From Octopus vulgaris (taxonomy: Eukaryota), in NCBI GenBank assembly GCA_951406725.2, contig OX597830.1:434001-498000 (forward strand): DNA of 64,000 nucleotides, in the 5' to 3' direction. The position numbers were made by a program, and so were the translations under genes. Below, piece by piece: positions 1 to 64,000 of this stretch (position 1 is its first letter; every line of letters begins with the position of its first letter). The notes below the pieces were generated by a model. It made no database searches and had not been told where the DNA came from. It saw only the letters and a list, made by a program, of their open reading frames with translations.

Positions 1-453
1 GAAATAGTGGAACGATCTTCTGTTTTTGTCTCAGTCAGTATGTCAAATGAGTAATCTTAGATTATTCTAGAAGCAGGCTTCCATTTAATATTTGATATTT
101 GACAGAATTGTTTTGCGGCCACAAAAAGAAGAATTAAACTCAAATCGAACCAATACTACAGACAGAATTTCAGTATCAATTTAAAAAGATTATTTTGATA
201 TATTTAACCTTTAACGAAGACTTGGAAATATATGAACATCTCAGGGATACGTTTGCACCAGCATTAAAATCTAGACTCGACTAAACACGTGCAATTACTA
301 ACTGGAGGAAATGAGTAGACAACCGTGTAAATTTCCCAATGAAGTCTTAGCAGAATATGTGTCACTTGTAGCTAGCAGTAAATCGGTTTCCGTTCACACG
401 GATCACGAACTGAGGCATATTTAACTTCACTTCTCTGATACATGTGTGCAACG

Positions 454-498
<45 letters not shown>

Positions 499-879
499 TA
501 CACATACACACTCACATGTCTTCTGTGCTTAGTCGAAGTAGTATAAAATGAAAATAGCCTCCTGTGTATCATAGGTAACGTATATGCACCGCTTACAGGC
601 AAAATATTACGGTTTACTTCCACGATAAACATTTGCATATGTCTCCTTTTCTCGCCTGGATGACTTTTCGTTCCCCTTCGATATATTTGGGTTTTTTAAC
701 ACATCACGTCTATATGTTATCTCAGTCGAAAACTGCATTATCTTGCATGTCAGTGGCAAACATACCGTTACGTTGATGCATGCATGGTTATTATATACAT
801 ATATGTATATTTATGTACACATATATAGTATTGGCGGTGTCGAAGTGGATGACGCAGCCTGACTCCAAGAAACTGATGA

Positions 880-1760
880 TTACAACTACATCAACGTGAC
901 TGAAGGGGGTAAATCTGGCTCTGAGGTGAGGGTGGGGTTGCGCTCCATCGAAATCCGAACTGATTCGACTACTGTGCTTCGATGGGGAGGATCAGTGATC
1001 ACCGATGTAAAGAGAGTTCGAACCAAAGTGACTGCAGATATGTTAGTAAAGCATCTCCTAGGGGTTTCGGGAGACCTAGCTGGCGAATTTGGCTTGAAGC
1101 TGTACGTGATCTTTGTGCCCTCAGAAAGGAATAAGGCAAACATTCTAACTAGGGTTTAAAATGCCTGGTTGGCGGTACCGGAAGATTCGGAGCGGGAAAT
1201 AGCTGCAGTGTGTCGGTTAGTTGACTCGGAACTAAGGAGGCTGCATGCCATGCATCATATGGACGTGGATAAAACCTGTATCTTACCAGGAGGGTTGACT
1301 CTGACGTCACTACGCAGAGTATTCATAAGGTGGTCGGGAGCTGTGATAGGTGTCAATTCATCGACCCTGCTTTGGGTGTGCATGGACCAGGAAACATCTC
1401 AGTAGAGCGCAGCTGGAGACGACTGGCGGTGGATGTGACGCACTACCACTTATTTCTCGATGGTCGACTGCAAACTGAGTCGGAGGGGCGTATGGAGGGA
1501 AATGAAGACGGGTTCTGCAGATGCGGTTGTACATATTCTGAATGAGATATACCTGGAGCTATGGACGAATTGCTGTTGGACAACGGCACCGCGTTTCGTT
1601 CGGAGATACTGAAAGAGATGCTTGATAAGTGGAACGTGCACTGCTTCTTCAGAGCGGCCGAGTGGAAATGGGATCGTGGAAAGACACCATTGCACAAAGA
1701 TGAGCGAGTAAGATGTCTGCCCGGGTGGACGGCAAATTTGAACATGGAATGAAGTGAGGA
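880..1760 (+). mobile_element. Degenerate Ty3/Gypsy LTR retrotransposon pol fragment (RNase H + integrase)
   Basis: Consecutive broken frames give RNase H-like GLRSIEIRTDS...VPSERNKANILTRV, the HHCC zinc module (LHAMHH...SCDRCQ) and integrase core WRRLAVDVTHY / ELLLDNGTAFRS. RH-then-IN order is Gypsy-type. Many frameshifts and stops; LTRs not resolved. Confidence 0.8.
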
Positions 1761-3079
1761 GATGGGTTTTTTGACAATGAGGTGAACCGGAAGGAAATAG
1801 CAATGACGTCAAAGACCGAGGGGCCCCATCAGAAGAGAACGAGGGAGAGACGAAGTGAGGGAAGTAAGACCAGCGTGGATCTCTTGTATCTCGGTGCAGG
1901 CATGTTGAACGGACGTGTGTGGAGGTGAGGGCGAGGCAGGGCTTAAGCAATAGATACTGGTGATAGGCGAGACGGGTTGGGCACGTTTTCGACTTAACAC
2001 AGATGGACAGCCGACACTGAGAGTTAGGGAAACCGTATTTTGTCCCTCACATTGCAATATACACTGCAAAAGACAGGGTTCTATATTTATTAACTCGAGA
2101 TTGAGAGAATTATTCAGGAGAATTATAAATACAATACAACATGCAATTTTAGTTAGAAACTTACGAATAAAATGTGAGGCACCTTCGTTATTGACCGTAG
2201 CCTACATACCTGTATATACATATATATATATGTGTGTGTATAGAAACCAACAAAAGAAAGTATGTAATTATAGTAAAATATAAATACAATGACAATTTTT
2301 TTCAAATTCGCCTTGCTTCAGGAACTTAGTCATGTAAAAGTGCAAAAATACATTTGTAATGTTTATTTATTTACAATTTCTCCCATTTTCTTATATTCTT
2401 AAGCATCTTAACGTTCAACTTTGGAAATTTATAATTAAATTTAGATCTAACTTCAAGGCAATTGCAATTAATAGGATTTGAGATTTCTTTGTCTTCGTTC
2501 TCATAATCCCAATGTTTAACAACGATTGTTAGAGGAAATGAAAGAAACTATTAATCGTCATGATTTTAATTTGTAAGATTTTAGCTGAGAAACCCAAAGG
2601 AATTATTATTGCTTAAAGCTCCGGACGGCCTCTATAATCAATATACGCAAAATGACGAAGTATATATCTGCTAATTTATTTGGTTTCTATAAATATTTCT
2701 TTCTCATATTATGACAAATAAAATTATTGTAGTGAAAGTGATGTCAATGTGTGTCTGTGTGCAGTTAATAACATTTATTGGTAGGGTTAGCGGAAATATG
2801 TCAGGCAATTCTATGCATATTAAATAGAAATACAATTGAGTCTCACATGTGGAAATAAACTGATTTGAAAAACTTCCATTAACTGAGATGTTGGCAAAGC
2901 TCCTACAGGAAGGTGCTTAACTTCTAAAAAGCCACAAACAAATCTCTCAAATTCTTTCCAGGAATTAAGGAAAATGCATTATGGGAGTCGGTCTTTTATA
3001 GGTGTCAGTCACTACATTGTGCCCATGCTCCAGTAACGACTTATACAGTTCCATATTTAAGATATGAGGAATTATGTAC

Positions 3080-3463
3080 GTTATTTTCGGCATATATAAC
3101 CTCCTGCTTTCATCAGGTGTCTTGGGGAAATTTCGAACTTGGGTTCTCATTCCTAACGTATTTTTCGATGTTGTTGCTATTATTATTATTATTATTATTA
3201 TTACTCAGGTCACTGCCTGAAATCGAACTCGTGGGCTTATGGCGTAGTAGTTAAGAGCGCGGGATACTAACCCCAAGATTCCAAGTTCGATTCCTGGCAG
3301 TGAACTGAATAATAATAAAAACATCGAAAGATACCTTAGAAATGAGAACCCAGATTCGAAATTTCCCCAAGATACCCGATGAAGACTGGAGGGCATATCA
3401 GCCGAAATGTTGTGTTAACAACAAACAAGAAGAAGACAAATATATGACGAATGTAAATAATGT
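3080..3463 (+). mobile_element. tRNA-headed short element with 3' hammerhead-like motif, preceded by an inverted partial copy (PLE-type non-autonomous element)
   Basis: A-box TGGCGTAGTAG at 3240-3250 and B-box GTTCGATTCC at 3285-3294. 3085-3230 is the diverged reverse complement of about 3283-3407. Degenerate hammerheads at 3371-3416 (+) and 3085-3120 (-). Confidence 0.7.
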
Positions 3464-6400
3464 TCAAGGGATTTGTCAATTATATCAACTTCACTTTCAG
3501 TTTTTATTCTTGTCTAGTATTGTTTCTATCGCATCCTATTTTTCGATCCGCTACGTTGCATGACATCATGAAATACCATAAACAGCAACGTCGTTTTTTC
3601 TTTTTTTTGTTTTTTGATTTTTTTTGGTGGGGTGGAAACCAGAGCAAATTTAAACATATTCCTGTCCCTACTATTACATCTCTCCTCAGAAACTAAAATC
3701 TCTAATTAAAACCCACCAAACTTGACAAACACAGTACTATTGCTCTTTCCTTTACCAATATAGGGGATGCACTTGAATGGAAGATATTTCACCATTTCTC
3801 ATGACAATTACTTTTAATTTTGTTAATCAACACATTTCTCTCAAATCTCATTAGCCATTTTAATGGATTCCTCTTTCAGAGTCAAAAAATATTTGTATAT
3901 GAGAGTGAATTATAAACTAGAAGCGTATCTGTGTAGGGCAGATAATGTGACAGCAATTTATTTTGTTTATCTTCGAAGCAATATGATTGCACCGGTAGTT
4001 GGATTCTACTGTGTTAACCAACAGCATGTTCTGAAGATCGAAGACTAGTTAAGTCGACTGCGGTACTTGTGTGGCTATGAATTTTCGACCTGAGAGAGAG
4101 ATGAACTGAGAGGGACGAATTTCAAAACTGAACTCGGCAGCATTTGAACGAAGCACATAAAAAGCCGCCATAGTTTCTACAAAGCCTTCTACTCAACGCA
4201 TGATCAATTCTGCTGATGCACCTTCGTCTCATATTTTCTTTAAAAATGGTAACTTATTTAACAATCGATTTGACAGAGGGATGCAATATTACGTAGCCAT
4301 TTCTCAAGTACACACTTTAATGGACTGGAACTGTAGACTCTCATTGAACTAATTCTGTTTGTTAAAGATATTACTGCCAATGCATTAATCACTGCAAGAC
4401 ACATTACGCTCTCCTACCACTAATAACTACCACTACCATCATCATCATCATCATCATCATCATCACCACCACCACCACCACTTCCAGGGTCAACTTTGCC
4501 GTTTATCATTTTGGCGTAGATGAAATATCTGGACTCAATTTAATGAGGTAAATCCGCACGTTACTTGTGTTTGAAACCGTTATTCGTGAGTATTAAGAAC
4601 GGTGTCATAGCAGAATCATTAAATACCAGACAATAAAAAAAAATAGTTGTACAATTTTTTTCGAAGTTCGATTCCCACCGCCATCAGGAATATTTTTCAT
4701 AATTCTGGAGTCAATAAAATACAAACAGGTAAATTATTAGGTTTGTTGATCGATAACACCGACTTTATTCACCTGAACTGAATGAAATCGATATAAATTA
4801 TGTTTCATGAGCCACATCGATGCAATAGAACAGAAACCAAGAGAGGAAACGGGGTCATGGATCCGATGTCACACCACCAACAGGGACCATTGCCTTTCTT
4901 CAATCTAAACCTACGTCTTCCCTTCAACACGAACATACGTCGCCACTAACATGGTACACAACTTTTGACCCTGTATTGCACGTACCTGCTCATCGTCGTA
5001 ATGACTCACCGTTATACGTGACAGAAACACTACAAAATTGACAAATGTTTAGTCAATTTGCACTTTTCTATTCGGTTTCCTCGTTGGACGTTGCCCATGT
5101 TCCAAACATCAACACTAATATCCTGGTATCGGTTCTCTTACTACATAAAAGATGACTTGGAAAATATGAAATGATAATACACTGATTTTAAAAGTCATCA
5201 TCGCCGCCGCCACCGCCACCGCCACCACCACCACCACCACCTCCTTCATCGTATATGTCTTCAATTACGTTATTCACTAAACGGCTAAGTCAGCTTGACA
5301 AAAGCTGCAACAAATTTGGTTCCTTTTGCTAATTTTTAATAGGGTCTCCGGATTTAAAGATTTCGGATAAGTTGGACATCTGTGATGTTCATTCTATTTC
5401 AGAATGGAGCTGGCTTTTGTATCTTTAATGAGATATACAAATATATCGTGACGAAATACCTTACTAACACGGATAGTGTTTTTCTTTTCTGTTTGACAGT
5501 GCTAAATACTACCCAGCTTGAGCATTTCTTGGGCAGTTACAGGATTAGTTTTATTTATTCCCAGAAAAAGAGAAAAACTGGCGTTGTGATGTTCATGCTG
5601 TTTCGAGAAACTTTAAGTGTGTAACTGAAAGGTTGAGAGATTGGATACAGATCTAAGGTACTTGTTTCATATTCAGTGGTACTGGTCACAATGAACCTAA
5701 CACCAACAGCCAAGAAAAATGGAAATAGAGCCATGAAACTAGAAGGAAAAAACAAAAGAAGCGAGAGACAACAAGAATGAGAAGAGAAAGCCAAAGGAGA
5801 AAACTAGCGATTCACAATTATTAATCTTTATTTCTACTTCCAGGTTTATAAATTTCGCCATGCTAACCCTTTACTTCTCTGTATGAAATGCTTAACCGAC
5901 TTAGAGGCAGAAGAAGAATACTTTCAAAATTGTTTTCACGAAACAAAATAGTAGAATTGATTTAATTTAATTCTGAAGTTTTGTAGATTTGTTTTGTCAT
6001 GGAAATTTTCGGCAATCATTGATCGTTCGATTCGAAAATCCTTGTCCTATTCTTTCACGATTTACTCATCCAAAATATCTGACTGAATAGGAAGGGGATT
6101 TAATGGGACAGTAAATATGGTGAGCACATTTTCACTCATTCTCTCTCCTTCTCTCATTCCTTACATCACACGCTCCCTCCCTTCTTCCTTGCACATGTTA
6201 TCTCCCCCCCTCTTCTCACGATTCTTCCCCCCTAATCAACTGCCATTACATTCTTTTAACTTACATCACGATACATGGAATAATTTCCATTATTCAACCT
6301 CTTTTGTTCTGCTTTTCTTATTTTTTGTATTATTTTTATTGTTCTTTAATTTTGTTTCTTTTGTTTATGTTGTTGTTTTGCTCATTAAGTTCTTGGGCTG

Positions 6401-7154
6401 CTGCTGCTGCTGTTAATTTGGTTGCTAAATTTTCGTCGTGGTTTTTTTATTGCTTTTATTGTTGTATTAACGTATTTTCTTAGTTTCTCAGTTTTTTTGT
6501 GTTGTTGTAGTTGCTCTTTCAATTGTTTTTACATATTTTTGTTGTTGCTGAACTACTCTTGTTGTTGTTGTTGTTGTTGCCGGTGTCACCGTTGTTTTTG
6601 TTGTTGTTGTTGCTGCGTTTATAAATGATTTCTTTGAAGACTCCTGACCATGGGCTAAACAACAAAACTCAAAACACAAATAATGGAATAAGACTGAAAG
6701 AAACCGTCTTGATTGGTTCCTGTTGTCTTCGGTCATTTTCAGTTTATTCAAAAATTGTCTCTTTCCTTCAATCCCCAACATATAAAGTAACACCGCTACA
6801 TGAAATATCAACCCCCAAATCTACTAACTACATCATTGCAATCACTACTAATACCACCACCCGTACTACTACTACTACTACTACTAAACTCTAACGGTAC
6901 CAAGACCAGTATCATTAACAAACATATCTCCCCTTCGATTCCCAGGGAATTGAAAACTTCATTCTATTCTACCTCACACTGCTTCTCTCTGTCTCTCACT
7001 CTTCCCCTCTTTTTCTCTCTCTTCATCAAATGATACGCTTACCAATAAATATACTATAAACTGTTATTGAAAACTGTTTCGAATATTACTAGAACTGCAA
7101 CGTATATAGCATGTCAAAATGCGATTTCTAAAGCGTATGTACATATACAACCAT

Positions 7155-7214
<60 letters not shown>

Positions 7215-7232
7215 CAAATATATGCATAAATA

Positions 7233-7292
<60 letters not shown>

Positions 7293-7377
7293 AAATAAGA
7301 TATATACTTATATATATAATGTGTGTATGCATGTATAAATAAGATATAAACTTATATATATATAAATAAAATATATA

Positions 7378-7410
<33 letters not shown>

Positions 7411-7413
<3 letters not shown>

Positions 7414-7603
7414 ATTATATAGAAGGAGTTTACAGGACTAGTACTGTTTCATTCAAGAGAAATCTTCAGGAAGCTCCTGAAGATTTCTCTTGAATGAAAC
7501 AGTACTAGTCCTGTAGAACTCCTTCTATATAATAAATTAATTTTACTCTGCTATGTATTGAGTACCTTACTTACTGTGGTTAACCCCGAATCAACCCGGG
7601 ACC

Positions 7604-7606
<3 letters not shown>
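7411..7606 (+). mobile_element. Palindromic PLE-type pLTR remnant inserted in (TA)n
   Basis: Arms 7411-7471 and 7475-7536 are reverse complements with one indel around a 3-nt loop. A unique tail follows to about 7606; (TA)n on both sides. Confidence 0.75.
7472..7520 (+). ncRNA. Type I hammerhead ribozyme motif (near-intact)
   Basis: AGCTC-CTGAAGA-(T TTC tctt GAA T)-GAA-ACAG tactagtc CTGT-A-GAACT. Core intact, 4-bp stem III, GUA cleavage triplet ending 7515. One mismatch in stem I and U.U at the base of stem II. Confidence 0.6.
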
Positions 7607-7640
<34 letters not shown>

Positions 7641-7739
7641 TTATATATATATAAATAAAATATATACCTATATATATATGTGTATATATATATACATATA
7701 TATATACATAAATATATGTATAAATAAGATATATACTTA

Positions 7740-7837
7740 AAGAATTTTTTTTTTAAGTTCCAGCCAAGAGCTGCGGCCATGCTGATGCACCGCCGTTTTG
7801 CGCTACACTGTTATTACTATAATATGTATATATATAT

Positions 7838-7886
<49 letters not shown>

Positions 7887-7951
7887 TATATATAAGTATA
7901 TATCTTATCTATATATGCATACATATATATATATAAGTATACATCTTATTT

Positions 7952-8005
<54 letters not shown>

Positions 8006-10230
8006 TACTTATGCATATATTTGTGTATATATATTAGTCTAATATGTGGCACTTGATGAAGAATGGAGTTTGATATAGCTACCCTTATTTGCACCTCTTG
8101 CCGTGAGCTAGGCTCATCTGGGACTCTCAGCAGGAAGAGGTCCAGCTTTGATTTAAAAAACCCTACATCTTCTTTGTGCAAGTTCCTCAGACTCTTTGGG
8201 AGAATATTAAAAAGTTGTGGGCCCTTGCAGTAACTGGTGCTGAAGCGTGATGGCATTGCTGGGATCTTTGGTGCTATGCAGTGTCGTCCCGTTCTAGCAT
8301 TGGTGTGGCTTTCAATGCCAAAATTTGGCACAATTCCTTCCAGTATATTCAAGATATATATTACTGCATACCTCTCCTGTCTTCTCTCCAGGGAGTAGAG
8401 TCTTAGCTGTTTCAACCTTTCCCAGTAGCTGAGCTGTTGCAAAGAGACGATCTTCTTTGTGAATCTTCTCTGGATTGCTTCAACGTCCGCTGTTAATCTC
8501 ACACTGGTAGGTGACCATAGCTGTGAGCAGTAATCCAGGTGGCTGAGGACGAATGTCCGCCAGAGGACCATCATGGTTTCCTTATCTCTGGTTCTGAATG
8601 TTCTTAGGATCCATCCAGCCAGTCGTCTGCACTTTGTCGCCATCCTGGTAATGTGCACTTGGAAAGAGGTATCATCACTCATGTCGATACCCAGGTCCCT
8701 CACTGACTTAGGCTCTGGGATTGAAATTCCCTGTGGACCGGTGTACCCTGTAGGTTTAATATTCAGTTTTGGATGCTGGTAGCGCAGGGCCTGGAATTTC
8801 TCAGCATTAAACTGCATATTATTATCCTCAGCCCATCTGTAGATTGAGTCCAACTCCTGCTGCAGATGTGCAACATCGCTGGGGTTCTGTATTTTCTGTG
8901 AGACTTTTGTATCATCTGTATAGCTTGCAAGAGTGGCTATCCGGGCATTTGAGGGCATATCTGAGAGGGCCACTATAAAAAGCAATGGTCCCAAGACAGT
9001 GCCCTGTGGAACACCGCTCACTATTTGTGTGTTCATAGAGGTGGCTCCATTAGCCACTACTACCTGACTCCTATCTTTCAGGAAGTCATGTAACCACACT
9101 CCGAGTTTTCCAGCTATGCCAAGGTCACGCAGTTTGTGGCATATCATACCATGATCCTCCTTGTCAAAAGCTTTTGCAAAATCAAGGTATATTACATCGA
9201 CATTTGATTTGTTGAGCAACTGCCTCAACATCCAGTCATAATGTTGTAAGAGCTGGGTCAGGCAGCTCCTACTTGGTCGGAAACCATGTTGGGTATCACT
9301 TAGCAAGTTATTTTTTTCAAGGAATGCGATTAGTTTCCCTTTCATTATCCGTTCCATGACTTTGCTGATGTGTAAAGTCAGAGAGATAGGCCTATAGTTT
9401 TGGGCATCTGCTCTACTTCCCCATTTATGTATTGGGCATATTATTCCCTCCTTCAGCTTGCTTGGCAGTTTGCCATTTGTAAGAAAGCTCTGGAAGAGAA
9501 TCTTGAGGGGTTTTGCCAGGGCATGTTTACACGATTTGAGGAAGATTGCTGGGAAACCATCAGGACCAGCAGCTGAGTTTCTGTCCACTTCATCTCTGGC
9601 TAGTAGTACATCTTCTTCACTAATGTCAATGTATTCTATTGTAATTGCCTCGCTGGTTATAGGTGAGGCGGCAAAGAAGTCCACTGGTTCGTTCACTTGT
9701 CTGTGTTCCAAGGGGGTGGTAAATACACTTTTGAACTGGTCATTCAATATCTCACTGATCTTAGCTGGACTGTCTGTGAGGGAGCCATCCTTTTGGAGGA
9801 GGGGTCCTATCTTGTAGTGCACTGAGGCTGTTTCTTCCGCGTAATGAAAGAAGGCCTTTGGGTTTGACTAAATATTTTTTATAACCCAGGCTTCTTTGTC
9901 TGCCTTCTCCCTCACATAGGATTGTTGCAATCTTTTTTCGATCTCTATCAGTGTTGCTTTTAGGCGGGACGTTTCGCTGCTTTTGGGATGTTGGTTGAGT
10001 CGATTTGCAACCTTCGTCCGTCATCTCATGAGGATCTTCCTATCTCTTGGAATCTTGCTCCTACTTGTTTTGGCCTGGTGCTCCAGGACATATTTCTGGC
10101 ATACGGCTTGCACGGAAGACATGAAACATTCTAGTTTCATGTCAATGTCTGGTATGGAGAGACATTTCGGCCAGTCCTCTCTGAGGATCTCTTTTGGGAT
10201 CAATTTCCAATCTGCTTTGTGAAAGTTCAT
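7740..10230 (-). mobile_element. 5'-truncated CR1-group/Proto2-like LINE with frameshifts
   Basis: ORF2 fragments from NFHKADW (10230) through the RT. 3' tail GGCGGTGCATCAGCATGGCCGCAGCTCTTGGCTGGAAC on the minus strand at about 7755-7796, separated from the ORF by AT repeats. Confidence 0.9.
8005..9822 (-). pseudogene. LINE ORF2 reverse transcriptase domain (605-aa open segment)
   Basis: NYRPISLT, QHGFR, YLDFAKAFD, GVPQGTVLGPLLF, YTDD (YADD variant), LYSLERR. Upstream part frameshifted; C-terminus runs into microsatellite. Confidence 0.9.
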
Positions 10231-10258
10231 ATAAATGTATGTATAAATAATATATATA

Positions 10259-10493
10259 TTTCTTTACTACCCACAAGGGGCTAAACACAGACGGGACAAA
10301 CAAGGACAGACAAACGGATTAAGTCGATTATATCGACCCCAGTGTGTAACTGGTACTTAATTTATCGACCCCGAAAGGATGAAAGGCAAAGTCGACCTCG
10401 GCGGAATTTGAACTCGGAACGTGACGACAGACGAAATACAGCTACGCATTTCGCCCAGCGTGCTAACGTTTCTGCCAGCTCGCCGCCTTTTTA
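10259..10493 (-). mobile_element. tRNA-derived SINE
   Basis: Minus strand begins GGCGGCGAGCTGGCAGAAACGTTAGCAC (A-box) with B-box GAGTTCAAATTCC and central CCTTTCATCCTTTCGGGGTCGATAAATTAAGTACCAG. Possible 17-bp TSD TATAAATAATATATATA at 10242-10258 and 10494-10510 (low complexity). Confidence 0.85.
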
Positions 10494-10661
10494 TATAAAT
10501 AATATATATACTTATATACATATATATATATATATATATAAATGTATGTATACATAAGATATATATATATATATATATAATGTACACATATTAGCATATA
10601 TATATATACATACCTATATATATATATAATGTACATATATTAGTATATATATATATACATA

Positions 10662-10723
<62 letters not shown>

Positions 10724-10731
10724 AATATATA

Positions 10732-10770
<39 letters not shown>

Positions 10771-10784
10771 ATCTCTCTCCCTCC

Positions 10785-10815
<31 letters not shown>

Positions 10816-11665
10816 TATATATATGTATGTATAAAAAATATATAAAATGGGACAAGAACGCAAAACATTCAAATAGACGATACGAAAACGGACGGGTCAT
10901 TTGAAAGCTCTAATCTTCAGTCAAGAACCGGATCATCCTCGCAATTTCGGCTGATTAATCTTCAGTTTGCTCCGATCTGGCCAGCTCCAAGTAAAAACTA
11001 AGCTACGAGCATTAGATTTCTTGGTAAATGGATCGAATGTATACGAGACAAGGACAGAAAAACGGACGATGTTACACGAAAATAAATACAAAAAACAAAA
11101 TGTAATACGAATATAAATACAAAAAACAAAAAACGATAATAATAATAATAATAATTCATTCTTGGCCATAAGGGCTGACAAAAATCAACAGGACAAAGAT
11201 GACAGGTGTCTTTCGACTTTAGACAATCCAAATTATCTGGCGTGTGAGAAAAATAATGCCTTACGGCAGACATATATATATACCAGTTTACTTTAATCAA
11301 CCCTATTGTCAACCTCATTCGATTCACAATATATTCTTAACAATCCTAAACCCATATAGATACACATGCACACAGGACACACTCGACCACACTAATAATA
11401 TATTCCCACACTATACATTGCCGCACTAATAATATATACACATGCATATACACGTTCAATTTAGAGGAGGAAGCGTATAAGATAATTGATCAAGACTTTT
11501 CTAATTTGTTTTATTTCGACTTTTCTGTGGACAATTCAATTTGTGACAACAACAATTGGATGAAATCATAGTGTCTTTGTATGAAGCTCATACATGTAGG
11601 TATCAGGCCTCCCCATACACTCTCTCAGAAACTCGTTCACAGAGATAGATAGATAGATAGATAGA

Positions 11666-11723
<58 letters not shown>

Positions 11724-13252
11724 AGTGAAAAATAAATAGTTTTGTGATACAAAAACATGCGAAACGCTATCTCCTCATAGAAAATGCGCGATGAGTTAAT
11801 TCATAGAGAAAAATAGATATTATGGTTTTAGATTCACTCCATCAACACTTCAGTCGACCACCATTGAGAAGGCAGTAAAATGTCTGAAAAGGGTGTGGAA
11901 CATCGCCTGTAGTCTATAATTTCATTTCTTTGAAATTCTTGTGGAATGTCGAAATATATAAGATTCGGCTTTAATTTACAACACTCTATTCCAATCTTGA
12001 TTAAAGCGGCAGAAATGATCCCGACCTATCAAGCATATTCAAGTCCTTTTTAAAGGCTTTGAAACATGACCATCAGTCATGGGAGGGAATTGGCGACCTA
12101 CATCACATTGATCTTTTAAAGGGATTCTATAAACATCATTGTCACAAGTCGTTCAAAGTATTTCTGAATGAAACTAGAGATCCAGTGGTTAAAGATCATA
12201 AACAGACAACCCGCACTTATACATACATCCCCTTTGTGTAAGTTTATGAGGAATTTCAATAAATTAAAGAGAAAAGTTAGGGAAACAGTTTACTCTTACA
12301 GGCATTCCATGAGGCGGTGGGTTTTTCCAGTAGTTATCAATACCACATGGATCATTGCTATCAATAAGATTATCAATCGAAAGGATTTTATCCAAGAAAA
12401 TAATCTTACATTTTTGAAACGTTTACACACTCGTCTCACGAGATGGGAGCAACAGTATAAGAACGCCGAAGTCCGTGAGTAATGTACATAGTCAACAGGA
12501 CATAGATAAATACGTATGATATATGTGTGTAGATATTATATACAATATGTGTACATACAGTATACATACATACATGTAGAGTTCTTTATCGTTTAGCGTA
12601 ATATTTCATTTAATTATGGCAGCAATTGTTTTCTTTTTAAGGCATCCATGTATGACGAGATTCTTTCAGTTTTGGTCGATCAGGCTTTGGCCGGTCCGAG
12701 GCTATACTACAAAATACGCAGCGAACCTGGGTCACACGATCACACCAGCGTCATGTATTATTAATTTAATTATTGTGATCAAACTAATTATTTGAAGTTC
12801 AATTTTGATTAGGTTGATGAAGGTAATTGTGATGTTTATGCTAAGAAATCCCCTAATGACCGTTGATAATAAAAAAAACTGTGGAAATACAAGGTTTATT
12901 CCTCACCCCCAGACAAGAATTTTATGTAGAAGTGCGATGTTAAAGAGAGCGAGGTCAATTGGAGTGAAATACTTATGGCTTATTGCTGCTATGCGATGCG
13001 AGAATGATTTATGTTGTGGTTGGGTAGCATGGGACCCAAGTTTTGGGTGTATCTTGAAGGTATAGTAACATCACTTGTGCAATGCTGATGGAATATCTTG
13101 CAACATCATGCAAGTGATATAGCCCTCACTCATTTGTTTTCGTATTTCATGTTGTTTACACAGTCGGTGACGTCCTGTACTCATATATGCATATATATAT
13201 ATATATATATACACACGAGTATATGTATTATTTATATTATTATATATACATA

Positions 13253-13703
13253 TGGTTCTGATCCTAAATACGGATGCATAAGAGGCAATGGATGCACCTT
13301 ATTCCATCCTAAACTGTGCCAAACTTCTGTCTCACAAAGGATGTGCCTGAACCCAGAATGCAACCACCACCATCTGAAGGGCACAAAACGATCACAGAAT
13401 AGATATAAACAGGAACAGAGGAAATCTAGGACAACAACAAGAACAAAATACAACCACGTCTCCCCTCCTACAATCAAACAACGTAGACAGAACCATGAAA
13501 AAACACCAAATAACGCCAACTTGAAATATGTATCCTCTGACCAAGTGGCAAACCAAACAAGCAACTCTTTTTTACTGACATACCTGGAAAATATGAAGGC
13601 CGACCTAAGCCAGGAGATCCAGCGAGCCATCACCAACCATCTATGCAAATCACAAGGACCACTCACCCATTACCAACTTCCGTTACCTCGACATTCCTGT
13701 TAG
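13253..13703 (+). CDS. LINE ORF1 C-terminal part with tandem CCCH-type zinc fingers (5' end missing)
   Basis: CIRGNGCTLFHPKLCQTSVSQRMCLNPECNHHHLKGT. The N-terminal part of the predicted 13098 ORF is microsatellite read-through. Confidence 0.7.
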
Positions 13704-16651
13704 ATGTACGTGGCATCAACCCATCAATTATTGCCCAAAAATGGAAGATCCCATATATAGAGAGTTGGCTTGTCGAAATGGCACATTGCTTCCCTTTTTT
13801 TATCCTTACCGAGACTCACCTGAACAACACCCATATGGACGCAGAGGTGAAAATAAAAGATTTCACCATTGTTCGTGCGGATCGCACAGACCGAAATAAG
13901 GGAGGGACAGCCATCTTTATCCATGACTCCTTTTCACTTGATGCCAAGGACACATTTTCCAATGGCTACTGTGAATCGGTATCACTATACAACAAAGCCA
14001 AGGACATAACCATTGTTGGTCTTTACAGGCCTCCCCAGGCACATCTAAAGTACTTTGAAGAGTGCCTTAGCAAAGTCAAGTCCTTCCTTCGGAAGTACCA
14101 CTCCGGAAACATACTAGTGATGGGTGATTTTAACCTCCCTCATGTGAACTGGCCCACAAATACTCCGAAGTTAGGCAAGTGCTCTACATCAGATAGGGCA
14201 GCAGCAGAACTGCTCTCTAATCTGATGGATAAGTATTTCCTGACTCAGCTAGTGCTTGAACCAACGAGACGGAATAAAACGATCTTGGATCTGGTATTGA
14301 CCAATCACTCTAGCTACGTTCACAGCATTTCAGTCGAAAAAACTCTCCTCTCAGACCACGACATGGTACTCTGCAATCTTAATTCCCGACATATAAAAAC
14401 CAAACCAGCCAATCCCACTCCATGGCACCCATTTGACAACATAAACCTCCACAAAGCGGACTGGGGAACAATCAGAAAGGATCTGTCTTCCATCGACTGG
14501 TCTTTTACTCTCAATTCCCCTCATATTGAGACCGCGTGGCAGCACTTTGAAAACATTGTCACCTATACATGCTCTAAATACGCTCCCAAGAAATCTACTA
14601 ACACAAACAGAAACCGGCTCCCTAAAAAGAAAAAAACACTCATCAGGCGCATCAAAAGACTCAACAAAAAAATCAACCAATTAAAATATTCCCACACACA
14701 ACATCCACATTCAACAACAATGAAAAGACTAGAGCTGGAAAAACTTCATCTGCAGACTAACATGAAAACCTCCATTGAAAATCAAAGAGCTGTGGAGGAA
14801 CAATGGGTAATCAAAAACATCAAACAGAACCCAAAAGTGTTCTATTCTTATGCAAATAAGCATAGAACCACTGTCTCACCCATTGGGCCATTGATTGATG
14901 ATAACGGCTTTCCCCAACACGATGCTAAAGAAATGGCAGAAATACTGCAGAAACAATACTGCTCTGTCTTCAGTGTTCCCACTGATATTGACGTGAAGGA
15001 AACGAACGAAGTTGACTCCCAACACAAAATCGCAGACATAACCTTCACTGCCACCGACATCGTAGCAGCAATAAATGAGGTCAAACATTACTCTGCTGTA
15101 GGCCCTGATAGATTTCCCGCTAGTCTCCTGAAGGAATGTAGATATCAACTTGCAGTCCCTCTGACCAACCTCTGGAGAAACTCGTTAGACGCAGGTTATA
15201 TACCGAAACAGTTTCTATCCCAGTCGGTCATCTCGGTTTTCAAACAGGGAAACAGATCCCTCGCACTCAACTATCGCCCAATCTCACTCACCTCCCACAT
15301 CATTAAAGTGTTTGAAAGAGTGTTAAGATCAAGGATAGCTGACTTCCTGGAGACCCACAAACTCCTAAATTCAAATCAGCATGGCTTTCGCTGTGGCAGG
15401 GACTGTCTAACACAGCTCTTACACCACATTGAAGATGTACTCAAAGCCTTGGGAACAGGATCGAACTCTGACGTCATATATCTTGACTTCAGTAAAGCGT
15501 TCGACAGGGTAGACCATAACATCCTACTCTCGAAATTGGAAAATGTTGGAATCCGTGGAAAAGTTCTACACTGGATTAAGTATTTCCTGGTGAAAAGAAC
15601 GCAACATGTTGTAGTTGATGGAGTCCACTCAAACCCAGCAAAAGTCACCAGCGGTGTTCCCCAGGGAACTGTTTTGGGTCCGCTACTCTTCATAATTTAC
15701 GTAAACGACCTTTCCAGTGTCGTACATCACTGCAAAGTGAAAATATTCGCTGATGACACTAAGCTCCAGCAAATCGTCAATGAAGAAGCAGACCGAACTC
15801 AACTCCAGTCTGATCTATATGCTGTGAGTCAATGGGCAGACAGAAACAAAATGCAACTGAATGAGGGAAAATTTGAGCTGATGCATTTTGGAAGAAATTC
15901 CTCACTAAAACAACCATACTCTCTTCCTTCAGGGGAACCGCTCACAGCCTCTAACAATATCAGAGACCTGGGTGTAATTGTTGATGACGATCTCAGTTGG
16001 AGTGCACACATCAACAAGAAGGTTGATATAGCTCGTAGGATGAGTTCCTGGATCTTAAGAACTTTCCGGTCCAGAGAACAAGGTGTCATCATACCACTTT
16101 TTTCCTCCTTTGTACGGCCACACCTTGAATACTGCTGCCCACTGTGGTCTCCTCACACAAGACAAAACATCTCCAGAATTGAGTCACCCCAGAGGGCTCT
16201 CACTAAACAAATTGAAGGCATGGCTGCTCTCGATTATTGGGATCGCCTTAAAACCTTGAAACTTTACTCCCTCCAGCGTCGCCGTGAGCGGTACATCATT
16301 TGTACGATGTGGAAAATATACCGCCAACTTTGTCCAAACGACCTAAACATTAGCTTCAAGGTTCATCCAAGACTTGGACCACGGGCTATACGTCCCCTGC
16401 CAAATTCAAGATCACAACATACATGTACACTGCAACATAATTTCTTTTCCTCAACAGGCCCTGCCCTATTTAACATTGTCCCGAGGGAGATCAAAGAGGA
16501 AAAGGATCCCATCAACTTTAAACAGAGTCTGGATAGATTCCTTCAAAGAATACCAGATAAGCCACCCATAATTGGATACAACTCACCCAACAAGAACTCA
16601 CTACTTGAACAAAACTGGATACAACTCACCCAACAAGAACTCACTACTTGA
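13643..16651 (+). CDS. LINE ORF2: APE endonuclease + reverse transcriptase
   Basis: Uninterrupted 1002 aa. APE motifs: LTETHL, GLYRPP, MGDFN, ILDLVL, SDH. RT motifs: NYRPISLTS, QHGFR, LDFSKAFDRVDH, GVPQGTVLGPLLF, FADD. Confidence 0.95.
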   Translation: MQITRTTHPLPTSVTSTFLLDVRGINPSIIAQKWKIPYIESWLVEMAHCFPFFILTETHLNNTHMDAEVKIKDFTIVRADRTDRNKGGTAIFIHDSFSLDAKDTFSNGYCESVSLYNKAKDITIVGLYRPPQAHLKYFEECLSKVKSFLRKYHSGNILVMGDFNLPHVNWPTNTPKLGKCSTSDRAAAELLSNLMDKYFLTQLVLEPTRRNKTILDLVLTNHSSYVHSISVEKTLLSDHDMVLCNLNSRHIKTKPANPTPWHPFDNINLHKADWGTIRKDLSSIDWSFTLNSPHIETAWQHFENIVTYTCSKYAPKKSTNTNRNRLPKKKKTLIRRIKRLNKKINQLKYSHTQHPHSTTMKRLELEKLHLQTNMKTSIENQRAVEEQWVIKNIKQNPKVFYSYANKHRTTVSPIGPLIDDNGFPQHDAKEMAEILQKQYCSVFSVPTDIDVKETNEVDSQHKIADITFTATDIVAAINEVKHYSAVGPDRFPASLLKECRYQLAVPLTNLWRNSLDAGYIPKQFLSQSVISVFKQGNRSLALNYRPISLTSHIIKVFERVLRSRIADFLETHKLLNSNQHGFRCGRDCLTQLLHHIEDVLKALGTGSNSDVIYLDFSKAFDRVDHNILLSKLENVGIRGKVLHWIKYFLVKRTQHVVVDGVHSNPAKVTSGVPQGTVLGPLLFIIYVNDLSSVVHHCKVKIFADDTKLQQIVNEEADRTQLQSDLYAVSQWADRNKMQLNEGKFELMHFGRNSSLKQPYSLPSGEPLTASNNIRDLGVIVDDDLSWSAHINKKVDIARRMSSWILRTFRSREQGVIIPLFSSFVRPHLEYCCPLWSPHTRQNISRIESPQRALTKQIEGMAALDYWDRLKTLKLYSLQRRRERYIICTMWKIYRQLCPNDLNISFKVHPRLGPRAIRPLPNSRSQHTCTLQHNFFSSTGPALFNIVPREIKEEKDPINFKQSLDRFLQRIPDKPPIIGYNSPNKNSLLEQNWIQLTQQELTT

Positions 16652-16818
16652 AAAAAACTTGACTTAAACAGGATTCGAATAATCCTATCAGGTGGTGCTA
16701 TTAAGTTAGACATGGCCTGGACCAATCTCTGGTCGAAACATATCTAAGTTTTTATCTAAGTTTTTTATGTATATATACGTTTTTCTATTTACATATGTAT
16801 ATCTATATATTTACATAC

Positions 16819-16859
<41 letters not shown>

Positions 16860-16952
16860 CATATCTATATACATCTATATCTAGATTTCTATATATATAA
16901 ATATACATACATACATATCTATATATACATCTATATATATATATGTCTTTAT

Positions 16953-16987
<35 letters not shown>

Positions 16988-17891
16988 ACACACACACACA
17001 CACAACACACATATATATATATGCATGTGTGTGTATATATATATATTATTTGATTTTGATTTGATCTAGTTTCAGCTCATGAGCCGTGGCCTAACTATCA
17101 CTTTCAGATTTAGATTATATATATAGATAATCTTTAGATTATATATATAGATAATCTTTAGATTATATATCTGAAGAAACAGAAGCACTATAGATAATCT
17201 TTAGATTATATATCTGAAGAAACAGAAGCACTAAACCGATCATGATTATTCAAAACGCTTTGGAACTTATTCCAGTGCTTCGGCTCTCCGTTATGTATTG
17301 CAGAATTTTTCTTCTTTCTAATCCCGCGTTCTCATTAATCAATATCTGGCGGTGTGCTTTCACATATATTGTCTGCAAGTTTTTTTTTTCACGTGAGATT
17401 TTCGCAGAGAAGGACTTTTCACGTCTGAGTGAATACGAACGTGATTAATGTAGCTGTAGACACCTGTATTTCAATCAACGTTAATCCATTAGCCTCTAGT
17501 GAAAGTATTACCGCATCTCCAATCTCAGCACTCATCAGCAAATGTAATTTACTGCTTAAGTACGAAGTCAGCTGTTCCTCGGTTGATTATGGACAATGCA
17601 ATCTGTTTCTGTATCTGATGAAGAGAAACAGTGCAGAAACACATACATCGTTAGGTCGGGTGATCTAATTCATAATGCAGAGATGAACTTTTACAATTAT
17701 TGTCACTAACTAGAATATTCTCTCGAGATTGTTACACAGGTATATATATATATATATATATATATCTGTATGTATGTGTGTAGAATTATATGTGTGTATA
17801 TGAGTAGATATATATGTATGTATATATATATAGATATATAAATATATACAGATATATGTATATATATATGCACACACATATATTTATGTGA

Positions 17892-18215
17892 GATCCTCTT
17901 CGGTCATGACTGACCATGGGATTGCACCTAGAAAGTTACCATCCCAGGCACAAATCCGGGCAAGGTTGTTTATGGAAGACCAGTAGCCGCCCATGCGTAC
18001 TGGCCTCCCCTCTCTACGCCACCGATGTTATCCAAGGGAAAGGCAAAGGCCAATACAGCTTAGAACAAGTGACGTCACAACTCATTTCTACAGCTGAGTG
18101 ATCTGGAGCAATGGGAAATAAAGTGTTTTGCTCAAGAACACCACACACAGCCCGGTCCGTGATTCGAACTCACAACTTCAAGATCATAAGCCCGACACTC
18201 TAACCACTGAGCCAT
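17892..18215 (-). mobile_element. tRNA-derived SINE (different tail from the 10.3 kb SINE)
   Basis: Minus strand ATGGCTCAGTGGTTAGAGTGTCGGGC (A-box), GAGTTCGAATC (B-box), CORE-like GTGTTCTTGAGCAAAACACTT, then an unrelated 3' region. Confidence 0.8.
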
Positions 18216-18380
18216 ATTAGTTGAAGAAATCGACTCCAGGACTTATTATTTGTAAGCCTAGTACTTATTCCATCGCTCTTTTTGCCGGATCAGTACGGCG
18301 CGAGGACAAACACACCATCATCAGTTCTCATGCGATGGTGGATGGACAAACACATATACAAAGACAAACACATACAAATA
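18216..18380 (-). mobile_element. Internal fragment of the SINE family seen at 26088-26515
   Basis: GAAATCGACTCCAGGACTTATTATTTGTAAGCCTAGTACTTATT matches 26150-26195. Confidence 0.65.
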
Positions 18381-18396
18381 TATATATACATGTGTG

Positions 18397-18434
<38 letters not shown>

Positions 18435-18685
18435 AAAGTAAGATAGGGGTTATGAAGGTAACCCACTATGGGATATCAGTTATCCAATATACTACTGGTG
18501 AAGCACCCAAATGCCAAATACATAAATGCTTATAATTGCAATGCAATTAATTCATTTATTGTATCGGATGGGCGAAGGTTAAATATTTTACCGTAAATTC
18601 ATAATACAAATAAGAAAATGGAGGAACAAATTCATTTCAATCATCAACTTACAGATATTACCATTTCATATTATTTATTAGCTAT

Positions 18686-18954
18686 CATAGATACACTTTT
18701 AGGAATAAGAATAGGATTAATCCAACAAGGTTAAGTGCATATATTTGGGAGCTTAAGAACAAAAATATCAATTATAATTTACAATGGAAAATACATCTGC
18801 ACCAGCGTATAATAATAGAAATAGGAAATGCTCATTATGCATTAATGAAATTTTCTTTATGATCAAGGTTAATTTACCTATTATCAACAATCTTAAGGAA
18901 CGAAATGGATCATGCCTTCATAGACTAGCGTATACTTTCTCTAGATTCAAATAA
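18686..18954 (+). pseudogene. Penelope-like GIY-YIG endonuclease C-terminal fragment
   Basis: Manual translation: HRYTFRNKNRINPTRLSAYIWELKNKNINYNLQWKI / frameshift / TSAPAYNNRNRKCSLCINEIFFMIKVNLPIINNLKERNGSCLHRLAYTFSRFK*. This fits the PLE pattern TxLSxYIWxLK...WxI...CxLC..E...C.H. Confidence 0.8.
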
Positions 18955-19279
18955 CATTCGGTTCTAAATAGTATTTTTTAAAAGACTTAAATAGTTGTTA
19001 AAGGCTTATTTACTGTATTTATCTATACTAATCTGCCATAAATTATGGGCATACTATTTTTGTATATCTATGTATAAGTGTTTTGTATTTGAATGTTAGT
19101 GTATTTATTTTTTTATTTATATATTTTAATAGAAGTTGTTTTTTATGTGTATATTGATATATAACTAATTTTCAACTGGTCTTTTTATGTATATGATATG
19201 CATTCAGTTTTGGACTTCGGTGTATTGTTGTGTACATGGTATGGGTCAATATACTAAACACATTGTGATTACTATTGGA

Positions 19280-20014
19280 TAGGTGCGTGTGTATACATGC
19301 ATATGGGTGTGCATATATACTTATATATATTTATTTTTCATGAAGGTTTTTTGTATGAATCCACATGGTGGTCTTTGGTATTATGTTGTTTTTCTGTATG
19401 TATGTGCTTATTTGTAATTTACTGGTAGTTGTTAATTTATTATTACATATATGTGTGTATGTGTGCATATGTGTATGTGTATGTATGCATGTATGTGTAT
19501 GTGCATGTGTATGCATGCGTGTATATGCGTATATGGGTGTGTGCATGTATTTTTTTGCATGTATGCATATGTATATGTGTATGTGTGCATGCATGTGTAT
19601 ATGTGCTTACATGTATTTATGTGCATGCATACGTGTATGAGTGTGCATGGGTATGTGAGCGCATGTGTATGTGTGTGCACATGTGCATGTGTGTGTACAT
19701 GCGTGTATGCACTTGTATTTATGGGCACATGTATGTGTGCACGCGCATATATGTGTGTACTTGTGTGTATGTATGCATATGTATAGGTGCGTATGTGTAT
19801 ATGTACATACTTTTGTGTTTATATATATATACTTGTGTGTATATGTATGTACGTATGTTTATGTGTGTGTGCGCGCATGTATGTATGTGTGCCGATAAAT
19901 ATATGTATATGTGTGTACATACAGATATGTATTTAGATCTATTTAAGAAGTGTGTTTGTATGTACGCAGATATTTATATATATCTATTTAAGTAGTGTGT
20001 ATGTATGTATATGA

Positions 20015-20056
<42 letters not shown>

Positions 20057-20400
20057 ATATGTGTGAGTATGTGTATGTATATTTATATATACGTGTGTAT
20101 GTATATATGTGTGCGTGTGTATGTATGTATTTATATATGTATGTATATATAAGTGTATATATGTGTATGTATATATATGTGTACGTGTGTGTATGTATAT
20201 TTATATGTGGGCATATAAATATATGTATGTATATATGTATGTGTGTATGTACATCCATGAGTATTTATATGTATATGTATATGTATATTATGCCAATGTG
20301 TGGCTATCTATATGACTGTATATGTATGCAGGTGTGCATGTATATATTTATGTACGTTTACGTGTGTATATATGTATATGCACATGTATATATATTTGTG
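19280..20400. repeat. Complex (TG/TA/CA) cryptic microsatellite array
   Basis: About 1.1 kb of alternating purine-pyrimidine units (TGTA, TGCA, TATG); source of spurious C/V/Y/M-rich ORFs. Confidence 0.95.
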
Positions 20401-21218
20401 TACTTCAACCTATATTCGATTAGGGTATGTGTTGTATTTATAAGGGTTTATAAGTAACGGTTAGACTAAATATTTGTTTGTTTAGTCAATTACTTATTTG
20501 GTCCATCTTGATATTAATGGTTTTGATCTAACATTTAGTTAAGTACGGGGATATACTTGTATAACCTAAGATTGATAATAAATACCTATTATATATAAGG
20601 GTATATAGATATGATAATGGATAACCTATGATAAATAATAAATAACTATTATATGTATCGGTAAACAAATATATGAATGTTAGATAGATATTAATGCCGA
20701 AGTAAAATATGAATAGTTGGTTAATTAAGTAACAATAAAATTGTATATTGTTTTCTACAGTATTCACACTAATTAACATGGATAGACATCGTAAATATAT
20801 TTATGATTTATATGGTCTTAAACATAAACAAGAAGAATAAATATGGTCAGATACAGTAAAATTTGTTTTTATTACGGTATTCAATATAACTTAACATTTG
20901 CAAGTGTAGATAATAAACGAATTTAATTGGAAAAGTGTAAAAGTGAATTTAAGGATTTACATTATATTAACGTTTTATTTACACGGTGAATATGATTTTG
21001 TATCTTTCGAAAGTTTCTTCTAATTTTTTCCCCCAAAATTTTGCCAAATATGTAATTCAAACTTTCTATATCTAGTTTTTTCTAAAATCTTTCCCAACTT
21101 TTGCCAAATATGTAATTCTAACGTATAATACCCTTTTAGGCCACTTAATATATATTAAGAAATCGCATAGTTTTCACTTTAAATGGTTTGTTATATTATT
21201 ATTTTATTAGTTTATTGC

Positions 21219-21288
<70 letters not shown>

Positions 21289-21300
21289 CATATGTATGTG

Positions 21301-21331
<31 letters not shown>

Positions 21332-21910
21332 ATATGTATTTATGTACATATACATATATATGTGTATGTGGGTGTGTGCGTATGTATGTATGTATGTCTA
21401 TTTTAATCAACCAACCGTAACTAAGACAAAGAAATTCAAATGTGTTAACCAATTAGATTTAGCTTAGTATTGAAAATAATGTCTCCCCTACCCCCGTAAG
21501 ATTTTTAACCACTGAAATATTATATTAATAATAACGTAAGCATAGCTAGTAATGGCCTATCTCTTATCTCTTGGTCTGTGAACTATTCGTACGTATATAC
21601 ATATATCTTTTGTATGATGAAAAGGAAAAAAAATTCTTTATATGTATTAGTGTATGTTTATGCGTATGTATGTATATGCATATGTATGTGTTTGTTACCT
21701 GTATATATATATATGCAGAATAAGACTGAAGTTTCGATTTTGACAGTATGATATATGAATATACTGACAGTGCTTGCATCTTTCATAAACATCTGTCTAT
21801 ATATTATATTATATTATATTATATACTATGTTGTATTTTTCATTTACTATGTATTGTGAATAGCAGAATGCACAGTCTAATGTTGTTATTATTATAATAT
21901 AATAATAATG

Positions 21911-21983
<73 letters not shown>

Positions 21984-22173
21984 ATATTGTATATGTACCC
22001 ATTGATGTGGATGCATAGGTATATTCCAGTATAAATAATTAATTATCTGTAACCTTATGTGTATGTATACTTATATATATGTATATACACTTATGTGTAT
22101 ATATATATATATCCTATTGTATGTGTATTTTGTTTCATATTTATATTTACATTTTTATAATTGTACTATGTAA

Positions 22174-22299
22174 TCTCTGACGAGGCCTTGAGATATATAT
22201 ATATAAGTAATTCATTTTTAACTGCATATTACCTCAATACATCTGACTAATATAGGCAGAATGAGATACTTTTATCTATAGGCCGAAACAGTTGTGAGG
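22174..22299 (+). ncRNA. Degenerate type I hammerhead motif with long stem II insert
   Basis: TCT-CTGACGA-GGCCT...about 90 nt...AGGCC-GAA-AC AGTT GT-G-AGG. The cleavage nucleotide is G, so this copy is probably inactive. Confidence 0.55.
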
Positions 22300-22462
22300 A
22301 CCATTTTATGTGTATTATTCTTGTGGTATTATTATCTTGCATATTGATGTATATTGTTTTGTTTGATTTGGATGCTCCTATTTATATAGTTAATAAATAA
22401 TATGAAATGGTAATATCTGTAAGTTGATGATTGAAATGAATTTGTTCCTACATTTTCATATT

Positions 22463-22532
<70 letters not shown>

Positions 22533-23039
22533 AATGTGACGAGTGTCTTTCAGTTTCCGCCTCCCAAATATACTCACAATTTCATCTCCAACAAAGCCGT
22601 GTGTGTGTACGAAAATTATTTGACCTCTGTTATGGACAAATATAGCTTTATAATAAATTACAAAGAAAATAAAAGGTAGCCGAAATCTTTAAAAAGCTTC
22701 AAATGTGAAAAGCGACCAAACGATAATTGCCAACAAAATGTGAAATAGAATAAATAAAAACTAAAATGTAATGGAGAGTTTATAATGTTTTAAAAGTTAT
22801 GGTTTCATATAAATCTGAAAAGCGATATTTTACACCAGGAAAATTTTCCAAATACTTGTTTGCTTCGTCGCTTGTTTTAATGTCATATATATTAAGTTGA
22901 AATCTAATAAATATAGTTTTATTGTCACTGCAATACAAACCCAATCACACACACATACGCACACGCACACACACACACACACTCACACACACAGATCATG
23001 CACATACCTACATAAAATATCATATGTTATATATTTAGG

Positions 23040-23450
23040 TAGTGGGTAGCGATTTTCTTCACTACTTCAGGGATTGACGACCCTGCCTGAAACTGGCTCC
23101 GGCTGACAGTACCCGGTATGGGCTCCTATCCAGGGTTATGGAAAGGAGACAACCTTCAAAGAAATCCAGAGTGGAGCCCCGGGGACGGATTAGTGTTTGA
23201 CTCGACATTCTTCTGACAGCTCCTGCAACCAAGTTGGTGCCAAACGTAATGCTCTGCATTCCTTTGGGCTACGTCAGCAAAGTCAAGAGAGGAATCCTGA
23301 CTATTGGGCCACCCAAGATTTTCTTACATCTAGCCCAGGCCTACGCAAAACTGGAGAGGAAACTAGAGAGGACATGAAATGTAAAAACCAGACTGGAATA
23401 GTTTATGTGCACCTCTATTGTCTCCGAAGACAAAAGGATACCAATAACAA
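23040..23450 (+). mobile_element. GC-richer interspersed repeat fragment, possibly an RTE-type LINE 5' region
   Basis: Sharp GC increase bounded by microsatellites; no ORF. Family assignment is by resemblance only. Confidence 0.3.
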
Positions 23451-23624
23451 TTATATATATATATATTTATTTATTTATTTATATCTATCTATCTATATAT
23501 ATATATAGATTCAGATGAATATGATATTTAAGTTAAGACACCAGAATTTAATACGGTATTATCCATACAATTTCAAAGTAAGGAGATTAAAATCAAAATA
23601 AGCAACAAGGATATCGTGATGTAA

Positions 23625-23710
23625 TGCAGTACGATCGTTCATGCAACTCCATTTAATTGAACAATGAAATCATTACATCAATTTAAAATGCAGAGCAATC
23701 ATCAGCTGCA
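23625..23710 (-). ncRNA. Degenerate type I hammerhead motif
   Basis: Minus strand TGCAG-CTGATGA-TTGC...GCAT-GAAC GATC GT-A-CTGCA. Perfect 5-bp stem I and palindromic loop III (GATC); one A of GAAA is missing. Confidence 0.6.
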
Positions 23711-24329
23711 CAAAGACATAGAATTTAAATAAATTAGAACAGATGGACACATTTATATATCTGTACCTAAAATCTCCAAGAAGTTAAGGAGATAGACAAA
23801 GAACATGCTGGCTTCACTCCAGCATAGAAGTTACTAAGTTATCAAGAAGATATACATTGTTACACATTCTGCCTGTCACTGATTTTTTTTTGTTTTTGTT
23901 TTTATGGGTCAGTGTTAATTTATAGACTAGTTTATCAAATCCTTCTAAGGTTGAGAGAACAAAGGGCAGTTTCTGTTGGGTTAGGGCTGAGGGAGCAGAC
24001 AGAAATTATACTTGATATAGTCATAAAAATCAAGATTTATTAGAAGAAATATAATGAAGTTAGGTAAAGGAAAACTTAAAACAAGATGTTAGCTGACAAT
24101 TAAGGGTGTCGCCACTAGCAGACCATTGATAATGAAACAGGGGAAGTCTTATCATGTAGTACTATAGTTAAATATTTTAAATGTTGATATATTGTATACA
24201 TGTCTTCTGTGCAAGCCGTATGCCAGAAATATGTCCCAGAGCACAAATGTTGCTATATTGTATACAGTTAAAGTTTTGGGTTATTCAGAGCATTATTAAG
24301 AAGAATATTATAATAAAAGGATAGAAATT

Positions 24330-26545
24330 CATGAATACTTTTGAATATATGCCAAACTTTTACCACAATAGAGGGAGGAAAAGAAATTATCCAGAAATAG
24401 TTTAATATTTATACATATCGTACACTTAAATACTAACTCATCAGATGGTAGCTGTGAATATTGATTAATTGGTATATACTGGTATTAATAAAGGAGTTTT
24501 GAGGTAAAAGGTCATGCTAATTATATATTAATAAAATTTTAATCTTAGCAGTGTTTGTTTTAATAGTGAATATGCCAATATAGTTGTATATAAGCTAAGT
24601 ATGAATTTATAGAGATACAAAAATTAGATTAATTTTATAAATAAATAAAGGCTAACTATAAAATAATAAAGAAATAAAATAAAATAATCAAGTAGGGCGG
24701 AACATCGTAGAAAAGGAAATAAAATAACTTAATTACTAACACTATGGTAAAGTATATGTAGCTTATTAACACCAATAGAGAAGAGTTTTAGAAAAAGTAT
24801 AATAATTCAAAATATATTAGACTAAAAATTATATATTTACTTATTTAGCTAATATCAATAAAAGTCTGATGTCTGGTATCAGCTAAAGGAATATTTAAGC
24901 TATGGAACAATCATATTTTACAATAATCTTTTTTTAAAAACTAAGGGTTATATTATAAGTTTAAGAAGTTATTATTGCTACTCCCTACATGATATTTATA
25001 GCTTCTTAGTGGCACTTGTTTAGATGGTTATTCATATAAAGGCCCTTATCAATACTAAGATCAGGAGGGTAGAGCCATTTAAGAAAGAGATAAATCAAGT
25101 AATTTCTAAAGATCATTTCAAGCAATATTGTCTTATTGGATAAAGTTAAAATTTAGGGTAATCAAGAAGATTATTAAGAATGAAATTTTAACAAAAGGAT
25201 AAAATTTCTTTGAATATCTTGAATATATACCAAATTGTTTACCACAATGGAGGAAGGAAAAAGAAAATTGCAAAGAAATATTTTAACATTTATTTACTTA
25301 TTACTTATCTAAATATTAACTTATTATATGGTTTCTATGGAGATTAATCAATTGGATTTAACTGGTATTTAATAAGGGAGCAACTGAGCTTAAAGAACAT
25401 GTTAATTATATAATGATTTAATTAAATTGCACTATTTTAAGTTGTTGAGATACCGGTATTACCTTATATAAGCTGAGTTCGAATTAATAGGGTTACAAAG
25501 ATTAGATTTAATTAAAATAATAAGAATAATAATAATAACAATAAAATGATCAGTTAGGGTAGAGTCTCATAGAAAAGGAATAAAAACAGCCTAATCACTA
25601 AAAACCATAATAAAATATCCATACCTTATTAACTTCAATAGCAAATATTTATAGAAAATGTATAATAGTTTAAGTATTATGATTTAAAAATTGTTAATTA
25701 ACTTATTTAGCTTATTATAATCAAGACTGAAACCCGGTATTGGTTAAAAGAATAATTGTTGTTAAAAGGACATTCTAATTATATAGGTGAGAGAACAAAT
25801 TTACTATAAATTAGTTAAATTATAATCTAAGCAGTTTAATTTTAAGTTGTGAACACATCCATATTGTTCTTTTATAAGCTACGTATGAATTTAAAGGGGT
25901 ACAAAAATTTAGGTTTGTCTAAAGGCAATTATAAAGTATTAAGGATATAAAATAGCTTATAAAGAGAAAAGGATATAAAATAGCTTAATCACTAGAATCA
26001 TGATGAAGTATATATACAACTTAGTAACTTCAACAGAGAAGATTTATAGAAAATACGTAATAATTCAAATATTTAAAACTAAAAATTACTCTTTTACTTG
26101 TTTGAGTCATTTGACTGTGGCCATGCTGGAGTACCGCCTTTAGTCAAGCAAATCGACCCCAGAACTTATTCTTTGTAACCCTAGTACTTATTCTATCAGT
26201 CTCTTTTGCTGAACTGCCAGGTTACGGGGATGTAAATACATCAGCATCAGTTGTCAAGCGATGTTGGGGGGACAAACACAGACACACAAACATATACACA
26301 TACACACACACACATATATATATACACATATATATATACACACATATATACGATGGGTTTCTTTCAGTTTTCGTCTACCAAATCCACTTACAAGGTTTTG
26401 GTCGGCCGAGGCTATAGTAAAAGACACTTGCCCTAGATGCCATGCAGTGGGACTGAAACCGGAACCATGTGGTTGGTAAGCAAGCTACTTACCACACAGC
26501 CACTCCTACGCCTATATTGTTTATTTACTTAATTAGCTTGTATCT
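24330..26545 (-). repeat. Diverged ~0.88-kb tandem duplication (about 2.5 units), possibly decayed PLE RT
   Basis: 24340-24530 resembles 25218-25412; 24590-24850 resembles 25467-25715 and 25870-26087. The third unit is split by a SINE and resumes at about 26516. Confidence 0.6.
26088..26515 (-). mobile_element. Full-length tRNA-derived SINE with internal (TG)n and LINE-type 3' tail
   Basis: Minus strand TAGGCGTAGGAGTGGCTGTGTGGTAAG head, CORE-like GGGCAAGTGTC, internal microsatellite, tail GGCGGTACTCCAGCATGGCCACAGTCAAATGACTCAAACAAGTAAAAGAG. Confidence 0.88.
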
Positions 26546-27779
26546 ATAATGATACCCAGTGTTAATCAAAGGAATATTAATTTTCTTCTTCTCCTTTCTT
26601 CCCTTCTCCAAACTCACAGACATGCACACACACACACACACCTCCACAAAACAATAATAAAAAAAATTTTCTTCTCTAAACCCAAAATCCATTTGACCAT
26701 CCGTCATTAAACACACACACACTCTCACAATGATAAAAAGGAAACATAATTTATGGTCTACCTCCTGGCCACCGCTCACTCAATAACATTATGAAATGGT
26801 CAAAACTGAAATTCTTTTTCCCCAAGATCTTAGAACCCCCTTGAAGTAAGCATCCTGTCCAGCAGGACAAACAAATTTATTTTTTCTTCTTTCCTCTCCT
26901 TTCCCCTCTTTTTCTTTAGCACCTCTTTCAAATACAAGCAAACACACACACACACACACACACATGTTCTCTCTCTCACTTTCTCCTCATCCATCACCCT
27001 CTTGTACTGTCTTCCCCACCACTACAAGCTCAATAACACTATAAAATGGTCAAAACATTTCACCCAGGAACTTAGTTTGATTTGAAAACCCCACTAGAAT
27101 GGGAGAAAGCGCCAATACATGATCTAAGTTATATGATGTATAAAAACATGTAATGTACAAATAAATATCTGTAAATATAAAACCATCCGAATTTCTGAGT
27201 ACCTCATTTCTTCTAAGATATATATATATATACAGAGAGAGGGATAGGGAGAGAGAGAGAGAAAGAGAGCATAGAGAAGTATTGTCCTCACAAGAGTGTA
27301 TGCATATTACATGCTTTCAATTTTTGTCCTTGTGTGTTATGCAGTTGATAGAATTCTTAGTCACATAATCAGTTCCCCTCCCGATTCCAATGGAATATCG
27401 GAGTTTAGAGAAATAATGGAAGTTGGCCATTACTTTAAAAATGGGTCGAGACTCATTGCAATTGTGTAGACTGGAATAACATATAATGAAATATCTTGCT
27501 CAAGGACTCGACACGTTAACTGGTCTGAGAATCAAAAGAATGTTCCTCTGATCAAGAGCCAGCCCCCTAACCATTTGGGCATGCATGTTTATGCCTGCAC
27601 CAAACATATACTTAAAACTTACATATGCATATATTCCAAAATATACATGTAATGTATTTACATATAATTAAAATTAATTTTTATACTTCAGTATGTATAT
27701 ATATAATTATGCAAATGCACACACACACTTATGAATGTATATTTGTGTATGTGTGTGTGTGTTTATATGTGCATCTATG

Positions 27780-27820
<41 letters not shown>

Positions 27821-27845
27821 AGGTTTGGAGATGACGTACAGGTAT

Positions 27846-27961
27846 TATATATTAGAAGAAATGAGGTAATCAGAAGATCGGATGGTTCATATTTACAGAT
27901 ATTAATATCTGTAAATATGAACCATCCGATCTTCTGATTATCTCATTTCTTCTAATATATA
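27846..27961. repeat. 116-bp spacerless palindrome (PLE-type pLTR end duplication)
   Basis: 58-bp arms centred at 27903/27904 with one mismatch; a diverged single copy of the arm is at about 27164-27222. Confidence 0.85.
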
Positions 27962-28024
27962 TGTATATATATATATATATATGAAAGAATGGAGTCGAAC
28001 GAAGATGTTAACAAAATTCCTTTA

Positions 28025-28106
28025 CTCTCGACATATGTTTCGAAGACCACATGGTTTCATTCCAAAGGAATAAAGGGTGTATGATGCAATCTTTTCATCA
28101 GGAAAG
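28025..28106 (-). ncRNA. Type I hammerhead, inverted copy (G10.1-to-A substitution)
   Basis: Same as the 28641 copy except CTGATGA-AAAGA, which breaks the first stem II pair. Confidence 0.7.
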
Positions 28107-28640
28107 AAAGGGAGCCTCTCTCGGCAACAAGACAAACAAAAATTTCGATGACTGTCTACATGGTAAACAAAACGACAATAAGTTAGATTGGCTCATACAG
28201 TCTGTATCCTTTCCTTTTGATAAGGGCAGGAGATTTTGTAACATTTGCAACTCTGAGCTCTTCCATATCCTCTTCTCTAAGGTTCCCCTTGTAAACACAC
28301 TCATAGAGAAATCCTATAAATGTAAGCACTGGCAGAAACATACTTTTTACTCTTACAAATGATTACGATAGGCATCGTGCTTTGAACAATTAGCTTAACA
28401 TACGCTCCACTTCAATAGTGAAATTCTTTCCTAAGCCTTTGAACATTCTTAATCAACAAACCCTTCTCTTTCCACTGGTTCCCTACCTATCATTCCTTTA
28501 ACCCTTCTCTTCCTACTATCTAACTTTGACGTAAAATCTTCTAACGGTTTTTAAAAAAAAGTCACTTATTGTCGTTTTGTTTACCATGTAGACAGTCATC
28601 GAAATTTTTGTTTGTCTTGTTGCCGAGAGAGGCTCCCTTT

Positions 28641-28722
28641 CTTTCCTGATGAGAAGATTGCATCATACACCCTTTATTCCTTTGGAATGAAACCATGTGG
28701 TCTTCGAAACATATGTCGAGAG
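28641..28722 (+). ncRNA. Canonical type I hammerhead ribozyme
   Basis: CTTTC-CTGATGA-GAAGATTGCAT...ATGTGGTCTTC-GAA-AC ATAT GT-C-GAGAG. All core nucleotides present, G10.1-C11.1, 11-bp stem II with wobbles, palindromic stem/loop III (ACATATGT), GUC cleavage after 28717. Stem I extends (CCTTT/AAAGG) past a U bulge. Confidence 0.85.
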
Positions 28723-29234
28723 TAAAGGAATTTTTTTAACATCTTCGTTCGACTCCATTCTTTCATTTATTCATATATAACACACAAATTCCTGCAAATG
28801 AACCCGGAGTTTCTAACTTTGGACAGGTCGCGTCAACCGTATTTCTGACGCGAATTTGCTACCTTGGTATCGGTTCAACGAATTTTCCATGCTGGCGATA
28901 AACATAGAATAATTCATTCACCTATTGAAATATATATATATATATATATATATATACCATCTATTTAAAGTTATTAAATCTGACAGAAAAAAGCATGTAG
29001 TTTGGCTAATATATTCGGTAGCACACTGGGTCGAGTAAACAGAGAGGTGTGGGTTCGAGTCCCGCGCTTACGGGAAGACCTCCATTTTTCTGTCTCGGCT
29101 TTATAAGCCCCATTATTAGACTATTTTCTTTAGTCATTGTGCAGTGTCCGCTATAAGCTTTAAGCTAATAAAATACTATTATTATTATTTACATAATTGT
29201 AAAAACCGGCACTGCTTTACAAAAACATTTGCAG

Positions 29235-29286
<52 letters not shown>

Positions 29287-29849
29287 TGTGAGTGTGTACT
29301 ACCTCCTCTGCTAATCTTAAAGAGATTTGCTCGTGTATTTATTATCAATATATTTGTCATGTGTCTTCCATAAACCAATATTTACGGTGAATGGCCGCTT
29401 GCAACATTGATACTAGCATACAGATAAAGATCTAAAGATTGATAACAAAATGATGTTTGAAGTGAAAATAAAACACACAGTCAATAGTTTGGTACTGCAA
29501 TAAATTAAATGGTAAAAGCACTTTGCTAGAACGAAGCATGAACAAAAATAACAATACAGAAGAAACTGACTGCAACACATATATAAAATGATCATACAAT
29601 CAAACCAATTCCAGTTTGCAGTGGAAACATACACATACATATATATACACACATGCGTACCTTCATATATACATATGTGTGCATATATGTTTGTGCATAC
29701 AGACAGAAACATACACTTCGTCTTCTTTTCCTACTCCTTCTTCTTCTCCTATTCCTTCTTCTTTTCCTCCTCCTTCTTCTTTCTCTACTCCTCCTTCTTA
29801 TTTCCTCTCCTCCTCATTCTCCACCCTTCATGTCGAGGAGGTAGCAGTC

Positions 29850-30320
29850 GTCACGATGGATGAGCCCTTCATCTCTACGACCCGACCGAAGAAGGCACGA
29901 CATAGCTGCAGCTCATTCAAGAGCATACGGATCCTTGTTTTCGTTGTCCAAGGTTTTGGGCGTCAAGAATTCGTCCCAAAGGACAACCGGACGGTCAATC
30001 GAGAGTTTTACAGCGATGTGTTGAGCGTTTGAGGGAGGACGTTCGCCGAAAGCGACCGGATTTGTGGAGCGCGAAGTATTGGATTCTTCAAGACGACAAT
30101 GCAGCACCCTGTCACCGGGCTCCACCACTCCTAACCCTAACCACAAAATCAACACCGTATCGTTTCCACACCCACCCTATTCGCCAGATTTAATACCTGC
30201 AGGCTTCCATCTCTTCCGCAAGACGAAAAGGCAGCTAAAAGGTCACCATTTTAACATCGATTTTGAATCGCAGAAGGTCCTCGATTCGCCTAAAGAAAAC
30301 GACTTTGAGGCCGGATCAGT
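29850..30320 (+). mobile_element. Degenerate mariner transposase fragment
   Basis: RPKKAR...EFVPKDNRTVNREFYSDVL and HPPYSPDLIPAGFHLF (mariner YSPDL motif); frameshifted. Confidence 0.8.
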
Positions 30321-30324
30321 GAAA

Positions 30325-30630
30325 AAGAGAATACCTACGCTGAACTATTAAGAAATATGCAGTTACTCTATCCAGTTCAGGTTTATACCTGTAATTATTG
30401 GGGCCTTGGGATATGTAACATACTGCCTAAATAAATCTTGCGAAATTAGTCTTCTCAAAACCAGAAAGGAGAAAGCTAATTCGAAGACTACAGATCCGAT
30501 CCATGACCGGAACTGGAAAAACCTGTAAGACTTTCCAGAAGTTTATCATTGAAATAGATATGAGCATGTCTAGATAAACAAGTATATGCGTGAGAATACA
30601 TACACAAAGCAAAACATGCGGATCTGCACG
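30325..30630 (+). mobile_element. 3' end of an RLE-type (Dong/R4-like) non-LTR element
   Basis: YAELLRNMQLLYP...FIPVIIGALGYV...KLIRRLQI...CKTFQKFII resembles the RLE C-terminus; runs into (CATA)n. Confidence 0.6.
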
Positions 30631-30744
30631 CATACATACATACATACATACATACATACATACATACATACATACATACATACATACATACATACATACA
30701 TACATACATACATACATACATACATACATACATACATACATACA
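30631..30744. repeat. (CATA)n microsatellite
   Basis: Perfect tetranucleotide run. Confidence 0.98.
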
Positions 30745-31262
30745 TGGTGGCTGCCCCCTCGTTATCGAGTATGGCCATTTCACGAAGCTTAATCAATGTT
30801 GTTATCGTGCAATGCTTGTGCAAGAAGATTTTTTTTTAAAGTGAGGAAAGGCTGTGCACTGAGTCAATCCCACTCACTAAGCAACAGCAGCCATAATCCG
30901 AAAAGAAGAACAAGACAACATCTTGGGTAACCACTGAGCCGCAGGTTTTATGTCGGAGTTATCCCAGTTACCTGAGTTGCCTTCTCTTAGAAGGATGCCT
31001 TAACTTCACTCCCAAAGGTTTAACCGCGCGATCGGTTATTCAGTCCGATTATTTCTTCCCCGCGCATGATACAGCCTTAAGACATTTATTGGATGGCCGT
31101 TGACTCTCAAGATTTCCTCCGCCCTTTGACGGGCTTTGTTTTTCATCCCGCAGGGTGTCCAATAAGCAAGCTTGGTGGGGTTGCCGGTTTAGTCGCCGAC
31201 GACCCGACCATGCAACAGGTTGTTCTGGGTTACATGTTACCAGTAGCACTCAAAAGTGACCT
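30745..31262 (-). mobile_element. GC-richer repeat inserted in (CATA)n, possibly an RTE-type 5' region or non-autonomous derivative
   Basis: Bounded on both sides by CATA repeats, structured and GC-rich, no convincing ORF. Confidence 0.35.
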
Positions 31263-33184
31263 GACATACATACATACAAACAAAGATATCCTGTTGTTGA
31301 TGTTGAAATTCCAATGAAGGAGCCTTGGATCTAGGTTAGAAACCAGCTCTTTTCTCTATTGGCAAGGAATCTTGAAATAAAACTGAACAATGACATACAT
31401 ATGTGAGTGTTTGGATACATGTGTGAAGAAAAAGTGACAGTTTAGAGACATCAGGTAAAATACACAAAGCCATTCCCAGATTGTATGGAAATCATTAGTG
31501 TCACCACCACACATAGAATTAGAATTTATAAAAGGGACTGATCGGAAATTCTAGCGAAAGAGGTTACGATGATCGAATTAATATAGACAATACAACCATA
31601 GAATTGTTTCAAGAAAAGCTATACAAACAAATTTCACAAAACAACATATCTTCCTAATCAACCAGAGAATTCCGGAATCGCCCAATGAAAGCATCCAAAA
31701 TGAAGCAGCGGCGGCAGCAAAACAGGTCAGGATTTAGCAAAGTTGAATAAAATTGCGCAAGTAATAACAGGAGCCAGCGTTGCTACTGAATCAGCGAATT
31801 GAAATTAAAAGAGAGATAAACAAGTTTAGACAAAATAGTTTATGGCATCAACAACCAGTGTATTGGCCAGTGAATTGACGATTCTAGGACAAAGATAAAA
31901 ATATCATTAATAAAATCTTACGATCCTGAAACAATGGAGACATCGACCTATGAAAACAGAACGAAGAAAGATTCAACGAATGGAACCATGACACTACTAG
32001 GCACAGATTTAATAAAGTAACATTTTATAAGCATGGTAACAAAATAGAGTGACATACAGAAATGGATTAAATCATTAACAGACACGCGCGCACACACACT
32101 AAAACACCGATAATTATCTCACACGCTTGGCAAACAAGAATATGCGTGCATTTCCATGCATCTGTACGTATATACAAACAAGCAAGTAACTCAGGCTCCC
32201 ACACGACTAATTTTATCAAATGTTCCTAAAATAGGGTTGTCTCATCGGATTGTATGATAGAAGGCATTTGCACAAGACACTGTGGATTCGGATCCGACCC
32301 AGAACTTCGGTGTTCGGAACCTAACTTTAAACCATTAATTACTCATAAATTGTGTCATGTCCTTCTAGTGGGATGATATGATGGCGTCAGTTTAAAATTA
32401 ACACTAATCAACTGAATATAGCTGTTTATACTCTCCTGAAATTTAATCAGATACTTTTTTGTAAAACTCCTTGTTTTGACAAAAGAGCACCAATATGATA
32501 AACAAGTCCAGCGATGCATTCGATCAACCAAAACACACAAGGCTTGAGCAGACGCAGGAACAAAGAACGTCATCTTTATTCATCGTTCCCTCAATCTGAT
32601 ATTATTTTCACATCTTTTGTTAAATATATGTGTGTGCGTATGCATGTACATACGTATTACAAATGCATATATATATATATATGTGTGTGTGTGTGTATAA
32701 TCCCTTAATGACTCTAACATAATAATTATCTTTGCACTTCTGCAACATTCGCTTACTTTTATCCCGCAACTAATTTTCCTGTCTCTTTTCCCCCTTCTCT
32801 CATCTCACCTACATCATATGACTTCCATTTCTAGGTTTTTTAAAAAAGTTTTCTTCTTCCCTTCTCTGTATTTTTTCTTTCGTTCTTCCTTCCTTCTCTT
32901 CCTATTTAAATATTTTCTTTTATTTTTTACTCCTATATTCCATCTGACATAATAACATTTTTAGATATCTTTACATATTTTTAGGTATTTATATTTTCTC
33001 ATTTATTTTAATTTATTTTGCCTCACTTTCTCTAATTTTCTTTTCATCTTCCTCTACTTTGCAATTTCGGCTTTAGCTATTTAATATATTTTAAATTTCT
33101 TAAAATATACTTATCTGACAGTTCCATGATATCCGAAAATACATATGGTGGTTGTCTTTATGTATGCTTGTATGTACGTATACT

Positions 33185-33244
<60 letters not shown>

Positions 33245-33967
33245 TGCGTGTGTGTGTGTGCGTGCGTGTGTGCGTGCGTGTGTGAGTGTGCGTGTGTGTG
33301 TGTACATGTCGAAAAAAAAGCTACTCATCAACTTCAAAAGTCACATCTTAAAACGTCTGAAATTTATTATCAACATAGACGTTTAGAGCCAATTTGAAAT
33401 TAGTTTTTGGTATGACATACGTCGATGTGATATATATGGACAGAACGAATATGGAGATTAGCCACATGAGGTAAATAAGGATATATCTATCTTACAATAA
33501 CCGCTTTCACAGCTGCGTCTTCAGCGTGTGTCTGTGGATTTTACTTCTTGTGATGAAGTAGACTAAATGGCAGTCAGACGCGAAGGATAAAGAGAAAGCT
33601 ATCAGCGAACGATGGGACCGACTCGGGGTGACTATGTATAAAGTACTGAAACAATGAGTTTGATTGGCGTAGGGAAAACATTTGCCGATGGATGTTATAA
33701 GAAATTTACTATCTAAACTCTTTACGAGTTTACTACAAACATGCATACATGCAAACGCACATCCATCCATCCACTTGCATTCATACATACACACCACAAA
33801 TATAATGCGTAAGCGGAACAATAAAAATATAATTTTCTCAAGTTTGAAATAGGACAATGCTTTCCTTGTAGATATTCCAACAATGGAACTTTGTATGTTT
33901 GTCTTCCTCAGAGAAACGTTTTATATAATTAAAGACAGACGAGAACATAAATGCACATATATCTGTG

Positions 33968-34007
<40 letters not shown>

Positions 34008-34009
<2 letters not shown>

Positions 34010-34896
34010 AGATCATCATATAAGTTCTGTTCGAAGTTTGAATAAAGAAAACAAGTGATCAAATTTCATATTTAATTGAAATTTAATCATCAATTTACTT
34101 TCCTTGAGCATTGATTGTTGGTAACAATCCAACGTGAATTACTCCTTTGCAATCCCACCAGATAGAGAGAAGAAACTTTTTCCCATGAAGTTCCCTTCTC
34201 GTTTGTAGTTGAGCCTTTTTCCTTTTACCAAGCTACAGCTTATGACGTTTAACATTTCGATAGAAGATCTATTTTTCGTCACCAGTCACAAGTCTATCAA
34301 AAAAGGTTGAAACGATTTTGCGAGAATGGAGAGAAGAGCAGATGTCAACTCGGGATTTGCGGTTCCTTTCGGACAATCCATGAGGTACCCATTTTCCAAG
34401 TTTAGGAATCTTTCCAAGTTGTTGAAGATGACGATGAACAGTTGTATGGTTTGAACTAAGCTTGACAATTCTTCAACTGATAATGCAGGATTTTCTTCAA
34501 GTAATGCCTCAAGGAGCTTATCAAACTCAATTGGATCTTCATCTTCAAGACTGAAATCTCCACTTCTGAATTTTGCAAACTATCTTCTCAAGTTCTTTCA
34601 TTCAAACATTATTTCCCATAAACCGAGTGTATGTTTCGAGTCGCTTCAGCCGCAGAGTTTCCTTTTTTTGTATTCATAAAGCATTATGTGCCTTAAATGC
34701 TATTTGGATACTTCCATGTTAGAAAGGGTCTTAATCAAAGAAATTTTAATTCTATTATTCTGTAAAATAATATTTAAGTAGTTTAAATGTACACAAATGC
34801 ATAAAAATAATTTTTAATTCCATTAGACATTCTAAAATACTATTTCATTCAATTTTAAAACAGGTAATGCCGGACAGAACTTATAGGATGACCTGT
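34008..34896 (-). mobile_element. Internally deleted mariner element with both TIRs
   Basis: Left end ACAGATCATCATATAAGTTCTGTTCG versus reverse complement of the right end ACAGGTCATCCTATAAGTTCTGTCCG. Minus translation MEVSK*HLRHIMLYEY...LGKWVPHGLSERNRKSRVDICSSL...RLVTGDEK*IFY (WVPHxL motif and first catalytic D); C-terminal half missing. Confidence 0.88.
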
Positions 34897-34973
34897 TCGT
34901 ACAATTTACTACACACACACACACATACACACACACACACACACGCACGCACACACACACACACACACACACG

Positions 34974-35007
<34 letters not shown>

Positions 35008-35817
35008 CTAGCAGCATAGCCCGGCGTTGCCCGGGTATGTAAGAGCCCCTAGTAGGCAACGACTAATCCCAATCTAGTCCTTTCCCTCTAGGGAACGAAG
35101 GCGCATGTGTAGGTTGCAATGTCTTCTCTTCACTCCCAAATAACTATCAAACAGCTATCGATAATTCAACCCAACCAATTCCTACCAGGAAGAAATTACA
35201 TTCGAGACTTTACCCCCAACACCGCCACTTCTGCTAATAGGTGCTGCAGCCGCAAGTTATTCGAATACTTTTTTTGTTTACACTTTCTTTATAACTACCA
35301 TCCCAAACGTTTTACCTTAAATTTTTGACGTACCCTAAGGGTCCTCGGACGCTACTTGCAAACTCTTGGTTTATTATAAACCGCTTTTGTCGTGTGCATC
35401 AAAAAAAACCTTTTCCATTCGTTTGTTCAGCTTGGTCACTTTTGACTTTTTCGTTGTTGTCACTCACATTGCTGCCCGCTTTTTTTGCCGTTTTTGTACA
35501 TTTTTATACATTTTGGGATACTTACCCCACGTGTTCCGAGAGTTAAAAAGGTCGAGTTGCGTACCCTAGACAGTCTGTAGAAAATGTGTTGCATATAAAA
35601 AGCTTAGATTCTCGACCCATGTCGAATTTATCGATTTTTTTTCAGAACTGGGGGAACTTTTTAAAATTTTCGCTGCGTTAGTTTTGAATTATGACATTGG
35701 GCTATGTGTGTGTCAAGTTTCATCAGAATCGGTTCAAAGTCGTGGTCAGGGTGAGGGTACAACCTGACAGACACACAGACACACAGACAGACAAACTACC
35801 GTTTATATAGAGAGAGA
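35008..35817 (-). mobile_element. Non-autonomous Helitron
   Basis: Minus strand starts A|TCTCTCTCTATATAAAC with subterminal (TCTG/TGTG)n and ends with hairpin CCCGGGCAACGCCGGG just before CTAG|T. Inserted between A and T. Confidence 0.85.
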
Positions 35818-37218
35818 TATATATAAGATAGTTTGTATGTGTGTGTGTTCCCTATGCAGTCCAGAACCGAGTTAACGATTTTGACGTATGAGATATCAAA
35901 AGATTCAACTAAACTAAACTACCAACTAAACTTTGTTTTCATTCACATATTTGCATTATAATATTTCCCATAAGTCAACTATCCTAAACATTTCATACGT
36001 CGACGACGACGACGACTACCAAGACCCCACATTTTCTATATGAATGTGTACCTTAAAAGACATCCATCATCAAGGCACACACCTTCATTCATTCACTCTG
36101 CCTCTCTCTTTCTCTCGCACACACGCATGCACACACACGCACACGTCCATTTCATATACATATACATACATCTTTCATTCCTCATCTTCTTCAATTTCGG
36201 CTCCCTCCCTTTTCGCCTTCACTTTTCTTTAAATTTCTGCTCTCTTCAAAGCATAAACAAATATTTTTTTTATGGAATGAGCGAGAGAAACACAGAATGA
36301 GAAAAAAAAGACAGCGAGACATGAGGAAGAAACGAAGACAGAAAACAAGTTTCTATAGGAGAAGATGAAAGACATGTTAGGTATCCAGTTGAATTTTTCA
36401 TCTCTATACAACCCATAGGTCTTCCACTAAAGAAAGGTGCACCTGTCATGCTTTTGATGAATTTGGACCCACCACGACCAAGCAATAGTACAAGATTGAC
36501 TGTAACTACAATGACAAGTGATGTCCTAGAAGCCACCATTATTGCCAGCTGCCATCAAGGAGAGATCGCATACATGACACGCATGCCCCTTATTCCCTCA
36601 AATATGCCATTTCAATTCAAGCGCCTCCAGTTTCCAGTGCGATTGTGCTTGGCTATGACAACAAAGCCTAGGGTCAAAATTGTGGGTCTCAATTTACAAG
36701 TACCCTACTTTTTTTCCTATGGACAACTATATGTCACGTGCTCTCGAGTTAGCAGTGCAGATGACTTGTATATTTATTCTACCAACACTGGACTTCCGCA
36801 AAACATTGTTTACCCAGGAGCATTGTTGGCTTCACTTCACATGCTGAAAGTGTGCAGTCTGCCCAAACATCACTGAGATGGTACGTTTCATAATGAAGCA
36901 TCTCTCTTTCCATCTACCTTATTTTCTACAATACGGATGACTCTACGTCCTCACACGTCCTCCAGTTTTTACTTCTGTAAGTCTAGGTAATTTGGGGGGT
37001 GGGATAATGTTAGGATTTCGCTCTAATCTAAGCTACCATTCTACATGTTTCTGGTGTCAAAAATTTCAGAATTAGTCATCACAAAATTACAAAAATACAT
37101 GTTTATACGAAGAGTTTTTGCTTCACACTCCTCTTGTGCCGATTCTGCCCATAAGAAACAAATAATACAATGTCGCTGTAGGTCATAATACCCGAGCAAC
37201 GCCGGGATGCATTGCTAG
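35818..37218 (+). mobile_element. Deleted Helitron retaining the Pif1-like helicase C-terminus
   Basis: 3' hairpin CCCGAGCAACGCCGGG (37191-37206) plus CTAG|T (37215-37218); helicase remnant inside. Confidence 0.85.
36420..36830 (+). pseudogene. Helitron RepHel Pif1-family helicase C-terminal fragment
   Basis: LKKGAPVMLLMNLDPP...RMPLIPSNMPFQFKRLQFPVRLCLAMT...YGQLYVTCSRV...NIVY; conserved motifs partly mutated. Confidence 0.9.
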
Positions 37219-37231
37219 TGTATGTATGTAC

Positions 37232-37295
<64 letters not shown>

Positions 37296-37848
37296 ATATA
37301 TATATATATATATGTATAGTAGAGTCTCTCACTCACACATTAACCTCTCAATATATTGATTGACAGGAGAACAGAAGGTAATGTAAGACTCTCCTCATTC
37401 AATCTGCTCCCGTGAAGGTTACAAATAGAAATGCTAAACCAGACGGAAATTAGCGGAGAGTGCCATGTGTTTTGGCCGTTTCACCAATGCAATCGCAAAT
37501 AACACACGAAATGGTAGAATCAAACGCAACATTCTTCATAAATATTATTGGTCTCTTCTCCAGACAGATTTTGATATATATATTCCCCTGTAAATTATGT
37601 CTGGGAAAAATATATTTATAACGTGAATAAAAATTATTACAGAAAAAGACGAAGCTAGAAAAAAAATCGAAAAAGAATAAAATAATAGACATCTCTAAAT
37701 AAGACAAACTTTAATTTAATCAAAACAAGTAGAGACTTTCTTAGTGGAAATTAGGCTTAATAATAGAGTTCGAAGATTTTAATAGAGTACAAAGACTTGT
37801 TTCACTTACTCTCTCTCAATATATATATATGTGTGTGTGTGTGTAATG

Positions 37849-37910
<62 letters not shown>

Positions 37911-37913
37911 CAC

Positions 37914-37948
<35 letters not shown>

Positions 37949-37954
37949 TGTATG

Positions 37955-37993
<39 letters not shown>

Positions 37994-38067
37994 TATAAGT
38001 TTCCAGGAAATTATTTTCTAAAATTTTTTTTATTTCTTATGAATCTTCTATTCTTGCTATTTTCTGA

Positions 38068-38098
38068 ATAATAATAATAATAATAATAATAATGATAA

Positions 38099-38130
<32 letters not shown>

Positions 38131-38210
38131 ATGGAAATAATATTAATAATGATAACGGCGATGACGATAAGGATGATAATGGTGATAATGATGATGATGA
38201 TAATAATAAC

Positions 38211-38254
<44 letters not shown>

Positions 38255-38430
38255 TAATAGTAATGATGATGATGATAAAGTAACCACAAAAGTAAATATT
38301 AAAAACAGTAACGACAGTAAAATTGTACGTGTAGAATAAAAAATAAACAGAAACAACAATTACAGCAACATCAACAATAATGGCACAAACAACGATAACA
38401 ACAAGAACAACATCAACCAGCAACATTACC
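38068..38430. repeat. (AAT/GAT/AAC)n trinucleotide region
   Basis: Direct inspection. Confidence 0.95.
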
Positions 38431-39656
38431 AAAGATATTTACGATGGCGTCCACATTAACATCCGTCCCTGTTTTTTAAATGGCCGCCAACAATTGTATA
38501 GTGATGGCGGTCGTGGTGGGTGAGTTGGAATATAATTGATACAATGGGTGTTTTAGTATATTACTGGTACTGATAGACAGCGTAGTAACTGCAATATTTA
38601 ATAATATAGTCCTAGATTTAACTAAAAAGAGATGGGATAGTCTTTACAGCAGCCAGTCCATATTATGAAAAGCACCAGTCAAATAACTTTCAAGTCACAG
38701 CCTGTCTTCATGTACGAAGCAAAATAACATGGTGAGAGTATTTTTAAACAACGCTACGAGTATTGGTCTAAGGCTAAATACAATCATCATCATCATCAAC
38801 AACAGCAACGACAACGACAACAACGGGTACATGTTTTATTTTAATGGCTGAATCATGGGTTGAACAAAATTAATAGAAAATATGGTAAGGCATTAAGACT
38901 GCTACGAAACCTGCTGTTTGAATTAGAACTATGTAATATGAGGAAGATTTGGTTAATGTTTCTACTGTCTTGAAACTGGAAGAGGTTTTTGGATAAGGCA
39001 ATGAAGATATGCAACGTCCTACAGAAAACATGGAACAGCGATGTCTTGTGCATAGGTCTGCTTCATCAGAGCTAACCAGTAGCTAAACAACCACAGCAAC
39101 CATATTGAATAAGTTGTAGTTATTTTAGTCCAAAGCAGGCCACCACGTCTTATTTAACGAGGTATACATTATGAAATGTGTTCCTCATTTTTAATTTGGC
39201 AAAATGTTATTCAGTCTATTGCTTCTCGGAGTTTTACAAATTCACGATATCTTTCCGAAAATATTAGAAAACTACGTAAATGCTGGTGTTATCTGTGACT
39301 GGTGACATTTTTCTTTTACAACGACAAAGTCCTTTTGAATGCTTCAACTCACGTGAGCTCTGGACTGTCACGTGCACAAAACTGTGTCAGTGAATTACTG
39401 GAACTGTTCTACAGCAATAGCAGAAAAAGCATTCAAAGTCGTCAACGTATTTATTGTCCAGGGTAAAATAATTAGTGGGTTCGAAGTAAGTTCCTTCGAT
39501 AGAAGGTTCTTGGTGTGGATGGCGGAAGTGAAAAGAGGGATTGACTAAGTTAAATGAGAAAAAGGCAGGAATACATAGGAGAGGAGAGGGATAGAAAGGT
39601 TTATAAAATACAGTGTGAAGAAGAAAAGTTGAAGAGTTGTGTGTGTGTGTGTGTGT

Positions 39657-39696
<40 letters not shown>

Positions 39697-40585
39697 AAAC
39701 TAGTGGGAGAGAAAAAGTGGGAGAAAAATATGGTTAATGTCAAAGGTAAGAGAAAGACGGTTTAGCAGTCGTTGAGGCAACAAGCTGACAGGAGGAAAGA
39801 GTGTATGAGAGAGAGGGGGAAAGAGGGAGGAAGAAGGAGAGGCCGTCTACGCATATGACGTGTGAAGCAGGTAGACGGTAGAGGGCGACAGAAGTTAGTG
39901 GCTGAAAAAGAAGGGGTTAAGGTGTGAGGTGAGGAGAGAAAATTAATAATGACTAGGTGAAGGGGACAGACACAGACCGAGCGGAAGCGTTAAAATATCA
40001 AAGGCTTTCAGAGGAAATGAGTCAATTCGATATAGTGAGTACTTGGTTGATCCTTGTCTTGCAGAACTAGGAAGAATAAAGATGGAGATTTTCGTTGTAG
40101 GAATTGAAATGAGAAAGTAAACTAACAAAACCAGAAACTAAAACCATTTAGTTCTGTGTTCTGCCCTAAACCTACCAAACAGGAAGATTGAATACAAAAA
40201 TTGTTTAAAAGTAATTTTTCAAGTAAAAAGAAATATTGTTTGAAAGTAAAAACACCTTTTTTTGTTTGGCTGGGAAAAGAACCATTGTTCTGAAAGTGTT
40301 TCTTTAAAGCAAAAGGAAGAAAGTTGCTCATATCAGAATAAAAAAAAAGACCCCCCCCCCCAAAAAAAAACCAAAGAACTCATCACGGTTTTCTCTTTGA
40401 TTTCATTTTCCTATATTTTGTTAACATTTTTTAAAAACTATCTCTCCACGGAATTATTTTTTGAATCGTTATTTTATTCTGAATCTCAATAGAATTGTTT
40501 ACGCTACAATATTATAGAACCCAATATTATATATGTGCGTGTATATATATGTATATATCTATACGCATGTACATATATGTATATA

Positions 40586-40653
<68 letters not shown>

Positions 40654-43600
40654 TGTATGTGAAACGGTGGGGTCTACATATATGAAAATATGTGTACATA
40701 CAGTTTGTACGCATAAGTAAATGCACACACATTAATAAGATTATATACATACAGATACACAAATATATACATTTTCATACAGCTCTTAAACTGACAAAGG
40801 GACAGATAGGTAGAGATAGATGGACAAACAGACAGGCAGACGGACGGACGGACGGACAGACAGACAGACAGACAGATAGATAGATAGATCACAAGTTTAT
40901 CTGGCTGAGAATCTACATCATGTACCTCAACGTAGCAGAGATGTTTGCCAGTAACTCATGTTCCTTGATTCTCTGATGTTAACTCCTCAGCTATAATAGA
41001 ATAGGACAACCACTACACCCTATATAGAATAGGACAACCACTACGCCCTATATAACCCTAACCCTATATAATGAGTTCTCTTACTGTTATGTGTACAAAC
41101 AATCCTGGGTATATGTGTGTTGTCAGTGACCAGGTCGCAGTTTCGAATCACGAAAATTTGGACTTAAACAATAAATGTTTAAGTGAAGTTAACGATCTTT
41201 GTTTCTTCCATACTGCAATCAGTTCCTCTATTTTAACCTTAATGTCTATATATAACGTCTATGCTGCAACCCAGCTGAAGTTGTTTCACCCCTGTAACCT
41301 ATACATTATCAAATTCTATTGATCTGCTTTACAACGCCCTACGACTAACCTATCGCTTCCGTAAATATGTTTTAAAGCTTCACATTTCTTCATATTGTTT
41401 GTTTACTTCCCGCTCGTCTCTGATTGAACAAGCCTGTTTTTTTTATGAAAGGCGTTTCAGAGAAGACCAATCTACATTTTACAGATACATTTGATGGTCT
41501 CATTGAATGTATTCTTCGGGTTTTAGGTCTGTGGGTTGTGATATTTGTAGCAGATTGAGATACTACTTCGAGTCTCCCACTTTGGTATAAAACTACCGCT
41601 TAAAACATGGATTGTACTCATTTCAAAGACACGCAAGCGAGAAAGGTTTCAATCTTATTTCAGTCATTTCACTTTCTGATGTTTTCGCCCCCAAGAGTTT
41701 GACGAAGCTTAGGCAATAACCTTAGGCAATAACCTAGACAGAGTACGGTTTCATTCAGAGTCTTTTTCCCGTCGACAACACACAATGAAGAATATGGCAT
41801 GAACGTGACACACGACCGTCTTTCTGAGATTTTATGACCAACGGAGGAATATATAGATGGTTGGTGTACATGCTACAGTTGATAGTTAAATCCCATCCAA
41901 ATCAAATACCACATTACAAAGTAATACTTCGAATGATGCCTTCGGAAATAAAAGCAGGTTTGTCGTGGCTGGAATGCATTATATCATCGGTTTAGATTAC
42001 GTCTGATCTGGGGTTAAACTAAAACAGCAACATCAACAACTACCAACATGTAACTTTTTAGCAAACAGAGAGATCATTGATCAGTAGAAGTAATATTACA
42101 ACAAGCGCTAGGTCGAGGAATTGGCAAGATGGATTTTGCATAAAATGTCTTCTGGAATTTAGTTGATTCTTTTTACCTTCTTAGGTCGAAAGCAGCCAAT
42201 GTCAACATTGCATTTCGTCCTGCTGAGTTGGGTTCATTAAAATAAATTACCAGGGAAGTACTTGGTGTCTGTTGAGCAATTATAGGGTACACATAAACAG
42301 AGGAGTGACCTTAAACAATTGATGTGCTGTTTATGTGTATATGTCTATAGAATTCGAAACATCAACCCTGTCGATCGCTCCTGGAACGTCTTATTGACTC
42401 TACTGACTGCTGTTCTAATTAATGAAATGGAGAGAAGAAGGGGGTGAAACATGAAAATATTTCTGTTATCAAAGTAAATCCAATAAATTTGTTGTAATTC
42501 TACCCACCAAAATATTCTCGCCTCGTCTCTCTAATCTTCTTATCAGACACACTCGGTTTTCAGTTTCCGAAGCAAAAGAGCATCAACAGACATTTCTACA
42601 CGTCCGATCGATCTAATTTCATTGATTAAAATTATTAGCGTTTTCTTTTTAAAGCAATCCATGGAACTATTTTAGTTTCATTGATTCTATAGCATAACGA
42701 AGTCACGGACTGTAGGATCAAATCTGTGATGGATCGCCAGCTCAGCACACCGCACCCTTGAAACTAGAGTTTCTCAAATAACATTAGTCTTACACTGTGT
42801 TTATCGCTAATACATTTGACACACATTTCCAGATACACTCATAAAACCTACGAAGGACACTCTGTGGCCACTGAAACTCCTAAGTAACAAAGCTAAATGC
42901 TCCTCAAATCAATTTTGAGTGACTCAGAAACATTGTTCAACCTAGTCGCGGGTATGCAAAAAGAAAGGATGGCCACGACTGGGAAGCCTTTGATGTTAGA
43001 TGTGTTTGATCACGGTTGACCTGGAATTTAATTAACAACAATATCATGGACACAGGATGTCTAACTTAATTCCAGATATTAACTAAACTCGAAATGTTTG
43101 TCCGTCTCCCCATGACTGAAACATATTTACCTAATTCACACCTTCCCCGACACCCGCATTCACACCTCCCCCGACACCCGCATTCCCACTCGTCCACTCT
43201 AATGATTATAGCGAACATCAAACAGTTCGTAGAATTGCATTGGTTAGTCGTTATCTTACGTCCATTTTAACTCGTAGTTTTCTCATCTGTCAATTTGTCT
43301 CATCAGATAAAATATAGGACAGAGTCTAACCAGTCAGTTTATTATTTACGTCAATCTTGTTAACATGAAGTTCGTAACTAACCTGTCAATGTTTATAGAC
43401 AATATCTAATCAGTTAACATGTTTGACACTCTGTCTCTAACCTCTCAAAATGTATGTTAACCAGAACCTAACTTACCAATATGTATGACAATCTATCTCT
43501 AACCTGTCAGCATGTACGACAGATTTTGTGCAACCATTCCATCTTTACAGTCAATATCTAACACGTCAACAACCGCAGTGTCTATTTCACCAGTCAACAT

Positions 43601-43959
43601 TAAAACCAAAAATCATTGCGTGTCCCATTAAACAATAAACAACAATTCTAACGTTCTTTCATCTATTTTTCCACACAATAACTACAATCCTACTAATTGT
43701 ACATAACAAAAACTCTAATCTATTAACTAATAGAAAACAGCCTACTTAAATTACACGAGGCGTAGAGTTGCAGACATATTTTCTTTGAAATATGTTCTTT
43801 TAAGTAGATTTTCATGTTTGAGATAAAGTTTTTCGGAAGCAACAAGCAATGAATTCAAATACACTTTAACGCTGAACGACATTTCTTTGTCTAGAAGAAT
43901 ATTTCTTTGTTTATGAGAATTCAAGGTTCTTTATTACATTTACAACCACAACATTTCCA

Positions 43960-43960
43960 C

Positions 43961-44018
<58 letters not shown>

Positions 44019-44084
44019 ATTATTATTATCATTATTATTATTATTATTGTTGTTGTTGTTGTTGTCGTTGTGTTGTTGTTGTTA

Positions 44085-44130
<46 letters not shown>

Positions 44131-44138
44131 CATTATTA
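43960..44138. repeat. (TTA)n/(TTG)n microsatellite
   Basis: Direct inspection. Confidence 0.95.
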
Positions 44139-46092
44139 GCGATATTAGTAATATTTCAGTGTTAATTATATATTATATGGTATATTGCGATATTTATGCA
44201 TACATACAATCACACCGACTCAGACACACATGCACAGATACACACACATACACAAACTAACACTTACACACCCATTCACTCAAATATGTGGTATTGCACA
44301 AAAAAAGCAACAACAAAGATTGAGTGAATGAAGGATTCAATACATGTTAGGTTCTAATATTTATGGGAACTTTCTGGAATGTAAATGAAGTTGTGTGTGT
44401 GTGTGTGTGTGTGTGTTTGTGTACATGTGTGTGTACTGTACAGTCTGTGCTGTGATGTTTGTGAGGTTTCCGCTCTATCGGCCAACAAACGGTCGAATAA
44501 AATGCTTGGAGGGATTTCTTCCGACTCTGCTTTCTGACTTCAAATCCCTTCAAGATCAACTTACAAAGCCTGTTGGAGTTGATAACATAAAGCATGAAAC
44601 GAGTAGTGCGGATGGTGTAACTTACGAAAACCTAACCTCAAAATAGTTGCTATTTCTGTGTAACTTCGTACAAACTATTTCGGCTTTGGGTTGACAAATT
44701 CCTTAGAACGTCGACTGAAATGCTTCACGCTGTGGATTCCGGTTTTTTATATTATAACTTCAAATACCAACAATTTCTGGTTTGAATTTTATACCTTCCG
44801 GGTTGGTTGAATAAAGAACTATTAATTTACTAAGGTTGATATAATCGACTTTTCCCTTCAACATTAATGATATTGTCTCCAAACGAAAAACAATCATTAT
44901 CATGATTTTCTATAATATAAAAATATTAATTTTAGTAAAAATATTTGATTGATTGTAGTGCTGGAAAAATACCAATAATGTGACAGGTATACAAGGGGAA
45001 AGAACTGTGTACAAGATACACATCAAATACGGTCTCCTTTGCAGTATGTCGAACCGAAAACTTAGGATGGCAGAAGATTATCCATGGAATTTGGAAACAA
45101 ATATCAATTGGAGAGAAGGAAATTAGAAAGTATTTGTTGAATTAGTGGTATTGTGGAGGGTTTGGGGTTAGTGTAGGCGTCGCAGATACTGAAGGGTTTG
45201 GTATGAGTGGCAGTGTTGGTTACAGTGATTGTAGCATCACTGGAGATGTTACTTATAGCAGAGGTTTTCCTAATAATCGAGGTTTTGGCAATTCTGGCGG
45301 TATTGGTGGTTGTTGGGGACGTCATGATGATGAGGTTAGGTAATTGTTGAAGAGTTCGTATTAGTTGAGGTGTTGGTAATGATTGGGTTTCCTGACACTG
45401 GAGGCGTAGTTATTACTGATCTGATGTATTGATGTTAGAGGAAAATTTGTGTTAGCATACTTAAAAGTAATAGTGGTGGTGTTTGTGTCAGCTGCTATGT
45501 CGGATTTGGTGGTGGCGGTGTTGATGGTGGAGGTGTTGGTAATAATATAAGGGTTGGAGTCTGTAGTGGAGGTAGTACATGTGGAGATGCATTTAGCGGA
45601 GGTAGTGATGCTAATGGAGATGTTAGTGAGGTCGTTAGTGAAGAATTAGTGTGTTGTTTCAAGGAGCTGGTTCAAAATAATAAACCGGAAAATGATGAAA
45701 GTTAAAAGATTCCCCAAAAGATTCCCTAATTTCTAAACAAGACACAGTAAAGACGTTCAATTTTTTTCTTTCCTCATTTTAACTAGAAATATTTTCATTT
45801 GTTTTGTCTTTTTTTTCTTATATATTTCCTCGCAGATAAAATATCCATGCATTAATGCCGAGTTAATCATTTTGTTTACGAATATTTTCTGTACCTCAAC
45901 TAAATTGGAAACCAACCTTAAACGTGTTAAAATGTTTTCGTATTTATTTTCAATGAAATATAATGGGGAACATGAGAAGAAAAAGAGAAAATAAAATAAA
46001 AAGATTTAAGAACAAATAAAATACCTAAATATATACGGCGTTGTCTTATCTTAAACACTTTTTTATATTTGAATTAATGGAATTAAGCTATG

Positions 46093-46134
<42 letters not shown>

Positions 46135-46246
46135 TAGATATATATATATATATATATATATGAAAAGATATATATATATATATATATATATATGACTGTA
46201 TAAACATACACACATATACATATATGTGTGTGTGTATCAGCAGCCG

Positions 46247-46285
<39 letters not shown>

Positions 46286-46569
46286 GAGAAAGAGGGAGGA
46301 TGAAGTATAGACGTGTGTGATCACAAATTTTGTTACATTTTTACTTTTATATATTTTATATTTTGTGTATTTTTGAATATATTTGATAAATCTGAATCTG
46401 TGTTGTTCGAGTTCTTAGGAAGCAACAACAACAACAACTAAAACAACGACAGACGCAACTACAACAACAAAGAAAAATAGAAAAACATACAAAAGTATTT
46501 ACTACAATAACAACTACATCAGAATTAGCAGATTTCTCTTAAACCACCACCACAACAGCAACAACAATA

Positions 46570-46624
<55 letters not shown>

Positions 46625-46965
46625 GAAAGAGATCCACCGTAATTTGACAGAAGGCAAACATAGAAGTAACGAATGAAATTAACCCCGAAACCGGATCAAC
46701 GAAGGTCAAAATGGGAAGCAAAGCCCTCGTTGACTCGTCAGCGAGGAGGGATTCGTTAGCGTCCAGTCACATCTTTCTCCTTGCCCTCAGAATGTACAAC
46801 TTGTATGAAACAGTGTCGCGTAGCCTCTATCTGAATAAATGACGCCAAGGTCACGTGTGGAACGCCTGGTCATAGTTCTGCTTGATATGGATCGGTTTGG
46901 GAGTTAAGAAACAACAACGTTGTTTTTAAGGAGAAACATTCTATTGAGGTGAGAAGAACGTTGAC

Positions 46966-46967
<2 letters not shown>

Positions 46968-47019
<52 letters not shown>
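46968..47019. repeat. (CTG)n repeat
   Basis: About 17 perfect CTG units; no surrounding exon evidence. Confidence 0.95.
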
Positions 47020-47254
47020 GACTACCACTGTGGGATTGCTAGACAAAATGGCGGTGGAATGGTAAACTTACTACACAGTCAGACAGGTGCCTTGTGGTAT
47101 TTAGTTACGCTTCTTCAAGTTCTGATTTCGAAACCCGCCGACTTCAAAATTGCCTTTCAATTTGAAGGTGGGGTTTGATAAATATCAATGACATAGCGGA
47201 CAGTATGACAATATCAGCCGCAACTAGAATAGCATTGATCAAATGTAAGGCGTG

Positions 47255-50200
47255 ATTAAGTTAAGTTAATTTTTTGGCTCAAAAAGCAAAAAGCAAAAAG
47301 CAAGGCCATGTAGGGGGACGTGGAGTTATGTACAGGGAGAATGTTCATGTAAAGAGTTCAGGCCACTTGTGGTCAAGAGAGACTTTGAACCGAGCGGTCG
47401 TCGGCATCTTCACTATCTCATCCGGCAGCTTATTCCACGGATCCGCAACCCGGACGGAGAAAGCCCCTCTCCTTCGATTGAGATGAAATCGTCGCAGATA
47501 GAGCTTTTCGGAGTGACCACGCAGCCGACGCTCTGGAGCAGGAGTGAAGAACAGCTCTTTTGAGAGGTTACACTTTCCGCTTATGATGTTGTGAGCGAGA
47601 ATGAGATCACCACGGCGTCGTCGTTTTTCGAGAGAATAAAGGTCGAGCGTCTTCAGCCTTTCTTCATAAGACAAATTCTTGAGACCATGAACCATGCGGG
47701 TAGCCAGCTTCTGGACTCTTTCGAGATGATGTATGTCTTTGAGAAGATAAGGAGAAGAGGCTTGAATCCCGTACTCCAATATGGGTCTCACCAGTGTGAC
47801 ATAGAGCGGTAGGAATATGGCTGCTGTGAGCATTCCGAATAACCGTCGAATCAAAAACAGAACACCGCGTGCTTTGTTGGCAGCATGGACGCACTGGGCC
47901 GAAGGCGAAAAGGAAGAATCCACCAAGATACCCAGGTCCTTTACTAGGTCGGTCTTCTCCAGCAGCAGACGACCCGGCTCGAAATCAAGTTGAGTTGTAG
48001 GAGAAGAGCCAACAGGCAGATGACAGCACTTTGACACGTTCAGGCACAGTTCCCATTCGTTAGACCATCTCCAAACTTGGTGAAGGCATCGACGAAGATC
48101 ATCTATATCACCGCGAGGAGAGACCAGTTTGACATCATCGGCAAATAGAAGGGTGTGTTGCGTGATCGTCGGGAAAGTCATTTATGAAGACTAAAAACAA
48201 TAACGGCCCAAGCACTGAACCTTGAGGCACGCCACTGCTCGCACTGGAGACGTCGGACAGCGAACCATTAACTTGGACTTGGAAGGAGCGATCTGAGACC
48301 AACCCATCCTACAATATCCGGATGGAAACTATATGCTTGAACCTTGACAAGTGATAGGCGGTGGTTAACCCAGTCAAAAGCTTTGGCAAAGTCCAATAAA
48401 ACGATGTCAGCAGCATCACCATCATCCAGGATACGCATCACCCATTCTTCCATTACCAGTAAGTTGGTTAAGCATGATCTCTTCGGCACGAAGCCGTGTT
48501 GGGAATGAGAGATAGAGGCTGAGTTTTAGAGGTGGAGCAACATACTTTTCTTAAGGATGGTTTCGAACATCTTGCTGATTATTGAAGTAAGGGAAACCGG
48601 TCGGTAGTTAAGCAGGTCTTCGCCGCTCCCATTTTTGAAAATTGGGCAGATTATCGCCGTTCTCCAGTCCGCAGCTATAACACCCGTCGCCAATGACATA
48701 TTGAATAGAAGTGTTAAAGGTTCGCGGATGACCGGAGCCAACGCTTTGATAACCTGTGTTTGTATGCCATCAGGGCCGTGACCCTTGTTGACATCGAGGC
48801 CTCGAATAACGCGTTCGACTTCGTCTCGAGTGATGACCAATCCAGGCATTGGAGGTACCGATCTATCAAATGGAGGGGGTTCACGACCATCATCTTGTTT
48901 GAAAATAGTTGAAAAAGCCTCGGCAAATAACTGACTCTGCTGATAAGGGTCCTCAATCGATACGCCTGTTGAGTCTACCAACGTTGCAATTTGGTTGTTC
49001 AAGCGGGAATTCCGTTGGACATGGGCAAAGAAGGTTTTTGGATTGCGACTGGTGTTTGCCGCGATTCTGTATTCATATCTGAAGCGTTCTTCCTTTTCAA
49101 TTTTCACGGCTCGGTCTCGTTGAGTTTTGTACACCTAAAAAGCTGCAGTCGAATCTTGATTTTTGAATTCAGCCCAAGCAATATCTCTGAGTTGAAGTTC
49201 TCGTTTAACCTTCTTCGTCACCAAAGGCTTGTGTTTCTTCTTGGGACGCCCAACGGGAACTACGTGCTCAGTCAACTAGATTACATATGCTTTGAGGGAC
49301 GACCATAGTTCGTCAACTGAGGACATCGTCATCAGGGATCGCCAGTCCAGAAGCGCGGAAGCCTCGGTTAGAATTTCAAGATTGATTGCAGAGAAGACTC
49401 TACGTGGCAGCGAAGTAGTCGTGGGCGTAGAAAAAGTTGTGTGCATGTCGAACTTCAGGACCGCGTGATCACTCTTGGCAAGAGGGGCGCACTCAGATAA
49501 GCCTGACACTGATCTTGGATAGCGGGAGAATACCAGATCCAGCATAGATGACTGCTCCCCAGACCGATGCCTTGTCGGAGATTCAACACGTTGCGATAGA
49601 GAACAATCTTCAGCCACGTCAAGAAGGGCCTGGCCAAACCGGGAAGATGATGTACAAATTGATGCGGGCCAGTCGATCGTGGGAGCGTTGAAGTCTCCTA
49701 ATATCAGTCATGAGAAGTTGAAACGAATCTTATCGCTTTGAGTAAATGAGCATCGTCCTGGGGGTCGGCAAGAGGCGGCCTGTAGACAGCTAACACGGGC
49801 AGGCAAAACCCGGATAGGCTCAGCTTGCAATAGACGGCGTCGAATTTTGTTGTAGGTTGAGCATTATTGGGTAGAATACTGCTGGACGGTTTGAGATCAG
49901 ATTTGACATACAAAGCAACACCTCCACCTCGCCTTGTTTCTCTGTCACATCTGAAGAGGTCGTAGCCCTGTAGGTGGATTTCCGATTCCTTTACTGCTGG
50001 AGTCAGCCAAGTCTCGGTGATAGCTATCACATCTGGGGAATCACGCATGGCCAGTGTAAAATAATTCGCTGAACTTTGGAAATAAGGAGCACAAGTTTGT
50101 ATAGACGATGCTGAGCTGTGAAGTTTGAGGGGCGAGAATTAGGGAACAAGGAGAATAAGGGATATCAGAGATAGCATCGTTGTCGGGGGTATCTACTTTA

Positions 50201-51510
50201 CTTCGATTTGCCCTCTATTCACTTTCCCTGTCAGCACTACAGCATGCGACCAGAGGTAGGACTTGATTATTTGTCCATCATGGATGCGTAAACTTTTCTC
50301 TCCCATCTGTTTTCTGATCTTCAGCTCGGATATCAGGTTTCACCGACGAATACTCGCGAAAACCCATATTGGTGTCCTCCCATGCATGCTTCTGAGCTCT
50401 GTTCAGAAAGGTTGAAGCCTCCTGATCGGAAGAAAAGATTACTCTTATTGGGCGTGGTGTAGTTTTTGAGGTTGAGTTCACTTAGAATCTTCCCAGCCGA
50501 GCGACCTAATGGATACTGACATTTTCGTTGACAGAGAACAATTCTCCAACTAAAACGGAAACAAAATTTATGTCATCTTTTAGGCGGTTTATGTCTGTAT
50601 CACCGGTGTATTCAGCTTTACCATAAATGATTGCTGATCTTGAGTGGGCAAAATGGTCGTTCTGTTCTCTACTATGAGCTGCGGCATTCGATTCTTCGAT
50701 GGATGATTTCGAGAGGGTGGTTTCATAGCCATCAGACTTATGTCGGCTTTTGGGGTCGATCGGAATGGGTTTAGTGGTCATAACTTTCCCGCTTGGTTTG
50801 TAACTGCACTGCCTCTTCTTCGTTTTGGAGGAGCACCACTCCCCAGATGAACTCACATCAAGATCATTCAGAATTAGTTGAGCAATGGCATTGATGGGAA
50901 GGACAAATGAGGGAGAATCCAAACAGATTTGATCTTGAGCAGGTTTCGCAGCTAAATCTGCCCCACTGGAGTTTTGACTACGTTTCTTCCTTTTGGGAGA
51001 ACAACGGTCTTCAGGTGGGTTTGAGTCTACGCTCCCCAATTTAGGACAGACTTGGAGTGAAACAAAATCAACAACAACAATATTTCTGTTTTAAAGACTG
51101 TAAAATATTCAGACAAAGGGAATTTCTCATTAGGGAATCTCAATTGCTAAGTGATTTGCATTCTTTTGTCTACATTTTATATTCTGTCAGCAAAGGAAAA
51201 TGCAGGGTTAAACAACTAATGTTAGATTATATTGAAGATTGGCATCAGCACTGTAGAATGGAAGACTGAAAGACCAAACTGAAACAGAGAATAAACACTT
51301 TACGAAGCGAAGCAAATAAGATAACCTAGATGTCAGTAGATAATACAAAAACATTAACAGGAATAACGTTAAGTATAAAATAAACAATGAACAAACATTA
51401 CAGCAAACACTGGAATCTCTAAAATAAAACTAACAAAATATCAACCTTCAATAACAGATTAACGATATTGTAGAATTAGAGGAAGAAAAAAAGCAACAAC
51501 GACAAAGTGC
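47255..51510 (-). mobile_element. Near full-length, decayed CR1-type LINE (ORF1 + ORF2)
   Basis: ORF1 remnants at 50278-51039 (TPRPIRVIF). ORF2 pieces: PDVIAITETWL, VYRPP, SDH, NYRPVSLTS, LDFAKAFD, LLFADD, LYSLEKRRRRGDLI, VADPWNKLP. 3' (TTAAC)n tail at about 47255-47272. 5' boundary approximate. Confidence 0.9.
47345..50130 (-). pseudogene. CR1-type ORF2 (APE + RT) split by several frameshifts and stops
   Basis: Collinear ORF fragments 49704-50048, 49276-49617, 48526-49134, 48268-48489 and 47345-48181. Confidence 0.9.
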
Positions 51511-52064
51511 TGCTTCAAAACTATACATTTGAAGGTAATCCCATCGAAATTCTATAGATCTTTACGCAGTAACAACCTCAGTAGATAAGAATTTACAAAA
51601 GAAGAATTAAAGATATTTTGGAAGCACATTTTCGAAAAGACATCGAAGTATAACAAAAATAAAAGCTTGTTAGAGGACTCTGCAGCAAAACAAGAAGTTT
51701 GGAAGTGATCTCTGCGAAGAGGGTGTGGTGGGTTTTGAACGGCTTCAGAAATTGGAAAGAATATCCGGAATTAATAATGTACCGAATTCTTTAGAGATCG
51801 CTATCATAAGATATTACAAAATATACATAACGGTAGAACACAGCAGCTTTTAGGAGAGTCTGGAAGAATTTAGATGGATTCTTATTAAGGTTACAATCAT
51901 TTTCTCCCAGAAAAGACCGAATGGAAGATCCCTCTAAATAGATTGCATTACCTCTTCATTCCGATTAATGTATTAACAAATCACATTAACCTCCATCTAA
52001 CTAGCAAATTCAAATACTAGGAGATAATGAGATTTTAACAAATTAATAGCCCAGAAGAAGATGA

Positions 52065-52255
52065 GGATTTCAAATTTTGGCGCAAGGACATCAAATACGG
52101 GGGAGGGGGAAGTCAATTATATCAACTTCAGTGCTCAACAGGTACTTATTTTTATAGATCCCAAAAGAATGAAAAGCAAAGTCGACCATGACGGAATTTG
52201 AACTCAGATCGTAAAGATGGACAAAATATCACGATTCTGCCAGCCCGCAGCCTAA
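52065..52255 (-). mobile_element. Degenerate SINE of the 10.3 kb family
   Basis: GATCCCAAAAGAATGAAAAGCAAAGTCGACCATGACGGAATTTGAACTC matches 10366-10415. Confidence 0.7.
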
Positions 52256-52379
52256 ACATTAACAATAATAATAATCCATTCTACTAAAGGCACAAGGCCT
52301 GACATTTTGAGCGATGAAACTAGTCGATTGCATCGACCTGATTGCTAATAAATTTCAATCCAGAACAACGTGAGAGAAG

Positions 52380-53215
52380 AAACCCTACTCGGTATGGAAT
52401 TACATGGTCAGTTCCACCGTGAGACCAACAAATTAAAAAATCAGGAAGCATCATGGAGGTGACCCAACAAGGGTGACCTAAAAAAGAATACTGAAAGCCT
52501 AATCATTGCGGCCCAGGACCAAACATTGAAACCCAACACAGTAAAAAAGAATATATACCACACAAGTGCATTGGAGCTCTGCAGAATGTGCGGGAAGAGG
52601 GTCGAAAGCGTGACTCACATTGTTAGTGCTTGAGAAAATCTTGCGCAGAAAGAGTACAAGCGTAGAACCAACAAGTTAGCCCAAAACCTCCATTGGATAC
52701 TATGCCATAATTATGGATTGCGAGGTGCTTGTTACTAACATACACCGGAAAAGGCAATGAACAAAAAGGGGAAAAAAAGATCCTCTGGAACTTTGACTTC
52801 TAGAGAGACAGTGTGTTAGAGCACCGAAGCCGCCCGGATATGTAACCTTTAGGAGGAAGTAACACGAGTGCCTAATAATTAAGATGGGGATCAATTAGCA
52901 GGGGAGAAAAGTTTAATATATTGGAAGACCTGAAAATTAAGATCGTTATGATGTGGCAGCTACGAGAGTCAAACATAAAGGTTATCCCTATTGTCATCAG
53001 AGCATTGGTTTCAATTGCACGCTATCTGAAAAAACACTGGAAACCTTAGAAATACCCTACAATCCAGATGTATTGCAAAAGTCGGCATTACTTGGAACTG
53101 CACGCATCTGTCTTAGGGCCTTGTTGAGACTTGACGAACGGTACAAACCCCCGGTAGACACAATATTTTAAATCAACAATCTCACGATATTGTATACTGT
53201 GCAACGTCGATAATG
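52380..53215 (+). mobile_element. RLE-type (Dong/R4-like) LINE 3' fragment
   Basis: ESLIIAAQDQTL...CRMCGKRVESVTHIVSA (CCHC knuckle)...LQKSALLGTARI; ends in (GAT)n. Confidence 0.85.
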
Positions 53216-53234
53216 ATGATGATGATGATGATTT

Positions 53235-53810
53235 CGTTTATTTTCCACAAGGGCGAAAGATGAGGGGGGCAATAAAAATACAGACATAAAGTGTGGGGTT
53301 TACTTAGAATGAACTGATTAAAAGGAAGTATACACGGTATACACTGAAAAAGAAGAGACATATGCATAAAAAGGTTAAACGTAAAGAAAAACAAGGGCGG
53401 AGAGGATGATAGAAATGTGACCTTCCTGATACAGGAAGGCCTCTATGGATAATCGAGGAATCCCACTATCCGAGATTTCTCTGAAACCTCAAGAGCTAGT
53501 GCCCCCTCCAATTCCTTCTCTCTGCCATTTTCGCAACTTTGACCCACCTTTCAGTGAACTCACTCGAGGACAGTACTTCACTCTCCACTCACAGTTTCCT
53601 TTTCAAGTGAAACTTGAAGTCAATGAGAGCTCTACCAAAGAGGAATGTATCTGTCCTCATGCCTTTCGGCCTTGTCCACTAAACAAACCCTTTCACCATA
53701 GCCACCAGGCAAACGAAAACTGCTTTTCCTGCACGACTGAAGAATGGCGGCGTGGTGATCATCATTACAGACTCAGTCGACAAACGGATCCGTCCCACAC
53801 GTGAATGTGG
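53235..53810 (-). mobile_element. Probable L1/Tx1-like LINE 3' fragment
   Basis: Minus frame GRIRLSTESV...FSRAGKAVFVCLVAMVKGFV.WTR resembles Tx1 ORF2 C-termini; degenerate. Confidence 0.45.
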
Positions 53811-54407
53811 CAGATGAAAGCTCAATAGAAGCCTATCGTATATACATGTGTGTATCTTTGCGTCTGTGTTTCTCTCCATCACCACTTGGTAATCTCTGTG
53901 TGCTCACGTTCCATAAGCTAGCGGTTCGTCAAAATGTATCGCTAGAATACAAGCTTTAAGTTCAACTAAAAACTTTCTTTACGGCGGTGTCCCAGCAAGG
54001 CCGCACTTTAATAGCTGAAACAAGTGAAAGACAAACGATAACAGACTATATAGCTCTATACCTACAAATACCCAAACGCACGCAGGATACACGTACACAG
54101 CCAGACTATTAGCTGCGAGGGTTGGTGAAAAGGTTAAACTTTTGTCGGTGAACTTTAAACTTCGTTTGCTCTCAAATTATTCTAAATGGGAGATCAGGTG
54201 CTGAGAGCGAAGTGCTGATGGAAGAGAGCTAAGCGCATACACATACTTGCAGACTGAAGCAAGATGACATGAGTACATACCTGCACACACACACACACAC
54301 ACATATACACAGACACACATAAACACCTATACACAAATACACAGACACACATTCAAACTTATGTGTAGAGAGAAAAAGATGGGAGGAAGGCAGAATTTGT
54401 GTATGGT

Positions 54408-54476
<69 letters not shown>

Positions 54477-54590
54477 GCACACTAAACACATAGACACGCA
54501 GACGTATATAAACATATACATATAACTATTTTTGTAAATGTATATATGTGTTTGTATGTCTAAATACACATTCACAAACATATGTATTAT

Positions 54591-54651
<61 letters not shown>

Positions 54652-55665
54652 GAGAGAGAGAGTGTGTGTGTAAATGAGTAAAAGAGAAAAGGAGTGAAAG
54701 AAAGAGAGAAGGAAATTGAAAGAAAGGGTGTGAGAAGAGCATTCTATTTTGAGTGAAGAAACTTGCAAAGCGTTGCTAATGTTGGCGAGCACTTATTGAC
54801 CCAAAGAGGCTGTGAAGCAAAAACTCAAACATCTTTAGGCCGAATGCAGTGAGGCTTAGAGAGATTGTTGTAGGAATGTAAAAGTGAATAAGGAAATAGT
54901 AATGGGTGACAAGTGTGAAATCGGCAATAAATCAGTATTAGTCGAGAGGAAGGAGGGATGAGGATGCGGGGGAGGAGAAGGTGAAAGGGATAGCAGAAGA
55001 TGGATAGAAAGGTATGAGGGAAATATGAAGGGGGATAGAGTCAGTGAAAGAGGAAGAGAGAGTCAGAGAGAGAGAGAGAAAGGAGGGAGAAAGACAAAAA
55101 CGATAGAGATAGAAGTAGAGTATGGGAGTGAATTAAAGAGGGAGAAAGAGGGAGAGTATCATGGTTATGGGAACTTGGAGAGAGGGAGGAGTAGTAACTA
55201 AAGGAATAGAAGTGCAGGGATAAACAGATAGATAGATAAATAGAGAGAGAGAGAAAAAAATACGCTTCAAAATAGTTTGGGTGAACGTGAGAGACAATAG
55301 ACTAGTGAGTGAGTGAGTGAGTGAGTGAGTGAGTGAGTGATTGTGTATGAGTAAGATTCGAGGATATAAAAGAAGAAAAGCAAGCAAATGTACATTCAGG
55401 AATGAAAGACAAAGTACTTATAGGGGGTCAGAGAGTAAGGGGAGAGAGACAACTGAAGTGTCCGTAGAGTTTGACGAACAGCCACAGGAATGTGTGCGTG
55501 TGTGTAGAAAGAGAGAGAGGGGAGAGATGGAGAGAGAGAAAGAGAGAGAAAATAAGACAGAGACACAAGGTTAATGTAAATAGACTATTTTATATATATA
55601 TATATATAAATGTTACTCCACCCATTTAATTTTCTGTCATTGGAATGAAGTACCGCATTTACGGA

Positions 55666-55858
55666 CAACTCATCGCCGCCAATTTTATCGGCATCAACTC
55701 ATCGCCGCCAATTTTATCGGCATCAACTCATCGCCGCCAATTTTATCGGCATCAACTCATCGCCGCCAATTTTATCGGCATCAACTCATCGCCGCCAATT
55801 TTATCGGCATCAACTCATCGCTGCCAATTTTATCGGCATCAACTCATCGCTGCCAATT
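55666..55858. repeat. 29-bp tandem repeat (6 full + 1 partial unit)
   Basis: Unit CAACTCATCGCCGCCAATTTTATCGGCAT starting at 55666, 55695, 55724, 55753, 55782, 55811 and 55840; units 6-7 share a C-to-T change. Confidence 0.97.
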
Positions 55859-56118
55859 CAGCGCAGACTTAATTTAGTTCCAAACTATTTTCTTGGTGTC
55901 CAACTCATCGCCTTAGTCAACTGATTGCTAGTAACGGAAATACGTAAAAATCACACAATGATATTAAATAAACCGAAAAACATCTTTCTTTATACAAAAT
56001 AATAAAAATGTATTTAAATGCCCCCCCCCCCAAAAAAAACAAGAAAAATTATTATAAAGATAGAAAAGGAAAAAAGGTCTAATTTAAGGAAACTATCAAG
56101 TAGATAGTTCATAGGTTG

Positions 56119-56158
<40 letters not shown>

Positions 56159-57169
56159 AAATGTCCCGCTGCCACCAAAACATGGCCTTTTGGGATAGGA
56201 TTCTAAGAACAGTTGATTATTTCGTGCTTTAAGCTCCGTCTTTGCTATAATTTCTCAATTCTACTCTAATGTTTCTCTTCACCATATTCGACCAAAGTTT
56301 TTTTTCAGGATCGCCATGTTAGCTCCCTTTTAACTTTTCGCTAAGCCGGTTACTATTGCAATGCAAGTAAAGGAAGGCCTATTCAGTTTCGAGTAAACGC
56401 GCATTCTATGCTGCCTATTTATGTCCAAAATCTTGATCACAAACTTGTGAAGTTTGTCATATTCCACCCGAAATTATTCTACCGTTATTTGTTGACAGAA
56501 ATATTCAAACTATAGATGACCATATGCCTTTCGATGATATATTTATTCATAGCCCCGGAAGTCGCGTCAATACCGGACAGATAGTTAGAAACACCTGAGC
56601 AGATATATTTAGATTTTATCACCTGCTGCTTCATCCCATTCGATTCTGTAGTATATCTAAGATTTAATTGCAGTCATTTATTACAATTAACAAGCGCTGG
56701 ACTCCTACGGTCGACTTTTGTCGCCTGAGTAAATCCGGCCTTCCTGCTATCGTCAAAGCAGCGGCACAAACTTTGTCTTGCCATCAAATTCCCAGGTTTA
56801 AATCAAGAAATGCGCTACGTCATGCTCAACCAAGATCAATGTAGCCCATACCCTAACGCACATCAACCAGAGCTCACTATAGCCCCTATTTTGAAGAAAA
56901 GTCTTTTCTTTTTCAGAGGTAAAAAGAAAAAAAAAGCAACAGAAGAGCTATTTTCCCTTCATTCTGACTCTTTTACCGACAGATGCTTCAAGCAAAGAGC
57001 CACTACAATTTGCAACTAATCTCATTCACCTTTTTACATTAACTTCAGATGAATCAAGCTCAATGACATTTACTGATACACAGAGTTATGAAGAAATAGA
57101 ATTATGTTTTTCTTGGTGTTATTGCTGCAGATGATGGTGGAGATAGTGGCGATACTTTTCCACCATCAT

Positions 57170-57924
57170 CTCAAGGCTTTCATGTGCTTAGGACCCTCCT
57201 GATAATCCTTGCGGTCCCTAAGAGACAAACTTTCTGTAGAAGCTCTACGGGGCATTCTGTTTTGATCTCCCTCAGCCATTTGTCTATATTTTGGCTTACC
57301 GTTCAAAGTGCATCAATTGTTATAGGCTCGACCTTTACTGTTCGCATGCTCCAAATGCATCCAATTCCAATTTTAAGGGATTGTATTATTTTTGTTATTT
57401 TTATTTCTTTACGATCCTGGAATCAAATGGGCATCACGGATCAACAAGTAAGTAACTTCGCTTTGCCTACCTATGATTACAATATCAAGTCTGTTGTTTT
57501 CTAACATCTTGTCCGCTTGAACTGGAAAGTCCTACAAAATTTTACATTTCATTATTCCACTATGTGCTCATACCATGTCTTGCCTCTCTCCAGACCCCAC
57601 TTTTCGCATAATCTCCAATGTAGCATCTTCGCTACTTGATCGTATCGCCCCAATTTGTAGTGATTTTGGGCAAGTCTAGGGCATTTGTTCATGGAATGAG
57701 CAATGGTTTCACCCACTATTTCAGATGCGACACAGCGAAGACACTTGCTCATTCATAAGGATGAACTTTCAGTTTGTGGCCAAAGTTTGATCTTGCGCTG
57801 CCAGTATAGTGCTCTCGGGCTCTTTTTTAGTGTTTCTTTAATCAGCCAATCCCATCTATTTTTGCCAGAAACATCTGTTCTAGCTTCATGGAATTGATTG
57901 TGTAGTCCTTTCTTATGTAATTCT

Positions 57925-57930
<6 letters not shown>
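57170..57930 (-). mobile_element. RLE-type (Dong/R4-like) LINE 3' fragment
   Basis: GLHNQF...WDWL...ETIAH..KCPRLAQNHYK..YDQVAKMLHWRLC...WYEH...LQKVCLLGTARIIRRVL; abuts (TAA)n. Confidence 0.8.
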
Positions 57931-57993
<63 letters not shown>

Positions 57994-58070
57994 GAAGAAG
58001 AAGAAGAAGAAGAAGAAGAAGAAGAAGAAGAAGAAGAAGAAGAAGAAGAAGAAGAAGAAGAAGAAGAAGA
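57931..58070. repeat. (TTA)n followed by (GAA)n
   Basis: Direct inspection; explains the poly-L/E/N/S ORFs. Confidence 0.97.
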
Positions 58071-58423
58071 AAATATGAAGCATGATAAAGGACGCGGGCA
58101 AAGTGGCTTCATCGCATATATACAAATATGAGTGTGTGTGTGTGTGTGTATGAGTGTTTTTAAAGAGAGGGAAAAAGAAAGAAAGGTTCTAAATCTAAAG
58201 GACTTTAGAGACAGAAAGAGAGAAGAATAAAAAATGGGAGAGGAAGATGTGGGAGACATTGAGGTGGAAGTGAGAAGATATAAGACAAAGACATATATTG
58301 CAAGAGAAAATCGTAAACGAAATGGCGAATAGGAACTCTAAGCAAGAGAGATTGAGAGGGAGAAATACATACATTGACAGAGAGAAAGGGTAGAGACAGA
58401 AAAAAGAGAAGCAAAATACGAAC

Positions 58424-58465
<42 letters not shown>

Positions 58466-58519
58466 AAGAGAAAGAAGGAGGCAGATTGCTTAAACAATTG
58501 AGAGACGCTCCATGTACCC

Positions 58520-58597
<78 letters not shown>

Positions 58598-58962
58598 CAA
58601 AAGAGAGAATGAGAGATACGTTATGCATAAAGCTATTGTGATGCCAAGAGACCTGCATGATTTGTGGAACGAGGTTTACATTAGATGCAACCATATTTAA
58701 ATGTCCTCTTCCAGTTGGAATAGCAGGACATTCACCAAGTTTTATTGCTGACTATTACTAAATCATCTCACTTGTCTCTCTGGCAATATGGCGCACTTCA
58801 CTACAAGCAACACTGAGAAATGTTGACTCCATTTTTTCATCATCTACCACCAACTTCTCTCTTTCCATTTCTCATTTCTACATTACAGCCAAGTCTCTTT
58901 CTCTTTTTGTCTGTCCCTCTCCTTCTATCTATCTAATCATCACGCTTACATACATACTAATA

Positions 58963-59000
<38 letters not shown>

Positions 59001-59064
59001 ACCTGTCCTAATATTACACACACACACACACATATGAACAGCTACATCTATTTTAACTCGTACA

Positions 59065-59222
59065 GGCGTGGCTGTGTCAGATGGAGGCTCATTGTGTTAC
59101 CACTTGATTTCGGGTTCAGTCCCCCAGCGCAGCAACGTAGACAAGTGATTTCTACAATAGATTGATGTGACCAATAATCAGGAGTGAATTACGTGGACGA
59201 AATCTATGTCGAAACACGTCAA
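59065..59222 (+). mobile_element. Degenerate 5' part of the 26.1 kb SINE family
   Basis: GGCGTGGCTGTGT...GGGTTCAGTCCC...ACAAGTGATTTCTAC follows the head/CORE layout. Confidence 0.55.
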
Positions 59223-59251
59223 ATAGCTTTACGTGTGCTCTTGCATGCGCG

Positions 59252-59310
<59 letters not shown>

Positions 59311-60439
59311 ACACACACACACACACATATACAAGCACACACTCACACACACTCATTTCTCCATACTTTAAAATGTACTTTAATTGCAGTACACGTTACC
59401 CTAAAAATTAGGTTTTAATATCGACGTCGCGTTAATTTTCTACAGAATTGCAATATAAATACTATATTTAATGTCTTTACTTTAGTTGTGTCAGTGAGTG
59501 AGTGAGTGAGTGAGTGTGTGTGTGTGTGTCTTGTTTCAGAACCGGGTGTGGAAAAAGAGAATTGATAGAATATCAAATTTACAATAGGAGTCGAGAGATC
59601 GATTTGATCGTCTAAACCCTTGATAATCATGTCCCAGTATGAGACAAAAATGTGAAAAATCCTTCAACGACACAGTATTACTGTGGTGGCTGTTACATAA
59701 GGCTTAATTCACGAAGAAGAGAAATAAGTTCTTTCTCTTTATTGTGCTTAAAGAAACAGCGTGTTATAAAAAGAGGAAACGTAACAGAAGTAAAATGGAA
59801 TGGAACCTCTCCAAGAAGAAGAGGCAAAGCAGTGGGCGAGGTGAGAGGAGAAAGAAGAAAAGGACAATAAAACTAAGGTGAAAGGGCTGGAGGCCATTTT
59901 TAAAATTAAAGTTAAACCTAGGAACATACACGTCGAGTAGTCAGCTGACCAACTAAATGTCTCTCGTTGGCGTGACTTATCTAAACACAGAGGTTTTGTG
60001 TGTTTATTTAGAATCTAATCAGAAATACAAATATCTACAAATCAGGTTCTATGGGCACCACAATTCAATAAGCTTGCGCTCACACACGTAGCTTTACACA
60101 TGAATTTACACATCCATTCACGCGCGCAGAACCTTAGCTAAATACATGCTGACTGCTACTACTTGTTAGAAGAGTGCCATTTCTTTCTTGTACATTGCAC
60201 AACCATGTGCACAACCATATGGCTCTTCTGCTCAGCTCTTTATTCAGCTGGAACGTTTACAGATCTGACATTTATTTCCCTTTTCTGTACAAATGCTGCG
60301 TGTGGCCGTTGAGCCATCTCACGAGCAGCCCGATTTCTCATTATACTTCAGATGACTGACGAACCCAGCTCTTGATAGAAGGAATCGACCACACACATTG
60401 TCGGGCTGAGAAAATCCTGTCCACATGCCCCCGTCTAGC

Positions 60440-61490
60440 TGTGAATCAACAGTGGGCCTCAGAGACGACACCAGGGCAATTCCGTATTTTTAGGCGGCCG
60501 AGTAAAATCTTGGGATGTTTATGATTATTACTGCTGGTTCTTTGCATTCTGTGTTCAAAGACAGGTTGGATAATCTGTATGACAAAAACCAGAGCTTTCT
60601 TACCCAGGAAATTTAACAAGACAATAATGAAAAATGATATGATCTTCAGTAATGAAGAAAAGGGTAAGTGAATGTCATGTGCGGTGAATTGTAGGACATG
60701 CGAATCCCTATTTGTTTTACTATGCGTGGGAATGTGCTTGGTTTTCAACCTGAAAATTAGGCGAGTCACACTTATTCTCTCAGGCATCGTACCATACTTC
60801 TGTATAAGAAACACTTCGATCACAACCAGAAATACTGGAACAGATGACGATACAATACCTGGGTCCATGAAGAACACTTGATTGCCCTATATCCTTCCTG
60901 AAGGAGAGGAAAAACGGATGAAAAAGACAGCATAAGAACAGGGCCAACAATAATTGCAAGCCCATGAGGCTGTTTGTAGAGAAACACCTAGAATGCACGT
61001 TGTGAATGGAACGAAATTGTCCTGTTCTCTGTCACCTACCCAAGGACACAACAAAAACTGGAAAGATCAACACAGGGTTAGAAACTTCGCAGGATTTCAT
61101 TCTTCAAGTTGCTTTCAGTTAGGTCCGAGTAAGGTGACATTGTAGTAGGAGGGGTCAATGACTCTCTTCGGTAAATACCTTTTCTTATAGATATATGGAT
61201 GGTTTTAATAAATGGTCCTTCATTTCTGAATATCATGCCCCTTTTTCCAGTTTGTCGTCGCGTGACGGACATACTTCAGAAATGTTTAAGGCTCTGTAAG
61301 TAGAATGATGCCAGTATCAGTGACCATGGTATTCTATCGAAAGCCTTTTAATAGACATTCCATGCAATCCTGCTATTTTTAGAGCCTTCTAAAATGGGTT
61401 GATTCTACAGTTGTTGTTCATCACAACTCTAATATCCATCTCTGCAATCCTTGCAGTTTTCAAAACAGTTTTTCAAAATATAATTGTTTG
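60440..61490 (-). mobile_element. Highly degenerate non-LTR RT fragment(s)
   Basis: Minus frames give KAFDRIPWSLI and TIHISIRKGIYRRESLTP (compare GIxQGDSLSP); many disablements. Confidence 0.5.
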
Positions 61491-61606
61491 ACAGACGTGT
61501 AACTGACCGATTTTATATTATTACTGTTGTTATTACCACCACCACCACCACCACCACCACCACCACCACCAGCACTACTACCACTACTACTACTACTACC
61601 GACAGA

Positions 61607-61682
<76 letters not shown>

Positions 61683-62255
61683 TTTGGTTTCTACAGGTGA
61701 AAATGTTAGCGGGATATGGCAACGAACTCCTGGTTGGTCTCATGTTATGCTTTATAAAGAATATAGGCAGTGCCTAAATAGACATTTGGCTGTTATTATT
61801 AACAAGTCAAAGAGCAATTTGGACAAAATTGTCCTTGGATGTAGGACTGTCAAGATTGAAAAAATAAGTTTTAGGAATGTCCAAGAGGGTTTGCAAAAGG
61901 AAAATGTAGAGTTTCTTTCTCGAAAATAAACTGCAAAATGCTACAGCATCCAACTGATAAATTCATTAAAAAAAAGTAATAAACAGAATGCGTATTTATG
62001 CGAGAACACACTACACACATGCACGCGTGCGTGTATGTATGTATGTATGTATGTATGTATGTATGTATGTATGTATGTATGTATGTATGTATGTATGTAT
62101 GTATGTATATGTGTGTTTGAAACGTTAAACCATCTTTCTTTCCTTCCCTGAGCGTCTGCTAATATTTGGCATTTACCAGGGGTTCGCGTTGTTTTTTCTT
62201 GTGTTTGTTCTTTGTATTTTTGGGGCGTGGATTTACTATATGTATATTCATACAG

Positions 62256-62339
<84 letters not shown>

Positions 62340-62515
62340 GTTTACATATTTGTTGTGCAAGATTTTTTATGTGAAGTCGTGTGTTTAAACAGACATTGTT
62401 GTATTTCGGAATGGTCATTTTGCCAGTTTAGCCAATAAAACACACGCACTATATATTTGATGTTACTTTGCTTCAGTGTTATTTATTTTTTACATTAATC
62501 TTAATCTTATTTCGG

Positions 62516-62555
62516 CCAGAGTTCTTTCGTCACACTCCTGTGACCGCATCAGTGG
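62516..62555 (-). ncRNA. Degenerate minimal hammerhead motif
   Basis: Minus strand CCA-CTGATGC-G-GTCAC agga GTGTGAC-GAA-AG AA CT-C-TGG. Stems I, II and III can pair, but core A9 is C. Confidence 0.45.
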
Positions 62556-62863
62556 TCCTTTGCTTTCTTCTTTCTTATTTGTGTCTCTCCTTACTAACCG
62601 TCGGCGATTTTGTATTTCTATTGTATGTGACTTCATTTGCGCATGCGTATATCTCTATGTGCGTCTATGATTAGTTAGTGTGTATGTGGGGGAATGCCTG
62701 TAATATTTGTATCTTCTGTTTATATACGTTCGTGTAATTTGTTTTTGTTGTTGTTGTTTTTGTTTATTCTTATTTTGTTCATGTGTTTACATCCACTTAT
62801 TATTATTATTATCATTATTATTATTATTAGGTATGCTTGTATGTATGTATAACACCAATACTA

Positions 62864-62927
<64 letters not shown>

Positions 62928-62994
62928 TAATAATAATAATAATAAAAAAATTTAATTTAAGAATTAAAAAAAATTTAAATAAAAAAAACCTATA

Positions 62995-64000
62995 TAGTTA
63001 TTTACTTCCATTTGTTTATAAAGCGGTACGCTACTTCACCTCCAGGGGTGGTGTCAACGAACAGGACACTCTGGTATTTGTAGCTATCATACCAAGAGTT
63101 GACCTTCCCTATTTTCTTCTTTGTCCTTTCCATAGAGTTCCATGACTTGTTCCTATAGAGTGGGCAAATCACATTCCTATTATTACATAATATATTATCA
63201 AATTTCTTAATGGTTCCTTTGTTTACTCTGATCCTTTCTTTATGGCTGTAACCTGAGAACTGCATGCGGTGAATGAACTATTGTATGTGTCTCTTTAACT
63301 CTGTGGGCTCGCACATGCATGACACATTTCTCATTATTCTGACGAGGTCTGCCATCAAAATATTGAATTTGGCATCGTCCGCGATGGCTGAGTTCCGGTG
63401 GATCAAGTATTTTGAGGCCATAGGTTTAGCATAGTACGAATGAAGGATTTGGGTTTTATTATTCACAGTTTCTATCCAGAGTTCTGTGTCTAGTACTGGT
63501 AGTCAATGGTTGGGGTGTTTAGTAGGGTAGTCTATTGTGACCTTAATACTCTAGTGGATGGAGTTAGCTATTCGCTGGATGCTCTCCATAGTATTAGTTT
63601 CTATTTCTATTTTAATAGTAGGGGTGCCTTTACAACTATGTTGATATCATCAACATAGCGAGAGTACATGTTTACGAGTATGAAGTTCTGTGTTAGGCAT
63701 TCCTTAAGCCTTCTATCCCACCATACCATGAAAAGGTTGGCCACATCACCAGCGATACTAACGCCGATGGCTGCCCCCTCGTCCTGGGCATATATTTTAT
63801 TGTTAAACTTAAACGTGTAGCCTTTTAGGGTAACTCTTATACTAGCTCCTAGTGCATGTGCGATCATTTTCTTTACCTGATGGACATTTGCGGGGCTCCG
63901 TATGGCTCTGGTCCATCCGCTCCATCTCTCTGTATGGGTCTTCCTAGCCACAGAAGTAATTGTGGGTGGTCTACCTCTTAAACGTCTACTGGGGCAGAAA
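62995..64000 (-). mobile_element. Penelope-like element reverse transcriptase pseudogene (continues beyond window)
   Basis: FKFNNKIYAQDEGAAIGVSIAGDVANLFM...YSRYVDDI, IKVTIDYP..LPVLD, YYAKPMAS..HRNSA, MQFSGY, VLFVDTTPGGE; several in-frame stops. Confidence 0.88.

Follow-up and report, generated by a model that had tools for sequence, protein, structure and literature searches.

The mirrored ends of a hammerhead-bearing insertion in Octopus vulgaris: element identity, two end sites and a candidate mechanism of insertion

In a 64-kb stretch of Octopus vulgaris DNA (the whole of which is called the window here), an insertion between TA repeats ends in two inverted arms that carry a hammerhead motif on opposite strands. 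This layout raises the question of what kind of element was inserted, and of how an insertion comes to end in a mirror image of itself. The first-pass annotation, made from the letters alone, proposed a non-coding, non-autonomous, retrozyme-like family, and also placed its origin in Penelope-like elements (PLEs), with an inverted 5' pLTR and a hammerhead of the dimer type. Our analysis supports the latter part on all three counts. The former is wrong, in that the middle of the insertion is endonuclease (EN) coding sequence and the copies of the family are nested 5' truncations of one RT-EN element. The origin of the inverted ends and tails of PLEs, the purpose of their hammerheads and their microsatellite targeting are questions that Craig et al. 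(2021, PMC8557442) name as open. Comparisons with published systems refer throughout to those passages of the cited papers that treat the feature in question.

Anatomy and identity of the insertion

The insertion is made up of the following parts, in which short and long denote the two sites at which copies of the family end.

27962..27980, no strand: (TA)n target, left flank
27981..28183, minus strand: inverted, 5'-truncated copy of the element's 3' end (pLTR), ending at the short site (end class S); 203 bp with 2 mismatches
28030..28101, minus strand: left hammerhead, from core to cleavage triplet; G10.1>A at 28094, so that stem II is without its closing G-C pair; likely impaired
28180..28183, no strand: 4-nt microhomology AAGT at the head-to-head junction, from comparison with the family copies L059 and L009
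28180..28362, plus strand: end of the RT-endonuclease ORF, last 60 codons and stop, with the CxxC..E..N..CxH of a Hydra-type GIY-YIG domain (motifs as given in passages of PMC8557442)
28363..28563, plus strand: the element's 3' untranslated region, which occurs in a single orientation; its matches in other copies are continuous with ORF and pLTR
28564..28766, plus strand: right arm, the pLTR portion whose mirror image forms the left arm
28636..28728, plus strand: type I hammerhead with a long stem II containing an inner hairpin and a palindromic stem III (28709-28716); cut predicted between 28717 and 28718
28766..28779, plus strand: short end site, AT-rich, where about half of the family's ends join (TA)n
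28767..28930, plus strand: one-sided tail, with about 155 nt from one end site to the other; forms the 5' leader in the following tandem unit and stops about 50 nt short of its AUG
28866..28915, plus strand: 5' strand of the basal stem, and inner hairpin, of a predicted pre-AUG structure, folded on run-through copies; the window is without the 3' strand
28925-28933, plus strand: long end site, in the predicted unpaired loop of the leader structure
28931..28956, no strand: (TA)n target, right flank; a target duplication is unreadable within the repeat

The two arms (27981-28183 and 28564-28766) form the best inverted repeat of the window and differ at exactly two of their 203 positions (28094/28653 and 28012/28735), in agreement with the roughly two mismatches first reported. 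The left arm meets the element body through AAGT, a microhomology between two unrelated positions that forms no palindrome. The sequence between the arms had been described as holding no recognisable protein, which is incorrect: 28180-28362 (+) encodes the C-terminal 60 codons of an endonuclease and its stop. Positions 28180-28359 are 95% identical to a family copy (L051) with a 476-aa RT-thumb/EN frame, the end of which the 60 codons match, and 50-57% identical to ORFs of about 900 aa in two further copies (L088 and L091). The motif CNIC..E..N..CKH is present in the window itself, and in other copies the middle of the insertion continues upstream into one long frame. From the shared frame, the 60-codon C-terminus, the junction and the flanks it follows that the 3' 750 bp of an RT-EN element, together with an inverted 203-bp copy of its end, lie in a TA tract. 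As regards the identity of the element, the locus is almost certainly the 5'-truncated 3' end of an RT-endonuclease PLE of Hydra type, with an inverted terminal copy, in (TA)n.

As an insertion the locus is ordinary, a single dead copy among about a thousand matches, and the combination of inverted end and one-sided tail is a known, published architecture. First-look searches gave 1,451 candidates for the arm and 1,490 for the middle, of which 40 each were scored, and an exact 26-mer had 1,011 matches in the genome where its control had none. The insertion can be called young, as it was at first, only loosely: the arms are 1% apart, and the nearest other copy is 97.8% identical over 587 bp.

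Elsewhere in the genome the ORFs of the family carry QSDKT, a YxG..R..H nuclease motif and CxxC-E-N-CxH, with no CCHH, and IYQC..YIG..KRISNH..E..N lies in one frame with the RT. The RT is absent from the insertion in the window, and its comparison rests on the ORF of L091, which belongs to a sister subfamily. For a predicted model of this ORF the top Foldseek match was telomerase RT (E 1.1e-8); with VIA, telomerase RT gave Z 16.6 (rmsd 2.7, 261 aligned), tied with DGR RT at 16.4. Pfam returned no RT or GIY-YIG match, either for four proteins or for 16 aligned proteins, and a PDB sequence search returned 0 matches. The endonuclease call rests on motifs and alignment, because the single-sequence model of the EN domain is too poor to carry it (pLDDT 39.8). 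That Pfam and Rfam both miss the family matters for annotation.

The window's own subfamily showed no full-length open ORF, the longest among its 150 best EN matches being 615 aa, and at 90% identity the longest open frame is 785 aa. A search with the N-terminal part of the RT gave at least 150 matches, many of them lying in open frames of about 900 aa (identity about 65%); in sister subfamilies, open ORFs of this length and tandem arrays are both present. In one such array (L090/L091, C1:119.514-119.525 Mb) the unit is 3,624 bp, with four same-strand hammerheads and frames of 899, 867 and 899 aa; this subfamily looks recently active, because many near-identical 899-aa frames occur elsewhere in the genome. 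Partial tandems were found at L080, L081, L083, L084, L086 and L094. Unit lengths range from 3,176 to 3,683 bp, and same-strand hammerheads, in the 120 of 128 loci that have a hammerhead, are spaced 3.2-3.7 kb apart, with 1.1 kb at one site and never 150-450 bp.

At L078/L092 (C20:23.326-23.354 Mb) about seven RT matches lie 3-6 kb apart in both orientations, and the hammerhead core is mutated in the copy read. Older related subfamilies with a longer stem II, often as opposite-strand pairs of hammerheads, account for L099-L128 and for 505 pattern matches (control 2), the pattern being one that leaves out the spacing found in the window and takes in related subfamilies whose stem is longer.

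Place among Hydra-type and other Penelope-like elements

The family shares with the C-terminal EN+ PLEs of the Hydra clade, as these are characterized in passages of PMC8557442, a single ORF with RT followed by EN, the DKT motif in place of DKG, CxxC and CxH around E and N, and the absence of CCHH. It also shares their pLTR hammerhead with a short self-complementary stem III and their insertion into (TA)n. The Repbase entry Penelope-13_HM, as presented in the same source, is a 5'-truncated inverted copy with a hammerhead on both strands, which is the layout that had been described in the window as an antisense twin. In contrast to the clade, the CxCX5C linker was present in 0 of 26 distinct linker segments of the family, as compared to 83 of 86 homologs with the EN motif (drawn from 106 homologs found), and its place is taken by a tract of 100-190 aa, mostly rich in Asn; in Adineta, too, inserts rich in Asn have been reported between RT and EN (excerpts of PMC3846280 and PMC8557442). 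At the aligned place of the N-terminal motif the family has RWL, not RWK, and the homologs show RWK, RWR, RWA or RWM. The unit of 3.2-3.7 kb differs from the length of generally under 3 kb given for the clade, and the 11-bp stem II with its inner hairpin differs from the 3-7 bp and short loops of the Hydra motifs listed (both in sections of PMC8557442). Hydra-1_Obim, from the same listing, is distinct from the family in that it keeps the linker and has another hammerhead.

Since these defining features fail, we file the family as an EN+ PLE and as a Hydra-derived variant, not as canonical Hydra. The EN+ PLE features found in it are a telomerase-related RT (from the L091 model), GIY-YIG motifs in the same ORF (at the motif level), tandem or partial-tandem pLTRs, a pLTR hammerhead, an inverted 5' copy, and one tail in 34 of 36 head-to-head pairs.

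The sequences suggest that the linker was lost in the lineage of the family. A quick tree with 58 of the 106 homologs (midpoint root, one long branch of 1.21, composed without a named Hydra reference or outgroup) unites six family ORFs (SH-aLRT 100) with a truncated protein from Argonauta and two homologs that have the linker. The nearest outside homologs, P0001 and P0002, keep the linker finger, and P0001, with an Asn-rich insert at the same place, is a possible intermediate before linker loss. The linker is tied to microsatellite targeting, as a hypothesis, in PMC8557442 (discussion of targeting); in the octopus family the finger is absent, yet the ends still abut (TA)n, which suggests that the enzyme may recognise TA repeats without help from the zinc finger to which this role has been attributed.

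In the literature searched, neither a linker-less Hydra-type family nor a counted rule for pairing short with long ends was found described; since Repbase and Dfam lay outside this search, the family may already be catalogued. In excerpts of an octopus repeat paper (PMC13282606), Penelope-like families are named without clade or ribozyme.

The hammerheads and their templates

The right arm contains, in order, the 5' strand of stem I (28636-28645, pairing with 28718-28728), CUGAUGA (28646-28652), an 11-bp stem II (28653-28663/28695-28705) whose loop holds an extra hairpin, GAAA (28706-28709), the palindrome ACAUAUGU (28709-28716) and C17 at 28717. At the motif level this bears out the complete type I hammerhead with palindromic stem III that had been called there, together with its predicted cleavage site. 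The minus-strand motif of the left arm was likewise recorded correctly as having a single change in stem II: G10.1 is A, and the conserved G10.1-C11.1 pair is broken. A-to-I editing as the cause of this mismatch between the arms was rejected, for the family state is G and it is the left arm that changed to A. Elsewhere in the family stem III retains its palindrome, as ACATATGT, as ACACGTGT or shortened to ACATGT, and other copies have a G-U form.

To call the hammerhead canonical was generous. Its core and stems are present, but the Rfam search that had been proposed for it gave no hammerhead family in 26500-30500 at E<=10, only chance miRNA hairpins, and the motif alone has a folding energy no better than that of shuffles (z -1.39). 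The proposed covariation analysis was favorable. In an alignment of 22 subfamily sequences the cells that pair make up 88.1%, two-sided changes occur in 10 of 30 pairs, and the covariation score of 0.231 exceeds both shuffles (0.168+/-0.011) and slid controls (0.065-0.101). Because most rows of this alignment were picked by the core pattern, invariance of the core within it is circular, and conservation was therefore examined again in copies that a protein search had retrieved. Eleven subfamily representatives, hand-picked from 33 rows, agree at all 11 core positions, whereas the invariant positions number 5 of 72 for the 5' flank, 17 of 53 for stem II together with its loop, and 19 of 38 for the 3' flank; in this selection the core is better conserved than its flanks. 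Some of the rows left out of the 11 carry core mutations, as expected of dead copies.

When two copies of the hammerhead are co-folded, the predicted structure is a dimer whose cores are free and whose 8-bp stem III forms between the molecules (-54.6 vs 2 x -23.6 kcal/mol); in the context of the entire pLTR, stem I has only a small predicted chance of forming (P 0.015). In these models stem III is stable only between two molecules. The dimer form was proposed for metazoan PLE hammerheads (PMC4209133), and the PLE hammerheads assayed in PMC4209133 and PMC11167929 were weak, dimer-dependent or protein-assisted. The hammerhead of the family is predicted to cut only as a dimer or with the help of a protein.

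At the locus the two hammerheads sit on opposite strands, and it can therefore give rise to neither a cis dimer nor a circle; the circles considered possible at first were not borne out, there being one sense hammerhead per strand. Only if the locus were read through would the hammerheads, by prediction, be buried in long dsRNA, with 202 of 203 arm positions paired and stems I and II abolished. The hammerhead at this locus is most likely an inert passenger.

In the 26-mer set none of 39 arms begins at the ribozyme cut, the nearest start lying 20 nt upstream. Since both start sites lie downstream of the cut and no arm begins there, the copied RNAs were uncut at the hammerhead or had been re-joined. 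At one locus (L064, C18:19.3407-19.3442 Mb) the arms share two variants absent at all other sites, one of them in the GAAA of the hammerhead core, which hints either at an RNA with a dead ribozyme as template or at the copying of one arm from the other. Family contigs were found among the assembled contigs of four runs guessed to be RNA; they are mostly less than 95% alike and are uninformative on ends, strand, level and locus.

Two end sites and the origin of the mirrored end

Copies of the family stop at two sites, the short (28766-28779) and the long (28925-28933), and their AT-rich ends overlap the target. At 57 sites we counted 39 short and 38 long ends. Among 24 head-to-head pairs, 22 combine a short with a long end and two a short with an intermediate end, while none are alike (p about 5e-7 at 50:50, or 2e-6 with three related sites on C29 counted once). 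A second set of 23 sites, taken from the first 30 matches to the 26-mer on contig 1 and picked only by the 26-mer, gave 14 of 14 pairs as short with long, 12 of them new. With both sets joined, the combination of short and long holds in 34 of 36 head-to-head insertions and two alike never occur; the long end is found on either arm. (TA)3 adjoins 67 of 77 ends in the first set and 35 of 39 in the second. The rule is limited to head-to-head pairs with two termini, because inverted pieces from the body of the element, without a terminus, are present at at least 8 sites among 39 loci inspected, and because the second set has two exceptions, one site with two short ends facing and one with both ends on one strand. 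Of 15 testable pairs, only 4 have arms that resemble each other more than they resemble any other site, and the two arms may have been copied from one RNA molecule or from two.

The three related sites (L053, L054 and L062, all on C29) have a common inverted junction, in which a long arm from 28804 is fused to the RT core, and L053 and L054 share a flank. They represent either a segmental duplication or a re-mobilised composite copy, and are not independent in the pair count.

The long site lies about 50 nt upstream of the next unit's AUG. Folding of run-through copies predicts, in 11 of 11 cases, a basal stem that closes just before this AUG, a hairpin inside it and, left unpaired, a stretch rich in A, C and U within which the long site falls. 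Folding of the leader gave z scores of -3.6 to -7.2 in four copies tested, and its consensus, from nine sequences, has two-sided changes at 4 of 21 pairs. The loop resembles the AC-rich RT-start loop of a PLE of Anolis (described in part of PMC11167929). Two other readings of this region were set aside. The long end is not the start codon, which lies further on, and a candidate 77-nt 5' intron (GT..AG), a feature that some EN+ PLE families retain in the leader, gave way to the stem as the likelier reading because its acceptor is not conserved and its apparent donor is explained as one strand of the conserved stem.

Complex insertions of Pen2a_Av, as outlined in passages of PMC3846280 and PMC8557442, likewise consist of a head-to-head inverted 5'-truncated copy with a tail on one end and microhomology at the junctions; the one-sided tail published there is 30-40 bp and reaches into the ORF's beginning, whereas that of the octopus family is about 155 nt and lies wholly in the 5' leader. 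For the Anolis element PAc (Poseidon), the sections of PMC11167929 on insertion report cutting of both strands with extension, two internal RT start sites, and a hammerhead that is protein-assisted and dispensable. PAc and the octopus family are alike in having two internal start sites, in an A/C-rich loop, that define a tail, an AT-rich target and an uncut RNA template. They differ in clade and in the position of the sites, which are upstream of the AUG and about 155 nt apart in the octopus family; moreover, for PAc no homology between start site and target was found, whereas the ends here show AT overlap with the target.

Read together, the ends point to an enzyme that likely begins to copy from two fixed places, one for either end of the cut. 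A tandem or partial-tandem master would be transcribed through its 3' pLTR into the leader of the next unit, and the RT-EN protein would bind the structured pre-AUG leader and nick both strands of (TA)n. Of the two 3'-OH ends, one could then prime from the long site (28925-28933) while its partner used the short site (28766-28779), with AT microhomology a probable aid, on a template that was uncut at the hammerhead or re-joined. Both cDNAs would stop early, after 750 and 203 nt here, and be joined head-to-head through AAGT. We hold with good confidence to the explanation as a whole, that of a truncated RT-EN PLE insertion with its mirrored end made through a cut in both strands and two fixed start points; the insertion mechanism taken by itself is probable. 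A more specific version is tentative and, on present evidence, rather doubtful: an asymmetric RT-EN dimer on one uncut RNA would prime the two cut ends at two obligatory sites about 155 nt apart, one of them in the conserved pre-AUG loop, and TA targeting would come from the nuclease and from AT pairing between RNA and target, not from the lost linker finger. If true, this version would show how PLEs insert, and the open tandem copies of about 900 aa would be a ready in vitro system for the Hydra group.

The mirror arm could instead have arisen by fold-back self-priming, or by template switching on an antisense template, and not by priming at both ends of the target. Fold-back was proposed for rotifer Penelope junctions with palindromes (in passages of PMC3846280), and both the body-derived inverted pieces and the private variants shared by the arms of L064, which fit copying of arm from arm, speak for it. 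The junction in the window, however, is a 4-nt microhomology and not a palindrome, and fold-back offers no reason why the mirror arm should have its terminus at the other of the two fixed sites, as it does in 34 of 36 pairs, with either arm able to be the long one; we consider it unlikely. Far less probable is that the arms stem from a later DNA event, such as inverted duplication or gene conversion, or from two independent insertions into one TA tract. Such an origin would suit arms that are 99% identical and a family that piles into TA tracts, but no TA tract lies between the arms, the pairing of short with long holds over 36 sites, and in 11 of 15 pairs the arms are as distant from each other as from the nearest other copy, which speaks against recent conversion.

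That the insertion belongs to a non-autonomous, non-coding retrozyme- or MITE-like family moving as a 950-bp unit and making circles now has scarcely any probability. The right-arm hammerhead is intact and the family abundant, and retrozymes are reported as derived from PLE pLTRs (in part of bioRxiv 10.64898/2026.07.22.740005); non-LTR retrozymes, as described in sections of PMC7229834 and of that preprint, resemble the family in being animal, AT-rich, of many copies and endowed with a type I hammerhead. They encode no protein and consist of hammerhead-bearing units of 150-450 bp repeated head to tail, with the ribozymes on a single strand, whereas here the middle is EN coding sequence, each strand has one sense hammerhead and the unit exceeds 3 kb. 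No inverted arm joined at the 28180 position was seen among the other loci fetched, which also argues against a mobile 950-bp unit, and a retrozyme as defined in those sections is excluded by the absence of short tandem hammerheads in the 120 of 128 loci. We give equally little credence to recruitment by the host of the hairpin RNA or ribozyme, whether as dsRNA for editing or small RNAs or as a transcript end. The pairing predicted for a read-through RNA would fit such a use, but the anatomy is ordinary, and each arm carries one mutation, one of which falls in the conserved G10.1. Stop-to-stop ORFs of the window are mainly pieces of retroelements and simple repeats, a survey in which short exons would be missed.

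With a truncated RT-EN PLE copied from two fixed start points as the preferred reading, the family is modestly useful for its strict short and long pairing, its candidate start-site RNA structure, its uncut templates and its apparent linker loss with TA preference kept. Each of these features gives a direct test of a question raised in the passages of PMC8557442 cited above, and open ORFs exist for it. To what is published the family adds the counted pairing rule, the long tail, a structure that may mark one start site, and an apparent loss of the linker, which puts the published targeting hypothesis to the test.

Other repeats share the window. Immediately to the left, 27813-27961 is a minimal head-to-head copy of a second, younger family, an older copy of which lies near 27000-27232. 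Copies of this family are 98-99% identical, roughly 200-300 bp long and set in (TA)n, with 1,755 first-look candidates. In the copies seen there was no element ORF, and a simple pattern found no hammerhead near the end. Inverted pairs were present in 6 of 11 other copies fetched, with a tail of about 38 nt on one arm only, and the family looks like a protein-free element moved by a PLE. LINE-like endonuclease/RT frames lie at 8005-9867 (-), 13541-16651 (+) and 47345-50138 (-), comprising 620 aa, 1,036 aa and fragments, respectively. A 183-aa frame at 36325-36876 (+) resembles what we take to be a piece of a PIF1-type helicase, as in Helitrons. The short stretch at 29028-29160, with a B-box-like motif and a TAT repeat at its end, is a possible SINE.
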